Shown: positions 1 to 64,000 of the stretch, piece after piece
How positions within the stretch are numbered: the stretch's first letter is position 1
Layout of the letters: each line of letters begins with the position of its first letter
DNA from: a virus
DNA length: 64,000 nucleotides
Strand: one strand, 5' to 3'
UHGV virus genome: UHGV-0147904
Translations under genes and position numbers: made by a program
The notes under the pieces: generated by a model
Told to the model about the DNA's origin: nothing
Database searches by the model: none
The model's input: only the letters and a program-made list of their open reading frames with translations

Positions 1-34
1 CCGTCAAAAGCTCTTTCGTTGTCATGTTATTCAT
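1..34 (-). CDS. Partial CDS, first 11 codons only (MNNMTTKELLT...), continues beyond the window start
   Basis: ATG at 34-32 on the minus strand preceded by an AGGAAAG ribosome-binding site; truncated by the window edge. Confidence 0.2.
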   Translation of the reverse strand, partial: MNNMTTKELLT

Positions 35-231
35 AGTCTTTCCTCTGCTTAAAACCTGATGTATTGCGCCTTCAGGTGGGTCAGGAATGTTTTCCCACCA
101 GCGAACGCAATATCTCGGGGTGTTCTTTTCGTGAAAAGCGCGTGCCATTGCCAACTTTGGCGTTTGTTTGCGAGTTCGTGCTTTTGTCGGCGTCTGGACC
201 ACCGCTTTTCTTTCAGTCGTTTTTTACACAT

Positions 232-720
232 TCAAAACGGAATATCGTCGTCAAAGTCCATTGGAGGTTCGTTATTGGCGTTGCTCTGAGGTTTACCGCC
301 ACCACTGTATTGCTGGTGGTTTTGAGGTTGGTTTGATTGCCCCCAGCCATTTGAGGACTGTGAATCGTCACGGCGAGCGCCGATCATTTGCATGGTGCCG
401 CCCTGGCTGACGATAATTTCCGTCGTGTAACGTTCTACACCGGCGTCATCTGTCCACTTACGGGTTTTAAGTTTCCCTTCGATGTAGACCTGAGAACCTT
501 TTCGTAAATACTCACTCGCAATTTCAGCAAGTTTTCCGAACAAAACGACTTTATGCCATTCTGTTTGCTCTTTCTGTTGGCCTGTTTGCTTGTCGCGCCA
601 TGATTCATTCGTTGCGATGCTGAGTCTTCCGACTGCTCCGCCATTTGGTATATACCTGATATCTGGGTCTTGTCCCAGGGTACCTATCAGGATGACTTTA
701 TTTACACCGCGTTGTGCCAC
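232..720 (-). CDS. ssb: Single-stranded DNA-binding protein
   Basis: 162-aa translation [23 protein letters not shown]... with OB-fold core, Gly/Gln-rich tail and acidic C-terminus DFDDDIPF typical of SSB; GTG start with AGGTGAG ribosome-binding site. Confidence 0.9.
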
Positions 721-739
721 TTATCTCACCTAATAAAAT

Positions 740-756
740 AAATTAATTAGAGCAAT
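740..756. promoter_or_regulatory. C1 repressor operator-like 17-mer (one mismatch to consensus ATTGCTCTAATAAATTT, reverse orientation)
   Basis: aaattaattagagcaat in the ssb-lyz divergent intergenic region. Confidence 0.5.
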
Positions 757-889
757 AATGTATATCTTTGAAACGTAGCTAACAAGTGATTTGCATTATC
801 CTGTGCCTTCTAAAGGGATCGAGTCAGTCGGTATTGGCTGTGAATGGGTGTTTGTCCTGGAGCGTAAAAAATTCGCTTATGAGGTCTTT

Positions 890-1447
890 ATGAAGGGAAA
901 AACAGCCGCAGGAGGCGGTGCAATTTGCGCTATCGCGGTGATGATTACCATCGTGATGGGTAATGGCAATGTGCGAACCAACCAGGCGGGGCTTGAGCTG
1001 ATTGGTAACGCTGAAGGTTGCCGACGTGATCCATACATGTGCCCGGCGGGTGTATGGACTGACGGGATTGGTAATACACACGGGGTAACGCCAGGCGTGC
1101 GAAAAACCGACCAGCAAATCGCCGCTGATTGGGAAAAGAATATCCTGATCGCTGAACGCTGTATTAACCAGCACTTCCGGGGCAAAGACATGCCCGATAA
1201 TGCCTTCAGCGCAATGACAAGCGCGGCATTCAATATGGGATGCAATAGCTTACGGACCTACTACAGCAAAGCGCGAGGCATGCGAGTAGAAACGTCCATC
1301 CACAAGTGGGCGCAGAAAGGGGAATGGGTGAATATGTGTAACCATCTCCCTGATTTCGTGAACAGTAACGGCGTGCCCCTGCGAGGTTTAAAGATTCGCC
1401 GTGAAAAAGAACGCCAGCTTTGCCTGACGGGGCTTGTCAATGAATAA
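890..1447 (+). CDS. lyz: SAR (signal-anchor-release) endolysin, T4-lysozyme-like
   Basis: 185 aa from the internal ATG at 890 with GAGG ribosome-binding site; N-terminal weakly hydrophobic Gly/Ala-rich segment AAGGGAICAIAVMITIVMG followed by a lysozyme core, matching recalled P1 Lyz architecture. Confidence 0.85.
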   Translation: MKGKTAAGGGAICAIAVMITIVMGNGNVRTNQAGLELIGNAEGCRRDPYMCPAGVWTDGIGNTHGVTPGVRKTDQQIAADWEKNILIAERCINQHFRGKDMPDNAFSAMTSAAFNMGCNSLRTYYSKARGMRVETSIHKWAQKGEWVNMCNHLPDFVNSNGVPLRGLKIRREKERQLCLTGLVNE

Positions 1448-1694
1448 ACTCCGGCAGCTCCGCCGACTTTCGACAATGAAGTTATCGCTGGCGGCGATAG
1501 TTTTTGACTCGATTTTCATGGCGGTATATGTGCTCAATGAGACGTGGCCACTGGAACCGCTATTGTATGCCGGGCTTCGGCTGTGCCTGACATTTTTGAG
1601 CATGGCTGCGAGATTGATGCAGCAGAAAGAAACCGCTTCAGATTGTCCACGCCGCGCGGTGCGCAAATATATGGCACGAAGGCGAAGGCGATAA
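1440..1694 (+). CDS. Small membrane protein with two predicted TM segments and an Arg-rich C-terminus; possible lysis accessory
   Basis: ATG at 1440 overlaps the lyz stop by 8 nt (translational coupling); hydrophobic stretches LSLAAIVFDSIFMAVYVL and LRLCLTFLSMAARL; ends RKYMARRRRR. Confidence 0.4.
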   Translation: MNKLRQLRRLSTMKLSLAAIVFDSIFMAVYVLNETWPLEPLLYAGLRLCLTFLSMAARLMQQKETASDCPRRAVRKYMARRRRR

Positions 1695-1711
1695 TAGTTA
1701 ACGAGAACCCC

Positions 1712-1738
1712 GGCAGCTGCCGGGGTTATTTTTGGTGG

Positions 1739-1743
<5 letters not shown>
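1712..1743. terminator. Rho-independent terminator between convergent genes
   Basis: GC stem ccccggcagc/gctgccgggg followed by ttattttt; sits between the plus-strand 1440-1694 gene and the minus-strand gene ending at 1739. Confidence 0.55.
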
Positions 1744-4469
<2,726 letters not shown>

Positions 4470-4536
4470 TTAATTAGAATAATTCGCATCGTGTTTGAAC
4501 GGAAATTTAACACTAGTCACTTGTTAAGGATTACCA

Positions 4537-7500
4537 ATGAACAAGCTATCTATGGGGGTGTTTCGCTGTTCAAGTGTCAGCGAAATATTGAAATACATTA
4601 GGGCAATAACATCTCACCGAGCGCCGATTAAATACGGCGTGGAAAAGGTGGAAGGCAAAAGCTATGACCGACTGCGCCGTGAGGCGAATCAGAAGGCGAT
4701 AGATTTGCTTAATTCGCTGGTGGACGGCGCGACACTGACAGATGAACAGCGCCAGATCCTGGCTGGGTACACCGGTGAAGGCGGCATTGGCGGGTCCGTC
4801 TCCGAATATTACACACCAAAGCCTATCGCTGAAGGTGTCTGGGAGATCATGAAGCTCTACGGCGCGGACGTAGGTAACACTCTGGAACCATCGGCGGGAA
4901 CCGGCGTTTTTAATGAGACAAAACCGGTTGGTACGGTGATGACCGCGACTGAGATCAGCAGTGTTTCCGGTCGTATAAACCAGTTGTTACACCCGGAAGA
5001 CAGCGTACAGATTTCCCCGTTCGAACAGCTGGCTATAAACACGCCTAACGATTCATTCGACCATGTTGTGGGTAACGTTCCGTTCGGCGGTCGTGATAAC
5101 ACACGCAACATCGATAAGCCTTACGCAGAAGAAACGGACATGGGTTCTTACTTCATGCTCCGCATGCTGGACAAGATAAAGCCTGGCGGATTCATGTGTG
5201 TGATTGTGCCGCCGTCCATTGTTTCAGGTTCAAACATGAAGCGGTTACGCCTGCGCCTATCACGGAAAGCTGAATTTCTTGGCGCTCACCGCTTGCCTAC
5301 CGGTACTTTTGACGCAAACGGGACCAGTACAGTCGTTGATGTGGTGCTGATGCGCAAACATCCGGCAGAGATGGCTGAGAAAATCCCCCTGGTGGATGAA
5401 AGCACTCTCGAATCGGCAAATGTGCTTTGGCCAACGTTTATTTCTGGCAAGTGGTTTGAAAAGGACGGCCGCCGGTTTGTTCATGGCACCCAGGAAAAGG
5501 GCTTCCAGGGGCGTATTGAGGTTCGTGCCGACGGTCAGATTGATAACCAGGCTCTTAAAGCGAAGCTGATTCATCGTTTCGAAAGCCGTATCGACTGGTC
5601 TTTGCTCGATATGGCTGAACCGTCACCGACCGCAGACGTTGTTGGTGAAGGGGAAATGCGCCTGATTAATGGCGTATGGCAAAAATATGCTGGTGGTCGC
5701 TGGATTGAAGCTGATGCCGGGAAGGAACTTAAGATCGATGCTGCCAGTTATGGCGCGGATAGCTGGGAGGCTCTTCAGCGTAACCTGACTACAACAGAAG
5801 GCCGTCTCGGCATGACATTTACCCAGATGGCAAATGTCCGCGATAAGTACACCACATCAATCAGCGACGATATGGTGCAGCTGGTGGACTGGATTAACAG
5901 CCAGCCTGAAAAATACCGTGAACGCTTGTATCGCGGGGCGATGATTGGCCGGATGTTAATTGAATATCAGGACATGAAGGCCGCCGGGCATAGTGCTGAA
6001 CAAATCGAACAGCAGCGCCTTTCTCTGGTATCCCGTTTGCAGGCAGAGATTGACCGTTTTGGTAACCCCGGTCGCGGTCCGATAGCGAAATTGTCGGGGA
6101 GCGGTGCGCGCGCCTGGTTTGCTTTCCGTGGTGCGATTAAGCTGGATGGCACTATTTCTGACGAGCTGACAGGAAAGCTGGTTACGCATGATTCCAGCGC
6201 CAGTTATGACTCCACCAGCTATCAGGACACCCTGCGTTATCTCTATAGCGATCTTACCCGCGATCCAATCCAGCTCGATGATTTCCGCCTTGCGTTTACC
6301 GGCGAACTGCCAGCCAGTGATGAAGAGTTGCTTAATTTATTGGCCAGCACCCCTGGTATTGCGGTTTCACCGTATGGCGGGATTGTTCCGTTCGCCCGCG
6401 CCACCAGCGGCGACATTAACGAGATAGTGGCTCCAAAACAGGAATTTCTTGCCACACTCCCCGACGGTCCAGTAAAGAACAACGTCCTTAATCAGCTGGC
6501 AGCGATCGAAGAGAAGCGCATCAAGACGCCAGCAGAGAATATCCGCTTTAAGCTCAATAGCCGTTGGTTCGACCGCTCCGTCATTCTGGAATTTTTGCAG
6601 GAAAACGGCTATCCGGATCTGCGCTATGTGCAGTCAGTGCAGCTGGAAGGCGACGAAATGGTTTCTGACACCTATCACGGTGGTGATGGTCTGTTCGTCG
6701 GGCACCGATACGGTGTCGTCCAGCGCAAGGATAAAGAAACAGGCGAGATCCGCTACGAGTGGGACCGTAAATCGGGTGAAAACGCGACCGGGTTCCCGGC
6801 ACAGCTGGAAAAGTATCTCAATGGTGCGCGTATCGGTGGCAAAGATAGCGCGACGGCGAACGGCTACCGCGAGCAGATGGCACTGCTTGAGGACCAGTTC
6901 AATAAGTGGATCAAGACGCACGATCGCTACGATGAGCTGGTTGCCAAATACAACGATGTGTTCAATAGCAATATCCCGTATGAACACTCTGGCGATCCGC
7001 TTGGGTTGAAGGGATTAAGCGGTAAGCGCCAGCCATTTGATTACCAGAATAGCGAGGTGCGCCGACTGTCCGAAGATGGGCGCGGCATCCTGGGCTTCGG
7101 CACCGGGCTGGGTAAAACCACGACCGCGCTGGCGCTTGAGGCGTTCAACTATGAGAACGGTCGCTCCACCCGTACTGCGTATGTAGTGCCTAAATCAGTG
7201 CTGGAAAACTGGTATTACGAAGCAAAAGAATTCCTGAGTGAAGAGGCATTCAGTAACTACCTGTTCGTCGGTCTTGATGTGCTGATGGATGGCGATCAGA
7301 TTCGCCAGGTGCAGGTGCTCGATGAGAACGGTAAACCTGTTCTTGGTACTGATGGCACTCCAGTTATGCGCGATGCTCTTAAGCTGGCAGATGAAGCCAC
7401 TATCACGGCGCGGATGAACGCGATCCCGCACTCAAATTACCGTGCAGTCGTGTTTACCAAAGAACAATACGCCCGCATTCCGCTACGTGATGACACCGTA

Positions 7501-10500
7501 GATGAGCATGCACAGGATATGCTTTATGACTTCGTTGCCGCCGGACGCGTAGCCAGCGCAATGGACTCCGACTCCCACCGCAAAGAGGCCGCGCGTCGCC
7601 GGGTATTGTCGGAGTATTCAGATACCGGCACCGAAAAAGCAGAGAAGTATCCGTACTTTGAGGATATGGGCTTCGATAGTGTGATCGCTGACGAAGGTCA
7701 CAACTACCGCAATAGCTATAAAAATGGTCGCGAAGCGTCACAACTGGCCTATCTGCCCACCAGCGCGGTGGCGCAATCGGCGCGAGATATGGCAATTAAA
7801 AACGCGTACCTGATGAAAAAGAATGGTGGGCGCGGGCCGGTTCTCCTGACTGCAACGCCAGTCGTTAACACCCCGATCGATGCATACAACATGCTTTCTC
7901 ATGTTCTGCCGAAGGAATACTGGCAGAACATGGGGATCTACGGTCCTGATGACTTCGTTAAATTCTTCGGCAAGACCAGGCTGGAAACGGTACAGAAAAT
8001 TAGCGGTGAAGTTGAAGAAAAAATGGCGCTGGTGGGCTTTGAAAACCTTGATGCGCTGCGCGGTATATTCCATCGCTGGGTAACGCTTAAAACGGCGGAA
8101 GACGTTAAGGATACCGTGGAGATCCCGGAGCTGGACGAACACCAGCAGGATGCACCACTTACTGAAGAACAACTGGCGGCGTATGAAGAATTGCGTCAGC
8201 AGGCGGAAGCGGCGGCCAAAGCCAACAATGGCGTAACGACCTCGGTCAATGAAGACGGCGTGATTGAGCACGAGAAAGCCCGTCCGATCTTCTCAATAAT
8301 CAGGGATATGGACCGCGTATGTACTGACATGGACCTGTACTATCGCCGGATCACCTATCGTTTCCTGCCGGAGTACGCCGATGCGGTGCAGCAGCTGGCG
8401 GACAGTTTGCCTAAACAAGCCACCAGCGAAGACGACGACAGTGATGATTCAATCACGCAGCAATCGCAATACTCCCTGATAGATAAGGGCGAGTTTATTC
8501 AGTTGCAGGTTCCGGAAGCGTTCGAGCAGGAAGTGAATAAGCGCCTGGCCAGGTTTGGCATTGACGAACAGACCGTAACTCACCCCGTTACGCCCAAATA
8601 CGCGAAGCTGATTGCCACGCTGAAGGAGTTTTTCCCGGAAGGTAAGCAAATCATCTTCACCGATGAAAAAACGCAGCACCAGAAGCTCAAGCGCATTATC
8701 TGCAATGCTCTTAACCTTGAACCTTCAAAGGTGGGGATACTGAATGCTCAGACGGTTGCCGAGGCAGGTAAAACCGGTAAGAAACTGAAAGCGGTTAAAC
8801 CGCCGAAAGAGTTACCGGATGAACCAACAGATGCACAGATAGCGAAATACAACGAGCAAATGGCTCTGTATGACGCCTATATCGCGCAGCAAAATGAAAT
8901 GTCGTTGGGCGGTCTGGAAAAGATTGCAGCCGACTTCCAGGAGGGCCGGACTCCGATCATCATCTGCAACAAAAAGGCAGAGGTGGGTATCAACCTGCAT
9001 CGAGGAACGACTGACATCCATCATCTGACGTTGCCATGGACTCCAGCCAGTATTGCGCAACGAAACGGTCGCGGTGCCCGAGTTGGCTCCAACCGTGCAA
9101 GCGTTCGCGTTCACTACTACTGCGGCAAGGGTTCTTTCGATGAATACCGACTGAAGACGCTGAAGCGTAAAGCAGGCTGGATCTCCGATATCCTCCGTTC
9201 AGATAAGTCAGAAATGGAGAACGCCGACGCCAACGATATGATCGAAATGCAGATGTATACCGCTAAGGATGATGGCGAACGTCTGGCAATGATGCAGGTT
9301 CAAATGGATAAGGCGAAAGCCGCGCAACGCGCTCGCCAGAAAGAACAGGCTACTATCGACCTTCAGAACTACATCAAGGCGCAGCACGCAGCTGGTGAGG
9401 ATGTGGAGGTGCTTACCGCTGAATTAGAGCGAAGCAAAGCGGAACTTGAAAAGACCACCGCCGAGGTAGCTAAATTCAAACAGGCGGCAATGGCCAAGGC
9501 AGCGGATAACGCAGACTGGAAGGCACGCTGGGGGAGTGTCCATCACACAGACCGTATGTTGTTAGCACAGTATCGCGCGTCGTTGAAAAGCGCCATTCAG
9601 CGCAAGGCTAATATCTCTCAAGCCATCTCCCGCTATGAGAAATTATTGAACCGTACTCAGAAGGCCGCGACGGATATCAAACGCCTGCGCCCGCTGGTGG
9701 AGGATGCATTAAATAAAGGCATTCTGGATGTTGATCCTGACCTGGTTAACCATGCGAGTGAGTTCCTTGTTATCGGCGATCGCTCATGGCGTGTAGGCCA
9801 ATACTACGATTGTGCCGGTGATATCGTTCGCATTAAGTCGCTGGACTTCGACAGCCAGCGCGCAGACGTGGAGATCATCTTCACCTTCAAAGGCACCAAA
9901 TCTGGTAACTGGGATGTGAAGACGCTGGATAAACAGGTTGATGTAACTCCCGATGAAGATGCTGTTATGCAGAAAATCAGTGGTGGCGTCTCCATCGCCG
10001 GGATTAACGACATCGTTTCCTGTGACGATTTCTACCGTTTCCAGCAGCGCGGCATGATCAAAATCACTGACTCATACGGCGTTCAGACTACAGAGTCAGG
10101 CTATAGCATTGATTTTGTTGGTACCTATACGGACCCACTGAAGCATGCGGTTTACCCGGATCGCCGTGACGGCGCGCTGAAGTCGTCAATTGCAAAATGG
10201 GTGCTTGGTATGATGTCGGAAGGGAATAACCGCCAGATCCGTTCGGCAGAAGCATTCCTGGTTGAACTGTTTGGCTCCAATTATGGCGATGTAATCGCGT
10301 CATACGGAGATACGCTATCCCCTGAAGCAATTCAGGAGAAAATAGCGGATGCGATCGCCAGAATGCCGGAGAAAACAAGCCAGGGGGCTACTCGTAACGG
10401 GGATTCTGAACTTGAAGTCACCAATGCCATTTTCGGTACCAATGAGTTCCGGGCGTCAGATTATGAGATCACCACAGCACAGTTTGGCACCATTGGCATT

Positions 10501-11304
10501 TACAGCAATAAAGACGAGATCAAGCAGGCAATGGACGCAGCAAGCGCGCGCATTGCAGCAGAACGGAAAGCCAATCTGAATCATGCAGTCGCCGCGCTGA
10601 CTCAATCGTGGGTAACAGCAATCAGGGAGGCCGCCACCACAGGGAAAATCACACCGGCAATTGCGGATGTCGTAAACGACGGCTCTAAATTTATGGATGC
10701 CTATCAAATGGATGCGGTGCAGTTGCCATCAGCCTATGGGCAACTCAGCTATCGCATGACCTACAACCTGGTATCAATGTTTACCGACCTTGCCATCCTT
10801 GGGCTGGTGGACCTTAACGAGGTTACGCCGGAATTGCTCAGCATGCGCAAGAATCATGTGGAGATATTGCACAGAATTAACACGGTACTTGCCGGGCGCA
10901 CCGATGAAGAGAAACAGGCAGACGCTGATCGGATAAACCTGGCCCTTGGCAACATCACGGAGGAAGAAATTGCTGCCAGAAACGAGAAACAAGAAGAGTT
11001 ATCATCAATACAGGGTGATGCCACCAGCATAGCTCAGTCTCTTGGTCTGAATTATCGCGTATCCACCGCCGACCTGAAGATGATGTACGCACCAAAATTC
11101 GCCGCTGGCGAGGTATTTGGGCTTCAGGAAGCCTCCGGCATGAAAGGGGTTCTTTTCCGTGCGAAAGACGCAATCAAGGCGAAATTCGGCGCTCGCTGGT
11201 TGCCAGCGAAGGCGAAGAACAGCGACTTCCCAGGTAACTGGTGGATTATCGAGACAAAACACAACGTGGCGGACGTTCTGGCCGTCATCCAACAATACGC
11301 ATAA
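4537..11304 (+). CDS. darB: DarB, defence-against-restriction protein: N-terminal N6-adenine methyltransferase fused to an SF2 helicase
   Basis: 2255-aa single ORF; methyltransferase motif GNVPFGG near the N-terminus; helicase Walker A GFGTGLGKTT and DEGH box (VIADEGHNY); size matches P1 DarB. Confidence 0.9.
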   Translation: MNKLSMGVFRCSSVSEILKYIRAITSHRAPIKYGVEKVEGKSYDRLRREANQKAIDLLNSLVDGATLTDEQRQILAGYTGEGGIGGSVSEYYTPKPIAEGVWEIMKLYGADVGNTLEPSAGTGVFNETKPVGTVMTATEISSVSGRINQLLHPEDSVQISPFEQLAINTPNDSFDHVVGNVPFGGRDNTRNIDKPYAEETDMGSYFMLRMLDKIKPGGFMCVIVPPSIVSGSNMKRLRLRLSRKAEFLGAHRLPTGTFDANGTSTVVDVVLMRKHPAEMAEKIPLVDESTLESANVLWPTFISGKWFEKDGRRFVHGTQEKGFQGRIEVRADGQIDNQALKAKLIHRFESRIDWSLLDMAEPSPTADVVGEGEMRLINGVWQKYAGGRWIEADAGKELKIDAASYGADSWEALQRNLTTTEGRLGMTFTQMANVRDKYTTSISDDMVQLVDWINSQPEKYRERLYRGAMIGRMLIEYQDMKAAGHSAEQIEQQRLSLVSRLQAEIDRFGNPGRGPIAKLSGSGARAWFAFRGAIKLDGTISDELTGKLVTHDSSASYDSTSYQDTLRYLYSDLTRDPIQLDDFRLAFTGELPASDEELLNLLASTPGIAVSPYGGIVPFARATSGDINEIVAPKQEFLATLPDGPVKNNVLNQLAAIEEKRIKTPAENIRFKLNSRWFDRSVILEFLQENGYPDLRYVQSVQLEGDEMVSDTYHGGDGLFVGHRYGVVQRKDKETGEIRYEWDRKSGENATGFPAQLEKYLNGARIGGKDSATANGYREQMALLEDQFNKWIKTHDRYDELVAKYNDVFNSNIPYEHSGDPLGLKGLSGKRQPFDYQNSEVRRLSEDGRGILGFGTGLGKTTTALALEAFNYENGRSTRTAYVVPKSVLENWYYEAKEFLSEEAFSNYLFVGLDVLMDGDQIRQVQVLDENGKPVLGTDGTPVMRDALKLADEATITARMNAIPHSNYRAVVFTKEQYARIPLRDDTVDEHAQDMLYDFVAAGRVASAMDSDSHRKEAARRRVLSEYSDTGTEKAEKYPYFEDMGFDSVIADEGHNYRNSYKNGREASQLAYLPTSAVAQSARDMAIKNAYLMKKNGGRGPVLLTATPVVNTPIDAYNMLSHVLPKEYWQNMGIYGPDDFVKFFGKTRLETVQKISGEVEEKMALVGFENLDALRGIFHRWVTLKTAEDVKDTVEIPELDEHQQDAPLTEEQLAAYEELRQQAEAAAKANNGVTTSVNEDGVIEHEKARPIFSIIRDMDRVCTDMDLYYRRITYRFLPEYADAVQQLADSLPKQATSEDDDSDDSITQQSQYSLIDKGEFIQLQVPEAFEQEVNKRLARFGIDEQTVTHPVTPKYAKLIATLKEFFPEGKQIIFTDEKTQHQKLKRIICNALNLEPSKVGILNAQTVAEAGKTGKKLKAVKPPKELPDEPTDAQIAKYNEQMALYDAYIAQQNEMSLGGLEKIAADFQEGRTPIIICNKKAEVGINLHRGTTDIHHLTLPWTPASIAQRNGRGARVGSNRASVRVHYYCGKGSFDEYRLKTLKRKAGWISDILRSDKSEMENADANDMIEMQMYTAKDDGERLAMMQVQMDKAKAAQRARQKEQATIDLQNYIKAQHAAGEDVEVLTAELERSKAELEKTTAEVAKFKQAAMAKAADNADWKARWGSVHHTDRMLLAQYRASLKSAIQRKANISQAISRYEKLLNRTQKAATDIKRLRPLVEDALNKGILDVDPDLVNHASEFLVIGDRSWRVGQYYDCAGDIVRIKSLDFDSQRADVEIIFTFKGTKSGNWDVKTLDKQVDVTPDEDAVMQKISGGVSIAGINDIVSCDDFYRFQQRGMIKITDSYGVQTTESGYSIDFVGTYTDPLKHAVYPDRRDGALKSSIAKWVLGMMSEGNNRQIRSAEAFLVELFGSNYGDVIASYGDTLSPEAIQEKIADAIARMPEKTSQGATRNGDSELEVTNAIFGTNEFRASDYEITTAQFGTIGIYSNKDEIKQAMDAASARIAAERKANLNHAVAALTQSWVTAIREAATTGKITPAIADVVNDGSKFMDAYQMDAVQLPSAYGQLSYRMTYNLVSMFTDLAILGLVDLNEVTPELLSMRKNHVEILHRINTVLAGRTDEEKQADADRINLALGNITEEEIAARNEKQEELSSIQGDATSIAQSLGLNYRVSTADLKMMYAPKFAAGEVFGLQEASGMKGVLFRAKDAIKAKFGARWLPAKAKNSDFPGNWWIIETKHNVADVLAVIQQYA

Positions 11305-11308
11305 CAGG

Positions 11309-11330
11309 AGCGCCCGGTTCGCCGGGCGTC
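11309..11330. other. GC-rich hairpin in the darB-ulx spacer
   Basis: gcgcccgg ttcg ccgggcgt, no T-run; lies 8 nt upstream of the next ATG. Confidence 0.35.
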
Positions 11331-11337
11331 GCATAAT

Positions 11338-11778
11338 ATGGCCACACTATCTGATACAATAAAACCGAATAAAACATATCTTGAGGCGGTACTCCGTACA
11401 GCGTTGTTAGGAAAGACAGAAGACGAATACGTTGATTTCTTCCTGTCAGGGCTACGCGGGCGATTACTGAAAAATCCCCGCCTGTACCGCAGCTATGGCC
11501 CATACTGGCCGGAAATTAAAAAATTATTACTGGAGCGCGGTTATGGTAATTTCGGTCGTCTCGTTGACCGTGACGTTCGCAAAATTTACCGTTATGACCG
11601 CCCGGCGCTGACGCTCATAGCTGCGACGCTCTACAGCCAGGAGCGTTTTGATAATGGTCAGATATACTCAGCCTGGCATTTACTGCCAGTGCCTGAAGAG
11701 GTTGACGACCAGGACTATGAGTTTGAGTCTTACGATTTGGAAGTTGAAGCCTTGGCACAGGCTGGAGAGAAAACTTGA
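11338..11778 (+). CDS. Small protein downstream of darB (P1 ulx-like by position)
   Basis: 146-aa ORF, ATG 30 nt after the darB stop; name by synteny only. Confidence 0.45.
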   Translation: MATLSDTIKPNKTYLEAVLRTALLGKTEDEYVDFFLSGLRGRLLKNPRLYRSYGPYWPEIKKLLLERGYGNFGRLVDRDVRKIYRYDRPALTLIAATLYSQERFDNGQIYSAWHLLPVPEEVDDQDYEFESYDLEVEALAQAGEKT

Positions 11779-12023
11779 AGAAGCGATACTACACAGTAAA
11801 GCATGGGACGCTACGAGCATTGCAAGAGTTTGCTGATAAGCATAACGTTGAGGTGCGCAGGGAAGGGGGAAGTAAAGCTCTGCGCATGTACCGTCCTGAC
11901 GGAAAATGGCGGACGGTCGTCGATTTCAAAACTAACAGTGTTCCCCAGGGCGTCCGCGACCGGGCATTCGAAGAATGGGAGCAGATCATCATAGATAACG
12001 CATTGCTTCTGAACGCTGATTAA
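11775..12023 (+). CDS. Small protein (P1 lxc-like by size and position)
   Basis: 82-aa ORF whose ATG overlaps the upstream stop (ATGA); size matches recalled Lxc. Confidence 0.45.
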   Translation: MKKRYYTVKHGTLRALQEFADKHNVEVRREGGSKALRMYRPDGKWRTVVDFKTNSVPQGVRDRAFEEWEQIIIDNALLLNAD

Positions 12024-12033
12024 TAATCATTTA

Positions 12034-12054
12034 AAGCCCATATGATATGGGCTT
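12034..12054. other. Perfect 9-bp-stem hairpin at the left edge of the AT-rich island
   Basis: aagcccata tga tatgggctt immediately after the lxc-like stop; no T-run. Confidence 0.5.
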
Positions 12055-12075
12055 AAACAACAGGATCGATATACA

Positions 12076-13116
12076 GTGTTAGTTAAATATATAGGCGAGA
12101 GTTATATGGAAAAACCTTGGCCGGGCATGCACATTAGAACATCTTGTCTGGAGGATGGTTTCTTTAGAGCAACGCAACCAAAGTATCTTAATGATCCGTC
12201 GAGTGAGTCGCGACTTCTTCCATTTTTTAATAAATTTTCACCAGCCGATTACGCATGGGCTAGAAATGAATTTAAGAAAATGCAACGAGATCCATCTTAT
12301 GTCCCATCTATACAAGAGTTAGAGTATTATTTAAAACCTTGCGGGAAACGATACGGAGAGGATTTTCCACACTTGTTAATCAATGAAGGTTTTACCTCAA
12401 TGGATTCATATGATGAATCTAAACTCCAAGAAATAGTAACGTACCTTAACGATTATTTAGTAGAAGCCGTAAGCTGTCATCTTGGTGTATTCTCTCTATC
12501 AAAAAGTGATTGCAATCTACACATGTGGACTCATTATGCATCGATAGGAAAGGGGTTTGCTGTAGTTTTCGATGAAACACACGATTTTTTTAAAATATAT
12601 CGGCCGTGTGATGTTAGTTATAATCCAGAAGATAGAGCATCTGTAACCTATTATAAAGGCGCTGTGCGATTTAATGGCTATCCTGCGCCATCGAGGAATA
12701 TAGATATAAAGAATAAAGATAATACATTGCATGGGATCTTAAATCGAGATCCAGTTCGCGAGCTTTTTATTAATAGGCTTCTTTATACAAAAGGTGAAGA
12801 GTGGCTTCCTGAAAATGAAAGTAGAATTATTTTTCCATTGGCTGATTGCGAGAGAAAAATAGGAAGCATTGTCTCTCCATCGATTGATGATTGCCTATTG
12901 AATGAGTATCCTGATGTTTTTCATGACTATCATGAAATTAACTTAAAGAAAATTCCTTTTTCTGCATTCAAGCAAATTACCTTAGGGTATAACATGACTG
13001 AAAAAGATAAAAATATAATTTTAGATAAAGTTAGTTCGAATAAAGAATTGTCTCACGTCAACGTATTACAATCAAAACTTGATATATACGGAAAGGTTGT
13101 GGTTAAGCCCATGTAA
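12076..13116 (+). CDS. Candidate defence/exclusion cargo protein, possibly DUF2971-family, at the P1 res/mod hotspot
   Basis: 346-aa ORF (GTG at 12076, alternative ATG at 12106) in a markedly AT-rich patch; motifs KYLNDPSSES and HMWTHYASIGKGFAVVFDE resemble what I recall of DUF2971; occupies the lxc-mat interval where P1 has res/mod. Confidence 0.6.
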   Translation: MLVKYIGESYMEKPWPGMHIRTSCLEDGFFRATQPKYLNDPSSESRLLPFFNKFSPADYAWARNEFKKMQRDPSYVPSIQELEYYLKPCGKRYGEDFPHLLINEGFTSMDSYDESKLQEIVTYLNDYLVEAVSCHLGVFSLSKSDCNLHMWTHYASIGKGFAVVFDETHDFFKIYRPCDVSYNPEDRASVTYYKGAVRFNGYPAPSRNIDIKNKDNTLHGILNRDPVRELFINRLLYTKGEEWLPENESRIIFPLADCERKIGSIVSPSIDDCLLNEYPDVFHDYHEINLKKIPFSAFKQITLGYNMTEKDKNIILDKVSSNKELSHVNVLQSKLDIYGKVVVKPM

Positions 13117-13145
13117 TAATACGCTTATGTCTACACTTCATGATA

Positions 13146-13172
13146 AATACCTTCCTTAACTTAGGAAGGTTA
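13146..13172. other. Inverted repeat between convergent cargo gene and mat-like gene
   Basis: accttcc ttaactta ggaaggt, plus a second short palindrome aacct tcgt aggtt at about 13184-13197; possible bidirectional terminator. Confidence 0.35.
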
Positions 13173-13213
13173 GTTGTGGGTTTACGCAGAAAGTAACAAA
13201 TAACCTTCGTAGG

Positions 13214-13855
13214 TTATAGAATATTATTCTTTCCGGTGAGTATTCCTTGAGGAACTCTAGCGCATCCCATAATTTGAGTTTTCTTGATGATGTTTATATA
13301 TGACGCTATCAGCGATGAGTCATCACGACTATCCACTTCAGAAGCCATTGCCCTGATGTACTCGGCGCTGGCAACGTTGTTGTATTCCGTCGCAAAGCAA
13401 CATAGTAACGTCAGAACATGCTCTGTCGTTATTTCGCTCCAGTTGATGTTGAAAAATTCATCGCCTTTTTTATCGTGTTCGGAATCGAAGATGCTTTGGT
13501 GGAGGATGTATTTGCCGGATTCCTTGCGCGGTAACTTGATCGCTTTCTGGCGTTCCAGCTCCTTGTAAATCTGCATTGCTTCAATCAGTACCGGCCTGCC
13601 GTTCATGAAGGGATCGCGCAACCTTACACGCTGGCCAACTCGACCAGTAATAAAGCTGTTTTCCTCTTCCACCAGCACGATAAAACCCTTTTCCTCTTTT
13701 TCTCGCAATTCGCGCAGCAGCTGGAGTTCCATATCGCGGCGGCGTTCAGGGTAGCTGGTCCGCTCAGCCATTATCAGCTCGTTATTGATCCATGCAGCAG
13801 TCATTGACGCCGGTTTGCCGACGCTCATCGAAACAACGCATATTTTCTTATCCAT
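13214..13855 (-). CDS. Particle maturation protein-like (P1 mat position)
   Basis: ORF trimmed to the internal Met MDKKICVV... with AGGGGG ribosome-binding site; lies downstream of ref as in P1; name by synteny. Confidence 0.45.
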   Translation of the reverse strand: MDKKICVVSMSVGKPASMTAAWINNELIMAERTSYPERRRDMELQLLRELREKEEKGFIVLVEEENSFITGRVGQRVRLRDPFMNGRPVLIEAMQIYKELERQKAIKLPRKESGKYILHQSIFDSEHDKKGDEFFNINWSEITTEHVLTLLCCFATEYNNVASAEYIRAMASEVDSRDDSSLIASYINIIKKTQIMGCARVPQGILTGKNNIL

Positions 13856-14044
13856 AGCGCCCCCTACAAAAAAGAAAAGCCACCAGCGGCGGCTTAGCAA
13901 TACAACTGAAGGTAGCGCCCGGTACTCAGACTGTGCCGTCCATGGAATATTTGAAAAGGGATCCATCCGTACCGGGCGTGTGATGATTCTGACTGAAGTC
14001 ACTTGTCAGTTGTCAATCATTTATCATTAAAAATAATATATTTA

Positions 14045-14605
14045 TTAGTGCATGATGTTTGCCATCTCATAGGCGTCAGCCAGTAACTCCATCTCTGACT
14101 TGTTCAGCAAGGTGAATTCTTTCTTGCCTCCAACCACACCATCGGCATGAACAGGGACCAGCCAGGGGTATTTTTCTCTTACTTCAGCCGGTGCTGCATG
14201 CTGGTGGTGCCATCTACAAAGTGGCAACTGCTTTTTGTGACAACCCGGCGCGGTACGACCGGAGATATGGTGCAGAGACACCTCTTCAGATATTACTCCA
14301 TGCATATAGCAGGCAATGCAGGGGAGAGCGCCAAGAGCATTGGCTATACGCCGTTCCTCCGCCGTCGGTGTTCGTCCCTTCAAGCCACGAGATTTTATTT
14401 TTACCGCACTTTTCCGCGTTTTGCTGGCTGGTGGGCGCTCTTTCTGTTTAGCGATACGGCGGTCGATAGAATCCCGCATTTTCTGATATTGCGATTCTCG
14501 CCAGGCGGGGTCAGCCAACTTTTCCCGTTGCCGAGCGATCGCTCGTTCTCTGGCTGCCTTCTGCCACTCGCGGCGCTGTTCAAGTTTTTGTTCGATTGTT
14601 TTCAT
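14045..14605 (-). CDS. ref: Ref, HNH-type recombination enhancement endonuclease
   Basis: 186 aa from internal Met (MKTIEQKLEQ...), matching P1 Ref length; Cys/His-rich HNH-like core CIACYMHGV...LHHISG...CRWHHQH; basic N-terminus. Confidence 0.8.
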   Translation of the reverse strand: MKTIEQKLEQRREWQKAARERAIARQREKLADPAWRESQYQKMRDSIDRRIAKQKERPPASKTRKSAVKIKSRGLKGRTPTAEERRIANALGALPCIACYMHGVISEEVSLHHISGRTAPGCHKKQLPLCRWHHQHAAPAEVREKYPWLVPVHADGVVGGKKEFTLLNKSEMELLADAYEMANIMH

Positions 14606-14606
14606 A

Positions 14607-14640
14607 TGGCAAAAAAAAGGCGGCCTAATGGCCGCCAATG
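14607..14640 (-). terminator. Terminator-like hairpin plus T8 run in the ref leader
   Basis: On the minus strand: ggcggcc atta ggccgcc then tttttttt, ending 2 nt before the ref ATG. Confidence 0.45.
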
Positions 14641-14703
14641 ATGTCAAGGAGTGAAGTAATGGCAACGTCTTCGTAGTTGACAAAAACTGCGGCTCAATTA
14701 TAG

Positions 14704-14720
14704 CAATCAATTAGAGCAAT
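14704..14720. promoter_or_regulatory. C1 operator-like 17-mer upstream of ref
   Basis: caatcaattagagcaat, about 100 bp upstream of the ref start; ref is C1-repressed in P1. Confidence 0.55.
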
Positions 14721-14850
14721 GGTAGATATTTTATTTATCGCGAATCACATTTTTTCACTTCAGTACCTGTGTGCTATACTCCTTCTTGATTGATTGGATG
14801 CGGAATACAAACCCGCTCTTTTGTGCAGCCTGGCTCCTTGCCAGGCTTTT

Positions 14851-15162
14851 TTATTTCATCATGGAAGCTGTTAACGCTTTGGATCTTGCTGAACTGATTG
14901 AAAGGGCATTGTTTACCTTACCCAGGAGTTCGCCAAATTCCGCCATCACTCTAGTAAGCCCGCGCCGCGCTTCCTCCTCCGTTGCATTCATCACAAAATG
15001 TTCAGCACTCCGCATGCTTTTAACGGGGAACGCAACAGATATCGAGTCGATATCAGGCATCCTATCGCTCAACTTTACGGTGACAATGACAGATGGTGAC
15101 TGAATTTGAGAGCTTACAGACAGCACCACATATTTTCCGTCTATTTTGAAATCCTTCCGCAT
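14851..15162 (-). CDS. Small protein immediately downstream of cre (P1 cra position)
   Basis: 103-aa ORF between cre and ref on the same strand; name by synteny. Confidence 0.45.
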   Translation of the reverse strand: MRKDFKIDGKYVVLSVSSQIQSPSVIVTVKLSDRMPDIDSISVAFPVKSMRSAEHFVMNATEEEARRGLTRVMAEFGELLGKVNNALSISSARSKALTASMMK

Positions 15163-15178
15163 GTGTCACCATAAATAT

Positions 15179-15195
15179 CAAATAATTAGAGCAAT
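15179..15195. promoter_or_regulatory. C1 operator-like 17-mer between cre and the cra-like gene
   Basis: caaataattagagcaat. Confidence 0.5.
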
Positions 15196-15212
15196 CAAGC
15201 GTAAATAAACGG

Positions 15213-16244
15213 CTAGTCGCCATCTTCCAGCAGACGCACCATTGCCCCCGTTTCACTATCCAGGTTACGAATGTAGTTCATGACAATATTTACGTTGGTC
15301 CAGCCACCAGCTTGCATGATCTCCGGTATTGAAACTCCGGCGCGGGCCATATCTCGCGCGGCACCGACACGGGCACTATGTCCAGACCAGGCCAGGTATC
15401 GCTGACCAGAGTCATCTTTTGCCCCGTAAATCAATCGGTGAGTTGCTTCAAAAATCCCTTCCAAGGCGCGAGTTGATAGCTGGCTGGTGGATGATGGCGC
15501 GGCAACACCATTTTTTCTGACCCGGCAAAACAGGTAGTTATTCGGATCATCAGCTACACCAGAGACGGAAATCCATCGCTCGACCAGTTTAGTTACCCCC
15601 AGGCTAAGTGCCTTCTCTACACCTGCGGTACTAACCAGCGTTTTCGTTCTGCCAATATGGATTAACATTCTCCCACCGTCAGTACGTGAGATATCTTTAA
15701 CCCTGATCCTGGCAATTTCGGCTATACGTAACAGGGTGTTATAAGCAATCCCCAGAAATGCCAGATTACGTATATCCTGGCAGCGATCGCTATTTTCCAT
15801 GAGTGAACGAACCTGGTCGAAATCAGTGCGTTCGAACGCTAGAGCCTGTTTTGCACGTTCACCGGCATCAACGTTTTCTTTTCGGATCCGCCGCATAACC
15901 AGTGAAACAGCATTGCTGTCACTTGGTCGTGGCAGCCCGGACCGACGATGAAGCATGTTTAGCTGGCCCAAATGTTGCTGGATAGTTTTTACTGCCAGAC
16001 CGCGCGCCTGAAGATATAGAAGATAATCGCGAACATCTTCAGGTTCTGCGGGAAACCATTTCCGGTTATTCAACTTGCACCATGCCGCCCACGACCGGCA
16101 AACGGACAGAAGCATTTTCCAGGTATGCTCAGAAAACGCCTGGCGATCCCTGAACATGTCCATCAGGTTCTTGCGAACCTCATCACTCGTTGCATCGACC
16201 GGTAATGCAGGCAAATTTTGGTGTACGGTCAGTAAATTGGACAT
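15213..16244 (-). CDS. cre: Cre tyrosine site-specific recombinase
   Basis: 343-aa translation MSNLLTVHQNLPALPVDATSDEVRKNLMDMFRDRQAFSEHTWKMLLSVCRSWAAWCKLNNRKWFPAEPEDVRDYLLYLQARGLAVKTIQQHLGQLNMLHRRSGLPRPSDSNAVSLVMRRIRKENVDAGERAKQALAFERTDFDQVRSLMENSDRCQDIRNLAFLGIAYNTLLRIAEIARIRVKDISRTDGGRMLIHIGRTKTLVSTAGVEKALSLGVTKLVERWISVSGVADDPNNYLFCRVRKNGVAAPSSTSQLSTRALEGIFEATHRLIYGAKDDSGQRYLAWSGHSARVGAARDMARAGVSIPEIMQAGGWTNVNIVMNYIRNLDSETGAMVRLLEDGD matches my memory of P1 Cre essentially throughout, differing at no more than a few residues (not verified by alignment); loxP lies 420 bp upstream. Confidence 0.97.
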   Translation of the reverse strand: MSNLLTVHQNLPALPVDATSDEVRKNLMDMFRDRQAFSEHTWKMLLSVCRSWAAWCKLNNRKWFPAEPEDVRDYLLYLQARGLAVKTIQQHLGQLNMLHRRSGLPRPSDSNAVSLVMRRIRKENVDAGERAKQALAFERTDFDQVRSLMENSDRCQDIRNLAFLGIAYNTLLRIAEIARIRVKDISRTDGGRMLIHIGRTKTLVSTAGVEKALSLGVTKLVERWISVSGVADDPNNYLFCRVRKNGVAAPSSTSQLSTRALEGIFEATHRLIYGAKDDSGQRYLAWSGHSARVGAARDMARAGVSIPEIMQAGGWTNVNIVMNYIRNLDSETGAMVRLLEDGD

Positions 16245-16589
16245 TTAACACTCAGATAATAGTTTTAAGTAAAGTGTACAGGATTGGCTCTGCCTTTACC
16301 TGTTTATGGTTCTCGTCATAGAAACGCCAGCGACCGCGCGTGCGTTCTATTTTCTCTTCACCGCGCGATAATGACAGTTGGCAACTATCACGATCAAACC
16401 CTTTTGCCCGCCAGTAACCACGGTTTTTCTCAAGCTCAAGATGAGTGGACACTTTAGCAGCTGAATATCCCATTTTTCACCTCTGATTGATTGGTGGTGC
16501 TAAGTGCGCTACGCGAAATCTGGAGCACTAACACTGCCAACATTTCGCAGATTTTACGTAGCGCAACCTTGATCAAATGATCAAGTGAT

Positions 16590-16650
16590 CACTATTTAAC
16601 CTGATAAGGTATTGAACTGTATGGATTTACAGGTAAATTGATCATGTTCA
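16590..16650. promoter_or_regulatory. GATC-rich cre upstream region, probably Dam-sensitive promoter
   Basis: ttgatcaaatgatcaagtgatcact carries three GATC sites within 25 bp between loxP and cre. Confidence 0.4.
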
Positions 16651-16662
16651 ATAACCCTTAAG

Positions 16663-16696
16663 ATAACTTCGTATAATGTATGCTATACGAAGTTAT
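16663..16696. other. loxP: loxP, Cre recombination site
   Basis: Exact 34-bp ATAACTTCGTATA ATGTATGC TATACGAAGTTAT: 13-bp inverted repeats flanking the 8-bp asymmetric spacer. Confidence 0.98.
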
Positions 16697-16739
16697 TAGG
16701 TCCGAAGAGGAGTTTACGTCCAGCTGCGCATAAAAATCA

Positions 16740-16756
16740 AGAATTATTAGAGCAAT
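16740..16756. promoter_or_regulatory. C1 operator 17-mer
   Basis: agaattattagagcaat in the loxP-coi interval. Confidence 0.55.
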
Positions 16757-16822
16757 AAATTTTGAGAGAAAAATCCCACTCCACCAGCCAAAAACTGGAT
16801 TGTTTTTCATAGTTGTTTGACA

Positions 16823-16839
16823 ATTGCTCTAATAAATTA
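16823..16839. promoter_or_regulatory. C1 operator 17-mer, forward orientation
   Basis: attgctctaataaatta, one mismatch to consensus; upstream of coi/c1. Confidence 0.6.
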
Positions 16840-17077
16840 TAGTTTTGCCGCCGTTTCGTAATACGACTTTGGATTCACTATTTAATGTGTCTTCAGCGTT
16901 GTAGAGCGGCTCAGAAGGAAATGAGCAAACAGGGAAACCTTATACAACGGCATTACAGCTATGCATTGCTCATCTTACACACAGCGCAATGTTGTTAGAT
17001 TACCCCAGCATGGATCATGGGTGAAACAGTAGGTCAGAGCTTCAGGCTCTGTGTTGTCAATACAGTGAGGCATAATT

Positions 17078-17287
17078 ATGGCTTTCATTCCACCAACCAT
17101 CGACGACGTTAGACATTGCTCTAACGCTTTATCTGTAGACCCCGCCGAAACCGACGCTGCCCGCGCCATTGCTGAACACTACTCAAAGATATCCAATCAG
17201 GAGTACCGCATCACCCAAGACGACCTGGATGATCTCACTGACACAATCGAATATCTCATGGCCACTAACCAGCCAGACTCACAATAA
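17078..17287 (+). CDS. coi: Coi, C1-inactivator protein
   Basis: 69-aa ORF immediately upstream of c1, same strand; size matches P1 Coi. Confidence 0.8.
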   Translation: MAFIPPTIDDVRHCSNALSVDPAETDAARAIAEHYSKISNQEYRITQDDLDDLTDTIEYLMATNQPDSQ

Positions 17288-17330
17288 ATGCACTAATAAA
17301 TCTATTATTTTCGTTGGATCCTTCTATAAT

Positions 17331-17373
17331 GGTGGCCAACAACTCCCAGTGTAATCCGCTGTGAGTTGTTGGC
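17331..17373. other. Perfect 13-bp inverted repeat between coi and c1
   Basis: tggccaacaactc ... gagttgttggcca with a 17-nt loop, about 25 nt upstream of the c1 ATG. Confidence 0.5.
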
Positions 17374-17397
17374 CATGTCAATTCTGGAGGAGGATCA

Positions 17398-18249
17398 ATG
17401 ATAAATTATGTCTACGGCGAACAACTGTACCAGGAGTTCGTCAGCTTCAGGGATCTCTTTCTAAAAAAAGCTGTTGCACGCGCCCAACACGTTGATGCCG
17501 CCAGCGACGGTCGTCCTGTACGCCCGGTTGTCGTTCTGCCGTTCAAAGAAACTGACAGCATTCAGGCTGAAATTGATAAATGGACTTTAATGGCGCGGGA
17601 ACTGGAACAGTACCCAGACCTCAATATCCCAAAGACTATTTTATATCCAGTGCCTAACATCCTTCGCGGTGTGCGTAAGGTTACGACTTATCAGACAGAA
17701 GCTGTGAACAGCGTCAACATGACCGCTGGCCGCATTATTCATCTGATTGATAAGGACATTCGCATCCAGAAAAGCGCAGGGATCAATGAGCACAGTGCGA
17801 AATACATAGAGAACCTGGAAGCAACAAAAGAGCTAATGAAGCAGTACCCGGAGGATGAAAAATTCCGTATGCGCGTACACGGCTTTAGCGAAACAATGCT
17901 GCGCGTCCATTACATTTCTAGTAGCCCTAACTACAATGATGGTAAATCAGTTAGTTACCATGTGCCGCTATGTGGTGTGTTTATCTGCGATGAAACTCTC
18001 CGTGATGGAATTATCATCAACGGTGAATTCGAGAAAGCAAAATTTAGCCTTTATGACTCTATAGAACCGATCATCTGCGACCGCTGGCCGCAGGCAAAAA
18101 TATATCGCCTGGCAGATATTGAAAATGTAAAAAAACAAATTGCCATCACTCGCGAAGAGAAAAAGGTCAAATCAGCCGCATCAGTTACGCGCAGCCGTAA
18201 AACTAAGAAAGGGCAGCCAGTAAACGACAACCCCGAAAGCGCGCAATAG
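17398..18249 (+). CDS. c1: C1 repressor of lysis
   Basis: 283 aa beginning MINYVYGEQLYQEF..., matching P1 C1 length and N-terminus as recalled; GGAGGAGG ribosome-binding site; position next to coi/loxP. Confidence 0.9.
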   Translation: MINYVYGEQLYQEFVSFRDLFLKKAVARAQHVDAASDGRPVRPVVVLPFKETDSIQAEIDKWTLMARELEQYPDLNIPKTILYPVPNILRGVRKVTTYQTEAVNSVNMTAGRIIHLIDKDIRIQKSAGINEHSAKYIENLEATKELMKQYPEDEKFRMRVHGFSETMLRVHYISSSPNYNDGKSVSYHVPLCGVFICDETLRDGIIINGEFEKAKFSLYDSIEPIICDRWPQAKIYRLADIENVKKQIAITREEKKVKSAASVTRSRKTKKGQPVNDNPESAQ

Positions 18250-18273
18250 TTTCCATCCGGCATGGTCAATGAG

Positions 18274-19758
18274 TTATTCATTAAGCCATGCCAGAGCTTC
18301 ATCAACCTGCGCTTCGTCTTCGACGCTAAGCACTTCATCCTGGGGAACATAATCCGCCAGCATAGCGAAACAATATGTATCCCAATGGTCTGGTGAGTGC
18401 AGGTTGAGTTTTTTCTTCATATCCTCCTTACTCATCACCTTCCATTGACCTGCGGAGTTAATCCCTACAGGGATTTTCGACGCTTCCTCAATAGTTTCAT
18501 TACCCTTATCCAGTCTCATACGACCAGATTTTACGGCCTCTGCGGCTTGAACGTTGGCATAAGCACGTTTATCAAAGTACAGGCTCTTATCTTCACGGCT
18601 ATGCATCTTTTTACCCCAGCGTATACGCTGTACGGTAATACCATAATACTCGTACATCAGATCTGCCGTTGCTTTACCCAGCCCATCGCCGTCTATCGCT
18701 ATGGTGATATTTGGGAATCGCTCAGGATTACATTCTGCGAAAATTTTGGCGGCAAGCTGCGTTTCTGTAACGTCTGTGTATTCCAGCATTCGATAGTTGA
18801 TTACACGGCGTTTATTTCTCTGGCCGGACACCATCATGATATTGATAACGGACTTATCCCGTCCCGTACCACCAGCAACGTCCACACATGCAAGCCAGCC
18901 CCATCCTTTGGCAATCTTGACTTTCCGCCGCGTCGCACGTTCAACCTCATCACGTCCAAGAAGGAAGCCATCCTGTGATTTAGGGAATAGTCCGCGTACC
19001 TTAATCATGTACATAGGGTTATCACGCCCGCCGTACTCCGCCAGCTTCATTTTGATAAATGCTGGCGTTACCAGCGGTGATTCCTCACTGTTAAGCGTGA
19101 TCGCCGTATAAACGCCATCAGGGTTACCAGGACGCTTGGCCAGTTTATGGTGAGTATCGTAGAAATAGCCGCTTGGGCGTGTAGGCTGTGACAGTAATAA
19201 GATGCGGTTATCCTGTCCGGTAAGAGCACCGGTGATGATACCGAAAGCTCTATCACTGACACCGGAGGCTTCATCGATAATATACAGAAGATGATCTGCG
19301 TGTTCACCGGCGAGAGCTTCTTCACTTCCCAGACGAAAGCCCTTCGGTACTACAGTCCATACACCTTTACCAGTAACCTCATAGAAAGCGGTTTCTGTCA
19401 GAACAAAATAATCAGCAAGCCATGGAAAACGGCTGGTGGCAGTAGCCCAGTTTATCTTGATGTACTTGAATATACCGGTCATTACCTGCTGAATTTTGTT
19501 CGCAACGATAATGGCGCGGGCACCGGGATACATGATTATGAACAACATGATCATGATAGAAGTCATGTCTGATTTCCCGGTACCGTGACCAGACGAAACA
19601 GATGTCTTGCTACCCTGTTCCTGCACAGACTCAATAATCAGATCCTGCTGCCAGGTAGGTGTTTTGCCGAACAAAACATCAGCGGCAGCAATCCAGTCAT
19701 AACGATATAGCGCCACCAGCTCGCGCCAACGTGGATCCGTTACGCAACTTCTGGCCAT
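18274..19758 (-). CDS. pacB: PacB, terminase large subunit
   Basis: 494-aa ORF immediately downstream of pacA; size matches P1 PacB. Confidence 0.8.
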
Positions 19759-20951
19759 TAATCATCATCCCCGTATAGCTTGCGGGTAACTTCTTCGTCT
19801 TCCTCCTCGTCTTCGTCCAGGTCTTGTTCCAGCCATGGGTCGTTTGATACACCTTCAGTATCAACATCTCCATAACCGCCTGTATCAACGATATCGGCGA
19901 TTTCTTCCCTACGCTGCTCAATCCACAATGCGGCATCGGCGCGGCGGTTGGCGGCCCGTTCTCGCGCAACTTTGTCCAGATCTTCAAGAGAAGGGCCACC
20001 GACGGCTGTTTGCCTTTCCTCATCATCGGTATTGGTCTTAGGAGCACGCAGATCGGCTTTGATTTGCTCCAGCATCAGGGGCGGCACTTTTCCGCCATGC
20101 GCCTCGATGAATTCAGCTGCTTCCAGCACTGACCAGTTATTTTCACGCTTTCGTTCGTATGCCAGCTTAACAATGCCAGCTTGCCCCATAGATAAAGCGT
20201 GCTTTTCCGCCTCCCGGCTTTCTTTTCGATAGTTATTCCGGATGCTGTAAATGGTGTTGATCAGGCTGCTTATCTGCGCGGAACAGCTGTTTAGCATGCT
20301 CGCGATACGATATTCAGGCGGAGTCCCTTCATCATCGTCTTTTTGCTGATCGCGCATTTCCTGCACCAGACGAATACACGTATCCCTGGCGTTCTCCAGC
20401 ATAAGGAGATGAGAAAGAGACTTTTCCAGAAGAGTGGTTTCCAGAACATCGGCCCCGGACCGACGCAACATAGCGCGCGCGGCCTTCCGCGCTTCAACGT
20501 TATCTATCAGGTAATCGCCAGCTTCGAATTCAAAGCGTTCACCATCATCATCCAGGGTGTCGCGTTCCAGGCGATCACGTAAGGTCCGGTGGGCGCGGGT
20601 GATCACGTCATGATCATCAGAACGATCATTTATGCGCTTATTTTGGCGCTTCGCATTCTCGACTGCGGCACTGACAACGGCATTAACCCTTTGTTTTTCT
20701 GCTATTTCAGCCGCAATGTGATCACCTGCATGTTGATCATTAGAGTGATCAATGATCATGCTTTTTAGTGGCTTCCTGACTGGCTTATTTGGCTTGCGGC
20801 TGTCCGCTGTCCTGGTGTCTTCTTTGAAGGCACGGAGATAACGACGTGCAGTATTAGGGTTAAGATTAAACTCGGCGGCATACTGTGCGATGGTGTAACC
20901 ACCATCTCGCGCCAGGCGAGCAAAATTCTTCTTGTGATCGTCCCAGGTCAC
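19758..20951 (-). CDS. pacA: PacA, terminase pac-recognition subunit
   Basis: 397-aa ORF containing the GATC-hexamer pac site in its 5' third; acidic C-terminus. Confidence 0.8.
20598..20760. promoter_or_regulatory. pac: pac packaging site with clustered Dam sites
   Basis: Two clusters of TGATCA/TGATCG hexamers (three at 20600-20630, four at 20718-20760), seven GATC sites in about 160 bp inside pacA. Confidence 0.7.
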
Positions 20952-21036
20952 TTATGCTTCCTTTCGTAAAAACTCTTTTTGACGCGAGGGTAACGAAAGT
21001 CACATGTCAAAAGGCCCGGAACGGGCAAGCAATCAA

Positions 21037-21489
21037 TCAGATACGTGCGGATGTGGCATTACCGTAATGACGGTGCTGACGGGCCACCTTATTGAAAAGT
21101 TGACGCGCCATTACCCAAGGCTGGTGCTCCCGGCGTTCCTTTTCGTCCTGCGTCATATAGAGTTCGTTCTGGAGTTTTTCATCAAACCGGCGCGGAGCGC
21201 GGCTACGGCGAAAGAATTCAGGATTCAGAGAGTGGATCTGAAATCTACGTGGGCGTGTACTGTCATCAATCAAAACAGACGAATACTTAGACACAGCGAT
21301 AGCCTTTAAGCGCAGATAAACATCGCGCTTATCGACATCCAGATGCGGGTATTCCTTTTCAAGAATTGCTGCGAGTTCTTTCGCTGATAGAAGAGATTTA
21401 GTGCGGATCATGTAATCCGCAATCTCGTACGATGTTATTCGTGAGTGATTTATTTCCATGAAGTGGCGTCCCTGCCAGTTAAGTAACAT
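21037..21489 (-). CDS. lpa: Lpa, late promoter activator
   Basis: 150-aa ORF between pacA and the doc/phd module; size and position match P1 Lpa (gene 10). Confidence 0.7.
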   Translation of the reverse strand: MLLNWQGRHFMEINHSRITSYEIADYMIRTKSLLSAKELAAILEKEYPHLDVDKRDVYLRLKAIAVSKYSSVLIDDSTRPRRFQIHSLNPEFFRRSRAPRRFDEKLQNELYMTQDEKERREHQPWVMARQLFNKVARQHRHYGNATSARI

Positions 21490-21559
21490 CCTGTCACCTA
21501 CTGATTAGCCCATGTCAACTAATCAACGTGGAATATAATACCCTCGATTAAAGAAATAG

Positions 21560-21576
21560 CAATACATTAGAGCAAT
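21560..21576. promoter_or_regulatory. C1 operator-like 17-mer
   Basis: caatacattagagcaat between lpa and the upstream gene. Confidence 0.45.
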
Positions 21577-21577
21577 T

Positions 21578-22621
21578 TTATCTAACGCTCGACGAGTGAC
21601 TTGTGATAGCGCCGACTCCAAGCGCGTAATCAAAGAACAATCGTTGATGCATCGCCAGCCTACCGTGCGTCTTCTCCCAATTATCGCGGTCACGCTCAAT
21701 ATCACGCTGGCATGACTGGCACAGAGGAATAGCATAAATGTCATGCGCGCATAATCGACTATGACGAACGATATAAGGCGTAATGTGAGCGCCAGCTCCC
21801 GCAGCTCCACAGCCACAGCATGGACGGGAAGCCACAAAGTCCATGTACTCGGGCAATTTTAGCGATTGAAGTTTTGGTATTTTGAAATGCGCCATACCTG
21901 GGTCGGAGTCAACATCCACAGGGCATACTTTTGCACGCATCGGCGCGGCGCGTTCTTCCATCATCTGAACATATGCTGTAGCGCGATCGTCATACGGGCG
22001 AATATCCGCCTCTTTCAGAGGTCCGCTATCCTGCGGAGTAGCCTTCATCTTATTTATTGATATGCGGCAGACTTCTTCCGGCATCAGGTGCATCATGTTG
22101 CGCATGAAAGCCCACCAGCACAGCTCCTGAATACTTAAATCATGGCTATTTGAAAGGCCCATTTCCTGACGGGCGACATCCAGTATCCAGTTAACGCGAT
22201 TATTGTGCAGCGTTTCTTTCAGCTCATTAAAACCACGCATCCGGTAATGGTTATCGTGATGCCAGCACAACAACACCGCGCTATTGTCTCGTTCAGCGTG
22301 GACAATATGGTTGTCACACCAACTACGATCTGCGGCCTGGCATTGACCCTCTTTCCTACGCAACCACGCCACCAGCGCGTCAATTCCACCAATACGGCGA
22401 AACAGTTCATCGCTGTTAAAAAACGGCTGCAACGCCTCATTTGTTGCCATGGTTTGCTCGGTAACAACGAGGCCGTCTTCCATGTGCTCGATTAACTCAC
22501 GCGGCACCGGCTCCATGATAAATTTACGGCCAGCCTCCACCAGTTTTCTGACCTCCTGATCCACTTTGAACGTGGCGAGGCCAAGCTCTTTCTGTACAAA
22601 GGGAGTAATTACGGCTTTCAC
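21578..22621 (-). CDS. Cys/His-rich hypothetical protein (P1 pdcB position)
   Basis: 347-aa ORF downstream of doc on the same strand; CxxC and His clusters near the C-terminus. Confidence 0.45.
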
Positions 22622-22648
22622 ATCACACCTTTAATCACTGATTGGGCT

Positions 22649-22828
22649 TTATCTGCTGCCCGGCATTCTCTGTTTAAGCACAACCATTTCCTGACGGCAT
22701 AACACAGCAATAGCGGTCCTGACTCCAATTTGCTTACCAAGCAGGTATTGCTTTACCTTGCGGCGACTCACGCCATCAAGAAGCATCTTTAACGCTTCAA
22801 GGGACAATTTGTTGTATTTGCGTGCCAT
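22649..22828 (-). CDS. Small basic putative DNA-binding protein (P1 pdcA position)
   Basis: 59 aa from internal Met (MARKYNKLSLEALKML...), 4 nt after the doc stop. Confidence 0.35.
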   Translation of the reverse strand: MARKYNKLSLEALKMLLDGVSRRKVKQYLLGKQIGVRTAIAVLCRQEMVVLKQRMPGSR

Positions 22829-22832
22829 TAAT

Positions 22833-23213
22833 CTACTCCGCAGAACCATACAATCTACGTAACGTGTCGGCGACAGAAGATACAGATATCTCGCCAGTCG
22901 CAGCGCCTACAGTAAGGTCTGCCAGTTCAGGTGAATCAAATACCTGCACCCCGTTACGGCGTAGAAATAGCAGCGCACTGTTTAGCGCGGTACGCTTATT
23001 GGCATCATTGAATATATGCCCTCTCGCTGTAGCCACCAGGTAGGTGGCGGAGACTTCGAAAAGGTCGGTGATCTCTTCGTAGGCAACTCTGGCCTGAACT
23101 CTCCCGATAATGGCCTCTGCCCTACCCGGATCTGACATGCCAGGCAGGCCGCCGTAGCGGCTTATATTCGCATCATGAAGCGCAACAAGTTCTTCCGGTG
23201 ATATATGTCTCAT
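22833..23213 (-). CDS. doc: Doc toxin, Fic-fold kinase of the phd/doc addiction module
   Basis: 126 aa with Fic-like motif [11 protein letters not shown]; start overlaps the phd stop. Confidence 0.95.
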
Positions 23214-23434
23214 TATCGGTTAACCAGTTCCTTGTTGGTGGAGTCCAGGGTGTCAAACAGGGATGCAAATTCAGCATCCAGCGCCGCTTTTTTGTAGGCT
23301 TCGAAAGTAGCCTTGCTGACAATTACTGCTGGCTCACGGCCTCTGCGGGTGATTTCAACCTCTTCCCCGGCTTCAACATTGTTGAGCACTTCAGAAAGGT
23401 TGCCACGCGCGGTACGGAAGTTAATGGATTGCAT
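23213..23434 (-). CDS. phd: Phd antitoxin
   Basis: 73 aa from [39 protein letters not shown]..., matching P1 Phd; ATGA overlap with doc. Confidence 0.95.
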
Positions 23435-23506
23435 AAACACCTCGTGTACTCGTTATGTGTACACAATTATAAACTTCACAGGCATAAAGCACCAGCACTT
23501 TGCAGC

Positions 23507-23896
23507 TTAAATAACCGGACAATCATCAAATTCCCCACTTCGGGCATCATTGATGACATGAGTGATCACACCAAAAACAGCATTACTGCCCGTGTATCCA
23601 TCGTCATCTACTGGTAACGCCTCTTTCTTCCCGGTGCTTAAGTCCTCCAGGTGCTGGCGCGGATACTTCCTGTATCTCTTTATGCGATATTCACCCTCCA
23701 TAGCGCACACAAGCAGAGAACCATCAACCGGAGTAAGCGAGGAATCAACCACCAGCAAAGCACCCTGCAATATTCCCTCACGGTGATGGCTATCAGCTGC
23801 CCGCATGAAGTAGGTCGCTGAAGGATGTCTAATTATCTGCTGATCAAGAGAAATTCGGCTTTCAACATAATCCGCCGCAGGAGAAGGGAAGCCCAT
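23507..23896 (-). CDS. humD: HumD, UmuD-like SOS mutagenesis protein
   Basis: 129-aa ORF (MGFPSPAADYVESRISLDQQIIRHP...) with a LexA box immediately upstream; position between phd and hot matches P1 humD; family assignment by recall, not alignment. Confidence 0.8.
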   Translation of the reverse strand: MGFPSPAADYVESRISLDQQIIRHPSATYFMRAADSHHREGILQGALLVVDSSLTPVDGSLLVCAMEGEYRIKRYRKYPRQHLEDLSTGKKEALPVDDDGYTGSNAVFGVITHVINDARSGEFDDCPVI

Positions 23897-23914
23897 AGCG
23901 TTTTACCTCAATGA

Positions 23915-23934
23915 TACTGTTTATTCATACAGTA
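23915..23934. promoter_or_regulatory. LexA (SOS) box upstream of humD
   Basis: tactgtttattcatacagta fits CTGT-N8-ACAG as a perfect palindrome, about 20 nt upstream of the humD start. Confidence 0.7.
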
Positions 23935-24019
23935 TACATTGAAAAGGCATAGTTTGTGAAAGCGGGGTTTGTAGGCGCGCCACGCTGGGGGCTAATCACA
24001 TTTCTCCCCCATCTTGCCG

Positions 24020-24271
24020 TTATTTTTTTGGTGCATCCTCGTTCTGATACACCGGATCGCTCCCTTTTGGCAACTGGAGGCTTAACTGCCGGTAGTGCCG
24101 TAGCCGTTCCATGAAATAGGCGCGCAGGTTTTCCGGTTGCTCACGGGCCACCTGCTCTGCAATCACAGGTATATTCAGCCGTTCTTTGTAAGCAACGCCG
24201 CTGGCGGCAAGGTCTACGTTCACCTTGTCTCGCTCTTCCTGGCTTTTAGCTGCTATATTTCGATCTGACAC
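24020..24271 (-). CDS. hot: Hot, homolog of DNA polymerase III theta subunit
   Basis: 83 aa; [43 protein letters not shown] closely parallels E. coli HolE. Confidence 0.8.
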
Positions 24272-24303
24272 AAGAAACCTCCAGGAGTTAGTGGATCAGG
24301 CAC

Positions 24304-24654
24304 ATGCACAATAACGTTCTCAATGTTAGCCGTTCAATTCAGACAATCAGAGACTGCACCAGTGTGGTGGCATCAATCCCATTGCGGAACAGCATAGACG
24401 AACTGCAAATTCGTGTATTGAATCCGAATCAGGCTAATAAGCAATTGCGCTTTATTTTGACGCTGAAAAGTGAAACAGAGGGGATAAAGCACAGCGTAAA
24501 AGTGTTTTCTGAGGCCATTCTGCTTAATGGGAAGCTCCGGCATCTGGTAAGGCCAGAACGTCAATATCCTGACGTCCTGGCGCGTGAAAAAGACCTTCTT
24601 TCTGAAGTTCAGGATAGGGTGATCGATTTCGTCAAATGCTATCCCCTGCATTGA
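24304..24654 (+). CDS. Hypothetical protein, lone plus-strand gene in a minus-strand block
   Basis: 116-aa ORF; weak ribosome-binding-site spacing. Confidence 0.3.
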   Translation: MHNNVLNVSRSIQTIRDCTSVVASIPLRNSIDELQIRVLNPNQANKQLRFILTLKSETEGIKHSVKVFSEAILLNGKLRHLVRPERQYPDVLAREKDLLSEVQDRVIDFVKCYPLH

Positions 24655-24923
24655 GGGCAGGTGTTCCCTTCCGCAAAGTAGGGAAAATTGCTATCAAGTT
24701 CATCACACCATCTGCGTTGGTCGTAGCACCAAAACGCCTCCCACGGTGCACGGAAATACTTCATCCACCAGGACACTCGATCAGGTATATCTGCTGGTGG
24801 CAGTTCTTCTGGCAATAATTTGCCTGATAATTCCCTTTCCGCCCGCGACAGCATTTTTTTGAGGCTCGCGTTCTCTTTTTCAAGCTCATCTACGCGCACC
24901 TGTAATTCAGCTTTCGTTGGCAT
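24639..24923 (-). CDS. Hypothetical coiled-coil protein
   Basis: ORF trimmed to internal Met MPTKAELQVRVDELEKENASLKKML... Confidence 0.3.
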   Translation of the reverse strand: MPTKAELQVRVDELEKENASLKKMLSRAERELSGKLLPEELPPADIPDRVSWWMKYFRAPWEAFWCYDQRRWCDELDSNFPYFAEGNTCPQCRG

Positions 24924-25845
24924 GGTCCACCTCATGCTTTTCAGCCACCAGCGGCAATAAAGCCCTGGCCATCTTATGAACCAATAGTGCATCAATAATG
25001 CCAAGCGTATGCCCCGGCTTAATGTTTAATGCCGCCTCAAGGTGACACCTTTCCAGGTCACTTTTCTCGGCTTGTTTATGATGATCTGGTGTAATAACGT
25101 CGCCCAAAACACGGCTAATTCTTTCTCGTAATTGCTGGGTGCCAGCACACTTGATCGCTGTATCGTGGAGACGGTTAACCAGTTCGCGATAAACATGCGG
25201 CTTAATGCGGATACGTTCACCGGTGACGCCCTTTCCTGGCGCTGGCACCGAACTATCCGGAATATCCGGATAGTTGCCAGCCTCGTAAGCTACCCACAGC
25301 CAGTGCATGAATGTTTCAGTGGACACACAACCACAGTCCACATCGATTTTCCCGCGTTGCTGTTCCAGCCATTGCCCAAAATCCAACCTGTAAGTCTTAC
25401 TTTCAAGTTCATCACCATTGAACTCGACTTTCTGCGACGCTATGAGAGCTGATTCGTATTGTTCGCGAGTGACAACTGACTGGTATTCATCGCTATCAAG
25501 GCCACCAATTGGAAGCTCAATCTCACAACAAAAATTGCGCCCAAAGAAAGTGTCTTTTTTGTGGTCTGAGCCAAAAGCAAAAGTCGCGCATGGTGCCATT
25601 AAATTGACACTGGGTAGGTAACAATAACTCATTCCATCAGGCCACCCGCCGCACTTAGGCAGCTCCTTCACTAACAAGTCGATAAGCTTCATTTTTTTAT
25701 CATCTTTGCAAGCCGCCAAAGCCATTTGGGCAAGTGCCAATACTTCATCTGCCGTATATCCAGCACCGTGACCATACATTTCGATACGGGAAATAATCTC
25801 TGATATACGCTCTTCAGTGATTCTGGTCATTTCTTTTTGCGCCAT
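24907..25845 (-). CDS. Hypothetical protein
   Basis: 312-aa ORF in the minus-strand operon. Confidence 0.45.
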   Translation of the reverse strand: MAQKEMTRITEERISEIISRIEMYGHGAGYTADEVLALAQMALAACKDDKKMKLIDLLVKELPKCGGWPDGMSYCYLPSVNLMAPCATFAFGSDHKKDTFFGRNFCCEIELPIGGLDSDEYQSVVTREQYESALIASQKVEFNGDELESKTYRLDFGQWLEQQRGKIDVDCGCVSTETFMHWLWVAYEAGNYPDIPDSSVPAPGKGVTGERIRIKPHVYRELVNRLHDTAIKCAGTQQLRERISRVLGDVITPDHHKQAEKSDLERCHLEAALNIKPGHTLGIIDALLVHKMARALLPLVAEKHEVDHANES

Positions 25846-26201
25846 TTCTTTTCACATTCCTTAGTCCATTTTTCAATGTTCATTTTGGCAATATCGGTCA
25901 TTCCATCACCTAAGAAATACTTTCTCCGGTATGTCTTGCACTTAAACCACACTACAACAGCCACCAGCCAGAAAATAAAAGGCCATACAGCAATACCAAC
26001 GACTGCCGCGATAAAGCTCAATATCCATAAATGAAGCTCTCCAACTTCTGTTTCCGGCAATATTCTTAAAGAATTAAACAGTAGGCTGAACGCATGGTCG
26101 TATGCATTGGCAGTATAAGACATGCAATCCATATAATTAAAGTCATAGCCTGCGGCTGCCGCCCATAATGGGCGGTCAAGAAAATGTTTTAGTGTCATCA
26201 T
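25827..26201 (-). CDS. Hypothetical membrane protein
   Basis: 124 aa with long hydrophobic stretch LWILSFIAAVVGIAVWPFIFWLVAVVVWF; AT-rich patch. Confidence 0.4.
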   Translation of the reverse strand: MMTLKHFLDRPLWAAAAGYDFNYMDCMSYTANAYDHAFSLLFNSLRILPETEVGELHLWILSFIAAVVGIAVWPFIFWLVAVVVWFKCKTYRRKYFLGDGMTDIAKMNIEKWTKECEKKWRKKK

Positions 26202-26207
26202 ATAAAT

Positions 26208-26501
26208 TTAAGGTTCAGACCAGTTATCTTCAATAGCAATGCTTAATCTTTGTAGCCATTCTGCTAATTTCAGCATTGCTTCTCTTTCGCTTAAACCACG
26301 AGGAAAATCATCAAGCGAAATTGTTGGCTTGAAGCCCCCGTAATTATCCATTTCAACTGTCAGATTTTGCTCCAGCACGGTATTCCTTACGCGGCTATTG
26401 TGCCGAAGCAAATATACTGAACGTGATTTATTGGTTTTATGGTCAAACTGATATTCGGTAAGTATCATCTGGCTTTTGCCATGACTATTACCTCTCCACA
26501 T
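26208..26501 (-). CDS. Hypothetical protein
   Basis: ORF trimmed to internal Met (MWRGNSHG...) with GAGGTAAG ribosome-binding site overlapping the stop of an upstream 40-codon hydrophobic peptide. Confidence 0.35.
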   Translation of the reverse strand: MWRGNSHGKSQMILTEYQFDHKTNKSRSVYLLRHNSRVRNTVLEQNLTVEMDNYGGFKPTISLDDFPRGLSEREAMLKLAEWLQRLSIAIEDNWSEP

Positions 26502-26511
26502 ACTTACCTCA

Positions 26512-26631
26512 CTTAATAAAACAACTCCATGCGTAGTTGATGATTTTTTCCCACGTAATATAAATCTGCACTCCGGCAGTAAAACCAAAGCCAACAATTG
26601 CTGAAAAAATCAAAACATTTACTTTTGACAT
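26512..26631 (-). CDS. Small hydrophobic peptide, 40 aa
   Basis: MSKVNVLIFSAIVGFGFTAGVQIYITWEKIINYAWSCFIK; below the ORF-track cutoff; AT-rich. Confidence 0.25.
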
Positions 26632-26679
26632 TATAAATTTTCTCTCGGTGTCGTAGGTGATAGCACCATAATTGATAAT

Positions 26680-26913
26680 TTAGTGAGTTAGCAGTTCCAT
26701 TTTTTGGATGATTTCCGCATGAGCATCATCGTTATCAACACTTAACTCGTTTAATGCCTCTCGCACTACATCAACTTCTTCAGGCTGAAAGAAGTCGTCG
26801 CGGTAATCACCAAATAGAACCGAAACCAGCCTGCCACCAGCAACATCAAGATTGGCGCTAACAGGTGGCTCTTTGCCATCCTCAAATTCGACAACAAAAG
26901 TTAATTTTCCCAT
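26680..26913 (-). CDS. Hypothetical small acidic protein
   Basis: 77-aa ORF. Confidence 0.35.
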   Translation of the reverse strand: MGKLTFVVEFEDGKEPPVSANLDVAGGRLVSVLFGDYRDDFFQPEEVDVVREALNELSVDNDDAHAEIIQKMELLTH

Positions 26914-26989
26914 CGTTACCCCCAGAAGATAAAAATAGCGGCAATCGCCATAGCTACGCCTACAATCGCAAATGCTTCAGGCCAGCTCA

Positions 26990-27322
26990 TTACCGCACCT
27001 CAAGTCTCCATGCCGCCTGACCAATCCGGCTGGCATGGGTATCTTTGGATACTGTTCCGTCTTTAGCCAGCTCCATAAGAATTTTGCGCAAATCTGCCGA
27101 GCGCCATTCTTCATCAGGAAATTCCTTCTCCATTGCCAACCGCAGATTCCAGGTTGCTATCGTGAATGGATATTCACCGCCGAGAGCTTTCTCTTGTAGG
27201 GCAGCACGGGAACGCATCACCTGCAAAACCTTCTCTTTTACATCCATCATTTCGCCTCCTGCGGCGGTTCTGGTAGCGGCATCCAGTGTGATGGAATCCA
27301 CGACGCACCAGGAATTATCCAA
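26990..27322 (-). CDS. Hypothetical protein
   Basis: 110-aa ORF. Confidence 0.4.
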   Translation of the reverse strand: MDNSWCVVDSITLDAATRTAAGGEMMDVKEKVLQVMRSRAALQEKALGGEYPFTIATWNLRLAMEKEFPDEEWRSADLRKILMELAKDGTVSKDTHASRIGQAAWRLEVR

Positions 27323-28128
27323 CCATCATTAGCGTCAGGATGTCCCGGTATGTAAGTCGCCCACTTCATTCGCCAGTCACCTTTCCCGTCAAACTCCCTG
27401 GCAACAAGAACAGCTGTTTTGCTATCCGGCATTCGCTCACTACAGCTTATCCAATCATCCAGAGTTACCGGAGAATTGCCATTTACCAAGTCAGCTCGAA
27501 CATATAGCGTGTCATCATGGTGCTGATTGTGGCTGCACCACGTTAATTCGCTTAACTCGCCATCTTCTGGCCATACTCCAGCCGTTTGCAGCCAGATATG
27601 GGCTGGCGCATCTTTGCAAGGTGTATTAACTGGCAACTTGTAAGTTTGGCTTACAGGTTCGGCACCATGAAGCATGGCGTCGCTCCGCTCTATGCCATCC
27701 AGCGCGATTCGCAGTGCATGAATTGTGGTAGAGCTATCGTTTGGGGCTATTCCATATCGCTCGAATACAGCTAAATGGTTGCGCATAATCTCAGGCGTAA
27801 GCTCTTTGTAAGCATAAGCAAGAGGCTCTGATGCATTATCCGGCACAACCGACGCAGGCGCGGCAGCATAAACAGGAATAACGTCCGCTTGCTCTTTATT
27901 GCTTTCATCCGTTAAAGCCCAGAATAATTTCCCGGCCGGATGTTTGAAAATATAAGCAACTGGCTCTGCTTCCAGCGATGCCAGCGTAATTTCAGCCAGC
28001 TTGAGGTGAATAACCGCCGCATCATAAGCGCCTGGGACTCTTCCCACCGCAACGCGAAGAACCTCAATATTCTTCTTAGCCTGCTCAATCAACTGCTCTT
28101 TGGTGAACTCTTTGGTAATCGTGATCAT
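27247..28128 (-). CDS. Hypothetical protein
   Basis: 293-aa ORF. Confidence 0.45.
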   Translation of the reverse strand: MITITKEFTKEQLIEQAKKNIEVLRVAVGRVPGAYDAAVIHLKLAEITLASLEAEPVAYIFKHPAGKLFWALTDESNKEQADVIPVYAAAPASVVPDNASEPLAYAYKELTPEIMRNHLAVFERYGIAPNDSSTTIHALRIALDGIERSDAMLHGAEPVSQTYKLPVNTPCKDAPAHIWLQTAGVWPEDGELSELTWCSHNQHHDDTLYVRADLVNGNSPVTLDDWISCSERMPDSKTAVLVAREFDGKGDWRMKWATYIPGHPDANDGWIIPGASWIPSHWMPLPEPPQEAK

Positions 28129-28640
28129 GCCGCGTTTCCTTCTTTCTTATTAACAATTACACCGTCATATATTTCATTAAGGTGCCCTCTCAACTCCATG
28201 CGCCTTAATGCAGATAACATGTAATCGCATTCAACCTGCTTATTTCCAGTAAATGGCTTATCGTCAGGATTACCCCAACAGCAATTACCCTTGGGCCACC
28301 CATGTACTTTCCGTACTCTTCCGTTAACAACGTGAAGTAATCCCCAGCCAGGTGGTAAATCCTCAATTGAAATAATTCCCGGCTCACTAATAAAGAATCG
28401 CCAGTCGCCCATTCCAAGAGATGGATTTTTACGAAAACGCTTTTTTCTATCTGCCAACAAGTCAGCACGAGAACATTTCGCCTCTATCAGGCATGATGCT
28501 GAATTTCTGAATCCCATAGCATCTGGCTGTTCTCCGGTACTGGTTACAGCTATAAAGCGGTCATGAAAACAAACCTTGAACCCGTTGCGCTTAAGGAACT
28601 TGTACGCAATCTGACAGAGTTCGCGGTGTGTTAACGCCAT
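28125..28640 (-). CDS. Putative PD-(D/E)XK-type nuclease
   Basis: Trimmed to Met MALTHRELCQ...; motif GEQPDAMGF...CLIEAKCS resembles a D...ExK nuclease core. Confidence 0.35.
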   Translation of the reverse strand: MALTHRELCQIAYKFLKRNGFKVCFHDRFIAVTSTGEQPDAMGFRNSASCLIEAKCSRADLLADRKKRFRKNPSLGMGDWRFFISEPGIISIEDLPPGWGLLHVVNGRVRKVHGWPKGNCCWGNPDDKPFTGNKQVECDYMLSALRRMELRGHLNEIYDGVIVNKKEGNAA

Positions 28641-28641
28641 A

Positions 28642-28830
28642 TCACTCTCCTTTAGTGCGCAAGTGGTTTTTCCAGCGGTTTTGCGCCGCGCTGGGCTTTT
28701 TGCAAAAACCACAATCCATCATCCCGTAATATTTCATCAACCCCATCCGTCGGTTGCTGAGTCTCACCCACTGCCAGACGCCAGGAGCGTTTCTACGAAC
28801 TAACAGAATCTTTGCTTTACGGTTTTTCAT
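28642..28830 (-). CDS. Small basic protein, MKNRKAK family copy 2
   Basis: 62-aa ORF; N-terminus MKNRKAK duplicated in the adjacent upstream small ORF. Confidence 0.3.
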   Translation of the reverse strand: MKNRKAKILLVRRNAPGVWQWVRLSNRRMGLMKYYGMMDCGFCKKPSAAQNRWKNHLRTKGE

Positions 28831-28831
28831 C

Positions 28832-29005
28832 TTACAGCGTACCCTTTCTTCCGCCTGTTCTGTGACGCAGTAGGCTTACGCTTTGCGGCAAAAGCCACCT
28901 GACCAAATGGATGGAGTACCGCTATCTTATGGTTGCTAATAACCAGCTCCACCACACGCACAGGTCGCTGTAAAAAAAGTCGTTTTGCCTTACGGTTTTT
29001 CATCG
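28832..29005 (-). CDS. Small basic protein, MKNRKAK family copy 1
   Basis: About 57 codons, MKNRKAKRLFLQRPVRVVELV...; below the ORF-track cutoff; stop overlaps the next ATG. Confidence 0.25.
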
Positions 29006-29175
29006 CTTTGCTCTCCTGCGTCTCTTTGCTGCTCGTCGTGCCGCTGCAATACCGGTATGGCGGCGCTTTGGTGCCGGGATGATGTTGTCAGCCATCAGGA
29101 CATGTGGCTTTGCAATTAGCGCAGAAGCCCAAAAACGAGTCGGGTACGGTAACAAGCCGATACATGCCACACGCA

Positions 29176-29865
29176 CTACTCACCTCCGTTGATGCGAATG
29201 CCAGCGGCACGGGAATCATTCCATCGCTTTACTTCTTCACGAATTACGTCAATGCATTCTTTCGAATCCATTAGGTAATCTTCATCAAAAAGCCTTTCCT
29301 GTTCGTTTTCTATCGCAACAATGATTGCTTCAACTAACTTTTGTGCCTGAGAACCACTTTCTAACTCTGCAATGCGCTTCTCTGCGGCTTCCAGCTTCTC
29401 GCGCATATCGTCAACGTACTCGACCAGAGATCCGCCAGCAGGAATTTCGCACTCCTCGACCAGTTGGAAGTAGATATCAGCTGCGGCCCGTGTGTTGCTA
29501 TGCCTAGCGTCGCCCATCTCACCTTCACGAAGAGCATCGCGTTCGGCGGTAAGATTGGCTATTTTGCTGTCTTTGCCTTCCAGCTCAACGCGAAGCCTCC
29601 CTACCGTTAGCGCAATTTCCTCGTTCTCCTGGTCGCGGGATTTGATGTATTGCTGGTTCCTTTCCCGTTCATCCAGTAGTGCCAGCACGGTTTCTGGTCC
29701 GGCCAGAAATTTGAAGGCGTTGAGCGCATCAATATCCACACCGTAATCTTTAAGTTCCTGTTCACTTAACAAATCATCATCAGCTGGCAACATTAACAGG
29801 CGTTCCATTGCTGGAATTGCACGTTCCGCCGCCTCACGCAGTGCCTGATAATCAATCTTGCTCAC
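29176..29865 (-). CDS. Hypothetical coiled-coil protein
   Basis: 229 aa; GTG start overlaps the upstream stop as GTGA within a conserved junction cassette. Confidence 0.45.
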   Translation of the reverse strand: MSKIDYQALREAAERAIPAMERLLMLPADDDLLSEQELKDYGVDIDALNAFKFLAGPETVLALLDERERNQQYIKSRDQENEEIALTVGRLRVELEGKDSKIANLTAERDALREGEMGDARHSNTRAAADIYFQLVEECEIPAGGSLVEYVDDMREKLEAAEKRIAELESGSQAQKLVEAIIVAIENEQERLFDEDYLMDSKECIDVIREEVKRWNDSRAAGIRINGGE

Positions 29866-30575
29866 TGGTTGCCTCCTTTGCGAAGCTGGGCAGCAAAGTC
29901 AACTAACCACTCAGTCATTTCAACCTTCCCTACCAGGTCTGAACCAGGGTGCATACAGCAATCACTCTGCGCCGCTTTGAAATCCTTATACTCATATTCT
30001 TGGGCCACCAGATTTTTTGCAGCTTCTATAGCAGCATCCACCCCCTGCGCCCGAACTTCAGCCAGGAAAGCGTCGGTGGCTGGAATTTGCGGCATCCCTC
30101 CGTCTGTTGCGCAGATATACGCATCAGATATTTCATCCTGCTGGCCATCAAACACGTAGCAACAGCCCCTGATAAACAGCTTCATTGAGGCATTCTCCAC
30201 TGCCAGCGCCGTGCGATTACCATCCAGCTCTGCAATGCGCTGTTTTGCGGCATCCAGTTCAATCGACAATTTTTCCAACTGCTCTTGATGCTTCTTGTAT
30301 TCCTGATATGCGTGCCAAGACTGACCTTTGCGCACACTATCAGTGATATCAGTAATCTGTTCTGGTGTTAGCGTGGTCAGTGGCTGTGATGGGAAAATAA
30401 GCACTTTCCCGGAATCCCAATCAAAACCAGCGTGAATTGACTGAACCTCAACTGAAGGTGTTGAACCAATGCTGCCAGGCGAATGAACAACGATTGTTAC
30501 ATCCATATCGCGACGATGGCTGTGGTTGTTGGACAAAATACGATTCACCAACTCAGAAAATTTGGAAAATTTCAT
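29862..30575 (-). CDS. Hypothetical protein, TDAFLAE(V/I)RA paralog A
   Basis: 237 aa; shares PATDAFLAEVRA and C-terminal LRKGGNQ with the 30859-31392 paralog. Confidence 0.45.
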   Translation of the reverse strand: MKFSKFSELVNRILSNNHSHRRDMDVTIVVHSPGSIGSTPSVEVQSIHAGFDWDSGKVLIFPSQPLTTLTPEQITDITDSVRKGQSWHAYQEYKKHQEQLEKLSIELDAAKQRIAELDGNRTALAVENASMKLFIRGCCYVFDGQQDEISDAYICATDGGMPQIPATDAFLAEVRAQGVDAAIEAAKNLVAQEYEYKDFKAAQSDCCMHPGSDLVGKVEMTEWLVDFAAQLRKGGNQ

Positions 30576-30862
30576 GCTGATTCCCCTTTCTCTGCTCTCT
30601 CCTGTCGGAACATCACTATCATCAGGTCGCCTTTTGTCGCTATCCTGGCTGTTGTACCTGGTTCAATGCGGCTAAGCTCAAATGCGTCATAGAACGCTTC
30701 TAATGCCTTCTGGCGTAGTTCCTGTTTGCGCCGTTTTTTCCACTGTTTTAGGAAAATGGAACCCAGCCATCGCCATGTACGGGACATGATGTAAAGCCAA
30801 CCGAGAAGTGCCAGACCGGTATTTAGGAGCGTATCGATCGTTATTGTCGTGTCGATATTCAC
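30572..30862 (-). CDS. Small membrane protein
   Basis: About 96 aa from the GTG within the junction cassette (VNIDTTITIDTLLNTGLALLGWLYIM...); one TM segment. Confidence 0.35.
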   Translation of the reverse strand: MNIDTTITIDTLLNTGLALLGWLYIMSRTWRWLGSIFLKQWKKRRKQELRQKALEAFYDAFELSRIEPGTTARIATKGDLMIVMFRQERAEKGESA

Positions 30863-31392
30863 TGGCTGCTTCCTTTGCGAATCTGTTCCGCCCATTCTTC
30901 AAGGGATTTCTCCGCATATTCACCAGACAGGCCATCAATCGGATGCGCTTCATTAGCCAACTCTTCTTTCGCTGACAAAATCATGCGTGTAACGTCGAAA
31001 ACTTCACGCAAAGACTTATTGATAAATCCGTGATTGAACGCAGCAGCAAGACGGCTGGCGGTATAGTTAATCCCCTCGTTGCGTGCTTCCGCACGAATTT
31101 CAGCCAGAAAAGCATCGGTAGCTGGAGTTTCGCTGTGGTGTAGGGCATCGTTGATAATCATTGCAGCAACACCAGCCTGCCCTGCATCCGTGACCGACAC
31201 ATGCTCAAGAGTTACGGCCATTGCGTTTTTCAGCCCATCAAAGCCGGTCCATTTGATAACATCTTCACATCGTTTATCACCGGGCGTATGCACCGCATAC
31301 GTACCAGTGCCCGGCGAAATAAATGCGACCCATTCGCCCTGTGTTGCCTGTTTTGCTATCTCACGCAGTGCCCGGTAATTAATTTTGCTCAC
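30859..31392 (-). CDS. Hypothetical protein, TDAFLAE(V/I)RA paralog B
   Basis: About 177 aa from the GTG at the junction cassette; PATDAFLAEIRA; C-terminal IRKGSSQ. Confidence 0.45.
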   Translation of the reverse strand: MSKINYRALREIAKQATQGEWVAFISPGTGTYAVHTPGDKRCEDVIKWTGFDGLKNAMAVTLEHVSVTDAGQAGVAAMIINDALHHSETPATDAFLAEIRAEARNEGINYTASRLAAAFNHGFINKSLREVFDVTRMILSAKEELANEAHPIDGLSGEYAEKSLEEWAEQIRKGSSQ

Positions 31393-31628
31393 TGGCTGCC
31401 TCCTTTGCGGAGTTGCGCTTCGATGCACGAAAAAAAAGACTCCCGAGTATGACTGTTAAGAGCTGGTGCGAACGCCGCGTTAAGAACGGCAGCATCACAG
31501 CCGTCATCAATATAGAGCGCAATTTTTTTCTCCAGGCGCGCTTTGGCTTCCTGCAACTGCATACCCCGGCACGCACGCGGGATATAATCAGCAATTTGAG
31601 CGATAGCTTTTTCGTTCTGTTTAAACAT
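31389..31628 (-). CDS. Small hypothetical protein
   Basis: 79 aa ending LRKGGSQ, same C-terminal cassette. Confidence 0.4.
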   Translation of the reverse strand: MFKQNEKAIAQIADYIPRACRGMQLQEAKARLEKKIALYIDDGCDAAVLNAAFAPALNSHTRESFFSCIEAQLRKGGSQ

Positions 31629-31824
31629 GCTTCACCTCGATAGGCTTGATGGTGTCTAACAGCAGTCGACGGCGCGTATTTTCTGCAAAGTGGCGGCGTC
31701 CGGTATCTTTGTGGTAAAACTCATTTTTGCCGACGACCCACATCCGCTCTGTTTGGTGCAGTTTTTTTACCTGCGGACCGTCTTTGGTGATCACGGTGCC
31801 GGTATGGGTTTTTACGATTGTCAT
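31621..31824 (-). CDS. Small hypothetical protein
   Basis: 67-aa ORF. Confidence 0.3.
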   Translation of the reverse strand: MTIVKTHTGTVITKDGPQVKKLHQTERMWVVGKNEFYHKDTGRRHFAENTRRRLLLDTIKPIEVKHV

Positions 31825-31907
31825 GCCACTACCTATTCGAACAGATGAACGAGACAGGCTGATGCTCGTCCACCTGAAAAACTGACGATTTGATGCATAC
31901 TCACGGT

Positions 31908-54466: not shown

Positions 54467-55351
54467 ATGCCGGAAGAAAGTAAAGGCTTCCTTAGCGTTG
54501 AAGAAGTTGCAGGAAATACAGGAGAAATCCACAGCCTGAAGCCCAATAACAACAGCACTATACAACCCATCGCTTTGTTGCGTTTAGGTGTGTTTGTGCC
54601 AACCTTAAAATCTACCAATGTGGCGCTACGTCGCGGATCGTCAGTTACAACAAACACAACGAACGCAACTGAAGAACTATCAAGCCTCAAAATTGTTGAG
54701 CAGGAAGGCTATGAGGGAATTGAAATTCATGGTCCACGCCTGGATATGGATACTGATTTTAAGGTGTGGGTGGGCATAACCTCCGCGTTGTTTGACTATG
54801 CACCTGATGATGACGGTATAATCACCCTGCCATTCTCCGAGTTTGCCGATCGATGCGGCTATCCACGTAAGCGTCTTTCAAAGGCGTTCCGTAAAAGTAT
54901 TGATGACTCTCTGACACGCATTCAGCAGACAGTTGTCAAATTCCGCTTCCCGGCGGCAAAAGGTCATCTCAATAACATTAACGTCAACTTGTTGGCATAT
55001 AGCAGCCTGAATACCGAGCTTGATGTTATCGAGATCCAGCCGCAGAAACAGCTATCTGAACTTTACTATGTTGACTATAAGCGAATCCTGAAGCTGAAGA
55101 TGCTGGATAAACTAGGGCGCAAAGAGACAGCCAAGGTACTGTATACATTCTTTGAGGCTCTACCCGCCAACCCGGCACCTGTCAGCATTGAGCGCCTTAG
55201 AGCGAGGCTTAATCTCAAATCATCCGTTAGCGTGCAAAATAGCGTTATCAGAAAAGCCATGAAAGATTTGGAAGCTATTGAATATCTTAAATTTTCAGAG
55301 ATAAAAAACGGCAGGAAAATCGGCTTCCAGATCCATAAGCGCAATCCATAA
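54467..55351 (+). CDS. repA: RepA, iteron-binding replication initiator
   Basis: About 294 aa from Met MPEESKGF... (start uncertain); flanked by iteron arrays on both sides. Confidence 0.75.
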   Translation: MPEESKGFLSVEEVAGNTGEIHSLKPNNNSTIQPIALLRLGVFVPTLKSTNVALRRGSSVTTNTTNATEELSSLKIVEQEGYEGIEIHGPRLDMDTDFKVWVGITSALFDYAPDDDGIITLPFSEFADRCGYPRKRLSKAFRKSIDDSLTRIQQTVVKFRFPAAKGHLNNINVNLLAYSSLNTELDVIEIQPQKQLSELYYVDYKRILKLKMLDKLGRKETAKVLYTFFEALPANPAPVSIERLRARLNLKSSVSVQNSVIRKAMKDLEAIEYLKFSEIKNGRKIGFQIHKRNP

Positions 55352-55625
55352 TATTGACTATATGCGATAGCGAGAAGTTGACTATAGGCGACATTCGTTG
55401 ACGCTGGTGGATTTTTGCTGGCGTCAATATTCTGCAAGTCGCTATTGAGATGGCTTTTAGGCCCATTTCATCGCGTATAGTCAACGTTTCTCCCGACAAT
55501 ATCTTACATAGTCGATCTTTGGTGGAGTTAAATCGACTACAGTCAACTTTTGACTGTAGTCACATCGCGCATAGTCAACTATTCACATTAACCTTCGCGC
55601 ATAGTCAACATTTGCGCGACTCTCA
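55350..55625. repeat. Downstream iteron array in both orientations (incA-like copy-number control locus)
   Basis: About nine copies of the ttgactatacgcga core (tattgactatatgcga, gttgactataggcga, tcgcgtatagtcaac, tcgcgcatagtcaac and others). Confidence 0.75.
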
Positions 55626-55643
55626 TCAAGCAGTGGTATTGAT

Positions 55644-56453
55644 ATGCAAGAAGAGAAACAACACTACCTCTACGTTCTGGTGCCAGAGAACGGAGATACT
55701 TTTAAAATCGGCATTTCATGTGGTCCATTGGCACGGTTTAAAGGGCTACAAGTGAGTCCCGATTTTGCGCTTTCACGGGTCTATCGTGGTACGCGTTTGG
55801 CAATGGTTAATCTTGAGCGGGCTTTACACGCAACCTTTTTCCCCTGGAATGCGCCGTGGGAGAAAAGCGCCGGTGGCGGGCATACTGAATGGTTTACACG
55901 AGAGTGTCTTGATAAGGTTTTGGCTCATATCGAATATCTAAATGATATGTGGGGAGGGATTCTCGAGCGCATCAAGTCGAATGATTTACTTCAGCGTCCA
56001 GTAGATGCTGCTTGCTCTTTCGAAAAAGAGCTGGATGTTACTTCTATCGTGACTTTCAAAGATGACGCAGGAATGAGGGACGTGGCTTATGTCTCCATAT
56101 CTGGCTATGAACCGGACGCGATCCGCGCTCAATGTGAATTGCTGAAAGCAATGTTTATGCTTCGGACTAAATATCCCTGGGAGACAGGGCGGGTGTGCTT
56201 CCCTATGGAAGAGTTAACCGCCACCATTGATTCCCAGCTTTACCACGATAATCCAGAGAAGTTTTTTAGCCTTTTAGCCGGTAATGGGCTTAACTGTGTG
56301 TCCGGGCTGGGGCGAAGTAGAATCCAACATGCCTCGCTCTTCGGTCCCTTCTTTTACGATCGACACGGGTACTTTGAGGCTGAACTTCCGGCGCTTACGC
56401 GTGCTATAGATACTATCGATTTCGAACGATTATTCGCTGCTCTTAGCAAATAA
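55644..56453 (+). CDS. T5orf172/GIY-YIG-like domain protein inserted between incA and parA
   Basis: 269 aa; N-terminal YLYVLVPENGDTFKIGIS and later GGGHTEWF resemble the T5orf172 (GIY-YIG superfamily) signature; own terminator downstream. Confidence 0.5.
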   Translation: MQEEKQHYLYVLVPENGDTFKIGISCGPLARFKGLQVSPDFALSRVYRGTRLAMVNLERALHATFFPWNAPWEKSAGGGHTEWFTRECLDKVLAHIEYLNDMWGGILERIKSNDLLQRPVDAACSFEKELDVTSIVTFKDDAGMRDVAYVSISGYEPDAIRAQCELLKAMFMLRTKYPWETGRVCFPMEELTATIDSQLYHDNPEKFFSLLAGNGLNCVSGLGRSRIQHASLFGPFFYDRHGYFEAELPALTRAIDTIDFERLFAALSK

Positions 56454-56460
56454 CACTGAT

Positions 56461-56485
56461 GCCCCTGAACGGGGCTTTTTTGTGC
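56461..56485 (+). terminator. Rho-independent terminator
   Basis: gcccc tgaa cggggc followed by ttttttgt. Confidence 0.65.
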
Positions 56486-56621
56486 CCTCCTTGTAACTCT
56501 CAATCGTGCAAAATGAACCAAACATGCAGAGAATGCTATGTACAAGCATCTGTGCATACATTATTATTTTATGCAGCATTTTTAAGTAAATTCAAAAATA
56601 CAGCATAAAGGATGACTTTCG

Positions 56622-57818
56622 ATGAGTGATTCCAGCCAGCTTCACAAGGTTGCTCAAAGAGCAAACAGAATGCTCAATGTTCTGACTGAACAAGTACAGT
56701 TGCAAAAGGATGAGCTACACGCGAACGAGTTTTACCAGGTCTATGCGAAAGCGGCACTGGCAAAATTGCCTCTACTGACTCGAGCGAACGTTGACTATGC
56801 CGTAAGTGAAATGGAAGAAAAGGGTTATGTTTTCGATAAACGCCCTGCTGGCTCTTCAATGAAATATGCGATGTCAATTCAGAACATCATTGACATATAT
56901 GAACATCGCGGAGTGCCAAAATACCGGGATCGCTACAGCGAAGCGTATGTGATTTTCATCTCCAATCTTAAAGGCGGTGTGTCAAAAACTGTATCGACGG
57001 TTTCTCTGGCGCATGCAATGCGTGCCCACCCTCATCTTCTGATGGAAGATTTAAGGATTCTGGTTATTGACCTTGATCCGCAATCTTCAGCGACGATGTT
57101 TTTAAGCCATAAACACTCTATTGGTATCGTAAACGCAACATCTGCACAGGCTATGTTGCAGAATGTAAGCCGTGAAGAGCTGTTAGAGGAGTTTATTGTT
57201 CCTTCTGTTGTACCTGGGGTTGACGTTATGCCTGCGTCGATTGACGATGCCTTTATTGCATCCGATTGGAGAGAGCTGTGCAATGAGCATCTACCGGGTC
57301 AGAACATCCATGCTGTCCTGAAAGAAAATGTGATTGATAAGCTGAAGAGCGATTATGACTTTATCCTCGTTGATAGTGGTCCTCACCTTGATGCCTTCCT
57401 GAAAAATGCTTTGGCCTCGGCCAATATACTGTTTACACCTCTGCCGCCAGCAACTGTCGATTTCCATTCATCGCTTAAATACGTTGCCCGCCTTCCTGAG
57501 TTGGTAAAACTCATTTCGGATGAAGGCTGCGAGTGCCAGCTTGCGACTAACATTGGTTTTATGTCCAAGTTGAGTAACAAGGCAGATCATAAGTATTGCC
57601 ATAGCCTGGCTAAAGAAGTGTTCGGTGGGGATATGCTCGATGTCGTCCTCCCTCGCCTTGACGGTTTTGAACGCTGCGGCGAGTCTTTTGACACTGTTAT
57701 TTCAGCTAACCCGGCAACGTATGTTGGTAGTGCTGATGCATTGAAGAACGCGCGAATTGCCGCGGAAGATTTTGCTAAAGCAGTTTTTGACCGTATTGAA
57801 TTTATCAGATCTAACTGA
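56622..57818 (+). CDS. parA: ParA, Walker-type partition ATPase
   Basis: 398 aa beginning MSDSSQLHKVAQRANRMLNVLTEQ...; deviant Walker A NLKGGVSKT; matches P1 ParA length and N-terminus as recalled. Confidence 0.95.
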   Translation: MSDSSQLHKVAQRANRMLNVLTEQVQLQKDELHANEFYQVYAKAALAKLPLLTRANVDYAVSEMEEKGYVFDKRPAGSSMKYAMSIQNIIDIYEHRGVPKYRDRYSEAYVIFISNLKGGVSKTVSTVSLAHAMRAHPHLLMEDLRILVIDLDPQSSATMFLSHKHSIGIVNATSAQAMLQNVSREELLEEFIVPSVVPGVDVMPASIDDAFIASDWRELCNEHLPGQNIHAVLKENVIDKLKSDYDFILVDSGPHLDAFLKNALASANILFTPLPPATVDFHSSLKYVARLPELVKLISDEGCECQLATNIGFMSKLSNKADHKYCHSLAKEVFGGDMLDVVLPRLDGFERCGESFDTVISANPATYVGSADALKNARIAAEDFAKAVFDRIEFIRSN

Positions 57819-57834
57819 GGAGTAAGAAACCCCC

Positions 57835-58836
57835 ATGTCAAAGAAAAACAGACCAACAATTGGGCGAACCCTTAATCCTTCAATATTAAGCGGATTTGAT
57901 AGTTCTTCAGCCTCTGGCGATCGAGTCGAGCAGGTATTCAAGTTATCAACAGGTCGCCAGGCCACATTTATTGAAGAGGTAATACCTCCGAATCAGGTAG
58001 AAAGCGATACCTTTGTTGATCAGCATAACAATGGTCGTGACCAGGCATCTCTTACGCCAAAATCATTAAAAAGTATCCGAAGCACTATTAAGCATCAGCA
58101 ATTTTACCCTGCAATAGGTGTTAGACGGGCTACAGGGAAAATTGAAATTTTGGATGGTTCCCGGCGTCGAGCTTCTGCCATCTTAGAGAACGTAGGGTTG
58201 CGGGTTTTAGTCACGGACCAGGAGATCAGCGTTCAGGAAGCGCAAAATTTAGCGAAAGACGTTCAGACAGCATTGCAGCACAGCATTCGAGAAATAGGTC
58301 TGCGTTTGATGCGAATGAAAAATGATGGGATGAGTCAGAAGGATATTGCAGCCAAAGAAGGGCTATCTCAGGCGAAGGTCACGCGTGCTCTCCAGGCAGC
58401 GAGTGCTCCGGAAGAATTAGTCGCCCTTTTCCCTGTGCAGTCGGAATTGACCTTTTCGGACTACAAAACGCTTTGTGCTGTTGGCGACGAAATGGGGAAC
58501 AAGAATTTAGAGTTTGATCAGCTTATTCAAAACATATCCCCGGAAATAAACGACATCTTATCCATTGAAGAAATGGCCGAAGATGAAGTTAAAAATAAAA
58601 TCCTGCGCTTGATAACAAAGGAAGCCTCACTACTCACGGATAAAGGTTCTAAAGATAAGTCCGTAGTTACTGAATTATGGAAATTTGAGGACAAGGATCG
58701 CTTTGCAAGGAAGCGCGTGAAAGGCCGTGCATTTTCTTATGAGTTTAATCGACTTTCAAAAGAGTTACAGGAAGAACTCGACAGGATGATTGGGCATATC
58801 CTTAGAAAGAGCCTCGATAAAAAGCCGAAGCCTTAA
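57835..58836 (+). CDS. parB: ParB, partition centromere-binding protein
   Basis: 333 aa beginning MSKKNRPTIGRTLNPSILSGF...; matches P1 ParB length and N-terminus as recalled. Confidence 0.95.
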   Translation: MSKKNRPTIGRTLNPSILSGFDSSSASGDRVEQVFKLSTGRQATFIEEVIPPNQVESDTFVDQHNNGRDQASLTPKSLKSIRSTIKHQQFYPAIGVRRATGKIEILDGSRRRASAILENVGLRVLVTDQEISVQEAQNLAKDVQTALQHSIREIGLRLMRMKNDGMSQKDIAAKEGLSQAKVTRALQAASAPEELVALFPVQSELTFSDYKTLCAVGDEMGNKNLEFDQLIQNISPEINDILSIEEMAEDEVKNKILRLITKEASLLTDKGSKDKSVVTELWKFEDKDRFARKRVKGRAFSYEFNRLSKELQEELDRMIGHILRKSLDKKPKP

Positions 58837-58842
58837 ACTTTC

Positions 58843-58935
58843 GCCATTCAAATTTCACTATTAACCTACTGTTTTTAAAGTAAATCTCTCTAAAATTTCA
58901 AGGTGAAATCGCCACGATTTCACCTTGGATTTTAC
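58843..58935. promoter_or_regulatory. parS: parS partition site
   Basis: Heptamer A-boxes ATTTCAC/TGAAAT on both sides of an AT-rich spacer (caaatttcac ... tcaaggtgaaatcgccacgatttcacc), immediately after parB. Confidence 0.7.
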
Positions 58936-59061
58936 CTTCCTCCCCTACTCCCGAAAAAAATAAAAAAATTGCTTGTCACGAGAAAGTCAACAAGTGACTT
59001 TCAATAAAATCTCTTCCGAAAAGGGATTCACACAAGTGCCTTGTGTTTAAGGAAGAGTAAA

Positions 59062-60768
59062 TTGAGTAACTTACGCGAATACCAGAATCGTATTGCAGAT
59101 ATCGCAAAACGCTCTAAAGCTGTGCTTGGCTGGGCAAGCACTGCGCAGTTCGGTACTGATAACCAATTCATTAAAGATGATGCCGCGCGTGCCGCATCTA
59201 TCCTTGAAGCTGCACGTAAAGACCCGGTTTTTGCGGGTATCTCTGATAATGCCACCGCTCAAATCGCTACAGCGTGGGCAAGTGCACTGGCTGACTACGC
59301 CGCAGCACATAAATCTATGCCGCGTCCGGAAATTCTGGCCTCCTGCCACCAGACGCTGGAAAACTGCCTGATTGAGTCCACCCGCAATAGCATGGATGCC
59401 ACTAATAAAGCGATGCTGGAATCCGTCGCAGCAGAGATGATGAGCGTTTCTGACGGTGTTATGCGTCTGCCTTTATTCCTCGCGATGATCCTGCCTGTTC
59501 AGTTGGGGGCAGCTACCGCTGATGCGTGTACCTTCATTCCGGTTACGCGTGACCAGTCCGACATCTATGAAGTCTTTAACGTGGCAGGTTCCTCTTTTGG
59601 TTCTTATGCTGCTGGTGATGTTCTGGACATGCAATCCGTCGGTGTGTACAGCCAGTTACGCCGCCGCTATGTGCTGGTGGCAAGCTCCGATGGCACCAGC
59701 AAAACCGCAACCTTCAAGATGGAAGACTTCGAAGGCCAGAATGTACCAATCCGAAAATGTCGCACTAATATCTACGTTAACCGTATTAAGTCTGTTGTTG
59801 ATAACGGTTCCGGCAGCCTACTTCACTCGTTTACTAATGCTGCTGGTGAGCAAATCACTGTTACCTGCTCTCTGAACTACAACATTGGTCAGATTGCCCT
59901 GTCGTTCTCCAAAGCGCCGGATAAAGGCACTGAGATCGCAATTGAGACGGAAATCAATATTGAAGCCGCTCCTGAGCTGATCCCGCTGATCAACCACGAA
60001 ATGAAGAAATACACCCTGTTCCCAAGCCAGTTCGTTATCGCGGCTGAGCACACGGTACAGGCGGCGTATGAAGCACAGCGTGAATTTGGTCTGGACCTGG
60101 GTTCCCTACAGTTCCGCACCCTGAAGGAATACCTGTCTCATGAACAGGATATGCTGCGTCTTCGCATCATGATCTGGCGTACTCTTGCGACCGACACCTT
60201 TGACATCGCTCTGCCGGTTAACCAGTCCTTTGATGTATGGGCAACCATCATTCGTGGCAAATTCCAGACTGTATATCGCGACATTATTGAGCGCGTTAAA
60301 TCTTCTGGTGCGATGGGGATGTTTGCTGGTGCTGATGCAGCATCTTTCTTCAAACAGTTGCCGAAGGATTTCTTCCAGCCAGCCGAAGACTATATCCAGA
60401 CTCCGTATGTTCACTACATCGGTACCCTGTTCGGTAACGTGAAAGTGTACGAAGTACCTGCTGGTATTTGTAAGAACTTAACGACAGAGAACATTCAGTT
60501 CAGCTCGATGGATGTGCTGTGCTACGTCCGTGATGAAAATCCGGGTAAAGCAGGCTTCGTGACTGGTGATGCTGTCCCGGCCATCCCGTTCCAGCATCCG
60601 ACCACTCCGGCGCTGGTCAACCGTACCACGCTGTGGGGTTCGGCTATCAACGATATGCACCCACGCAACGGCGCTGATTACTTCACTCGTGTAACGCTGA
60701 CAATGGCCAAAAAAGGCGGGCTTAACTTCATTAGCGGCGACACGATTGATGCCGGTGACTCTGAGTAA
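59062..60768 (+). CDS. Putative major capsid protein (P1 gene 23 position)
   Basis: About 568 aa from the TTG at 59062 with AAGGAAGAG ribosome-binding site (the ORF track starts at 59041); first late gene after parS. Confidence 0.5.
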   Translation: MSNLREYQNRIADIAKRSKAVLGWASTAQFGTDNQFIKDDAARAASILEAARKDPVFAGISDNATAQIATAWASALADYAAAHKSMPRPEILASCHQTLENCLIESTRNSMDATNKAMLESVAAEMMSVSDGVMRLPLFLAMILPVQLGAATADACTFIPVTRDQSDIYEVFNVAGSSFGSYAAGDVLDMQSVGVYSQLRRRYVLVASSDGTSKTATFKMEDFEGQNVPIRKCRTNIYVNRIKSVVDNGSGSLLHSFTNAAGEQITVTCSLNYNIGQIALSFSKAPDKGTEIAIETEINIEAAPELIPLINHEMKKYTLFPSQFVIAAEHTVQAAYEAQREFGLDLGSLQFRTLKEYLSHEQDMLRLRIMIWRTLATDTFDIALPVNQSFDVWATIIRGKFQTVYRDIIERVKSSGAMGMFAGADAASFFKQLPKDFFQPAEDYIQTPYVHYIGTLFGNVKVYEVPAGICKNLTTENIQFSSMDVLCYVRDENPGKAGFVTGDAVPAIPFQHPTTPALVNRTTLWGSAINDMHPRNGADYFTRVTLTMAKKGGLNFISGDTIDAGDSE

Positions 60769-60828
60769 TCAGGGGAAGTTCTCCGTTTAACATAGCGCCC
60801 CCGTGCGGGGCGCATAACAGGGAAAGTT

Positions 60829-62418
60829 ATGTCTCAATATTCAATTCAACAGTCATTAGGTAATGCATCCGGCGTCGCGGTTAGCCCGATCAATGCCGAT
60901 GCGACGTTATCTACCGGTGTTGCATTAAATAGCAGCTTATGGGCTGGTATTGGCGTATTTGCGCGTGGCAAGCCGTTTACTGTTCTTGCGGTTACTGAGT
61001 CCAATTACGAAGATGTTCTCGGCGAACCGCTGAAGCCGTCTTCCGGCTCACAGTTCGAACCAATTCGCCATGTATACGAAGCTATTCAGCAAACGTCTGG
61101 TTATGTTGTTCGCGCTGTTCCGGATGATGCGAAGTTCCCGATTATTATGTTCGATGAATCAGGCGAACCGGCTTACAGTGCGTTGCCATACGGTTCTGAA
61201 ATTGAACTTGATAGTGGCGAAGCCTTTGCTATCTACGTTGATGATGGTGATCCGTGTATTTCACCTACCCGTGAGTTAACCATCGAAACGGCAACAGCGG
61301 ACAGCGCGGGTAATGAACGCTTCCTCTTAAAACTGACCCAGACGACTTCGCTCGGCGTGGTAACGACCCTGGAGACACACACTGTGTCTTTGGCGGAAGA
61401 AGCGAAAGATGACATGGGCCGCTTGTGTTATCTGCCTACGGCTCTGGAAGCCCGTTCTAAATATCTGCGCGCGGTTGTTAATGAAGAGCTGATTTCGACA
61501 GCGAAAGTAACAAACAAAAAATCGTTGGCGTTCACTGGCGGTACCAACGGCGATCAGTCGAAAATCTCAACCGCTGCGTACCTGCGTGCGGTTAAAGTGC
61601 TGAATAATGCGCCGTACATGTACACCGCTGTTCTTGGCTTGGGCTGCTATGACAATGCGGCTATCACCGCATTAGGTAAAATCTGTGCAGATCGCCTGAT
61701 TGATGGCTTCTTTGATGTCAAACCGACATTGACGTACACGGAAGCGATCTCTGCTGTTGAAGATACCGGTTTACTTGGTACCGATTATGTAAGCTGTGCT
61801 GTCTATCACTACCCGTTCTCCTGCAAAGACAAATGGACCCAATCCCGTGTGGTCTTTGGTCTGTCTGGCGTGGCGTATGCGGCGAAAGCTCGTGGCGTCA
61901 AGAAAAACTCTGATGTCGGCGGTTGGCATTACTCACCGGCTGGTGAAGAACGTGCCGTCATTGCTCGTGCGTCAATTCAACCGCTGTATCCGGAAGATAC
62001 CCCGGACGAAGAAGCAATGGTCAAGGGCCGTCTCAATAAAGTATCTGTTGGCACCTCTGGCCAGATGATCATCGACGATGCTTTAACTTGCTGCACGCAG
62101 GATAACTATCTGCACTTCCAGCACGTCCCATCCCTGATGAATGCAATCAGCCGTTTCTTTGTCCAGTTAGCCCGACAGATGAAGCATAGCCCGGACGGTA
62201 TTACTGCGGCTGGCCTGACTAAAGGGATGACCAAACTTTTAGATCGCTTTGTCGCCTCCGGCGCTCTGGTGGCTCCTCGTGATCCTGATGCTGACGGTAC
62301 AGAACCGTATGTGCTGAAAGTTACGCAGGCGGAATTCGATAAATGGGAAGTAGTCTGGGCCTGCTGCCCGACTGGCGTAGCCCGTCGTATCCAGGGCGTA
62401 CCGCTGCTTATTAAGTAA
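60829..62418 (+). CDS. Virion structural protein, possibly tail sheath (P1 gene 22 position)
   Basis: 529-aa ORF downstream of the capsid gene; assignment by size and position only. Confidence 0.4.
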   Translation: MSQYSIQQSLGNASGVAVSPINADATLSTGVALNSSLWAGIGVFARGKPFTVLAVTESNYEDVLGEPLKPSSGSQFEPIRHVYEAIQQTSGYVVRAVPDDAKFPIIMFDESGEPAYSALPYGSEIELDSGEAFAIYVDDGDPCISPTRELTIETATADSAGNERFLLKLTQTTSLGVVTTLETHTVSLAEEAKDDMGRLCYLPTALEARSKYLRAVVNEELISTAKVTNKKSLAFTGGTNGDQSKISTAAYLRAVKVLNNAPYMYTAVLGLGCYDNAAITALGKICADRLIDGFFDVKPTLTYTEAISAVEDTGLLGTDYVSCAVYHYPFSCKDKWTQSRVVFGLSGVAYAAKARGVKKNSDVGGWHYSPAGEERAVIARASIQPLYPEDTPDEEAMVKGRLNKVSVGTSGQMIIDDALTCCTQDNYLHFQHVPSLMNAISRFFVQLARQMKHSPDGITAAGLTKGMTKLLDRFVASGALVAPRDPDADGTEPYVLKVTQAEFDKWEVVWACCPTGVARRIQGVPLLIK

Positions 62419-62427
62419 GGGAATACA

Positions 62428-63243
62428 ATGAGCAAAAACTTTTTTCAATCCGGGGCATTTTTGGGGAATGGACTGTCTCGTTTCGCTTTGAACTCTGATC
62501 CTGTGCAGCTGATGGAGTCTGCCCGAGCAAGCGCTGAACCGCCAACAGATCCGGTTATTAATAATAATCCGGAACCGGCGGCACAGACTAACGATAACGT
62601 TCCATCTGCCCAGGCTCCTGAGCAAATCCTGGAAGGGAAAGACGGTAAAGAATGGACCGTCGAACAGGCGCACCAGATGATTCTGGAAGCTGCAAATCGA
62701 AGTGCTATGCAAAATGCGTTGAGTGATGCGGCCGACGCCGTTTTCGCCTGGGCTGATAGCGGTGATCTGACTTTCGACTCCCTTGATGGTTTCGTTCAGG
62801 CTATCGCTGGTATCTCTGATGACGACGACTCCGAAGTTACAGAAGAACAGGACGATGCCTATAACGAAGCATGGGCAAATGTTGCTGACTTCCTCGCAGC
62901 ATGCGGTGTAGATGATGACCTGATCGAAGCACTGGCTGACGATGAAGACGACGACGCAGCTGCTGATGTTGGTGCCTCTATCGCTGGTTTAGATAGCGAC
63001 GACCGCGACGAACTAGAAGCGGCGTTTGTTGTTGCTGGCACTTCTGATGAAATGCTGACTGAAGCATTTAAGAAGGTTGTTCGTAACGGTGAGATCAAAC
63101 TCATCCGTAAACGCCTGCGTAAAAAACGTCTGACTGCGGCTCAAAAATCGGCGCTGAAAAAAGCGCGTCGAAAAGCCCAGACCGGCGCGGCAAAACTTGC
63201 CCGCAAAAAGTCAATGAAACTGCGCCGTAAGCGCCTTGGCTAA
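62428..63243 (+). CDS. Acidic protein with a strongly basic C-terminal tail
   Basis: 271 aa; Asp/Glu-rich middle (DDDDSEVTEEQDDAYNEA, DDEDDDAAADVG) and Lys/Arg-rich C-terminus. Confidence 0.4.
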   Translation: MSKNFFQSGAFLGNGLSRFALNSDPVQLMESARASAEPPTDPVINNNPEPAAQTNDNVPSAQAPEQILEGKDGKEWTVEQAHQMILEAANRSAMQNALSDAADAVFAWADSGDLTFDSLDGFVQAIAGISDDDDSEVTEEQDDAYNEAWANVADFLAACGVDDDLIEALADDEDDDAAADVGASIAGLDSDDRDELEAAFVVAGTSDEMLTEAFKKVVRNGEIKLIRKRLRKKRLTAAQKSALKKARRKAQTGAAKLARKKSMKLRRKRLG

Positions 63244-63249
63244 AGGAGG

Positions 63250-63273
63250 AGGCCGGAGAACTCCGGCCTTTAA
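63250..63273 (+). terminator. Rho-independent terminator
   Basis: ggccggag aa ctccggcc followed by ttt. Confidence 0.55.
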
Positions 63274-63278
63274 CTTGA

Positions 63279-63860
63279 ATGGCACCTATTCCTTATGGGG
63301 TTTACAGCCAGGCTGACGGTGTATCGCCATTTCTGAAAGTTACTTTAACGAACTCTCAGTACCAGGTTACCGGATATATCAGCCAGGGGGCGGCAATGAA
63401 CATGGCCCAGAATTGGGAAGCGCCGTTTACCGGTATGTCCATGGGATCTGTTGCTGGTGCCTTCAGTGGTTTTGCGCAGGTTGGTACTGAAACAACGTCG
63501 GTTGCCCGTTGGAACAGCTTAATGGTTTGGGAAGGGGGAACACCGCCGACTTTCACGCTGCCAGTAACTTTCATCGCTTTGTTTGACCCATTCACGGAGG
63601 TTTCAGGAGCTATCGCCGCATTGTCAGCGATGATTAGCCCGGAACTTAAAGATGCCAGTATTGGTGGTCGAATCCCGGAGCGCGTGACGCTAAACATTGG
63701 TCGCCGGATCAACATCATTGATGTCGCTATCCAGGACATAAGTTTCGATCTCGATGCGCCCAGGGACAGCAATGGGCATTTCCTGAAAAACACCGTCAAC
63801 CTCCAGTTGACCGGTTCTTCGATATATAACAGCTCCGATATTGTTCGGGCGTTCCAGTAA
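63279..63860 (+). CDS. Putative virion structural protein
   Basis: 193-aa ORF in the late block. Confidence 0.4.
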   Translation: MAPIPYGVYSQADGVSPFLKVTLTNSQYQVTGYISQGAAMNMAQNWEAPFTGMSMGSVAGAFSGFAQVGTETTSVARWNSLMVWEGGTPPTFTLPVTFIALFDPFTEVSGAIAALSAMISPELKDASIGGRIPERVTLNIGRRINIIDVAIQDISFDLDAPRDSNGHFLKNTVNLQLTGSSIYNSSDIVRAFQ

Positions 63861-63871
63861 AAGGATTTTAT

Positions 63872-64000
63872 ATGGGGCACAATAACACTAAGGGAAACCG
63901 TAAATTTATTAAGGGCCGCTATACTGCCAACGCGGCCAAAGGCGAACGACTGGTATCTTCTGAATTCCAGCTCACTTTTGCAGGCCATGAAGATATCAGC
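63872..64000 (+). CDS. Partial CDS, N-terminus only, continues past the window end
   Basis: ATG at 63872 (MGHNNTKGNRKFIKGRY...), truncated by the window edge. Confidence 0.3.
   Translation, partial: MGHNNTKGNRKFIKGRYTANAAKGERLVSSEFQLTFAGHEDIS

Follow-up and report, generated by a model that had tools for sequence, protein, structure and literature searches.

A single-gene DUF2971 cassette with a predicted ADP-ribosyltransferase-like fold in the res-mod slot of a P1-like phage-plasmid: a candidate anti-phage system

Aristaios is a validated single-gene abortive-infection system, i.e., a 316-aa DUF2971 protein encoded by the Lactococcus plasmid pUCCL641_199 (Grafakou et al. 2024, PMC11381338). 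Its predicted fold is ADP-ribosyltransferase (ART)-like, and phage transcription and protein production are stopped by it (PMC11381338, PMC13064643, PMC12967558). In a published description, the DUF2971 fold has an ART core of six strands, with large helical inserts following strands 1 and 4, and the family was counted by prediction among the ARTs, with DarT and AbiGi as relatives (PMC12522546). In PADLOC, the family has been listed as the defence candidate PDC-S31 since 2023, and no paper mentioning PDC-S31 was found in the literature searched. The initial annotation of the DNA studied here considered DUF2971 not to be tied to a named defence system. This view is out of date, as Aristaios is validated and PDC-S31 is a listed candidate.

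In P1-like elements, the low GC content and variability of the res-mod region have already been published, i.e., as RD-1 (PMC6906374) and variable region 1 (PMC9603915). CapRelSJ46, a single protein whose anti-phage activity has been validated by experiment, has the P1-like element SJ46 as its stated source (PMC9712102). A 2025 DefenseFinder survey of P1-like elements detected complete defence systems in a minority only. Type III restriction-modification (R-M), dGTPase, PrrC, and CapRel were listed there, and the DUF2971 gene was absent from the list. No study in the literature searched describes the lxc-mat slot, or the DUF2971 gene of P1, as a defence hotspot.

The window, i.e., the whole 64,000-nucleotide stretch of UHGV virus genome UHGV-0147904 that was analysed, belongs to a P1-like phage-plasmid, and a DUF2971 gene occupies the interval between lxc and mat. 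Positions 11300-14100 were 100% identical to MH422554.1 (Punavirus P1, infant faeces) and MH445380.1, and the gene carries no annotation in either record. The flanking genes were those of P1, as had been recognised at first reading. On the plus strand, darB (4537-11304), ulx (11338-11778), and lxc, the C1 modulator (11775-12023), precede the cassette. On the minus strand lies mat (13214-13855), the maturation control gene, followed by ref, c8, cre, and cra, also on the minus strand.

The GC content of 12024-13213 was 0.353, while 1190-bp stretches of the window averaged 0.485 (sd 0.031), and no other such stretch of the 64 kb was as low. The AT-richness that had been noticed is thus borne out by the windowed GC check. 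The island itself, which had been delimited at 12024-13213, is real and holds a single gene, but its true right end lies at about 13342, inside mat. In every island-less P1-like record, the left BLAST piece ended at query base 724 (window position 12023), i.e., the homology between cargo variants stops precisely at the lxc stop codon. In all island-less records, the right piece resumed at query base 2044 (window position 13343) or a few bases from it. The left breakpoint is thus fixed at the lxc stop codon and the right one at about codon 170 of mat.

The mat gene is accordingly composed of two parts, a conserved part (13343-13855) that forms the right flank and a low-GC 3' end of 43 codons (13214-13342) whose sequence varies with the cargo type. 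For the Mat protein comparison, eleven cargo variants were used; one of them, 673R5, has a frameshifted 5' part, which left ten intact sequences. The first 163 residues or so were nearly identical among these ten (at most 2 substitutions), whereas the last 45-50 or so diverged in a pattern tracking the cargo. The GC content of the mat 3' end was 0.372, compared with 0.491 for the remainder of the gene. Because homology restarts at 13343 and both the Mat C-terminus and the GC content follow the cargo, the exchanged unit is taken as 12024-13342, a low-GC cassette of 1319 bp (GC 0.355) that comprises the 5' hairpin, the DUF2971 gene, the 3' hairpins, and the cargo-linked mat 3' end. Neither a transposase nor an integrase site was found at the cassette, and its flanks showed no convincing repeats. 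The simplest reading is that diverged old alleles were exchanged via homologous recombination in the conserved flanks.

Within the cassette, one gene without a partner was found. The listing of small ORFs gave no other credible ORF, and the Rfam search, in which an RNA antitoxin or riboswitch was looked for, gave no match. Tandem Repeats Finder reported no notable tandem repeat, i.e., one weak 24-nt array with a score of 32.

A perfect hairpin had been reported at 12034-12054, and it is real. It stands right after the lxc stop codon on the plus strand (12031-12057, arms TTAAAGCCCATAT and ATATGGGCTTAAA), with a 9-bp stem of -12.1 kcal/mol and a z-score of -2.55. A different hairpin follows lxc directly in each cargo variant. 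The hairpin is no clear lxc terminator, because no T-run follows it on the plus strand. The inverted repeats that had been noted at the 3' end were recovered as an 8-bp hairpin with a 6-nt loop (13149-13170), placed between the convergent DUF2971 and mat genes, and as an imperfect inverted-repeat pair with 26-nt arms (13152-13177 and 13196-13221). The hairpin at 13149-13170 looks like a terminator on the minus strand. When the minus strand of 13117-13225 was folded, a 7-bp hairpin was obtained at 13200-13217; it overlaps the stop codon of mat, a U-rich tract comes after it, and it is a candidate mat terminator. The short repeat TTAAGCCCAT, present at both ends of the ORF, was considered and rejected, being within the noise of the 26 inverted-repeat pairs in the region.

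A probable ribosome-binding site, AGGA, was read from the sequence at 12062-12065 on the plus strand, 10 nt upstream of the GTG start. The promoter scan gave no convincing promoter for the DUF2971 gene. The -35 region of P2mod, which lies within lxc, is kept with one change, and its -10 position falls in non-homologous sequence. For these two reasons, expression of the gene is something that we infer. Fifteen C1 operator-like sites were found in the window, and none of them was in the cassette.

The slot in which the cassette stands holds res and mod (EcoP1I) and IS5 in the P1 reference. IS1 had been placed in this interval by the initial annotation; it lies in another variable region, and IS5 is present in the reference record because the sequenced strain is mod749::IS5. 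The proposal that the res/mod locus is replaced here was confirmed, i.e., the one-gene cassette lies at the EcoP1I position between lxc and mat and is a low-GC res-mod replacement in a P1-like backbone, corresponding to RD-1 and variable region 1.

The slot was surveyed in an evenly spaced sample of the 705 PLSDB plasmids carrying both flanks. The occupants sampled were DUF2971, SIR2-like, RelA/SpoT, PIN_12, GNAT, EAL (with a 170-aa gene), and YaaC (with a 169-aa gene), and the SIR2-like protein was a frequent one. Larger inserts in the sample were split by BLAST into two places, and so were the res/mod references. In the empty slot of RCS47, 39 bp separate lxc and mat. The slot of SJ46 encodes a 373-aa protein that matched PDB 7ZTB over its full length (E 1.4e-250), i.e., CapRelSJ46. 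By PADLOC profiles, the RelA/SpoT protein was assigned to PDC-S33, the PIN protein to PDC-S34, and the SIR2 protein to PDC-S25/ThsA, whereas the YaaC, GNAT, EAL, and DUF4145 slot proteins had no match. With two validated defence occupants, EcoP1I and CapRelSJ46, and several candidates, the slot behaves as a defence-allele locus, though some of its occupants are not known defences. The GNAT, EAL, and YaaC slot-mates have no known defence role, which counts against a defence reading.

The flanks of the slot, and with them P1-like phage-plasmids, were present in 706 of 5426 complete E. coli genomes (about 13%). The DUF2971 cassette was found in 57 of these 706 (about 8%) and in 85-90 of the 705 plasmid records with the slot (about 12%). 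The comparison of the lxc-mat interval across P1-like elements thus places the DUF2971 allele in about 8-12% of those with the slot, so that it is not present in most of them but is not rare either. The initial annotation would have counted it against a defence role if the gene were conserved alongside an intact res/mod; the gene takes the place of res/mod instead.

The DUF2971 gene (12076-13116, plus strand) starts with GTG and encodes a protein of 346 aa with a predicted ADP-ribosyltransferase-like fold. An ATG at 12106 was first favoured for the upstream GGCGAGAG, and it was ruled out by the N-termini of the homologues. Since nearly all homologues open with an MLVKY-like sequence, the GTG at 12076 is supported as the start, and the length of 346 aa given in RefSeq fits it. 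An intact ORF, 97.7-100% identical, was carried by nearly all of the roughly 90 plasmids, which came from Escherichia, Salmonella, Shigella, and Klebsiella. In one plasmid record, CP148777.1, it aligned in two pieces.

The DUF2971 family had been proposed for this ORF from its motifs, and the HMM search agreed. The Pfam model (PF11185) scored 27.3-27.5 bits against a gathering threshold of 22 bits, covering residues 150-251, including MWTHYAS, and all profile positions (1-89 of 89). The family was above threshold in all 76 homologues. The statement that the ORF has no methyltransferase, helicase, or nuclease motifs also held, as Pfam found DUF2971 only. When all 76 members were scanned against Pfam at E <= 10, nothing but DUF2971 recurred, and no DarT, AbiGi, Tpt1, or other ART family was matched. 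NCBIfam gave no match, and phrog_1762, a family of unknown function, was matched at E 1.7e-69.

PADLOC assigned the protein to PDC-S31 alone, by the models PDLC04994 (E 1.8e-16), PDLC04990 (1.4e-14), PDLC04991 (8.3e-11), and PDLC04992 (5.2e-6); the best PDC-S31 model aligned to residues of about 120-183 only and another to about 118-332. The closest non-identical relatives were 50-54% identical and came from Klebsiella, Serratia, Vibrio, Shewanella, and others. In a HMMER scan of 1.84 billion representative proteins, 8,842 clusters (50% identity) were matched at E <= 1e-3 and 40 at E <= 1e-30. From these counts, the group of the 346-aa protein is, at the level of sequence, a small and distinct branch of a very large family.

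The AlphaFold2 model, built with 76 sequences, had a pLDDT of 92.4 and a pTM of 0.87. It was predicted to have the split beta-sheet core fold of ARTs, and its strand order agrees with the published description of DUF2971 (PMC12522546). The closest structural relatives of the predicted model were DarT and Tpt1, i.e., ART enzymes acting on nucleic acids. Foldseek against the PDB gave nothing significant (best E 0.87), and a profile search of PDB sequences with the 76 sequences gave no match at E <= 10.

Y154, E248, and R250 were invariant among relatives down to 25% identity, and R31, W151, W243, and E246 were retained in at least 90% of them over the same range. The pair S140-x-S142 was kept as S/C-x-S/T. 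R31 lies on the strand 29-31, S140-L-S142 on the strand 136-142, and Y154 in the helix 148-154 just after it. E246-x-E248 stands at the beginning of the strand 248-254. All of these positions were mapped by secondary-structure order and not by residue-level superposition. By this order, the conserved residues would fall on strands 1, 2, and 5 of the model, which in ARTs bear the catalytic motifs (R or H; S-x-S or Y; Q/E-x-E). From the model, R31 (strand 1), S140-L-S142 (strand 2), W151/Y154, and E246-x-E248-x-R250 (strand 5) are candidate catalytic residues. A separate model of residues 266-346 gave no match, and no target-binding domain was assigned to this C-terminal region.

The genomic contexts of relatives 46-51% identical to the window protein were also compared. 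In P2-like prophages of Salmonella and Enterobacter, the homologue stands alone between the baseplate gene V (gpV) and the tail gene S (gpS), a site which we take to be the orf30 cargo position of P2. A Serratia homologue adjoins smpB at a prophage end. One Klebsiella homologue adjoins an AAA_15/AAA_21 ATPase gene, another lies within an AlpA/H-NS/Mrr island, and a Shewanella homologue is alone in the chromosome. No conserved neighbour gene was found in the seven other genomic contexts, which argues that the DUF2971 protein acts alone. Besides these, phage-plasmids of a different family, the SSU5 type, encode a distant DUF2971 protein of about 25% identity.

The initial annotation had presented the gene as a candidate one-gene defence or superinfection-exclusion module. 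On computational evidence, this is still the best reading; the variable low-GC slot that was part of the proposal had already been published. A role in defence or exclusion is considered likely, because the protein matches PDC-S31, its slot-mates include EcoP1I and CapRelSJ46, homologues of it occupy prophage cargo sites, and an ART-like fold with a conserved signature is predicted. It is also somewhat more probable than not that the cassette works as a one-gene anti-phage system, by abortive infection or exclusion, through ADP-ribosylation in the manner set out below. For ADP-ribosyl transfer as the chemistry of the protein, the balance is about even.

In the proposed mechanism, the gene would be expressed from the plasmid prophage, like res/mod. 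The enzyme would be held self-inhibited, perhaps via its large helical insertions (one at residues of about 56-135) and C-terminal region. A constitutively expressed toxin without an antitoxin needs such self-inhibition, and that it has to be postulated counts against the reading. A cue from the infecting phage would switch the enzyme on. The active enzyme may then ADP-ribosylate, with NAD+ as substrate, either nucleic acid (RNA, or single-stranded DNA in the manner of DarT) or part of the gene-expression machinery. The phage genes would cease to be expressed and the infection would abort, by which the lysogen population and the P1-like element would be protected. The alleles would pass from one P1-like element to another by homologous recombination within the flanks, which are conserved.

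A defence of another chemistry was weighed against this reading. The enzyme may be an NADase, which would destroy NAD+ so that infected cells die of its depletion, as in SIR2 and TIR systems. ART-fold enzymes bind and cleave NAD+, a SIR2-like protein is frequent in the same slot, and no target-binding domain is assignable to the C-terminal region. However, DarT and Tpt1, the closest structural relatives, transfer ADP-ribose to nucleic acids, and the ExE motif (E246, E248) is typical of transferases. For Aristaios, moreover, the reported effect is a block of transcription and protein production and not a depletion of NAD+. NAD+ destruction is considered improbable on this evidence.

The gene could also serve the phage itself, as an enzyme for host takeover or counter-defence during P1's own infection, like Alt, ModA, and ModB of T4. 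ARTs that act on the RNA polymerase and RNA of the host are known from phages, and the gene shares the orientation of darB-ulx-lxc and stands just downstream of them, which fits the antirestriction neighbours DarB and Ulx. The other contents of the slot, i.e., R-M, CapRelSJ46, and SIR2, are however defences and not takeover genes, and only 8-12% of P1-like elements carry the gene. Close homologues are also found in non-phage chromosomal islands, one of them beside the AAA_15/21 ATPase gene, and a PADLOC defence-candidate model was matched. The chance of a role for the phage's own benefit is therefore regarded as slim.

A slimmer chance is given to a hitch-hiking AT-rich gene, functionless now or with a function unrelated to phages. 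Such a gene would be in keeping with the GNAT and EAL slot-mates, which have no known defence role. Against this, the ORF is intact and nearly identical in almost all plasmids across four genera, as given above, and residues of catalytic type are conserved in its distant relatives. It is very unlikely that the gene is a selfish addiction toxin stabilising the plasmid, or that it encodes a virulence toxin or secreted effector. In P1, plasmid stability is helped by res/mod (PMC6906374), and about 18% of DUF2971 proteins are predicted effectors (PMC12522546). However, neither an antitoxin gene nor an antitoxin RNA is in the cassette, so that post-segregational killing is without basis, and no secretion genes neighbour the gene in any context examined.

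If the preferred reading, a one-gene anti-phage cassette, is right, about one tenth of P1-like elements bear an unrecognised anti-phage system; whatever its role, an annotation is missing in about the same share of them. With a DUF2971 defence, the res-mod slot would be a defence-allele locus of which EcoP1I and CapRelSJ46 are the validated occupants. The slot behaves in this way with a right breakpoint inside mat. The gene also offers an entry, tractable in E. coli, to the target and trigger of DUF2971, a family of thousands of sequence clusters.

A wider proposal joins these points. In it, a very large family (8,842 clusters) would consist of stand-alone, self-controlled ARTs, with this gene as its first tractable example. 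These ARTs would be enzymes that sense infection without an antitoxin and modify RNA or the transcription apparatus, not DNA. The lxc-mat interval would be a true defence-allele locus, and the Mat C-terminus would be functionally coupled to the cargo, not merely linked to it. That all of this holds together is thought unlikely.

Compared with known systems, the cassette differs in content from EcoP1I, although both lie in the same slot, in the same orientation downstream of lxc, as low-GC accessory cargo. EcoP1I comprises two genes over more than 5 kb with methyltransferase and helicase-nuclease domains, and neither domain is in the DUF2971 cassette. A type III R-M system, i.e., a Mod methyltransferase and a Res helicase-nuclease, is absent, as Pfam gives DUF2971 only.

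DarT, the toxin of the DarTG toxin-antitoxin defence systems, is alike in being, with Tpt1, the closest structural relative of the predicted fold. It differs in sequence, as no DarT family was matched in the 76 members. No DarG macrodomain antitoxin gene stands beside the DUF2971 gene, which is the single ORF of the cassette. DarT is also shorter, i.e., about 210 aa compared with 346 aa here, where large helical insertions and an extra C-terminal region are present.

CapRelSJ46 occupies exactly the same lxc-mat slot in a sister P1-like element. This one protein regulates itself and aborts infection, and it is a model for a stand-alone toxin (PMC9712102). Its chemistry and fold are however unrelated, i.e., tRNA pyrophosphorylation of the RelA/SpoT type, and its gene is encoded on the other strand of the slot.

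Aristaios and the 346-aa protein are alike in being single-gene, in belonging to DUF2971, and in having an ART-like predicted fold, a likeness drawn by Pfam family and description and not by sequence; a tblastn search of plasmids with the 346-aa protein gave no Lactococcus match. Aristaios differs in its Gram-positive host and non-phage plasmid, and the abortive-infection phenotype and transcription block are those shown for Aristaios. PDC-S31 is alike in that four of its profile models match the protein and in that both are single-gene; it is a computational candidate class. The gene described here is a P1-borne enterobacterial member of DUF2971, a family that PADLOC lists as a defence candidate and of which one member, Aristaios, has been validated in another host, and as such it is not very novel.

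The DUF2971 ORF (12076-13116, plus strand, 346 aa) was not annotated in MH422554.1 and MH445380.1, the two phage records identical to the window; in RefSeq plasmid records, the ORF was annotated. The motif TTAAGCCCAT(A/G)T was found at both ORF ends, i.e., at 12033-12047 and 13103-13118, and the C-terminus of the window protein (VVKPM) diverges from its homologues at the second copy. The gene is also bracketed by a 19-nt pair with 84% complementarity (12041-12059 and 13100-13118). These repeats may be due to chance, given that the region contains 26 inverted pairs.

The low-GC cassette (12024-13342) contains this gene and the 3' end of mat. Among 10 intact Mat sequences, the first approximately 163 residues were nearly identical. 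In the comparison of Mat from cargo variants, the last approximately 45 residues (13214-13342) varied with the cargo in the adjoining slot, i.e., the lxc-mat interval, and the C-termini of the DUF2971 and EAL types were the most diverged. This association could reflect simple linkage or functional coupling.

A search of the whole window with the consensus of the P1 C1 operator, with up to three mismatches allowed, gave 15 sites (e.g., 740, 16823, 32815, 48645, and 51921), compared with a chance expectation of 0.32. None of the 15 was placed in the cassette.

Other putative variable sites were observed in P1-like elements. One P1-like plasmid (L010) encodes an additional DUF4145 gene between mat and ref (3088-3837), which suggests a second small insertion point adjoining the main slot. 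Besides the cassette, the only stretch of the window with GC below 0.40 was 25500-26950. It carries small ORFs on the minus strand, including those of a 129-aa protein and a 124-aa hydrophobic protein, probably a membrane protein, and is probably another P1 variable region.

Relatives of the DUF2971 protein were found in other mobile elements. A lone homologue with 46-47% identity to the window protein lies between gpV and gpS in Salmonella and Enterobacter prophages of the P2-like type (L011, 8001-9050; L022, 7001-8047). The published study of P2 hotspots dealt with a cargo site other than this one. A distant DUF2971 protein (approximately 25% identity) is encoded by phage SSU5 (NC_018843.1, 32677-33273), and SSU5-type phage-plasmids carrying it comprise approximately 189 plasmid records from Klebsiella, Enterobacter, Salmonella, and E. 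coli. Therefore, DUF2971 recurs in a second phage-plasmid lineage.

The lxc-mat slot was occupied by different cargos in the P1-like plasmids (L005-L009), i.e., SIR2_2 (split in L005), PIN_12, GNAT, EAL with a 170-aa ORF that could not be assigned, and YaaC with a 169-aa protein, which showed a weak nucleoside 2-deoxyribosyltransferase-like match. The YaaC, GNAT, and EAL cargos had no match in PADLOC, and these genes could serve in defence or counter-defence. In the Salmonella phage-plasmid SJ46, the slot encodes a 373-aa RelA/SpoT protein (L027, 1062-2183) whose entire length matches PDB 7ZTB. This protein is CapRelSJ46, a well-studied antiphage system, and the home of CapRelSJ46 is therefore the P1 res-mod slot.

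What the first reader, a model, noticed from the sequence alone, without database searches (positions are those of the whole stretch)
29860..31415. Three-fold repeated stop/start junction cassette linking paralogous genes
A roughly 25-nt element tCACTGG(c/t)TGC(c/t)TCCTTTGCG(a/g)A occurs three times on the plus strand, at 29862-29885, 30859-30882 and 31389-31412. Read on the coding (minus) strand it encodes a shared C-terminal LRKGG(N/S)Q tail of the upstream gene, an AAGGAGG ribosome-binding site, and a GTG start overlapping the TGA stop as GTGA. The proteins it links include two paralogs sharing PATDAFLAE(V/I)RA. This also suggests the ORF-track ATG starts at 30895 and 31428 are wrong and the true starts are the GTGs at 30862 and 31392. 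The pattern implies recent tandem duplication and recombination within the operon.
Basis: seen in the sequence. Interest (0 to 1): 0.45.

Follow-up and report, generated by a model that had tools for sequence, protein, structure and literature searches.

The report
Shared gene-boundary box in phage accessory genes
A 21-base stop/start junction repeated three times in this P1-type phage-plasmid is a very common "boundary sequence" of E. coli prophage accessory-gene arrays: it carries the translation signals for the next gene and marks the points where gene modules have been swapped, so it is real but ordinary and not a local tandem duplication.

Summary
CGCAAAGGA(G/A)GCA(A/G)CCAGTGA occurs three times on the coding (minus) strand, at 29862-29882, 30859-30879 and 31389-31409. 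About 0.01 copies are expected by chance.

Each copy holds the last six codons of one gene (RKG[G/S][N/S]Q*), a Shine-Dalgarno sequence, and a GTG start overlapping the TGA stop.

The "recent tandem duplication" reading is not supported. The linked genes share only short islands of similarity, and no tandem repeat is detectable.

- **How common it is.** The box is in more than 120 viral contigs and in 1,326 of 5,426 complete E. coli genomes. It is also at the hkaH/hkaG junction of phage HK620, the phage in which "boundary sequences" were described.
- **Shuffled flanks.** In 122 junctions, 24 upstream and 30 downstream module types occur in 72 combinations.
- **Breakpoints.** Alignments with P1-type relatives (0-3 copies each) break at the boxes.
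- **Level of constraint.** Codon analysis shows the core is constrained as nucleotides, not as a peptide.

It is best read as a translational-coupling junction that doubles as a homologous-recombination joint. It lies in the C1-repressed pmgT operon, a known variable region of P1-like elements. Already known in kind; low interest.

The parts
29862..29882 (-). Boundary box J1: CGCAAAGGAGGCAACCAGTGA. It is the tail RKGGNQ* of the 237-aa gene, plus the SD AAGGAGG and the GTG start (29865) of the Ea22-like 229-aa gene. Conserved sequence continues upstream to about 29897 (FAAQL codons) and downstream to about 29817 (Ea22 head).
   Evidence: alignment breakpoints with relatives at 29862/29864 (L185, L186, L187), 29876 (JL22) and 29877 (RCS47)
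30859..30879 (-). Boundary box J2: CGCAAAGGAAGCAGCCAGTGA. It is the tail RKGSSQ* of the Ea22-like 177-aa gene, plus a weaker SD and the GTG start (30862) of the DUF4752 gene.
   Evidence: breakpoint at 30859 against vB_EcoM-813R1 (L189)
31389..31409 (-). Boundary box J3: CGCAAAGGAGGCAGCCAGTGA. It is the tail RKGGSQ* of the 79-aa gene, plus the SD and the GTG start (31392) of the Ea22-like 177-aa gene.
   Evidence: breakpoint at 31385 against L185/L186, where a 214-aa gene follows the box instead
31389..31628 (-). 79-aa gene (PHROG 1344, unknown function) ending in box J3
30859..31392 (-). Ea22-like gene, 177 aa from GTG 31392, flanked by boxes on both sides. It is an internally deleted form of the 233-aa version found in relatives.
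   Evidence: Pfam PF13935 E=2.5e-14, profile 1-82 only; 168-nt deletion at the 15-nt repeat 31222-31236
30572..30862 (-). DUF4752 gene, 96 aa from GTG 30862
   Evidence: Pfam PF15944 E=1.7e-42; PHROG 667 full length; annotated identically in RefSeq relatives
29862..30575 (-). 237-aa gene with no Pfam match. Its C-terminal module runs PATDAFLAEVRA...FAAQLRKGGNQ and is shared with Ea22-type proteins; it ends in box J1.
29176..29865 (-). Ea22-like gene, 229 aa from GTG 29865
   Evidence: Pfam PF13935 E=1.1e-28, profile 1-139
30048..30088 (-). PATDAFLAEVRA island in the 237-aa gene, conserved at the peptide level. It is also an intragenic mosaic breakpoint.
   Evidence: D3, 85% to 31090-31130; breakpoint at 30082 against L187
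31090..31130 (-). PATDAFLAEIRA island in the Ea22-like 177-aa gene
   Evidence: breakpoint at 31124 against L189
31908..32636 (-). pmgT homologue, first gene of the operon that holds the array
   Evidence: 97.7% identity to the P1 pmgT region
32815..32831 (-). C1 repressor operator (P1 OpmgT/Op88 equivalent) over the operon promoter
   Evidence: ATTGCTCTAATAAATAT, 1 mismatch to the consensus I supplied; the position matches the P1 annotation by homology

Best explanation
The repeated element is a conserved gene-boundary ('linker' or 'boundary') sequence of the Ea22/exo-xis-type accessory-gene arrays of E. coli temperate phages. Here the array sits in the C1-repressed pmgT operon of a P1-like phage-plasmid. 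The 21-nt core does two things. (1) Inferred from the anatomy: it is a translation-initiation and coupling signal. A consensus Shine-Dalgarno sequence lies inside the last codons of the upstream gene, 6 nt before a GTG that overlaps the upstream TGA, so ribosomes finishing one gene can start the next. The tail RKGG(N/S)Q is largely a by-product of these nucleotides. (2) Shown comparatively, with the mechanism inferred: the same 21-36 nt, plus about 45 nt of Ea22 N-terminal coding sequence where present, sit between many unrelated genes. That gives a patch of homology at which general or phage-encoded homologous recombination swaps, inserts or deletes whole genes while keeping frame and expression. 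The three copies in this window mark joints between modules drawn from that shared pool. They are not products of a local duplication.
For: - **Nucleotide-level rather than peptide-level constraint.** In a sample anchored on the Ea22 head rather than on the box, the four-fold degenerate Ala codons just upstream use all four codons (top codon 16/32 and 11/28). The Gly codons inside the core are invariant (GGA 48/48, GGC 46/46), while Asn is often replaced by Ser or Lys.
- **The box persists without coding.** The 16-nt AGGAGGCAACCAGTGA occurs in 41 of 203 cases where no ORF of 30 codons or more reads into it.
- **The tail follows the junction type.** The IIRQ...NAM[W/L]R family ends RSGKK* when followed by one particular gene, and RKGGNQ* when followed by any of at least 10 different genes. 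Homology switches at TGGCG.
- **Combinatorial flanks.** 122 junctions from IMG/VR give 24 upstream and 30 downstream flank clusters in 72 combinations. Conservation falls to background about 15 nt upstream of the core, and immediately after GTGA when the downstream gene is not Ea22.
- **Breakpoints in P1-type relatives fall on the boxes.** They are at 29862/29864, 29876, 29877, 30859 and 31385. Whole genes are present or absent next to the boxes: a 99-aa gene after J1 and a 214-aa gene after J3 in L185/L186. 813R1 has the J2-type tail joined directly to the 99-aa gene. Copy number is 0-3 among nine P1-type elements.
- **Prevalence.** The 76-nt junction is in 1,326 of 5,426 complete E. coli genomes, at 1,719 places and up to 8 per genome. 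The box with 1 mismatch is at HK620 hkaH/hkaG.
- **Operon context.** There is a C1 operator at 32815-32831 and no convincing minus-strand terminator until about 26940.
- **Literature.** Short conserved boundary sequences are cited as a route to mosaicism (Clark 2001 and Susskind & Botstein 1978, as cited in PMC3029335 and PMC2327257). ea22 genes are described as mosaic (PMC10834534). pmgT-humD is listed as a highly variable region of P1-like elements (PMC9603915).
Against: - No experiment here shows translation from the GTGs, coupling, or recombination at the box. All of this is comparative inference.
- Breakpoints at gene boundaries are also what selection would leave after random illegitimate recombination.
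- About half of Ea22 heads use other recurrent junction types, so the box is not required.
- The first IMG/VR sample was selected on the exact core. Conservation inside the core was therefore judged only from the head-anchored sample, which itself allowed at most 3 mismatches.
- The in-window copies differ at 1-2 of 21 nt and share only 21-27 nt, which is short for efficient RecA-dependent exchange.
- I could not read Clark et al. 2001, so I cannot confirm that this exact box is among those it describes.
Confidence: 0.75

Rival explanations
1. One reading: the three copies arose by recent tandem duplication of a gene-plus-junction unit inside this operon, followed by divergence and recombination.
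For: There are three direct copies on one strand within 1.55 kb. Two flanking genes are both Ea22-like, and two share PATDAFLAE and the tail.
Against: The spacings are unequal (997 and 530 nt) and no tandem array is detected. Similarity is confined to islands of 27-75 nt at 80-89% inside otherwise unalignable DNA. Protein identity is 27% over 91 aa, or only 16 N-terminal residues. The PATDAFLAE islands differ mostly at synonymous sites, which indicates old divergence under peptide constraint. Each junction, with its own specific flanks, is found intact in other phages and prophages.
Confidence: 0.04
2. The box is only a strong ribosome-binding leader that belongs to downstream genes. Mosaic joints are made by illegitimate recombination anywhere, selection keeps the joints that fall at gene boundaries (the Hendrix-type model), and box homology plays no part in the exchange.
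For: The 16-nt sub-box occurs with several different left-hand ends, including non-coding ones. Other recurrent junction types exist. Nucleotide-level constraint fits a translational function.
Against: The same box precedes about 30 different downstream sequence clusters, including at least 10 unrelated non-Ea22 gene families, and follows 24 different upstream clusters. It is therefore not the private leader of one gene. Invariance extends past the SD into the spacer and the preceding CGC, which RBS function alone does not require. By contrast, the RSGKK junction has a single downstream partner.
Confidence: 0.15
3. The conserved feature is a functional C-terminal peptide, (FAA)QLRKGGNQ, shared by these proteins (for example a binding or degradation tag). 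The DNA repeat is then only a consequence.
For: The FAAQL part does behave as a peptide-level motif, with free synonymous variation. It and PATDAFLAE bracket a common C-terminal module in many Ea22-type proteins.
Against: Within the core, synonymous sites are frozen while Asn changes to Ser or Lys, Gly to Ser, Asp or Val, and Arg to His or Lys. The same family carries alternative tails depending on junction type. The sub-box persists where it is not translated as a tail.
Confidence: 0.03
4. The box is the site of a dedicated element: an integron-like attC, a structured RNA, or a site-specific recombinase or nuclease target.
For: The arrangement superficially resembles an array of promoterless cassettes separated by a repeated site.
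Against: Folding is no better than shuffled sequence (z = -0.31, -0.05, 0.00). There is no Rfam match in 26500-33500. The box is 21 nt and not palindromic. Read directly from the sequence, it does not contain Chi (GCTGGTGG).
Confidence: 0.03

Closest known systems
Short conserved 'boundary' or 'linker' sequences of lambdoid phages (Susskind & Botstein 1978; Clark et al. 2001 on HK620; cited in PMC3029335, PMC2327257 and PMC2839356)
   Same: A short conserved sequence at a gene boundary, flanked by non-homologous modules in different genomes and proposed as a focus for homologous recombination. HK620 itself carries this box, with one mismatch, at hkaH/hkaG in its early-left operon.
   Different: Here it lies in a P1-type phage-plasmid operon controlled by C1 rather than in a lambdoid pL operon, and it occurs three times. 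I could not read the 2001 paper, so I cannot say whether this particular box is one it lists.
Mosaic ea22 genes of lambda and Stx phages (PMC10834534, PMC8614690)
   Same: A shared N-terminal segment and coiled coil (IPR025153/PF13935) with interchangeable C-terminal domains. Two genes here are Ea22-like.
   Different: Lambda ea22 itself has a different leader (TAAACAGAGAGGTTCGAAGTG) and no box. Those papers treat protein domains, not the junction DNA.
PeSL mobile regulatory cassettes of T4-type phages (PMC2839356)
   Same: A conserved expression signal between genes that doubles as the homology for modular shuffling.
   Different: PeSL is an early promoter plus a stem-loop terminator in intergenic DNA. 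This box is an RBS and stop/start overlap inside coding sequence, with no promoter or hairpin.
Translational coupling through overlapping stop/start codons (ATGA/GTGA), general bacterial and phage operon biology (my own knowledge)
   Same: A 4-nt overlap with an SD inside the end of the upstream ORF.
   Different: Ordinary coupled junctions are gene-specific. This one is an identical 21-mer reused between many unrelated gene pairs.
Integron gene cassettes with attC sites
   Same: Arrays of promoterless genes separated by a repeated site and expressed from one upstream promoter, with variable cassette content.
   Different: There is no attC-like imperfect palindrome and no folding signal. No integron integrase is implicated, and exchange is presumably by homologous recombination.

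Membership tests
Lambdoid boundary/linker sequence | A short conserved sequence located at a gene boundary | tested here: met
   The 21-nt core spans the stop and start of adjacent genes at all three sites.
Lambdoid boundary/linker sequence | The same sequence is flanked by non-homologous modules in different genomes | tested here: met
   24 upstream and 30 downstream flank clusters in 72 combinations among 122 junctions; tails and heads are listed.
Lambdoid boundary/linker sequence | Homology between related genomes breaks at the sequence | tested here: met
   Breakpoints at 29862/29864, 29876-29877, 30859 and 31385 against P1-type relatives; conservation profile.
Lambdoid boundary/linker sequence | Recombination actually occurs preferentially at the sequence | not testable with these tools
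   This needs phage crosses or recombineering assays.
Translationally coupled stop/start junction | Start codon overlaps the upstream stop, with an SD 5-9 nt upstream inside the upstream ORF | tested here: met
   GTGA overlap, with AAGGAGG (AAGGAAG in J2) 6 nt before the GTG.
Translationally coupled stop/start junction | Downstream translation depends on translation of the upstream gene | not testable with these tools
   This needs reporter fusions or ribosome profiling.
Ead/Ea22-like protein family (PF13935) | Match to the family profile above the curated cut-off | tested here: met
   The 229-aa protein scores E=1.1e-28 (101 bits, cut-off 27) over profile 1-139. The 177-aa protein scores E=2.5e-14 over profile 1-82 only. 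The 237-aa protein has no match.
DUF4752 (PF15944) | Match to the family profile above the curated cut-off | tested here: met
   E=1.7e-42 (143.8 bits, cut-off 27) for the 96-aa protein started at GTG 30862.
Tandem duplication | Head-to-tail units of equal length with similarity along their whole length | tested here: not met
   Spacings are 997 and 530 nt. TRF finds no array, and only islands of 27-75 nt are similar.
Integron attC site | Imperfect inverted repeat that folds into a hairpin recombination substrate | tested here: not met
   Folding energies equal those of shuffles, z from -0.31 to 0.00.
Integron attC site | An associated integron integrase | not tested
   I made no search for an integrase in the window.
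PeSL-type mobile regulatory cassette | Early promoter plus stem-loop terminator between genes | tested here: not met
   No promoter-like or terminator-like site at the boxes and no hairpin.
P1-like phage-plasmid (Punavirus), pmgT operon | Synteny and high identity with P1 pap-pmgT, with a C1 operator upstream | tested here: met
   97.7% identity over 1,559 nt to P1; operator at 32815-32831; P1 annotation.

The most novel reading that the evidence does not exclude
The 21-nt core is more than a passively shared RBS. It may be an actively maintained universal adaptor that pools the accessory genes of lambdoid prophages and P1-type phage-plasmids into one exchangeable cassette set. That would be an integrase-free analogue of an integron, in which selection for recombination competence (or continual gene conversion) keeps even the spacer and four-fold sites invariant, and in which the box hands its C-terminal tail to whatever protein lands upstream.
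Probability: 0.2. Interest if true: 0.5.

Novelty: already known. Interest (0 to 1): 0.2.

Why it matters
This is a clean, quantifiable example of the classical "linker" model of phage modular evolution: one 21-mer joins dozens of unrelated genes in about a quarter of complete E. coli genomes, and it links the gene pools of lambdoid prophages and P1-type phage-plasmids. In practice it fixes the start codons of two genes and explains why this part of P1-like elements varies so much. It does not reveal a new kind of element or mechanism.

Tried and rejected
- **Tandem duplication:** rejected. TRF finds nothing, similarity is confined to islands, and the spacings are unequal.
- **Structured RNA or attC-like hairpin:** rejected. 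Folding z-scores are near 0 and there is no Rfam match.
- **Chi site:** by direct reading, the plus strand of the box has ACTGG(T/C)TG, which is not GCTGGTGG.
- **Functional tail peptide:** rejected on codon analysis and alternative tails.

Dead ends:
- Clark et al. 2001 is not held.
- A literature search on the hka gene names returned only unrelated papers.
- My first HK620 fetch and the P22 fetch covered the wrong genome segments. P22 ead was not examined.
- PHROGs gave only "unknown function" for every gene in the array.
- The species-representative genome scan returned a single Escherichia contig. It says little beyond a narrow host range.
- I did not use the large protein-homology, structure-prediction or fold-search tools, because the question concerned the junction DNA rather than protein function.
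Full report
**1. The observation**

The motif CACTGGYTGCYTCCTTTGCGRA occurs exactly three times in the window, at 29863-29884, 30860-30881 and 31390-31411. About 0.01 matches are expected from shuffles. The genes lie on the minus strand. Read in that direction, the copies are CGCAAAGGAGGCAACCAGTGA, CGCAAAGGAAGCAGCCAGTGA and CGCAAAGGAGGCAGCCAGTGA. Each one contains:
- the last six codons of one gene (RKGGNQ*, RKGSSQ*, RKGGSQ*);
- a Shine-Dalgarno sequence, AAGGAGG, or AAGGAAG in the middle copy;
- six bases further on, a GTG that overlaps the TGA stop.

The repeat finder recovers the family independently: 27 nt, three copies, 89% identity. It also shows that the outer two copies extend to 75 nt at 80%, because both are followed by an Ea22-type N-terminus (alignment). 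The only slip is that the long-ORF start at 31428 is GTG rather than ATG.

**2. Context**

The window is a P1-type phage-plasmid. The stretch 31942-33500 is 97.7% identical to P1 pap-pmgT. A C1 operator (ATTGCTCTAATAAATAT) lies at 32815-32831, where P1 has OpmgT/Op88, and 15 operator-like sites occur in the window against 0.32 expected.

The gene order downstream of pmgT (31908-32636) is:
- a 67-aa gene;
- a 79-aa gene, ending in box J3;
- an Ea22-like gene of 177 aa, ending in box J2;
- a DUF4752 gene of 96 aa;
- a 237-aa gene, ending in box J1;
- an Ea22-like gene of 229 aa;
- further small genes, a 195-aa gene and a DUF551 protein.

No convincing minus-strand terminator appears before about 26940. 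By homology with P1, the array is probably one C1-repressed operon; this is an inference. P1 itself has only pmgT-pmgU-pmgV here and no box. This pmgT-humD stretch is listed as one of eight highly variable regions of P1-like elements (PMC9603915). PHROGs gives "unknown function" for every gene in the array.

**3. Start codons**

- Pfam Ead_Ea22 position 1 aligns to residue 2 of the protein begun at GTG 31392.
- DUF4752 positions 1-83 align to residues 7-89, and PHROG 667 positions 1-93 to residues 1-93, of the protein begun at GTG 30862.
- RefSeq annotation of related records uses the same 4-nt overlaps, as does HK620.
- The sequence upstream of these starts is completely different in other genomes, so an N-terminal extension cannot be conserved.

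No direct expression data exist here.

**4. Not a local duplication**

- The spacings are 997 and 530 nt, and Tandem Repeats Finder finds no array.
- The 237-aa and 177-aa proteins align only over their C-terminal 91 residues, at 27% identity, and most of the matches lie at the two ends.
- The two Ea22-like proteins share only 16 N-terminal residues.
- DNA similarity is limited to islands: the box, the Ea22 head, a 41-nt PATDAFLAE island (85%) and a 35-nt coiled-coil island.
- By direct reading of the two sequences, the PATDAFLAE islands differ at four synonymous and two non-synonymous positions. That is old divergence under peptide constraint, not recent copying.

**5. The box is widespread and its flanks are shuffled**

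In the 122 junctions that had 200 nt on each side, the flanks fall into 24 upstream and 30 downstream clusters, in 72 combinations.
- Upstream tails include ...NAMWRKGGNQ, ...DFAAQLRKGGNQ, ...EWAEQIRKGGNQ and ...SCIAAQIRKGGNQ.
- Downstream heads include many Ea22 variants, DUF4752, and unrelated genes starting MTVCLIDK, MSGKRMTN, MTGHAAILDMCCGS, MSNSARLQ, MSVTVEKI, MSESKCQ, MSIVQRCR and MTNRFYMMC.

Taking one representative per cluster, conservation falls to background about 15 nt upstream of the core. It ends at GTGA unless the downstream gene is Ea22, in which case about 45 more nucleotides are conserved.

The 76-nt J1 junction is found in 1,326 of 5,426 complete E. coli genomes, at 1,719 places and up to 8 per genome; 1,477 places are chromosomal and 242 on plasmids. 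Among one-genome-per-species representatives, the exact box appeared only in one Escherichia contig, so its host range is narrow.

**6. Nucleotide-level, not peptide-level, constraint**

To avoid selecting on the core, I anchored a second scan on the Ea22 head.
- Roughly half of the heads carry the box or a near variant. The rest use a few other recurrent junctions, among them the lambda ea22 leader and the GGGTGATGTGATATGA junction seen in p886Rt_IncY.
- In the 48 distinct box-bearing sequences, the two Ala codons just upstream use all four synonymous codons (top codon 16/32 and 11/28). Inside the core, GGA is 48/48, GGC 46/46, AAA 48/48 and CAG 46/48, while Asn is often replaced by Ser or Lys.
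- The three in-window copies follow the same rule. By direct reading, they differ only by non-synonymous changes within the core, whereas the AQL codons just upstream of J1 and J3 differ at three synonymous sites.
- The 16-nt AGGAGGCAACCAGTGA also occurs in 41 of 203 cases where no ORF of 30 codons or more reads into it.
- One upstream family ends either RSGKK*, always before the same gene, or RKGGNQ*, before at least 10 different genes. Homology switches at TGGCG.

The tail is therefore set by the junction and is not an intrinsic functional peptide. FAAQL and PATDAFLAE, by contrast, behave as genuine protein motifs.

**7. Breakpoints in P1-type relatives**

Box copy number among nine P1-type elements is:
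- 0 in P1 and in RCS47;
- one weak match (4 mismatches) in JL22;
- 2 in Ro157c2YLVW and in 813R1;
- 3 in p886Rt_IncY, pUSDA5905_1, pE2855-2 and this window.

blastn of 26500-33500 against the relatives breaks at the boxes:
- 29862/29864 in three plasmids, which carry an extra 99-aa gene after J1;
- 29876 in JL22 and 29877 in RCS47;
- 30859 in 813R1, where the J2-type tail is joined directly to the 99-aa gene;
- 31385 in two plasmids, which carry a 214-aa gene after J3.

Two further breakpoints, 30082 and 31124, fall inside the PATDAFLAE islands. A second repeated ATGA junction (28811-28831 and 28984-29004) is also an indel breakpoint against pE2855-2.

**8. Mechanism**

Shown:
- the anatomy of the box;
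- its nucleotide-level constraint;
- its reuse between unrelated genes;
- the coincidence of homology breakpoints with it.

Inferred:
- that it drives translational coupling;
- that exchange occurs by homologous recombination across the 21-36 nt box, or 75-80 nt where an Ea22 head follows. The agent would be host RecA or phage single-strand-annealing recombinases, which tolerate short and diverged homology (PMC2327257).

The main rival is illegitimate recombination followed by selection for joints at gene boundaries. That rival has difficulty with one identical 21-mer bordering unrelated genes on both sides. There is no sign of a structured RNA or an attC-like site.

**9. Comparison with known systems and verdict**

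Short conserved boundary sequences at module junctions are an established idea for lambdoid phages (Susskind & Botstein 1978; Clark et al. 2001, as cited in PMC3029335, PMC2327257 and PMC2839356). HK620, the phage in which they were described, carries this very box with one mismatch at hkaH/hkaG, followed by an Ea22-like gene. I could not read that paper to confirm that this particular box is listed. The mosaic nature of ea22 genes is also published (PMC10834534).

The finding is real, and its anatomical reading and start-codon correction are right. Its evolutionary reading, local tandem duplication, is wrong. The feature is an ordinary, very common and already recognised kind of phage gene boundary.

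Noticed in passing
window 31222-31236 (within the Ea22-like gene 30859-31392): The 177-aa Ea22-like gene is an in-frame deletion derivative. Four relatives carry a 233-aa version with 168 extra nucleotides, and the two alignment pieces overlap in a 15-nt repeat at the scar. This explains why only profile positions 1-82 of 139 match Pfam Ead_Ea22.
   Followed up: partly
window about 31836-31905: Between the pmgT stop and the 67-aa gene lies a short remnant ORF (VSMHQIVSFSGG...) of a PAPS-reductase-family gene. The full 873-nt gene is present at this spot in pUSDA5905_1 (L186 6250-7122). The window lacks 789 nt of it, with a 6-nt overlap at the junction.
   Followed up: partly
window 28811-28831 and 28984-29004: A second repeated stop/start junction, GATGAAAAACCGTAA(A/G)GCAAA (95% identical, ATGA overlaps), begins two adjacent small ORFs that both start MKNRKAK. 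pE2855-2 has only one copy, and the alignment breaks inside the repeat. It is the same principle with a different box.
   Followed up: partly
window 30048-30088 and 31090-31130: The PATDAFLAE(V/I)RA islands are conserved as peptide (4 synonymous and 2 non-synonymous differences). They also coincide with intragenic homology breakpoints against relatives (30082, 31124). Together with the FAAQL...tail they bracket a hypervariable C-terminal segment seen in many Ea22-type proteins.
   Followed up: partly
loci L002-L182 (IMG/VR), for example the junction ...AATGCGATGTGGCGGAGTGGGAAGAAATGA: The IIRQ...NAM[W/L]R protein family has two alternative ends. RSGKK* is always followed by the gene starting MKQMSLIEMDGFLKG. 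RKGGNQ* is followed by at least 10 different genes. So one junction type has a single partner and the other has many.
   Followed up: partly
L192 (lambda NC_001416) 2897-2925, minus strand: Lambda ea22 starts at a GTG preceded by TAAACAGAGAGGTTCGAA. This is one of the other recurrent Ea22 leaders in the viral sample, and lambda has no copy of the box in 27500-33500.
   Followed up: yes
window, 15 sites including 740-756, 16823-16839, 32815-32831, 48634-48661 and 51921-51937: There are 15 matches (3 mismatches or fewer) to the P1 C1-operator consensus against 0.32 expected, including an overlapping inverted pair at 48634-48661. This confirms a P1-type immunity regulon across the window.
   Followed up: no
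window 29360-29394 and 30223-30257: A 35-nt island (83%) encoding LEAAEKRIAELE / LDAAKQRIAELD is shared by the coiled-coil parts of the 229-aa and 237-aa proteins. It is another short conserved patch inside otherwise unrelated sequence.
   Followed up: no
L191 (Escherichia sp. MOD1-EC7003) 6710-6730: In the collection of one genome per species, the exact box was found in a single Escherichia contig only, although it is in about a quarter of complete E. coli genomes. The element seems essentially confined to Escherichia and its close relatives.
   Followed up: no

Follow-up and report, generated by a model that had tools for sequence, protein, structure and literature searches.

An open reading frame (ORF) encoding 269 amino acids (aa) lies between the control iterons and parA of a P1-like replicon in a window of 64,000 nucleotides, the whole stretch of DNA that was analysed (virus genome UHGV-0147904). 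The ORF is the right-hand member of an alternative replicon cassette, not an insertion into the replicon of P1. There is about an even chance that it encodes a free-standing, selfish homing-type endonuclease, which would cut the allelic region of a co-resident element and be copied into that element together with the cassette.

Among the carriers of ESBL and mcr genes in E. coli and Salmonella, P1-like phage-plasmids are common. The origin of their replicon types (IncY, 'p0111') has been unexplained so far. Databases already contain the ORF together with its family assignment: RefSeq annotates it as 'GIY-YIG nuclease family protein' (e.g. YP_009624912 of RCS47), one phage record as 'T5orf172 domain-containing protein', and PHROGs as phrog_2876 of unknown function. 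For pSvP1, only '2 orfs inserted between repA and parA' were noted (Venturini et al. 2019, PMC6906374), and a literature search found no paper that pairs P1-like elements with GIY-YIG or T5orf172. Three aspects appear to be new: the gene as a constant passenger of an exchangeable replicon-specificity cassette in at least four lineages with three iteron types; its lineage-restricted winged-helix domain, which is possibly Rep-WH1-like; and the population signature of a dispensable selfish gene.

Position of the gene and exchange of the replicon cassette

The features of the locus are listed in Table 1. The ORF was present as the sequence-only reading had described it, and both peptides quoted there, YLYVLVPENGDTFKIGIS and GGGHTEWF, were found in its translation; the distance from the end of the last iteron (55608) to the ATG is 35 bp and not the approximately 20 bp given before. 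The ORF is a genuine gene rather than a chance ORF, since it passes the T5orf172 gathering score and has syntenic homologues at 44%, 26%, and 26% identity.

Table 1. Features of the replicon cassette and its flanks (positions in the window).
Feature	Position	Strand	Remarks
Cassette left boundary	54269..54286	none	blastn of the window against P1, and sequence
Five origin iterons	54287..54385	+	core TTGACTRTRCGCGA, 21-bp spacing; incC equivalent
repA	54467..55351	+	Rep3-family initiator, 294 aa, SJ46/RCS47 'p0111' type
Single iteron copy within repA	55071-55084
Downstream incA-like iteron array	55354..55608	2 copies + (55354, 55378), 4 inverted (55471, 55533, 55565, 55595)
T5orf172 gene	55644..56453	+	269 aa; ATG start; coordinates include the stop codon
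N-terminal T5orf172 / GIY-YIG-fold nuclease domain	55665..55898	+	aa 8-85
C-terminal domain	56022..56450	+	aa ~127-269; winged-helix fold; hypervariable part of the protein
Intrinsic-terminator-like hairpin plus T-run	56461..56485	+	sequence and folding energy
Cassette right boundary	56520..56523	none	P1 homology resumes
P1-type par promoter Ppar	56539..56567	+	TGTACA, 17 bp, TATTAT; outside the cassette; P1 annotation
parA	56622..57818	+	P1 type; right-hand conserved flank

The terminator that had been claimed for the gene ahead of the parA control region was also recovered. About 7-8 bp past the stop codon, the sequence GCCCC-TGAAC-GGGGC is followed by TTTTTTGTG, with a folding energy of -11.9 kcal/mol (z = -2.5 against shuffles). 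This terminator-like hairpin may close the nuclease gene, or a transcript of repA and the ORF, ahead of Ppar. Upstream of the ATG, a consensus scan and manual inspection gave no convincing sigma-70 promoter, and no convincing Shine-Dalgarno sequence was seen there. Expression by read-through from repA is only a guess. The region 54000-57000 had no match in Rfam.

The product of repA contains Rep3_N and Rep3_C domains (profile search). The iteron core TTGACTATRCGCGA has 21 matches in the window versus 9.5 expected, and a scan of the whole window confined all matches with two mismatches or fewer to the replicon region. An inverted repeat downstream of the gene (I2, 56495-56525) was considered as a degenerate iteron and rejected, with more than three mismatches from the core; the nearest core match downstream of the gene, at 56791, is no better than expected by chance.

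The segment matches the RCS47, SJ46, JL22, and phi456 group of P1-like phage-plasmids with 98-99% identity. The match of reference P1 begins only at query position ~2221 and covers Ppar and parA. In blastn, the left-flank homology to P1 (96.7%) ends at 54269, directly ahead of the first origin iteron, and P1 also has the part of oriR with the DnaA box and GATC; the right-flank homology (99.1%) resumes at 56520, about 16 bp upstream of the -35 element of Ppar. Between these points, RepA of the window is 40% identical to RepA of P1, and the iteron sequence is TTGACTATACGCGA in the window versus ATGTGTGCTGGAGGG in P1. The adjoining iterons, taken for P1 incA in the sequence-only reading, thus belong to a different Rep3 replicon. 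Because P1 homology breaks on either side and both RepA and the iterons differ, the segment from ~54270 to ~56520 (iterons, repA, iterons, and ORF) is an alternative replicon cassette with the nuclease gene as its right-hand member. The gene is not an accessory insertion into the maintenance region of P1, as proposed before.

Comparison of the repA-parA interval with P1 and P7 confirmed that the gene is absent from both, and the interval itself proved not to be that of P1. In reference P1, incA iteron 1 and Ppar are separated by a non-coding spacer of ~190 bp. A search of this spacer against the genes of the window and of two related loci (L004 and L006, see below) by blastn (word size 7) and tblastx detected no remnant of the nuclease gene and returned iteron and Ppar matches only. 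IncY plasmids with P7-type par also lack the gene and have 400 bp between repA and parA. A p0111-like replicon does not need the gene, because the non-P1 phage-plasmid CP042620 has a p0111-like RepA (76% nucleotide identity) with no such gene downstream.

The nuclease gene was found in 401 PLSDB plasmids of Escherichia, Salmonella, Shigella, and Klebsiella, with an identity of at least 95% in nearly all of them. It occupies a single slot (408 places in 401 records), and its linkage with the repA type of the window (399 records) is close to 1:1.

Three full-length relatives were traced to their contigs, and each lies between an iteron-bearing Rep3 repA and parA: P0004 in locus L003, P0009 in loci L004 and L005, and P0011 in locus L006. 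The contigs are P1-like and about 90-96 kb long, or a 14-kb fragment. The iterons are of the window type in the window and L003, of the P1 type in L004, and GGCTACTGNATGCTAC in L006. Protein identities between the loci are given in Table 2.

Table 2. Amino-acid identity of RepA, the nuclease, and ParA between loci.
Pair	RepA	Nuclease	ParA
Window and L003	84%	44%	89%
Window and L004	40%	26%	90%
Window and L006	48%	26%	57%
L003 and L004	39%	27%	100%

L003 and L004 have flanks that are 97-98% nucleotide-identical on both sides, with cassettes that cannot be aligned. The unalignable block starts at the first origin iteron and ends 63-84 bp beyond the nuclease stop codon. The two near-identical backbones thus differ by the cassette alone, the result of a clean, recent swap, and the nuclease gene lies inside the cassette at its right edge. 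L004 has P1-type iterons and a RepA 83% identical to that of P1; the P1-type replicon thus occurs in two states, carrying the gene in L004 and lacking it in P1. Across these loci, such cassettes constantly include a diverged T5orf172 gene, in at least four lineages with three iteron types.

The nuclease within the cassettes evolves modularly. Between the cassettes of L004 and L006, the N-domain is the sole piece that can be aligned at the nucleotide level (76% over 231 nt). The nucleotide alignment of the window with L003 spans repA, the iterons, and the N-domain, breaks off at codon ~105, and is not regained until Ppar; the C-domain differs more than any other piece of the two cassettes. A tblastn search of PLSDB with the P0009-type gene matched nothing but the N-domain of the window-type gene (~40% identity).

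Domains of the predicted nuclease

The resemblance to T5orf172 and GIY-YIG nucleases suggested by the sequence-only reading was borne out by profile search. The Pfam T5orf172 model (PF10544) matched aa 8-85 with 27.5 bits against a gathering score of 20, over profile positions 2-87 of 101. The related MUG113 model matched below threshold, and PHROG 681 ('endonuclease') matched at 5.5e-9. NCBIfam had no match for the protein, and a sequence profile search of PDB gave a spurious coiled-coil match only. AF2 models built from four sequences were of moderate quality (pLDDT 72 and 78); the modelled N-domain has the alpha/beta fold of GIY-YIG nucleases and matches those of the SLX1 type.

In 10 homologues with 22-44% identity, L9, Y10, K21, G23, R31, S44, E58, L61, G79, and E82 are invariant, and F20, H62, T81, W83, and F84 are conserved in at least 90%. 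By motif position, the conserved residues would correspond to the GIY-YIG Tyr, the K/Y-I-G strand, the Arg, and the catalytic Glu. E82 occupies the motif position of the catalytic Glu that was mutated in the ICP1 nuclease Odn (E180A; PMC8263062). Because the catalytic-motif residues are conserved across the homologues, we infer that the N-domain is an active nuclease.

In an exhaustive profile search over 1.84 billion representatives, ~140 other proteins matched by the N-domain alone. Of the distant relatives, P0012, which has a C-terminal wHTH, lies in an HNH-rich phage contig beside two HNH_3 genes; P0013 is on a short contig; and P0014 belongs to a chromosomal island, next to Mrr_cat and WYL genes. 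No general link to Rep genes was seen around these three.

For the C-terminal domain (~150 aa), sequence relatives are confined to these P1-like elements. The same search recovered P0004 and P0009, both P1-like, as the only full-length relatives and the only ones with this domain; P0011 matched through its N-domain, and its C-domain was related by alignment. A scan of GTDB species representatives added nothing new, and IMG/VR contained the window-type allele only. When modelled alone (pLDDT 78, pTM 0.75), the domain is a winged helix, and fold searches matched only winged-helix DNA-binding domains. These models support a winged helix that probably binds DNA. The top 50 Foldseek matches were almost all initiators of iteron plasmids, with the WH1 domain of MSBI1.176 as the best match (prob 0.99, E 8e-3) and RctB, RepE54, and pPS10 RepA also among them. 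The structural scores are weak, with no Foldseek match at E <= 0.001 and a TM of about 0.4, and profile-profile comparison (hhalign) of the domain with five RepA proteins gave no sequence similarity (probability 0.2%). The similarity to Rep-initiator WH1 domains is weak but consistent, and we take 'Rep-WH1-like' as a lead.

The C-domain of the window protein is 32% identical to that of L003 and 14-19% identical to those of L004 and L006. It does not track the cognate iteron, since the window and L003 have common iterons and 84% identical RepA proteins with C-domains only 32% identical.

These results bear on the main alternative to homing, by which the protein would be an analogue of Odn, i.e. 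a nuclease aimed at rival replicons, the C-domain of which would bind the iterons or iteron-bound RepA of a competitor while the T5orf172 domain cuts; the outcome would be destruction or exclusion of the competitor, not gene conversion. The Foldseek matches to iteron-plasmid initiators and the proximity of the gene to repA and iterons in four cassette types agree with such a role, and there is a precedent in Odn, which fuses T5orf172 to a copy of RepA_N and cuts only where iterons are present (PMC8263062). Nevertheless, we consider it unlikely, as the structural scores are weak and winged helices very common, the domain order is opposite to that of Odn, and the sequence similarity to RepA by which Odn is marked is missing. 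Moreover, the C-domain diverges independently of iteron type, and the frequent pseudogenes described below speak against a strong benefit. The broader proposal that the C-domain is a highly diverged derivative of a Rep-initiator WH1, and the protein a cassette-encoded, replicon-directed nuclease that acts on the iteron/RepA complexes or the allelic repA-parA junction of other P1-like elements and either destroys these rivals or converts them to its own replicon type, is likewise unlikely.

Selection and decay

Window-type loci were sampled from IMG/VR (43), GTDB (1), and GenBank (6), giving n = 50. The repA/parA context was present in 49 of them; a contig end truncates the fiftieth. The ORF is intact in 39 loci; nine have a frameshift or nonsense codon, one has an insertion with a deletion (1.76 kb inserted, 230 bp deleted), and one is cut by the contig end. 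The disrupting alleles include a frameshift with a stop at codon 55, W68*, W103*, S112* (five loci), and Q228*. Disruption of 10/50 copies arose through at least six independent events, at least five of them among the stops and frameshifts. Truncated or frameshifted forms also make up the clusters P0003 (229 member sequences), P0007, P0008, and P0010.

Synonymous and nonsynonymous polymorphic sites numbered 25/37 in the nuclease gene, 44/5 in repA, and 56/1 in parA, and pairwise pN/pS was 0.19-0.36 in the nuclease gene versus 0-0.02 in its neighbours. Since 10/50 copies are disrupted and nonsynonymous polymorphism is far above that of repA and parA, the gene is dispensable for maintenance and only weakly constrained. 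It is not simply dead, because an open frame and the catalytic motifs persist down to 26% identity.

The natural knock-outs make a housekeeping or regulatory role unlikely. A domesticated accessory factor of the replicon would use a WH1-like domain to tune copy number or handcuffing through RepA or the control iterons, or would insulate Ppar, with its nuclease activity lost or irrelevant. The constant place between the control iterons and Ppar in four cassette types and the tight linkage to repA in PLSDB fit such a factor; as an own promoter was not found, co-transcription with repA may occur. WH1 domains of Rep proteins (RepA/RepE family) mediate dimerisation, and the C-domain has weak fold matches to domains of this kind. 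A comparable case is the PLE repressor CapR, a descendant of T5orf172 homing endonucleases. However, even distant homologues have the catalytic-motif residues unchanged, the replicons of P1, P7, and the p0111-like CP042620 function without the gene, and its disrupted copies lie beside repA and parA genes under strict purifying selection. We regard a domesticated factor as improbable.

There is similarly little to recommend a decaying relic that has no present function and is kept only through its place between two essential modules: the high nonsynonymous polymorphism, the common stop alleles, and the failure to find a clear promoter or ribosome-binding site would suit it, but the frame is open and the catalytic motifs are conserved across lineages down to 26% identity, pN/pS is below 1, and 39/50 copies are intact.

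An effector of anti-phage defence, or of superinfection exclusion against unrelated phages, is very doubtful. The sequence-only reading had pointed to a defence association; T5orf172 and GIY-YIG domains are indeed known from defence contexts, P1-like elements carry many accessory defence genes, and the Mrr_cat and WYL neighbours of P0014 would favour such a role. The association gained no support from PADLOC-DB v2, which gave no match at E <= 1 for the window protein, P0004, P0009, or P0011. The gene stands alone with no partner or sensor, it occupies a fixed slot in a replicon cassette and not a variable accessory hotspot, and its weak selection and many pseudogenes also argue against defence.

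Homing as a reading of the locus and comparison with known systems

The homing-type reading is favoured because the features of the gene match the signature of T5orf172 homing endonucleases and resemble the T-even Seg genes. T5orf172 homing endonucleases consist of a nuclease and a DNA-binding part; in phages, their free-standing genes show a modular, fast-diverging DNA-binding domain, a place between conserved genes at the edge of an exchanged block, presence/absence polymorphism, and frequent decay (Barth, Dunham and Seed 2023, PMC10448857). The gene of the window likewise combines a predicted nuclease with a separate domain, varies in presence at the same locus, and has degenerate alleles. 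The product would be a two-domain endonuclease with a T5orf172 catalytic N-terminus and a fast-evolving winged-helix DNA-binding C-terminus. Its gene would be the right-hand passenger of a cassette in the order of origin iterons, repA, control iterons, nuclease gene, and terminator. When two P1-like elements are in one cell, the nuclease would cut the repA-parA region of the element that has no such gene or has another cassette. The gene would pass into the rival during repair templated by the nuclease-bearing element, and by co-conversion the adjacent replicon cassette would be copied as well.

Some observations weigh against homing. The gene has a single slot, unlike the T5orf172 genes spread over several ICP1 sites; spread to multiple sites or paralogues is seen in ICP1 and T4 and is not strictly required. 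The block-edge position gives only slight grounds for seeing the gene as the cause of the exchange, since any gene between the control iterons and Ppar falls inside the variable block. The approximately 1:1 linkage with repA and the ~80% of copies that are intact also fit a mildly beneficial accessory function.

Iterons, RepA, and iterons, which make up the replicon specificity module, move as one cassette between backbones that are almost identical, and outside canonical P1 and P7 this cassette has a nuclease gene at its edge. Should the nuclease home or attack rival replicons, it would provide a mechanism for replicon-type turnover, incompatibility outcomes, and mosaicism in a clinically relevant family, and would extend the occurrence of nuclease genes at genetic-exchange boundaries from lytic phages to plasmid replicons. 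If it is replicon-directed, it would be a driver of the mosaicism of replicon types (IncY, p0111, and others) among P1-like phage-plasmids and a plasmid-world counterpart of ICP1 Odn. If it is a decaying selfish passenger, the finding is an ordinary one, yet the reading as an insertion into P1 is corrected.

Among known systems, P1 and P7 (oriR-repA-incA-parAB; annotation of Lobocka et al., NC_005856) share with the window the layout, the host-factor part of the origin, Ppar, parA, and parB. Nothing is encoded between incA and Ppar in P1 and P7; in the window, RepA and both iteron sets form a different cassette together with the additional gene.

The T5orf172 genes of ICP1 and other phages and the gene of the window are alike in combining a catalytic domain with a separate modular, fast-diverging DNA-binding domain. 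Both are free-standing, beside essential genes, and at recombination-block boundaries; both vary in presence among close relatives and have frequent frameshift or stop alleles. The putative DNA-binding part of the window protein is a winged helix, and that of the ICP1 proteins a CapR/DUF723/DUF4397 zinc finger. The window gene has one fixed slot in the replicon cassette of a phage-plasmid, whereas ICP1 has many paralogues in a lytic phage genome. Homing is putative in both.

Odn (ICP1 Gp88, PMC8263062) joins a T5orf172 nuclease to a domain like that of a plasmid-type replication initiator, as the window protein may do, and it acts in a conflict between replicons that swap RepA/origin cassettes. 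In Odn, the DNA-binding domain is N-terminal and has 42% sequence identity to RepA_N of the target; in the window protein, the domain is C-terminal, has a weak fold-level likeness to WH1 domains of the Rep3/RepE type, and is unlike the neighbouring RepA in sequence.

The mechanism that we propose for the replicon cassette is the marker exclusion and co-conversion of the Seg proteins. The T-even Seg proteins (e.g. SegF and SegG) are nucleases of the GIY-YIG superfamily with intergenic genes; they cleave the corresponding allele in a co-infecting relative, and flanking markers are carried over with the gene. They belong to the classical GIY-YIG subfamily, have other DNA-binding modules, and act by an experimentally demonstrated mechanism, whereas that of the window nuclease is inferred.

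Damaged nuclease alleles and the relative P0012

The window-type loci with a damaged nuclease gene include L040 and L060. In L040 (IMG/VR, 103,445 bp), codon 228 is changed from CAA to TAA; if L040 is phage SJ46, the SJ46 reference element would itself hold a truncated nuclease allele. In L060, 230 bp of the gene are replaced by a 1.76-kb insertion, which may be an IS. P0012, a relative of 212 aa, combines the same T5orf172 N-domain as the nuclease with a C-terminal MarR/ArsR-like wHTH. Its gene adjoins two HNH_3 genes in the phage contigs L012 and L013. These surroundings, in an uncultured phage, are rich in homing-endonuclease-type genes.

Coordinates of features in and around the replicon
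Feature	Sequence	Position	Remark
ppfA	window	53140-53562	just left of replicon
Iteron copy within repA CDS	window	55071-55084	1 mismatch to core
repA-internal iteron	L003	7609-7629	
Replaced part of nuclease gene	window	55937-56167	230 bp
Insertion in nuclease gene	L060	3295-5057	1.76 kb
Terminator segment	window	56455-56520	
Terminator segment	L006	~6000-6070	

Flanks of the replicon

The window and L006, a P1-like locus with a diverged homologue in the same slot, align over the terminator hairpin 3' of the nuclease gene and approximately 45 bp downstream of the hairpin, even though the two nuclease genes are just 26% identical. The hairpin is absent from L003 and L004, which are further loci of this kind. 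This stretch may serve a function common to both loci, or it may mark a recombination joint. On the immediate left of the replicon, ppfA is a second fast-evolving gene: PpfA of the window is only 49% identical to that of L003 or L004, against 67-90% for the neighbouring genes.

Start codon and internal iteron of repA

The longest ORF of repA starts with TTG at 54431 (306 aa); homologues and database annotations support ATG at 54467 (294 aa) instead. The iteron copy inside repA is also kept in the diverged L003 replicon and might have a role in autoregulation or handcuffing.

Naming and spread of the replicon type

The P1-like Rep3 replicon is labelled 'IncHI1B' in L008-L011 (PLSDB records, MOB-suite typing). 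This label looks like a mis-typing, because the name of the replicon in the literature and PlasmidFinder is p0111. The 93.7-kb E. coli phage-plasmid CP042620.1 (L007) also has a p0111-like RepA, at 76% nucleotide identity, and its iterons are similar. There, the surrounding genes are not P1-like, and tail genes follow directly; therefore, the p0111-like replicon type is common to different phage-plasmid families.
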